Source of the DNA: a phage | Sequence record: AB218927.1 | DNA length: 853 nt | Strand: one strand, 5' to 3' | Part shown: one piece after another, positions 1-853 of the stretch | How the letters are laid out: every line of letters begins with the position of its first letter | How positions within the stretch are numbered: the stretch's first letter is position 1 | Program-made: the position numbers and the translations under genes | The notes under the pieces: generated by a model | Databases searched by the model: none | What the model was told of the DNA's origin: nothing | Seen by the model: only the letters and a program-made list of their open reading frames with translations

Positions 1-27
1 TTCGAGCTCGGTACCCGGGGGCGCGCC
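1..27. other. Cloning-vector polylinker, 5' flank: SacI GAGCTC 4-9, KpnI GGTACC 10-15, SmaI/XmaI CCCGGG 14-19, AscI GGCGCGCC 20-27
   Basis: Directly read restriction-site string TTCGAGCTCGGTACCCGGGGGCGCGCC, identical to the EcoRI-proximal end of a pUC19/pNEB193-type multiple cloning site as I recall it. The phage-derived sequence begins immediately after the AscI site. Confidence 0.85.
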
Positions 28-28
28 G

Positions 29-79
29 CTTCACTTAGCGAATGCATTAGCCTTAATCAACCAACGCCTGAAAAGGTAA
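29..79 (+). CDS. 3' end of maturation (A) protein gene, 5'-truncated at the cloning junction (C-terminal residues LHLANALALINQRLKR, stop TAA 77-79)
   Basis: Open frame from the insert boundary to TAA at 77-79, ending 16 nt before the coat ATG, which is the expected position for the A-protein terminus in levivirus gene order (mat-coat-lysis-rep). I cannot confirm the C-terminal residues from memory, so this call is positional. Confidence 0.45.
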   Translation, partial: LHLANALALINQRLKR

Positions 80-83
80 TTAC

Positions 84-87
84 GGAG
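84..87 (+). promoter_or_regulatory. Shine-Dalgarno-like GGAG for the coat gene, 8 nt upstream of ATG 96
   Basis: GGAG at 84-87 with appropriate spacing to the coat start codon. Confidence 0.5.
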
Positions 88-95
88 TTAGCCAT

Positions 96-488
96 ATGGC
101 AACTTTACGCAGTTTCGTACTCGTCGATAATGGCGGTACGGGGAATGTTACTGTCGTTCCTGTTAGCAATGCCAACGGCGTCGCTGAGTGGCTTTCTAAT
201 AACTCGCGCAGTCAAGCTTATCGCGTGACTGCCAGTTATCGTGCGTCAGGCGCGGACAAGCGCAAATACACCATCAAACTCGAAGTACCGAAAATCGTTA
301 CTCAAGTTGTTAATGGTGTCGAGCTGCCTGTTTCCGCATGGAAGGCTTACGCCTCTATTGACCTGACCATCCCTATCTTTGCTGCAACCGATGATGTGAC
401 CGTTATTTCCAAGTCACTCGCCGGCCTGTTCAAAGTTGGGAACCCTATCGCTGACGCTATCTCTTCTCAGAGTGGCTTCTACGCGTAA
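96..488 (+). CDS. cp: Coat (capsid) protein of a GA-type group II ssRNA coliphage, complete, 130 aa
   Basis: Translation MATLRSFVLVDNGGTGNVTVVPVSNANGVAEWLSNNSRSQAYRV...TIPIFAATDD...GNPIADAISSQSGFYA matches the phage GA coat protein as I recall it, nearly residue for residue. It also shares the conserved levivirus coat motifs seen in MS2 (FVLVDNGGTG, ANGVAEW, NSRSQAY, ELTIPIF, GNPI). ATG 96, stop TAA 486-488. Confidence 0.95.
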   Translation: MATLRSFVLVDNGGTGNVTVVPVSNANGVAEWLSNNSRSQAYRVTASYRASGADKRKYTIKLEVPKIVTQVVNGVELPVSAWKAYASIDLTIPIFAATDDVTVISKSLAGLFKVGNPIADAISSQSGFYA

Positions 489-679
489 TGGGTCTGAAAG
501 CAAAGCATAAGGAAAACCTATGTTCCGATTCACAGAGATCGAAAAGACTCTATGTATGGATCGCACTCGCGATTGTGCTGTCCGATTTCACGTCTATCTT
601 CAGTCACTGGATTTGGGGTCTTCTGATCCTCATTCTCCGGACTTTGATGGACTTGCCTACCTTCGTGATGAATGTTTAA
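488..679 (+). CDS. L: Lysis protein L (single-gene lysis protein), complete, 63 aa; start ATG 488-490 overlaps coat stop TAA 486-488
   Basis: The ORF sits in the position of levivirus L, spanning the coat-replicase junction in a third frame. It has a basic N-terminal region (KAKHK...RSKR) followed by a hydrophobic transmembrane-like segment. RSKRLYVWIALAIVLSDFTSIFS aligns with MS2 L RSSTLYVLIFLAIFLSKFTNQLL, including the conserved Leu-Ser dipeptide (codons at 578-583). Confidence 0.85.
   Translation: MGLKAKHKENLCSDSQRSKRLYVWIALAIVLSDFTSIFSHWIWGLLILILRTLMDLPTFVMNV
504..524 (+). promoter_or_regulatory. Translational operator RNA hairpin (coat-protein binding site) containing the replicase start codon
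   Basis: AGCAUAAGGAAAACCUAUGUU folds as follows: upper stem G511-C518 and G512-C517, 4-nt loop AAAA (513-516), bulged A510, lower stem A509-U519, U508-A520, A507-U521, C506-G522 (plus G505-U523 and A504-U524). This has the same architecture as the MS2 operator ACAUGAGGAUUACCCAUGU, with the replicase AUG (520-522) in the 3' arm of the lower stem and the SD-like AGGA in the 5' arm and loop. Confidence 0.8.
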
Positions 680-810
680 CTAAACATCCCTCACTTGGAG
701 ACAGTAATTCGGACGCACGCCGTAAGGAATTGGCATATGCCAAACTTATGGATAGTGATCAAAGATGCAAAATCCAAAACAGTAACGGATACGACTACTC
801 TCATATCGAG
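520..810 (+). CDS. rep: RNA-dependent RNA polymerase (replicase beta subunit), N-terminal ~97 codons, 3'-truncated at the insert/vector junction
   Basis: ATG 520-522 lies 6 nt after GGA 511-513. Translation MFRFTEIEKTLCMDRTRDCAVRFHVYLQSLDLGSSDPHSPDFDGLAYLRDECLTKHPSLGDSNSDARRKELAYAKLMDSDQRCKIQNSNGYDYSHIE aligns with the MS2 replicase N-terminus (SLCIDLPRD; GSGDPHSDDFTAIAYLRDELLTKHPTLG; AIAKLREANDRC). The frame has no stop through position 853, so it is absent from the supplied ORF track. Phage-derived sequence ends at about 810. Confidence 0.9.
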
Positions 811-853
811 TTAATTAAGTCTAGAGTCGACTGTTTAAACCTGCAGGCATGCA
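811..853. other. Cloning-vector polylinker, 3' flank: PacI TTAATTAA 811-818, XbaI 820-825, SalI 826-831, PmeI GTTTAAAC 833-840, SbfI 840-847 / PstI 841-846, SphI 847-852
   Basis: Directly read string TTAATTAAGTCTAGAGTCGACTGTTTAAACCTGCAGGCATGCA. The order PacI-XbaI-SalI-PmeI-SbfI/PstI-SphI, together with AscI on the other flank, matches the pNEB193 (pUC19-derived) polylinker as I recall it. Confidence 0.85.

Follow-up and report, generated by a model that had tools for sequence, protein, structure and literature searches.

How a coliphage with an RNA genome comes to be represented by DNA that is framed by restriction sites, and whether this DNA is a natural locus or a laboratory product, is the question raised by this sequence. 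The stretch analysed, here called the window, is 853 nt long and constitutes the entire source sequence. The genomes of Fiersviridae are single-stranded RNA without a DNA stage, so a DNA copy of such a genome must be cDNA. We consider it highly probable that the window is a laboratory-made cDNA segment of a GA/BZ13-type RNA coliphage with vector ends, generated by directional cloning between AscI and PacI. It consists of 27 retained vector bases on the left, a 783-nt insert (28-810), and 43 vector bases on the right. The window is an ordinary cloning product, and a native DNA locus is ruled out.

The insert (28-810, plus strand) derives from a group II F-specific RNA coliphage (Emesvirus japonicum), as seen both in megablast searches and in alignments. 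When searched against 50,697 phage records, it returned six matches, all of them genogroup II F-specific RNA coliphages and each covering at least 98% of the query. Identity amounts to 98.1% with BZ13 strain DL20 and 96.8% with GA (both at 100% coverage), 96.8% with BZ13 FJ483837, 91.1% with FJ483838, and 89.4% with KU1, a range of 89-98% over the six group II records. In genome coordinates, the insert corresponds to nt 1250-2032 of the 3458-nt DL20 genome and to nt 1257-2039 of GA. A preliminary description of this DNA had named GA, KU1, JP34, BZ13 and their relatives as genomes with which to compare positions 28-810, and GA, KU1 and BZ13 are indeed among the group II coliphages matched.

The genes on the insert all lie on the plus strand. 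The 3' end of the maturation (A) gene, comprising 16 codons (LHLANALALINQRLKR) and a TAA stop, occupies positions 29-79 by translation, and the DL20 coding sequence ends at nt 1301, which is equivalent to window position 79. The coat gene (96-488, 130 aa; Pfam Levi_coat, E = 1.6e-38) is complete, as is the lysis gene in the +1 frame (488-679, 63 aa; Phage_MS2_lysis, E = 3.3e-7). A488 is common to the lysis ATG and the TAA stop of the coat gene, and the lysis gene overlaps the start of the replicase gene. The replicase (beta subunit) is represented by its 5' part (520-810, 97 of 532 codons; RNA_replicase_B, E = 2.6e-23), which aligns to profile positions 12-92 of 540. The gene, which spans nt 1742-3340 in DL20, is incomplete in the window because it is cut off by the cloning junction. 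All three domains score above the Pfam cut-offs and, together with the identity to DL20, bear out the earlier statement that the insert encodes levivirus genes. Their arrangement, maturation, coat, overlapping lysis, and replicase, matches that of Emesvirus japonicum.

The limits of the phage sequence are sharply defined. An alignment of the whole window to the corresponding regions of DL20, GA, and two Logan contigs, which are natural metatranscriptome sequences, shows that phage-like identity spans exactly 28-810 and collapses at 27/28 and at 810/811. At the left junction, GCTTCAC is preceded by ACTTAGTGG in the phage genomes and by GGGGGCGCGCC in the window. At the right junction, the phage genomes continue from CATATCGAG into AGTGGCG (GGTGGCG in a Logan contig), and the window continues from the same CATATCGAG into TTAATTAAG. 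The first phage base, position 28, adjoins an AscI site (GGCGCGCC, 20-27), and the last, position 810, adjoins a PacI site (TTAATTAA, 811-818), so that the earlier claim of a phage segment at 28-810 bounded directly by these two sites is exact to the base. According to the site map, neither AscI nor PacI cuts inside the insert, and GGATCC occurs nowhere in the window, which agrees with the reported absence of BamHI. The missing BamHI site and an insert free of AscI and PacI sites fit directional AscI/PacI cloning of an RT-PCR product. Beyond the right junction, the truncated replicase frame that opens at 520 runs on for 14 codons into the polylinker (LIKSRVDCLNLQAC) and stays stop-free up to position 853. 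Automated gene prediction could report a phage-vector fusion ORF at 520-853, in which the 14 extra codons are an artefact.

The flanks themselves have the composition of a cloning-vector polylinker. The left flank (1-27, plus strand), which shows no similarity to phage genomes in the alignments, contains the last three bases of EcoRI (TTC), followed by SacI (from 4), KpnI (from 10), SmaI/XmaI (from 14), and AscI (20-27). The right flank (811-853, plus strand) contains PacI (811-818), XbaI (from 820), SalI (from 826), PmeI (from 833), SbfI (from 840), PstI (from 841), SphI (from 847), and the first A of HindIII. The record thus begins at the TTC of EcoRI (1-3) and ends at the first A of HindIII (853); the depositor seemingly retained nearly the whole EcoRI-HindIII polylinker interval instead of trimming it to the insert. 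Ten 6-bp palindromes fall within the 70 flank bases, where about one would be expected by chance (binomial P = 3e-8), and ten are found in the 783-nt insert, where 12 would be expected. Bases 1-20 and 839-853 are exact substrings of the 57-mer polylinker of pUC19, and 820-831 corresponds to its XbaI-SalI part; 55 E. coli records, from plasmids or engineered chromosomes, contain the 57-mer at 100% identity. The flank segments follow pUC19 in order and orientation (EcoRI-SacI-KpnI-SmaI, then XbaI-SalI, then PstI-SphI-HindIII), with three added 8-base sites at the positions that they hold in pNEB193 (AscI at 20, PacI at 811, PmeI at 833).

The flanks are therefore a pUC19 polylinker with three added 8-base sites, and their site set and order are as reported for pNEB193. 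This substantiates the earlier assignment to a pUC/pNEB193-style polylinker. Both flanks equal what we take to be the pNEB193 polylinker exactly, minus a GGATCC between AscI and PacI. The location of this BamHI site in pNEB193, which had also been assumed in the preliminary description, is presumed here and agrees with published site orders. In the literature, pNEB193 is described as a small plasmid from NEB that serves as the unit-definition substrate for PacI, and papers place AscI, SbfI, BamHI, and HindIII sites in it, as well as sites for KpnI, EcoRI, SalI, XbaI, BamHI, PacI, PstI, and PmeI. [quoted passage not shown] When the literature was searched for polylinker strings, two sources matched. 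One is a Toxoplasma primer for another vector, with AscI, BamHI, and PacI in the same order; the other is a set of published primers annealing to the laboratory vector pCG1, which spell window positions 820-853 plus the next AAG of HindIII. The literature on site content and order, taken together with the agreement between the flanks and the presumed polylinker, points to pNEB193 as the probable vector. Derivatives, or other vectors with the same polylinker parts, are further candidates, and pCG1 has the right half.

Searches of natural sequence collections yielded no counterpart of the flanks. No occurrence of the 33-mer 820-852 came up in 596 Gb of contigs from bacterial and archaeal genomes, in the IMG/VR viral contigs, or in the JGI metagenome contigs. 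A search with the whole window found no match to the flanks in PLSDB, and the right flank (811-853) has no match in complete E. coli genomes. The lack of any match across these genome, viral, metagenome, PLSDB, and E. coli collections indicates that the right-flank sequence is not natural. A pattern for the native polylinker, with AscI and PacI separated by 0 to 30 bases plus the flanks, likewise gave zero matches in the genome and metagenome contig collections.

The insert, in turn, is unmodified natural phage sequence. Its differences from the four relatives compared are almost all synonymous: synonymous and non-synonymous codon differences stand at 15:1 against DL20, and at 25:1 and 20:0 against the two Logan contigs. 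This pattern indicates a natural isolate under purifying selection and not a designed or recoded sequence. Five public contigs encode the identical coat protein. They are levivirus genomes or genome fragments of 1.8-3.4 kb in the order maturation-coat-replicase, and no cellular DNA was found in any of the five, so that contiguity of 28-810 with cellular DNA, which the preliminary description had held incompatible with a cloned cDNA, was looked for and did not appear. Where the window switches to polylinker, the natural contigs continue as phage sequence.

Some local features of the insert deserve separate mention. Its first 187 nt (28-214) are identical to GA, and all 25 differences from GA lie at or after 215; this identity, in an insert closer overall to DL20, may be ordinary mosaic variation among group II strains. 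A primer origin of the leftmost 25 nt of the insert, raised by their agreement with GA where DL20 differs, was considered and set aside; the window equals GA over the whole of 28-214, so that this agreement is uninformative about primers. A natural NdeI site (CATATG, 93-98) that GA, DL20, and the Logan contigs share overlaps the start codon of the coat gene. Further inside the insert lie a HindIII site (214-219) and a second NdeI site (734-739). These NdeI and HindIII sites are natural coincidences and were not engineered.

At the protein level, the insert can be connected to named isolates. The coat protein is identical at every residue to BAE54353.1 and BAE54362.1, and the lysis protein is identical to BAE54354.1, P34702 (JP34), and ACT66727.1 (DL20). 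BAE54353.1 and BAE54362.1 are named for Enterobacteria phage TL2 and are grouped under Escherichia phage BZ13 in UniRef Q2V0U3. BAE54353 and BAE54354 are consecutive accessions, which suggests one nucleotide record encoding both coat and lysis proteins. An exact look-up in the protein collection gave no deposited counterpart of either the partial replicase or the maturation fragment. From these protein identities, we think it somewhat better than an even chance that the window is linked to the BZ13/TL2 coat/lysis deposit; most likely, the insert is the coat/lysis-region clone that was deposited for isolate BZ13 or TL2. The BAE54353.1 series of BZ13/TL2 entries presumably stems from Nishihara et al. 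(Microbiol Immunol 2006), a work that reportedly deals with the coat and lysis genes of group A RNA phages. BZ13, TL2, and JP34 were isolated from sewage in the surveys that Furuse et al. conducted in Asia. A literature search returned no usable paper linking pNEB193 to RNA coliphages.

The insert also retains RNA structures of the phage. A hairpin at the end of the coat gene (454-478, plus strand) corresponds to the GA feature at 1683-1707 (offset 1229), annotated in GA as a potential control structure of the lysis gene; its predicted fold has an energy of -8.4 kcal/mol with a weak z-score of -1.98. The translational operator hairpin of the replicase, the coat-protein binding site, lies at 504-524 on the plus strand (GA feature 1733-1753). 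It comprises a bulged A510, an AAAA loop (513-516), and the replicase AUG (520-522) in the 3' arm, and it is predicted to fold as in GA (-4.9 kcal/mol, z = -3.1). A scan against Rfam yielded no family at E <= 1; the operator hairpin falls short of a scorable length, and Rfam may have no model for it. Within this operator, the window carries G at position 505, where all four relatives compared (DL20, GA, and the two Logan contigs) carry A. With this exchange, the second pair of the stem, counted from its foot, turns from A-U into G.U at unchanged predicted energy, and the affected lysis codon still specifies Lys (AAA to AAG), so that the change is synonymous there. A505G could be a natural variant or an error of RT-PCR or cloning. 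That the insert faithfully copies a natural group II isolate with G505 in its replicase operator appears improbable to us; if the variant is real, it could slightly alter the repression of replicase translation by the coat protein.

We postulate the following origin for the window. RNA of a group II F-specific coliphage (BZ13/GA type, Emesvirus japonicum) would have been reverse-transcribed, and 783 nt from the end of the maturation gene to replicase codon 97 would have been amplified with primers bearing 5' tails, AscI on the forward and PacI on the reverse primer. The cut product would then have been ligated directionally, AscI to PacI, into a pUC19-derived polylinker of the pNEB193 type, and the small AscI-PacI stuffer holding BamHI would have been lost through this ligation. 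The outcome would be a laboratory-made, double-stranded plasmid DNA. Finally, the clone would have been read from the vector and the read retained from near EcoRI to near HindIII, which would explain why 27 and 43 vector bases remain. Most likely, the window is a sequencing clone of a natural sewage isolate, the vector ends of which were left untrimmed on deposit.

The orientation of the insert bears on the purpose of such a clone. In pUC-type vectors, the lac promoter and lacZ-alpha read from the HindIII side, opposite to the EcoRI-to-HindIII strand. Past HindIII, pUC19 continues with the lac operator and the start of lacZ in reverse complement, a sequence that matches the native lac region of 4,845 E. 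coli genomes. In the window, the phage sense strand lies on the EcoRI-to-HindIII strand; given the pUC19 layout, the phage genes are antisense to the vector lac promoter, which argues against an expression construct. For an insert that includes a lysis gene, the antisense orientation would be fitting. NZ_OZ369440.1 (E. coli strain Esc28 plasmid 5) was considered as an annotated pUC plasmid for the orientation of lacZ-alpha and was rejected on account of its different synthetic context. At 1740-1880 of the locus examined there (L003), a pUC19 polylinker lies between NotI sites, and the 3.6-kb plasmid, which belongs to a RefSeq 'complete genome', contains cat together with a fragment that bears the annotation of a Cas9 PAM-interacting domain. 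The cat gene, the Cas9 fragment, and the NotI-bounded polylinker identify it as an engineered laboratory plasmid among E. coli genome records.

Other origins for the window can be envisaged. The DNA could be a purpose-built construct, namely a qRT-PCR standard, a positive-control plasmid, an expression clone, or an infectious-clone intermediate, possibly gene-synthesized. Such a construct would have the same physical structure, with the insert in a polylinker, and the complete coat and lysis genes as well as the natural NdeI site at the coat ATG (93-98) would be in keeping with it. A full-length infectious clone, however, contains a complete genome of ~3.4-3.5 kb with exact ends and a promoter, and the insert, at only 783 of ~3,460 nt, excludes this use and makes infectivity impossible. 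The window contains no promoter and no vector backbone, no promoter or tag has been added to the insert, and the phage sense strand runs opposite to lacZ-alpha transcription as known for pUC19. In addition, the encoded proteins are identical to entries under the names of natural isolates, and the variation is natural and synonymous. We therefore regard a purpose-built construct as improbable, and an expression clone or a synthetic standard is probably not what was intended. The description of the window as a synthetic construct accordingly stands insofar as it is a cloned cDNA, whereas the purposes proposed with it, a standard, an expression clone or an infectious-clone intermediate, are disfavoured by the size of the insert, its antisense orientation, and its natural-isolate proteins.

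Two further explanations would dispense with a clone altogether. An in-silico chimera, in which vector contamination was joined to phage reads without any physical clone, draws some plausibility from the general experience that vector contamination of assemblies is common. Against it, both junctions lie exactly at intact 8-base sites, and the vector pieces are the two sides of one polylinker in one orientation, from which only the AscI-PacI stuffer is missing. This pattern is the signature of a ligation and not of a random in-silico join, and we consider a chimera very unlikely. Still further removed is a native DNA locus, in which levivirus sequence was inserted, after reverse transcription, into the genome of a bacterium, a plasmid, or a DNA phage and the likeness to a polylinker arose by chance. 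Nothing speaks for it except that the window is given as DNA. It is contradicted by the density of restriction palindromes in the flanks (ten in 70 bases, with three 8-base sites and in pUC19 order), by zero matches of the 33-mer 820-852 in 596 Gb of genome contigs as well as in viral and metagenome contigs, and by the lack of flank matches in PLSDB and of right-flank matches (811-853) in E. coli genomes. Moreover, all natural contigs with the identical coat protein are plain levivirus genomes. A native DNA locus is thus effectively refuted, and we assign it next to no probability.

The cloned cDNA of a natural isolate combines already known biology with a routine cloning artefact, and nothing in the window is novel. 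Its practical value lies in data hygiene, as a flag for vector contamination. Vector left untrimmed in a public phage entry could give rise to spurious 'phage' matches, and masking of bases 1-27 and 811-853 should precede comparative, context, or motif analyses of any kind. The preliminary description had gone further and held any reading of genomic context to be wrong. This is correct for the flanks; the segment 28-810, on the contrary, preserves the gene order, the overlaps, and the RNA hairpins that the native phage has. The insert can be treated like any ordinary part of a GA/BZ13-type genome, and the phage part adds nothing to what is known of GA/BZ13-type coliphages.

Compared with known systems, the window combines a familiar vector with a familiar phage. 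Its flanks resemble pNEB193, which New England Biolabs derived from pUC19 by adding AscI, PacI, and PmeI to the polylinker, in site set and order, but the window holds only 70 nt of vector and no backbone with lacZ-alpha, bla, or the ColE1 origin. When compared at the protein level, its coat (130 aa) and lysis (63 aa) proteins equal the deposited BZ13/TL2 proteins. The insert shares its gene order, the TAATG overlap of coat stop and lysis start, and the operator hairpin with both Escherichia phage BZ13 strain DL20 (FJ483839) and Enterobacteria phage GA (X03869), from which it differs at 15 and 25 positions, respectively, nearly all of them synonymous. Unlike the DL20 and GA genomes, the window covers 23% of a genome and exists as DNA.

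Follow-up and report, generated by a model that had tools for sequence, protein, structure and literature searches.

In phage GA, a group II F-specific RNA coliphage, lysis is reported to be read exclusively by ribosomes that have reached the end of the coat gene, via the sequence UAAUG (Inokuchi et al.; EMBO J 2000, as summarised by the same authors in PLoS One 2023, PMC9955659). Deletion and substitution analyses of GA are described there as having revealed no sequence that allows lysis expression independent of coat, and free ribosomes were excluded (PMC9955659). The reporter constructs used for GA were lacZ fusions and not the lysis protein in infection. In these reporters, mutation of the upstream AUG to AUU abolishes reading of the downstream open reading frame (ORF), as does the change of UAAUG to UAAua when ribosome recycling factor (RRF) is active; the downstream ORF is read by approximately 25% of the upstream ribosomes (PMC9955659). 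An AUG placed 4 nt upstream of UAA gives about 20% of the expression obtained with AUG 1 nt upstream, and downstream offsets from -1 to +4 nt result in about equal expression (PMC9955659). The step that follows termination is disputed. The GA authors argue for RRF release and local rebinding after termination (PMC9955659), whereas work on phage fr led to a model in which the bound ribosome scans in both directions (cited in PMC12548453 and PMC10666635).

Phages MS2 and fr have a homologous lysis protein, L, whose gene likewise bridges coat and replicase in another frame and is coupled to coat termination. In contrast to GA, the L start in these phages is found inside the coat gene, 50 nt (MS2) or 38 nt (fr) before its end, and not on the stop codon. 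The model for MS2 also includes an inhibitory hairpin that is opened by the terminating ribosome (PMC12548453). Bacterial gene pairs of the trpB-trpA type resemble the GA junction in that stop and start codons overlap, by -1 or -4 nt in such termination-reinitiation pairs, and in that downstream translation depends on upstream termination. Spacings of -4 and -1 nt are the commonest genome-wide (PMC10666635). However, most cellular stop-start pairs keep a Shine-Dalgarno (SD) sequence inside the upstream gene, whereas the GA junction has none, and the downstream product in GA is a toxin whose level has to be kept low rather than a stoichiometric partner.

Origin and gene arrangement of the cloned fragment

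The stretch of DNA analysed here, referred to as the window, is 853 nt long. It is recombinant, combining a cloned segment of a known phage with vector sequence, and every feature in it is accounted for. A megablast search of 50,697 phage records returned biological matches confined to bases 28-810, and each of the six genomes matched is that of a group II F-specific RNA coliphage (Emesvirus japonicum). Identity was 98.1% to BZ13 strain DL20, 96.8% to GA (two records, X03869 and NC_001426), 96.8% to BZ13 strain DL10, 91.1% to BZ13 strain T72 and 89.4% to KU1, over alignments that span 768-783 nt; the GA, DL20 and DL10 figures refer to bases 28-810. Group II membership is also seen in the gene order, maturation-coat-lysis-replicase, with the lysis gene bridging coat and replicase, which matches the type genomes. 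Bases 28-810 thus very probably represent cDNA from the middle part of the genome of a GA/BZ13-type phage, a judgement held jointly with the coupling explanation given below.

The flanks of the insert consist of vector polylinker. A restriction-site scan located SacI (4), KpnI (10), SmaI (14) and AscI (20-27) sites in bases 1-27, and PacI (811), XbaI (820), SalI (826), PmeI (833), SbfI/PstI (840/841) and SphI (847) sites in bases 811-853; no phage match was found before base 28 or past base 810. The insert therefore lies in a pUC-type polylinker, into which it was cloned at AscI and PacI, and which we take to be that of pNEB193 on both sides. No plasmid match for the window was found in PLSDB. 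Position 810 is consequently an insert end set by cloning, with the PacI site beginning at 811, and is no natural boundary.

Relative to GA, DL20 and DL10, the insert has 15-26 point differences, most of which are synonymous. Fourteen of the 15 differences from DL20 are synonymous, the remaining one being N116D in the coat protein; the coat protein differs from that of GA at T59A, V79G and D120E. Two bases, G505 and C607, are private to the window among the sequences compared. No engineered mutations are evident in the insert, which looks like a natural isolate rather than an engineered sequence, and the preponderance of synonymous differences from DL20 is what would be expected if a natural variant had been shaped by purifying selection. 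An exact match to the coat protein has been deposited for phage TL2, species BZ13 (BAE54353.1/BAE54362.1).

The insert contains the end of the maturation gene, the complete coat and lysis genes and codons 1-97 of replicase, and all genes, signals and hairpins described here are on the + strand. The 3' end of the maturation (A) protein gene, at 28-79, comprises in translation the last 16 codons (...LHLANALALINQRLKR) and the stop codon TAA (77-79), and in GA, DL20 and DL10 this coding sequence stops at the corresponding position. The coat gene occupies 96-488 and has an ATG start, 130 codons and TAA at 486-488. Its product scored 132 bits with PF01819 (Levi_coat), above the Pfam gathering score, and matched the GA capsid in the PDB (1GAV, E = 3e-79). 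The lysis gene (488-679, ATG start) encodes 63 codons followed by TAA in the +2 frame relative to coat. The third gene, at 520-810, encodes the replicase beta-subunit and begins 32 nt after the coat stop. It is cut by cloning at 810, with an open frame that continues via the polylinker to 853, and its translation scored 82.7 bits with PF03431 (RNA_replicase_B), again above the gathering score. PHROGs agrees with the Pfam placement of all three products. The antisense ORFs of 25-50 aa that also occur in the window face known genes of a plus-strand RNA phage.

These coordinates coincide to the base with those proposed in the first-pass annotation of the window, which had placed coat at 96-488, lysis at 488-679 and the replicase start at 520. 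The three genes lie in three different frames (start positions modulo 3 of 0, 2 and 1 for coat, lysis and replicase respectively), and the first 53 or so codons of replicase lie inside the lysis gene (520-679, 160 nt), as had been described. The description of three overlapping reading frames applies only in part: the overlap of lysis and replicase is substantial, but coat has a single base in common with lysis and none with replicase, and no position is read in three frames. The shared base is A488, at once the end of the coat UAA (486-488) and the start of the lysis AUG (488-490), so that 486-490 reads TAATG with an overlap of -1 nt. The same junction is present in GA, DL10 and DL20.

Alignment to the annotated GA genome, which had been suggested as a check, confirmed this arrangement. 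With window base 28 equal to base 1257 of GA (X03869), the annotated GA coat (1325-1717), lysis (1717-1908) and replicase (1749-3347) genes map exactly, and the DL20 and DL10 records annotate coat, lysis and replicase at matching relative positions. Gene order, frames, UAAUG, the 63-codon lysis gene and the replicase spacing are shared by the window with GA, DL20 and DL10; unlike these genomes, the window is a truncated plasmid clone.

Nucleotide diversity was calculated as the mean pairwise value among 11 group II sequences. It was 0.073 in coat, 0.067 in the part of replicase that is read alone (680-810), 0.022 in the part of lysis that is read alone (488-519) and 0.020 where lysis and replicase overlap (520-679). 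The doubly coding stretch is therefore about 3.5 times less diverse than the singly coding coat and replicase-only stretches, and its low diversity is the pattern to be expected where every base is under constraint from two frames.

A putative coat-protein binding site, the replicase operator hairpin, was identified at 504-524 from the predicted fold and from the GA annotation, and encloses the replicase AUG. In the predicted shape, 504-508 and 520-524 form the lower stem, and the hairpin further has an unpaired A, an upper stem of two base pairs (GG/CC) and a loop of AAAA; the equivalent segment of the GA record, 1733-1753, is labelled 'pot. binding site coat protein'. The predicted fold has a free energy of -4.9 kcal/mol (z = -1.89). 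Compensatory changes were seen in two of the seven operator pairs across six relatives including MS2, a small sample, with A-U replaced by G-C in three of the six sequences and G-C by U-A in one. The private G505 of the window converts an A-U pair at the base of the operator to G-U. A scan of the whole window against Rfam gave no match at E values up to 1, and the hairpin was judged by fold, annotation and covariation.

The lysis gene, its product and its start

The lysis product belongs to a recognised family. It scored 30.6 bits with PF11125 (Phage_MS2_lysis) against a cut-off of 25 (E = 3.3e-7), matched PHROG 8450 (E = 2e-32) and showed 43% identity to MS2 L in an alignment of 51 residues (BLASTP, E = 1e-10). 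MS2 L has 75 residues compared with 63 in the window. The protein is identical to those of JP34 (P34702) and DL20. L-like lysis proteins are described as having a basic N-terminus, a hydrophobic stretch and a Leu-Ser dipeptide at the end of that stretch (PMC10229422). In the window, residues 1-21 hold six K/R and two D/E, residues 20-39 and 34-61 have hydropathy values above 1.5, and the single Leu-Ser dipeptide, at residues 31-32, aligns with the LS of MS2 L. The predicted product thus fits the domain pattern of an L-like single-gene lysis protein. A nearly identical protein, that of KU1, is reported to lyse cells without stopping net peptidoglycan synthesis (preprint, PMC10614894).

The lysis frame is closed upstream by TGA at 452-454. 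Because no ATG, GTG or TTG occurs in frame from there to 488, AUG488 is the only start for the full-length lysis product. Alternative starts were considered and rejected: there are none upstream in frame, and the start-type codons downstream begin only at codon 30, so that a product initiated there would lack the N-terminus and the greater part of the first hydrophobic stretch.

The strength of each start signal was scored as the best duplex between the 3' end of 16S rRNA and the 20 nt upstream of the start, and the same score was computed at every position of the insert. The coat gene is preceded by GGAG at 84-87, 8 nt before its AUG and invariant in a six-sequence alignment, which gives a duplex of -6.1 kcal/mol, a value reached by only 7% of insert positions. 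The replicase gene is preceded by AAGGA at 509-513, 6 nt before its AUG; here the duplex (UAAGGA) amounts to -6.2 kcal/mol, reached by only 3% of positions, and in GA, DL20 and DL10 replicase is annotated from this same start. Upstream of the lysis AUG, the best duplex is gapped, has an 11-nt spacing and reaches -2.7 kcal/mol, which is equalled or bettered by 40% of insert positions. The anti-SD pairing of the lysis start is at background level, in agreement with the earlier remark that no convincing SD sequence precedes it.

Probable coupling of lysis to coat translation

The first-pass annotation proposed that the lysis gene is read by ribosomes that finish the coat gene, and this proposal is supported by the published work on GA (PMC9955659). 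Two outcomes that bear on it are both in its favour, namely that annotated GA places the lysis start at the same base and that the GA work reports no coat-independent lysis expression. The window is identical to GA over 468-504, that is, for 18 nt before and 14 nt after UAAUG. For this reason the GA reporter results should transfer to the window, and we infer that the coupling behaviour of GA probably holds for the strain from which the window derives.

Taken together with the identity of the insert, termination-reinitiation at UAAUG is, with high confidence, the process that couples lysis to coat translation. The lysis gene lacks a ribosome-binding site of its own. Ribosomes that translate coat would stop at UAA (486-488), and a fraction of them would step back by one base and restart in a different frame at AUG (488-490) to make the 63-residue, presumably membrane-active, L-like lysis protein. 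In this way, the output of lysis protein would follow coat translation at a small and constant ratio. Replicase would initiate independently at AUG 520 from its own SD sequence, and would be shut off when coat protein dimers bind to the operator hairpin at 504-524.

A different role for the coat-translating ribosome has to be weighed against direct restart. Ribosomes that finish coat might melt RNA structure at 436-498, after which a free 30S subunit would initiate de novo at AUG488. A long irregular hairpin is predicted at 436-498, both in the fold of 440-540 and in the four UAAUG-type sequences taken together; the minimum free energy and consensus folds pair G490-G492 with C443-C445, and GCG at 483-485 with CGC at 449-451. 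This predicted hairpin contains 454-478, the equivalent of a feature of the GA record (1683-1707) that is annotated as 'pot. stem loop structure; pot. function in lysis gene control', within which an imperfect hairpin at the 3' end of coat is predicted at 456-476 (456-459 and 461-464 pairing with 469-476, loop UCUC). A model of this kind is also still discussed for MS2 alongside ribosome scanning (PMC12548453). However, the junction folds no better than shuffled sequence, exceptional stability being found neither for 440-540 (z = -1.48) nor for 452-500 (z = 0.07), and none of the 29 predicted junction pairs covaries among the four UAAUG-type sequences. Furthermore, there is no SD sequence to draw free subunits, and the GA authors report that no sequence was found to permit coat-independent lysis expression and that free ribosomes are excluded (PMC9955659). 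De novo initiation after unfolding is accordingly considered very unlikely. A structural gate on the lysis start, as modelled from these folds, is possible but unsupported. Within termination-reinitiation itself, the opening of structure by the terminating ribosome could still contribute to the lysis start, since the predicted long hairpin pairs G490-G492 with C443-C445.

Two further explanations dispense with coupling altogether. If free ribosomes initiated at AUG488 without any dependence on coat, the one-base overlap would reflect genome compaction only. AUG is the strongest start codon, and the bases just downstream, 491-503, are rich in A and have little structure in the predicted folds, both of which would assist such initiation; but the anti-SD pairing of the lysis start is no better than that of 40% of insert positions, and in the GA reporters the downstream ORF is not read without translation of the upstream one (PMC9955659). 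The probability left to uncoupled initiation is negligible. The same low standing is given to the idea that the ORF at 488-679, or its TAATG, is a product of chance or of cloning and engineering rather than a phage feature. The window is indeed recombinant, with polylinker at both ends, and by a rough estimate an open frame of 63 codons has a likelihood of about 5% in random sequence. This idea is refuted by the natural isolates GA, DL10 and DL20, whose genomes have the same junction and ORF, and the lysis product, besides scoring above its Pfam cut-off, matches the lysis proteins on record for JP34 and DL20 at every residue, with the differences of the insert from DL20 being almost all synonymous.

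The coat-lysis junction among relatives

UAAUG had been given in the first-pass annotation as the arrangement of group II phages of the GA type. As a GA-type arrangement this is correct, since TAATG is present in GA, BZ13-DL10 and BZ13-DL20, in all of which the annotated lysis gene begins with the final A of the coat stop. As a statement about group II, it stands for these three phages but not for KU1, T72 and five environmental contigs. In KU1, T72, three IMG/VR contigs and two metagenome contigs, the coat UAA is immediately followed by an insert of 18 nt, and the lysis start, which lies 18 nt further downstream, is UUG in six of these seven sequences and AUG in one contig (L017). The insert of KU1 and T72, GGCGUAGUUCUUCAGCAU, destroys UAAUG, and lysis begins from UUG; these phages are nevertheless like the window in species, in the lysis protein from residue 6 on, in the operator and in the replicase start. 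Together with the 3' end of coat, the KU1-type insert is predicted to form a hairpin of 7 bp without mismatches, whose loop holds the stop codon. The insert has already been published (Groeneveld et al. 1996, as cited in PMC12856241). The comparison drawn with MS2, in which L was said to begin about 50 nt upstream of the coat stop, is borne out by NC_001417, where coat occupies 1335-1727 and L occupies 1678-1905, an overlap of 50 nt.

When the last base of the coat stop is counted as 0, the lysis start lies at -49 in MS2, at -7 in L018 (junction AUGGCUAA), a more distant relative like L019, L020 and L021, and at 0 in GA (UAAUG) and in the MS2-like contig L020 (UGAUG). Further downstream, it lies at +1 in L019, where UAAGUG makes the two genes abut in the coat frame, at +13 in L021, where the start is preceded by an AGGAG of its own, and at +18 in the KU1-type sequences (UUG, or AUG in L017). 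Across these relatives the lysis start is always near the coat stop, as coupling would require. It is conceivable, though improbable on present judgement, that this natural series of offsets might discriminate between scanning by the bound ribosome and RRF release with rebinding, and that the lysis start might have migrated repeatedly around the coat stop. If this reading of the series is true, the window would be only one ordinary point in it.

Both the observation made on the window and its interpretation are correct, and both are already known, given that the junction is annotated in GA and has been tested by experiment. The occurrence of UAAUG in another cloned group II fragment adds nothing new to this, and its value lies in correct annotation. 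The coat-lysis UAAUG of GA is itself a textbook-grade model for ribosome restart after termination, and has been used since 2000 to study RRF.

Cloning vector at the ends of the window

The phage insert of the window (28-810) is bounded on both sides by cloning polylinker, with SacI-KpnI-SmaI-AscI sites at 1-27 and PacI-XbaI-SalI-PmeI-SbfI-SphI sites at 811-853. These flanks mark the window as the insert of a recombinant plasmid rather than a piece of native genome. We take both flanks to be the same strings as the polylinker of pNEB193, in which the phage plus strand would presumably oppose the direction of the lac promoter. The replicase gene, which starts at 520, is cut at codon 97 (base 810), and the polylinker contains no stop codon for this frame, which reads ...HIE-LIKSRVDCLNLQAC up to the window end (808-853). 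Since the frame is open through the polylinker, any expression would yield a replicase(1-97)-vector fusion peptide.

Variation in singly and doubly coding regions

Diversity is about 3.5-fold lower in the region encoding both lysis protein and replicase (520-679) than in the singly coding regions (96-487 and 680-810). The variable sites within 520-679 fall at all codon positions of both frames, without concentration at third positions. Two bases, G505 and C607, are found in the window alone among six aligned sequences. G505 lies at the base of the operator hairpin (504-524), where it turns an A-U pair into G-U, and C607 changes the amino acid in neither the lysis nor the replicase frame.

The coat-lysis junction in KU1-type sequences

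In the window, the coat stop and the lysis start share one base (UAAUG, 486-490). KU1-type sequences of group II carry an 18-nt insert 3' of the coat UAA, found in the relatives L003 (653-677), L004, L007, L008, L011 and L016. The first seven bases of this insert exactly complement the final seven of the coat gene, forming a hairpin (CUACGCC-UAA-GGCGUAG) with the coat stop codon as its loop, and lysis in these sequences starts at a UUG. The insert form is commoner than UAAUG in the IMG/VR and JGI data, with five environmental contigs carrying the insert and GA itself as the sole UAAUG match. In another KU1-type contig, L017 (OGVH01001890.1, about 375-400), the insert ends in ...CAGUAAUGG rather than the usual ...CAGCAUUGG. 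Unlike the other KU1-type inserts with UUG, L017 again has AUG as the lysis start, and a second UAAUG string lies 18 nt past the real coat stop. The replicase frame ends early in the environmental contigs L007 (IMGVR_UViG_3300019247_000248; after 134 codons) and L016 (OGVK01005982.1; after 305 codons). Misassembly, a defective genome or a chimeric contig could account for this.

Lysis starts in more distant relatives

The junction in L019 (OGVK01001857.1; coat identity 73%) is UAAGUG. Its 60-aa L-like ORF (1772-1957) shares the frame of coat and has a GUG start immediately after the coat stop, and stop-codon readthrough would therefore give a coat-L fusion. In L018 (about 1886-1893; AUGGCUAA), the lysis AUG is placed 7 nt ahead of the point where the coat stop ends. 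A 70-aa L-like ORF begins 13 nt past the coat stop in L021 (1649-1664), L013, L014 and L015 (coat identity 57%), and may be initiated independently, because AGGAG precedes its start. L020 (OGVH01003227.1; coat identity 63%), which encodes a clearly MS2-like L protein of 72 aa, has a UGAUG stop-start overlap (1198-1202), compared with the 50-nt overlap in MS2. Thus, the one-base overlap is not confined to group II.

Follow-up and report, generated by a model that had tools for sequence, protein, structure and literature searches.

A GA-type lysis gene L in cloned cDNA from a group II F-specific RNA coliphage

The open reading frame (ORF) at positions 488–679 of the DNA analyzed here, a stretch of 853 nucleotides (hereafter, the window), is with a probability of about 0.96 the lysis gene L (sgl) of a GA-type RNA coliphage, expressed by ribosomes that restart at the end of the coat gene and specifying a small membrane protein with a type II lysis action. 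The assignment is made because of the homology of the product, the position of the gene and published experiments on relatives, and not because of the length of the frame. L of GA-type phages has been described before, and the copy in the window shows nothing unusual. It has been annotated since the GA record X03869, its coupling to the coat gene is a textbook model, and the nearly identical protein of phage KU1 has been characterized physiologically. The practical value of the analysis lies in showing the window to be a vector-borne cDNA of a group II coliphage with an intact toxic lysis gene.

The cloned insert and the identity of its L frame

Identity to phage genomes begins at position 28 of the window and ends at position 810, and the flanking nucleotides are the arms of a vector polylinker (Table 1). 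The window is thus a plasmid-borne cDNA fragment rather than a native phage RNA sequence or a natural piece of a genome. The insert was apparently cloned between AscI and PacI. The order of the restriction sites in both arms matches that of the pNEB193 polylinker; if the vector is indeed pNEB193, the insert would lie antisense to the lac promoter, an orientation that would suit a toxic gene. A search of PLSDB plasmids with the 43-nt right arm yielded no match, so that the identity of the vector is read from the restriction sites. Over positions 28–810, the insert is 98.1% identical to BZ13 DL20, 96.8% to GA, 96.8% to BZ13 DL10, 91% to BZ13 T72, and 89% to KU1. Judged by these identities, its source is one of the group II F-specific RNA coliphages in the GA/BZ13/KU1 lineage and, like all five relatives, belongs to Emesvirus japonicum. 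Four coding elements are present in the insert, namely, the end of the maturation gene, the coat gene, L, and the start of the replicase gene. The minus-strand ORFs are short (28–50 aa), and the sequence is that of the plus strand of an RNA phage. Three bases, C281, G505, and C607, distinguish the window from all five related genomes, each of them synonymous in every frame that it touches; within the L gene, the changes unique to the window are thus two silent substitutions, G505 and C607. In the coat protein, T59 (A in GA), V79 (G in GA), and D120 (E in GA) are of the DL20 type at all three positions, as taken from the nucleotide alignment (codons at 270–272, 330–332, and 453–455).

Table 1 Features of the 853-nt window
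Feature	Position	Strand	Remarks
Left polylinker arm	1..27		SacI GAGCTC, KpnI GGTACC, SmaI CCCGGG, AscI GGCGCGCC; non-phage; sites read directly
Maturation (A) gene, last 16 codons and stop	29..79	+	Collinear with DL20 mat CDS 129-1301, match from 1250; TAA 77-79
Coat gene, 130 aa	96..488	+	Stop TAA 486-488; Pfam Levi_coat, E 1.6e-38; capsid/coat in DL20, GA, and KU1 records
Imperfect hairpin, end of coat gene	454..478	+	GA X03869 feature 1683-1707, "potential" lysis control; -8.4 kcal/mol, z -1.9
UAAUG junction, coat stop and L start sharing one base	486..490	+	Putative termination-reinitiation site; conserved in DL20, GA, and DL10
Lysis gene L (sgl)	488..679	+	ATG, 63 codons and TAA; from ORF listing
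L domain 1, basic N-terminal 20 residues	488..547	+	Net charge +4
Replicase operator hairpin (coat-protein binding site)	504..524	+	X03869 feature 1733-1753; ((((((.((....)))))))), -4.9 kcal/mol
Replicase gene, first 97 codons	520..810	+	Pfam RNA_replicase_B, E 9e-24; cut off by cloning site
L domain 2, hydrophobic LYVWIALAIV, residues 21-30	548..577	+	
L domain 3, Leu31-Ser32	578..583	+	Invariant in aligned L proteins
L domain 4, residues 33-63, with second hydrophobic segment IFSHWIWGLLILIL	584..676	+	
Right polylinker arm	811..853		PacI, XbaI, SalI, PmeI, PstI, SphI; sites read directly

The plus-strand ORF and its 63-aa translation, as quoted in the preliminary description, agree exactly with the ORF listing. 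The product shares every residue with the lysis protein of BZ13 DL20 (ACT66727, FJ483839; 100% identity) and is 97% identical to L of DL10, 95% to L of GA, and between 95% (tblastn) and 98% (MAFFT) to L of KU1. Its residues 6–53 match the Pfam family Phage_MS2_lysis (PF11125) with 30.6 bits, above the curated cut-off of 25 (E = 3.3e-7), the protein matches phrog_8450 with an E value of 1.8e-32, and BLASTP aligns it with L of phage MS2 at 43% identity over 51 residues (E = 1e-10). The preliminary description had recognized a levivirus L and had staked this reading on profile or BLASTP searches and on similarity to the L proteins of GA-type phages. The reading is borne out by both kinds of search, by the near-identity to annotated L proteins, that of GA included, and by the position of the gene between the Levi_coat and RNA_replicase_B domains. 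The same description had placed L across the coat-replicase junction, which is accurate on the replicase side, where the two genes overlap by 160 nt (520–679) in different frames, but not on the coat side: L overlaps coat by a single base, with no straddling of the kind seen in MS2, and then crosses a 31-nt spacer before entering the replicase gene. This order of coat, L, and replicase, with L in a frame that differs from those of both neighbors, is the same in DL20, GA, DL10, T72, KU1, MS2, and fr, and the L genes of DL20, GA (CAA27498, X03869), and KU1 (AAF67675, AF227250) have the length, position, and frame of that in the window.

The protein has the four-part layout of L-like lysis proteins, for which the published model comprises a basic domain 1, a hydrophobic domain 2, a Leu-Ser (LS) domain 3, and a variable domain 4 (PMC10229422). 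The charged N-terminal third noted earlier corresponds to residues 1–20, which carry a net charge of +4 plus one histidine. The long hydrophobic stretch was likewise recovered, at residues 21–53 with a net charge of 0; however, it is not one uniform C-terminal domain but two segments separated by a polar patch, with Kyte-Doolittle peaks at approximately residues 23–34 and 41–52 and a dip between them at TSIFSH. The single LS dipeptide of the protein, residues 31–32, had also been singled out from the outset; it closes the first hydrophobic segment on the C-terminal side, where the published model also has it, and is followed by a variable C-terminus. When L of MS2 and fr are included in the alignment, H7, C12, Q16, R17, S18, and the block LYVxIxLAIxLSxFT (L21–T35) are invariant, whereas K6 is common to MS2 L only and is not found in fr L. 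Besides the four-domain layout and this block, L of the window shares with that of MS2 the location at the coat-replicase boundary in another frame and, probably, the coupling to coat. The two proteins differ in that the N-terminal domain of the window L is about 17 residues shorter, although it still keeps KH, C, and QRS, and in that Trp, Ile, and Leu are more frequent in its C-terminal segment.

A single-sequence AlphaFold model renders L as one continuous helix spanning residues 4–62, with a mean pLDDT of 79 and values of 86–93 over residues 21–50. Such a featureless long helix is weakly suggestive of a helical membrane anchor. A search of PDB sequences with L returned a chance match to a transmembrane helix (VEGFR2 TM, E = 0.21) and no solved relative.

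In the GA record X03869, L (1717–1908) is annotated as "put. lysis protein," and the accompanying note says "aa 1-64," yet the CDS consists of 63 codons and a stop. In the RefSeq record NC_001426, all four GA proteins are labeled "hypothetical protein."

Probable coupling to the coat gene and RNA elements around the L start

When the 15 nt upstream of L were read by eye, no GGAGG-like Shine-Dalgarno motif was seen. The lysis gene of GA likewise lacks a Shine-Dalgarno sequence, and its translation falls strictly to ribosomes finishing the coat gene, via UAAUG; once coat translation is removed, reading of the downstream L is abolished (Inokuchi and colleagues, PMC9955659). The junction in the window is identical to that of GA, from which we infer the same coupling. 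Ribosomes that have just finished coat, and these alone, would restart at the AUG of L, which would need no ribosome-binding site of its own, and the restart would link L, made in a small amount, to the bulk synthesis of coat protein. The L genes of MS2 and fr begin inside the coat gene, by 50 and 38 nt, respectively, and coupling proceeds by RNA unfolding or scanning (PMC12548453). A stop-start overlap thus stands in group II phages where MS2 relies on the unfolding of a hairpin, and it reduces the same coupling principle to its simplest form. The junction is split in KU1 (1715–1737) and T72, both of which carry an 18-nt insertion exactly at UAAUG and a 3-nt insertion nearby; these two phages use UUG as the L start, 17 nt downstream of the coat stop, and their L protein has one extra residue.

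Two annotated hairpins flank the start of L (Table 1). In addition, a 101-nt fold was predicted in which positions 442–445 in the coat gene are paired with the four bases that begin at the G of the L start codon (z -1.5), the related genomes being too similar for covariation to be read in it. The replicase operator hairpin, with its bulged A and AAAA loop, encloses the replicase AUG and is contained wholly within the L ORF (codons 6–13), beginning 16 nt after the L start. A coat dimer bound to this operator might therefore hinder ribosomes reading L as well late in infection. One of the bases unique to the window, G505, turns an A-U into a G-U pair at the base of this hairpin. A scan of the whole window against Rfam (E ≤ 1) gave no family, and the operator hairpin has no curated model there.

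Proposed lysis action

By analogy with L of MS2, the basic N-terminal 20 residues would stay in the cytoplasm, and the helical hydrophobic part (residues 21–53) would insert into the inner membrane. The protein would then, as shown for the Sgl of the close relative KU1, trigger local failure of the envelope and autolysis while net peptidoglycan synthesis continues, the mode referred to as type II or L-like. Induction of KU1 Sgl lyses Escherichia coli, with incorporation of 3H-mDAP going on until lysis, and the blebs that it produces are numerous, distributed, and not septal, which places it with MS2 L in type II (bioRxiv 10.1101/2023.10.16.562596). This physiology is carried over to L of the window on the strength of their 95–98% identity. 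Multicopy suppressors of the Sgl proteins of MS2, KU1, Hgal1, and PRR1 include many genes of envelope homeostasis and point to no single target (PMC10229422).

Dependence on DnaJ is a feature shown for MS2 L, which binds this chaperone via its N-terminal domain, apparently in a regulatory manner; other L-like proteins may not need DnaJ (PMC10229422). It is conceivable, if on balance doubtful, that the GA-type L with its 20-residue N-terminal domain lyses cells independently of DnaJ and represents a naturally stripped-down L core consisting of the hydrophobic segment, LS, and the C-terminal helix. Such a core would then offer a cleaner means than MS2 L of tracking down the type II target. The question of that target belongs to the whole family, and the sequence of the window does not advance the answer.

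The alternative that fares best concerns the mechanism and leaves the gene assignment as it is. According to this possibility, which we regard as tentative and rather unlikely, L would oligomerize via its transmembrane helix into large pore-like membrane lesions, without acting on any particular host protein to deregulate wall growth. MS2-L is described as forming high oligomers via its transmembrane domain in nanodiscs and clusters in vivo, and the lesions observed by cryo-EM as beginning in the outer membrane (PMC10688784); the long helical hydrophobic region predicted for L of the window would be compatible with such behavior. However, the suppressors of the MS2, KU1, Hgal1, and PRR1 Sgl proteins include lytic transglycosylases, which points to maintenance of the cell wall rather than to a simple hole, and the strict conservation of LS and its neighbors in the alignment suggests a specific contact.

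Far less probable is a type I action, in which L would block the supply of lipid II at MurA, MraY, or MurJ, as do phiX174 E, phage M Sgl, and PP7 Sgl. These proteins are, like L of the window, small and embedded in other genes, and they are membrane-anchored and sufficient for lysis, as that L probably is too. Furthermore, PP7 Sgl is L-like by its domain layout and yet inhibits MurJ, so that layout alone does not decide the class. Nevertheless, phiX174 E, M Sgl, and PP7 Sgl stop the supply of peptidoglycan precursors (MraY, MurJ), cause septal blebs, and have no similarity to L of the window, whereas KU1 Sgl, 95–98% identical to it, sustains mDAP incorporation until lysis, and its blebs are distributed rather than septal. 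The suppressor profile of KU1 Sgl is also complex, clustering with the MS2, Hgal1, and PRR1 profiles, whereas murJ stands out in the profiles of M and PP7. Thus, for the window L, the type II mode is favored over a precursor block.

Frame length and the overlap with replicase

When the replicase N-terminus is recoded synonymously, the L frame stays open over at least the same length in approximately 19% of cases, and in the DL20 replicase gene (1742–3340), the frame that encodes L is free of stops over two other stretches, of 88 and 79 codons. The length of the L frame alone is within chance and would not justify a gene call. The evidence beyond chance consists of the conservation of the ORF, the Pfam match, and the 43% identity to MS2 L; each of the five distinct genomes of group II that were found keeps the ORF, and these genomes correspond to six database records, two of them holding the same GA sequence. 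Despite this openness of the frame, and despite a small and hydrophobic product such as holins and type I toxins also are, the notion of a chance frame within the replicase gene, or of a holin or type I toxin unrelated to phage L, is barely credible in the face of the near-identity to annotated lysis proteins, the Pfam match, and the use of the GA start codon in vivo (PMC9955659).

A holin and a toxin were also considered as candidates in their own right and rejected. The related complete genomes (3.4–3.5 kb) encode only the maturation, coat, lysis, and replicase proteins, with no endolysin as a partner for a holin. As for the toxin of a type I toxin-antitoxin pair, the locus is that of an RNA phage genome and has no antitoxin locus. 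The searches with PADLOC and Rfam gave no match.

Variation across six aligned sequences (the window and the five phage genomes) was compared at third codon positions. Such positions vary in 51 of the 130 coat codons and in 4 of the 53 replicase codons that overlap L (Fisher p = 1e-5), a low variation that is as expected if the second frame is under selection. Set against the downstream stretch that encodes replicase only, where 7 of 44 third positions vary, the difference from the L overlap is non-significant (p = 0.22). As the overlap is not significantly tighter than the replicase-only stretch, RNA structure may add to the constraint on this part of the genome.

What the first reader, a model, noticed from the sequence alone, without database searches (positions are those of the whole stretch)
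504..524. Replicase translational operator hairpin with AAAA loop and bulged A
The hairpin AGCAUA-A-GG-AAAA-CC-UAUGUU has the canonical MS2-operator geometry: a 2-bp upper stem, a single bulged purine and a 4-nt loop, with the replicase AUG sequestered in the lower stem. The loop is AAAA rather than MS2's AUUA. This is the RNA element that coat-protein dimers bind to repress replicase translation and nucleate packaging, and loop and bulge identity is what differs between the GA and MS2 operators. It is the most functionally loaded 21 nt in the window.
Basis: partly seen in the sequence, partly recalled or inferred. Interest (0 to 1): 0.45.

Follow-up and report, generated by a model that had tools for sequence, protein, structure and literature searches.

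The report
Known GA-phage replicase operator hairpin
The 21 bases are the long-known coat-protein-binding hairpin that covers the replicase start codon of a group II (GA-type) RNA coliphage, here as a cDNA copy in a cloning plasmid, so the finding is correct but ordinary.

Summary
Window 504-524 folds into a 6-bp lower stem, one unpaired A, a 2-bp GG/CC upper stem and an AAAA loop. The replicase AUG (520-522) and an AGGA Shine-Dalgarno (510-513) both lie inside the hairpin. It is the minimum-energy structure alone and in context, with pair probabilities of 0.93-0.98 across the whole insert.

The geometry occurs once in the window. Only 0.35% of shuffles produce it anywhere.

The insert (28-810) is 96.8-98.1% identical to phage GA/BZ13. 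GenBank X03869 annotates exactly these 21 bases as a potential coat-protein binding stem-loop. Relatives (MS2, fr, AVE017, an IMG/VR lineage, C-1, PRR1) keep the same AUG-anchored hairpin, and 4 of 8 pairs show compensatory changes.

- The unpaired base is A in both GA and MS2. What differs is loop positions -6/-5 and the -11/-1 pair.
- The unpaired A is degenerate: A509 and A510 are about equally likely.
- An AAAA loop is not unique to GA.

The window is a plasmid clone with polylinker flanks. It carries one private change, G505 (A-U to G-U).

Verdict: already known, low interest.

The parts
504..524 (+). Replicase translational operator hairpin. Lower stem 504-509 with 519-524; unpaired A at 510 (or 509); upper stem 511-512 with 517-518; loop 513-516 AAAA. 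In MS2 numbering this is -16 to +5, with the loop at -7 to -4.
   Evidence: folding; GenBank feature of X03869 at the same bases; covariation; chance.
520..522 (+). Replicase (beta subunit) start codon AUG, paired with 506-508 in the lower stem.
   Evidence: CDS starts in X03869, FJ483839 and FJ483837 map to window 520. Pair probabilities 0.97-0.98.
510..513 (+). AGGA Shine-Dalgarno-like motif, 6 nt upstream of the replicase AUG. It spans the unpaired A, the upper stem and the first loop base, so a bound coat dimer or a closed hairpin hides both SD and AUG.
   Evidence: Read directly from the sequence. The same 17-mer, CATAAGGAAAACCTATG, occurs by chance in front of many unrelated ORF starts in metagenomes, which fits an ordinary SD-spacer-AUG.
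96..488 (+). Coat protein gene (130 codons including Met). It encodes the trans-acting repressor that binds the hairpin.
   Evidence: ORF; 98-99% identical to BZ13/GA coat; PDB 1gav and 1una, GA coat, E = 3e-79; MS2 RNA-pocket residues V29, T45, S47, R49, T59, K61 conserved; MS2 N87 is S in group II.
488..679 (+). Lysis gene. It overlaps the coat stop (UAAUG at 486-490) and contains the whole operator (codons 6-13). The hairpin bases are therefore also constrained by the lysis frame and, from 520, by the replicase frame.
   Evidence: 63-aa ORF; annotated lysis CDS at the equivalent positions.
496..501 (+). GAAAGC just 5' of the operator. It is predicted to pair with 191-196 inside the coat gene. 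This is the positional counterpart of the MS2 long-range ('Min Jou') interaction that makes replicase translation depend on coat-gene translation.
   Evidence: Pair probability 0.99 in the whole-insert partition function. MS2 has UGAAUGG (1427-1433) complementary to CCAUUCA (1738-1744) at the equivalent places.
191..196 (+). GCUUUC in coat codons 32-34, the predicted long-range partner of 496-501.

Best explanation
Window 504-524 is the cDNA copy of the replicase translational operator of a group II F-specific RNA coliphage (GA/BZ13 type, Emesvirus japonicum).

In the phage plus-strand RNA it folds into a small hairpin that holds both the Shine-Dalgarno AGGA and the replicase AUG. A dimer of the coat protein, encoded just upstream at 96-488, recognises three features: the unpaired A in the stem, the A at loop position -4 and the purine at -7. 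Binding locks the hairpin closed, so late in infection ribosomes can no longer start on the replicase gene. By analogy with MS2, the same complex is the highest-affinity site from which capsid assembly around the genome begins.

Shown here: the hairpin, its position on the AUG, its conservation and covariation, its identity with the annotated GA element, and the cognate coat gene with the MS2 RNA-pocket residues.

Inferred from published work on GA and MS2: binding, repression and packaging.

In this window the element sits in a plasmid polylinker as DNA. It is inert unless the + strand is transcribed.
For: Identity:
- The insert 28-810 is 98.1% identical to BZ13 DL20 and 96.8% to GA.
- X03869 annotates exactly these bases as a potential coat-protein binding stem-loop.

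Structure:
- It is the minimum-energy fold alone and in every context tried.
- Pair probabilities are 0.93-0.98 in the whole insert.
- The geometry is unique in the window, and 0.35% of shuffles have one anywhere.

Conservation:
- Bases 506-532 are invariant in all group II sequences found.

Covariation, in nine AUG-anchored sequences from GA, KU1, MS2, fr, AVE017, IMG/VR L013, C-1 and PRR1:
- 91.7% of cells are paired, against 20-49% when partners are slid.
- 4 of 8 pairs show changes on both sides, for example A-U/G-C at -11/-1 and G-C/U-A at -8/-3.
- The unpaired A at -10 and the A at -4 are kept in all nine; A at -7 is kept throughout the seven Emesvirus sequences (G in C-1).

Other support:
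- The Rfam MS2-operator model aligns in register.
- The coat protein keeps the residues that form the MS2 adenine pockets.
- PMC3561173 states that this hairpin binds coat protein, acts as translational operator, and that the -4 A and the unpaired purine are critical in MS2, GA and PRR1.
- Katz et al. (bioRxiv 10.1101/168625) used the native GA hairpin as a GA coat-protein binding site in vivo.
Against: - No binding or repression was or could be measured here.
- The Rfam MS2 family score is 12.8 bits against a gathering score of 40. The reference GA operator also fails (18.1 bits), as do KU1 (23.0) and AVE017 (15.3), so this reflects a model built on group I.
- The hairpin is weak (-4.3 kcal/mol).
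- Conservation within group II cannot be separated from the overlapping lysis and replicase reading frames.
- No GA coat-RNA complex was found in the PDB by sequence search. Only 1gav and 1una were found, both with names that mention no RNA.
- The packaging-nucleation role is documented for MS2, not directly for GA.
- G505 is not in any published GA-type sequence, so this exact 21-mer has not itself been tested.
Confidence: 0.95

Rival explanations
1. The hairpin is only a passive structural throttle of replicase initiation. SD and AUG are hidden in a weak stem that opens when ribosomes translating the coat gene break the long-range pairing. Coat protein has no specific role at this site in this strain.
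For: - SD (510-513) and AUG (520-522) are both inside the hairpin.
- A high-probability long-range pairing, 496-501 with 191-196, lies next to it. It resembles the MS2 coupling interaction.
Against: A passive throttle would not need an invariant unpaired A at -10, invariant A at -7 and -4, a fixed 2-bp upper stem and a fixed 4-nt loop across lineages whose stems have changed by compensatory substitutions. Published work reports specific GA coat binding with exactly those requirements (citing Gott et al. 1991). The two mechanisms are not exclusive: in MS2 both operate.
Confidence: 0.03
2. The conservation of 504-524 is due only to the overlapping lysis and replicase reading frames, and the hairpin is a by-product of coding sequence.
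For: The element lies wholly inside the lysis ORF (488-679) and partly inside the replicase ORF (from 520). The only change in the window, A505G, is synonymous in the lysis frame.
Against: In MS2, fr, AVE017, L013, C-1 and PRR1 the sequences differ and the lysis genes are placed differently or not annotated. The same AUG-anchored hairpin is kept through changes on both sides of pairs. The chance of the geometry is 0.35% per insert, before requiring it to sit on the AUG.
Confidence: 0.01
3. It is an engineered or artefactual sequence. Because the window is a plasmid clone, the hairpin (or its G505) could be a designed variant or an RT-PCR error rather than a natural operator.
For: - The flanks 1-27 and 811-853 are polylinker: SacI, KpnI, SmaI, AscI ... 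PacI, XbaI, SalI, PmeI, PstI, SphI.
- G505 was found in none of the other group II sequences: 5 phage-database genomes, 4 IMG/VR contigs (one of which is the GA genome itself) and 2 metagenome contigs.
Against: Of the 15 differences from the nearest genome, 13 lie in coding sequence. Twelve are synonymous and one is a conservative coat D-to-N change. That is the signature of a natural isolate under purifying selection, not of design or random error. Apart from 505 the hairpin is identical to GA. G505 keeps the pair as G-U and the lysis codon as Lys.
Confidence: 0.01

Closest known systems
Phage GA replicase operator (coat-protein binding hairpin; X03869 positions 1733-1753; Gott, Wilhelm and Uhlenbeck, Nucleic Acids Res 1991)
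   Same: Same genomic position, same length and same fold. 20 of 21 bases are identical, including the AAAA loop, the GG/CC upper stem, the AA at -11/-10 and the AUG in the 3' arm.
   Different: G instead of A at 505 (-15), which turns the A-U pair with U523 (+4) into G-U. The predicted stability is unchanged: -4.3 against -4.2 kcal/mol.
MS2/R17 replicase translational operator ('TR' hairpin; Rfam RF02359)
   Same: Same register relative to the AUG: unpaired A at -10, 2-bp GG/CC upper stem, 4-nt loop with A at -7 and -4, and SD and AUG inside the hairpin. The cognate coat proteins are homologous, 62% identical.
   Different: - The loop is AAAA, not AUUA.
- The -11/-1 pair is A-U, not G-C, which makes the unpaired A positionally ambiguous.
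- The 5' flank differs, so the Rfam model scores 12.8 bits against 61.3 for MS2.
- The coat has Ser where MS2 has Asn87. From memory of Lim, Spingola and Peabody 1994, this residue sets the -5 pyrimidine preference; that was not checked here.
Operator hairpins of other Fiersviridae (fr, AVE017, PRR1, C-1, M, Hgal1)
   Same: All place a short hairpin with an unpaired purine on the replicase AUG (PMC3561173). AVE017 has the same AAAA loop.
   Different: Loop size and sequence differ in PRR1 (5 nt), M and Hgal1. The stems differ by compensatory changes.

Membership tests
GA-type (group II levivirus) replicase operator | Lies on the replicase start codon of a group II levivirus genome, downstream of the coat gene | tested here: met
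   The insert is 96.8-98.1% identical to GA/BZ13. The replicase CDS start maps to 520, inside the 3' arm.
GA-type (group II levivirus) replicase operator | Base-paired stem interrupted by one unpaired purine on the 5' side, two pairs below the loop | tested here: met
   Minimum-energy and ensemble structures. The unpaired A is at 510 or 509 with about equal probability.
GA-type (group II levivirus) replicase operator | Four-nucleotide loop with A at -4 and a purine at -7 (requirements recalled from the abstract of Gott et al. 1991; the -4 A and the unpaired purine are confirmed in PMC3561173) | tested here: met
   Loop 513-516 is AAAA: A516 is -4 and A513 is -7. Literature statement.
GA-type (group II levivirus) replicase operator | Sequence identity with the annotated GA element | tested here: met
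   20 of 21 bases identical. The X03869 feature 1733-1753 equals window 504-524.
GA-type (group II levivirus) replicase operator | Specific binding by the cognate coat-protein dimer, and coat-dependent repression of replicase translation | not testable with these tools
   Needs a binding or reporter assay. Published for the A505 form only (cited).
Rfam RF02359 (Bacteriophage MS2 operator hairpin) | Covariance-model score at or above the gathering score of 40 bits | tested here: not met
   12.8 bits, E = 3.9, matching model positions 16-36 only. Control: MS2 scores 61.3 and fr 53.6 and both pass; GA 18.1, KU1 23.0 and AVE017 15.3 all fail. The model covers group I only, so the window works like an RF02359 element without being a member as curated.
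Rfam RF02359 (Bacteriophage MS2 operator hairpin) | Same secondary structure in the same register to the AUG | tested here: met
   The cmscan alignment places all 7 pairs, the unpaired A and the 4-nt loop in register. AUG-anchored comparison.

The most novel reading that the evidence does not exclude
The private A505G change (-15, A-U to G-U at the base of the stem) is a natural polymorphism that measurably alters operator stability, coat-protein affinity or the timing of replicase shut-off in this isolate. That would make it a natural operator variant not seen in any other sequenced group II phage.
Probability: 0.05. Interest if true: 0.15.

Novelty: already known. Interest (0 to 1): 0.08.

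Why it matters
This adds nothing new to biology. The coat-protein/operator hairpin of RNA coliphages is one of the oldest and best-studied RNA-protein switches, and the GA version was annotated in 1986 and characterised biochemically in 1991.

There are three practical points:
- The window is a plasmid-borne cDNA fragment, not a native genome.
- Rfam's MS2-operator family does not recover group II operators. All of them fall below threshold, so automated annotation will miss them.
- This clone carries a silent, pair-preserving G at -15 that anyone using it as a 'GA operator' reagent should know about.

Tried and rejected
- Gott et al. 1991 (PMC329206) and Lim and Peabody 2002 (PMC140551) are not held in the library. 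The GA binding rules therefore rest on a secondary citation and on my memory of the abstract.
- A full-text search for the operator sequence itself found no paper. The search 'GA operator' returned only genetic-algorithm papers. The Katz et al. supplement with the GA-wt site sequence is not held.
- The plasmid collection holds no match to the window, so the vector could not be confirmed from a database. The flanks match the pNEB193 polylinker as I recall it, which is a lead, not a test.
- The metagenome scan for the 17-mer core gave 117 hits. Only 2 (L022, L136) are phage relatives. The rest are chance SD-AUG contexts in cellular DNA.
- The minus strand folds into a mirror hairpin (-3.6 kcal/mol), as any complement of a hairpin does. 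It has no unpaired A and no A-rich loop, and the geometry scan found nothing on that strand. It was rejected as a separate feature.
- The snoR31 Rfam hit at 749-824 (17.9 bits, E = 6) is chance and runs into the polylinker.

Full report
**What the window is**

The 853 bases are a cloned cDNA fragment, not a piece of native genome. Positions 1-27 and 811-853 consist of back-to-back restriction sites: SacI, KpnI, SmaI and AscI on one side, and PacI, XbaI, SalI, PmeI, PstI and SphI on the other. They match the pNEB193 polylinker as I recall it; this is from memory and was not confirmed in a database, since the plasmid collection holds no match.

Similarity to phage genomes begins at 28 and ends at 810. 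It is 98.1% to Escherichia phage BZ13 strain DL20 (FJ483839), 96.8% to phage GA (X03869 / NC_001426) and about 90% to KU1 and T72. All of these are Emesvirus japonicum, the classical group II F-specific RNA coliphages.

By transfer of their annotation and by ORF listing, the insert holds:
- the last codons of the maturation gene;
- the coat gene (96-488);
- the lysis gene (488-679, overlapping the coat stop as UAAUG);
- the first 97 codons of the replicase gene, which starts at 520.

The window differs from DL20 at 15 positions. Two are non-coding. Of the 13 in coding sequence, 12 are synonymous and one is a coat Asp-to-Asn change. This is the pattern of a distinct natural isolate rather than a designed or error-ridden sequence.

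**The observation**

- Alone, the 21-mer folds as .(((((.((....))))))). at -4.3 kcal/mol, with z = -2.58 and 6 of 200 shuffles folding as well.
- The hairpin stays the minimum-energy structure in 41-nt and 161-nt contexts and in the whole 783-nt insert.
- In the whole insert its pairs have probabilities of 0.93-0.98, apart from the terminal A504-U524 pair at 0.59.
- I scanned both strands for the precise geometry: a lower stem of at least 6 bp, an unpaired A on the 5' side, two pairs, and a four-base A..A loop. It occurs once, here.
- Only 0.35% of 2000 dinucleotide-preserving shuffles of the insert contain one anywhere, before requiring it to sit on a start codon.
- The replicase AUG (520-522) pairs with 506-508. 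The AGGA at 510-513, a Shine-Dalgarno motif 6 nt from the AUG, spans the unpaired A, the upper stem and the first loop base.

There is one qualification. Because 509 and 510 are both A, U519 can pair with either one (p = 0.50 and 0.48). The unpaired A is therefore at -10 or -11 with about equal likelihood. This degeneracy is a property of the GA operator itself.

**What it is**

The GenBank record of GA (X03869) carries a feature 'pot. stem loop structure; pot. binding site coat protein' at 1733-1753. Mapped through the alignment, this is window 504-524 to the base.

An open-access paper on phage M states three things about this roughly 20-nt hairpin around the replicase start (PMC3561173):
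- it binds coat protein specifically;
- it acts as translational operator;
- the loop A four bases upstream of the AUG and an unpaired stem purine are critical in MS2, GA (citing Gott, Wilhelm and Uhlenbeck 1991) and PRR1.

Katz et al. used the native GA hairpin as the in vivo binding site of GA coat protein and saw cross-binding with MS2 coat protein (bioRxiv 10.1101/168625). I could not read Gott et al. directly. From memory, its abstract gives the requirements as a paired stem with an unpaired purine and a four-base loop with A at -4 and a purine at -7. It also reports no discrimination between the two positions of the unpaired purine and no strong pyrimidine preference at -5. The window meets all of these.

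**Comparative evidence**

Within group II, bases 506-532 are invariant in every sequence I could find: five genomes in the phage collection, four IMG/VR contigs (one of which is the GA genome itself) and two metagenome contigs. That conservation cannot be separated from the overlapping lysis and replicase frames, so I looked further out.

Anchoring on the annotated replicase AUG gives hairpins in the same register in five lineages:

| Phage | Hairpin |
|---|---|
| MS2 | ACAUG-A-GG-AUUA-CC-CAUGU |
| fr | loop AAUA |
| AVE017 (Emesvirus piscicola) | ACGUG-A-GG-AAAA-CC-CAUGU |
| IMG/VR lineage, coat 57% identical (L013-L015) | CAUG-A-GU-AUAA-AC-CAUG |
| C-1 | same register |

PRR1 keeps the same stem but has a 5-nt loop.

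Pairs were then counted on a nine-sequence alignment:
- 91.7% of cells are standard pairs, against 20-49% when partners are slid by 1-3 columns.
- Four of the eight pairs show changes on both sides: A-U/G-C at -11/-1, G-C/U-A at -8/-3, A-U/C-G at -15/+4 and A-U/U-A at -16/+5.
- The three invariant pairs are those that involve the AUG itself.
- The unpaired A at -10 and the A at -4 are kept in all nine; A at -7 is kept throughout the seven Emesvirus sequences (G in C-1). Positions -6 and -5 vary.

The structure and its recognition bases are therefore under selection, independently of the local coding sequence.

**The binder**

The coat protein encoded in the window is 98-99% identical to GA/BZ13 coat and 62% to MS2 coat. 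It matches the solved GA capsid and dimer structures 1gav and 1una.

In the alignment the MS2 residues that I recall as forming the two adenine pockets and RNA contacts (V29, T45, S47, R49, T59, K61) are kept. MS2 Asn87 is Ser in all group II proteins. From memory of Lim, Spingola and Peabody 1994, this residue governs the -5 preference; I did not check that here. No GA coat-RNA complex appears among the PDB hits, whereas many MS2-operator complexes do.

1. 'Loop and bulge identity is what differs between GA and MS2' is half right. The loop differs at -6 and -5, but the unpaired base is A in both. The other difference is the -11/-1 pair, which creates the positional ambiguity of the unpaired A.
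2. AAAA is not a GA hallmark. AVE017 has it too.
3. The window is not identical to the published GA operator. It has G at 505 (-15) where all other group II sequences have A. The change is synonymous in the lysis frame (AAA to AAG, Lys). It keeps the pair as G-U and leaves the predicted stability unchanged, -4.3 against -4.2 kcal/mol.
4. Nucleation of packaging is documented for MS2. For GA it is an inference; a computational comparison of MS2 and GA packaging signals is cited in PMC4368512.

**Database membership**

Rfam's 'MS2 operator hairpin' (RF02359) aligns to 503-523 in perfect structural register but scores 12.8 bits against a gathering score of 40.

| Sequence | RF02359 score (bits) | Result |
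|---|---|---|
| MS2 | 61.3 | pass |
| fr | 53.6 | pass |
| KU1 | 23.0 | fail |
| GA | 18.1 | fail |
| AVE017 | 15.3 | fail |
| window | 12.8 | fail |

The 36-nt model includes 15 nt of group I-specific 5' flank. The window therefore works like an RF02359 element without being a member as curated, and the same is true of the biochemically characterised GA operator.

**Rivals**

- A purely passive SD/AUG-hiding hairpin does not explain the invariant unpaired A, the invariant A at -7 and -4, or the fixed 2-bp/4-nt architecture.
- Conservation through overlapping genes alone is contradicted by covariation across lineages.
- An engineered or artefactual origin applies at most to G505.
- The minus-strand mirror hairpin is the trivial complement.

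**Verdict**

The finding is real and correctly identified, and it is textbook knowledge. Its novelty class is 'already known' and its interest is low.

Noticed in passing
window 1-27 and 811-853: The flanks are a run of restriction sites (SacI, KpnI, SmaI, AscI; PacI, XbaI, SalI, PmeI, PstI, SphI) that match the pNEB193/pUC19-type polylinker as I recall it. The window is therefore a plasmid clone of phage cDNA inserted between AscI and PacI. In pUC19-type vectors the lac promoter reads from the SphI/PstI side, so the phage + strand would be antisense to it (from memory, not tested).
   Followed up: partly
window 505: G where every other group II sequence found has A (5 phage-database genomes, 4 IMG/VR contigs of which one is the GA genome itself, 2 metagenome contigs). 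It turns the -15/+4 pair from A-U into G-U and is synonymous in the lysis frame. It also lowers the Rfam MS2-model score from 18.1 bits (GA) to 12.8.
   Followed up: yes
window 496-501 with 191-196: GAAAGC just 5' of the operator pairs with GCUUUC in coat codons 32-34, with probability 0.99 in the whole-insert ensemble. MS2 has a different complementary pair (UGAAUGG / CCAUUCA) at the equivalent places. This looks like the group II counterpart of the MS2 'Min Jou' long-range interaction that couples replicase translation to coat translation. In KU1 and T72 an upstream U-to-A change extends it to 7 bp. No obvious counterpart was seen in AVE017.
   Followed up: partly
window 453-479, and 486-490: A stem-loop just before the coat stop corresponds to the X03869 feature 'pot. 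stem loop structure; pot. function in lysis gene control' (window 454-478) and is present in the minimum-energy fold. The coat stop and the lysis start overlap as UAAUG, which suggests lysis translation by termination-reinitiation.
   Followed up: partly
window 270-272 (coat codon 59): The window, DL20 and KU1 have Thr at the position aligned with MS2 Thr59, an adenine-pocket residue as I recall. The GA reference X03869 has Ala there. GA also has Gly where the others have Val at coat codon 79. The RNA-binding surface therefore varies within group II.
   Followed up: no
L023-L138 (metagenome hits to CATAAGGAAAACCTATG): 115 of the 117 exact matches to the 17-mer operator core in metagenomes are unrelated cellular DNA, often directly in front of an ORF start. 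The core is indistinguishable from an ordinary Shine-Dalgarno-spacer-ATG, so short-pattern searches for this operator are unspecific.
   Followed up: yes
L013-L015 (IMG/VR contigs, coat 57% identical), operator around L013 809-826: An uncultured Emesvirus-like lineage has the operator CAUG-A-GU-AUAA-AC-CAUG, with a U-A instead of a G-C closing pair under the loop and an AUAA loop. This is a natural upper-stem variant of the MS2/GA-type operator.
   Followed up: partly
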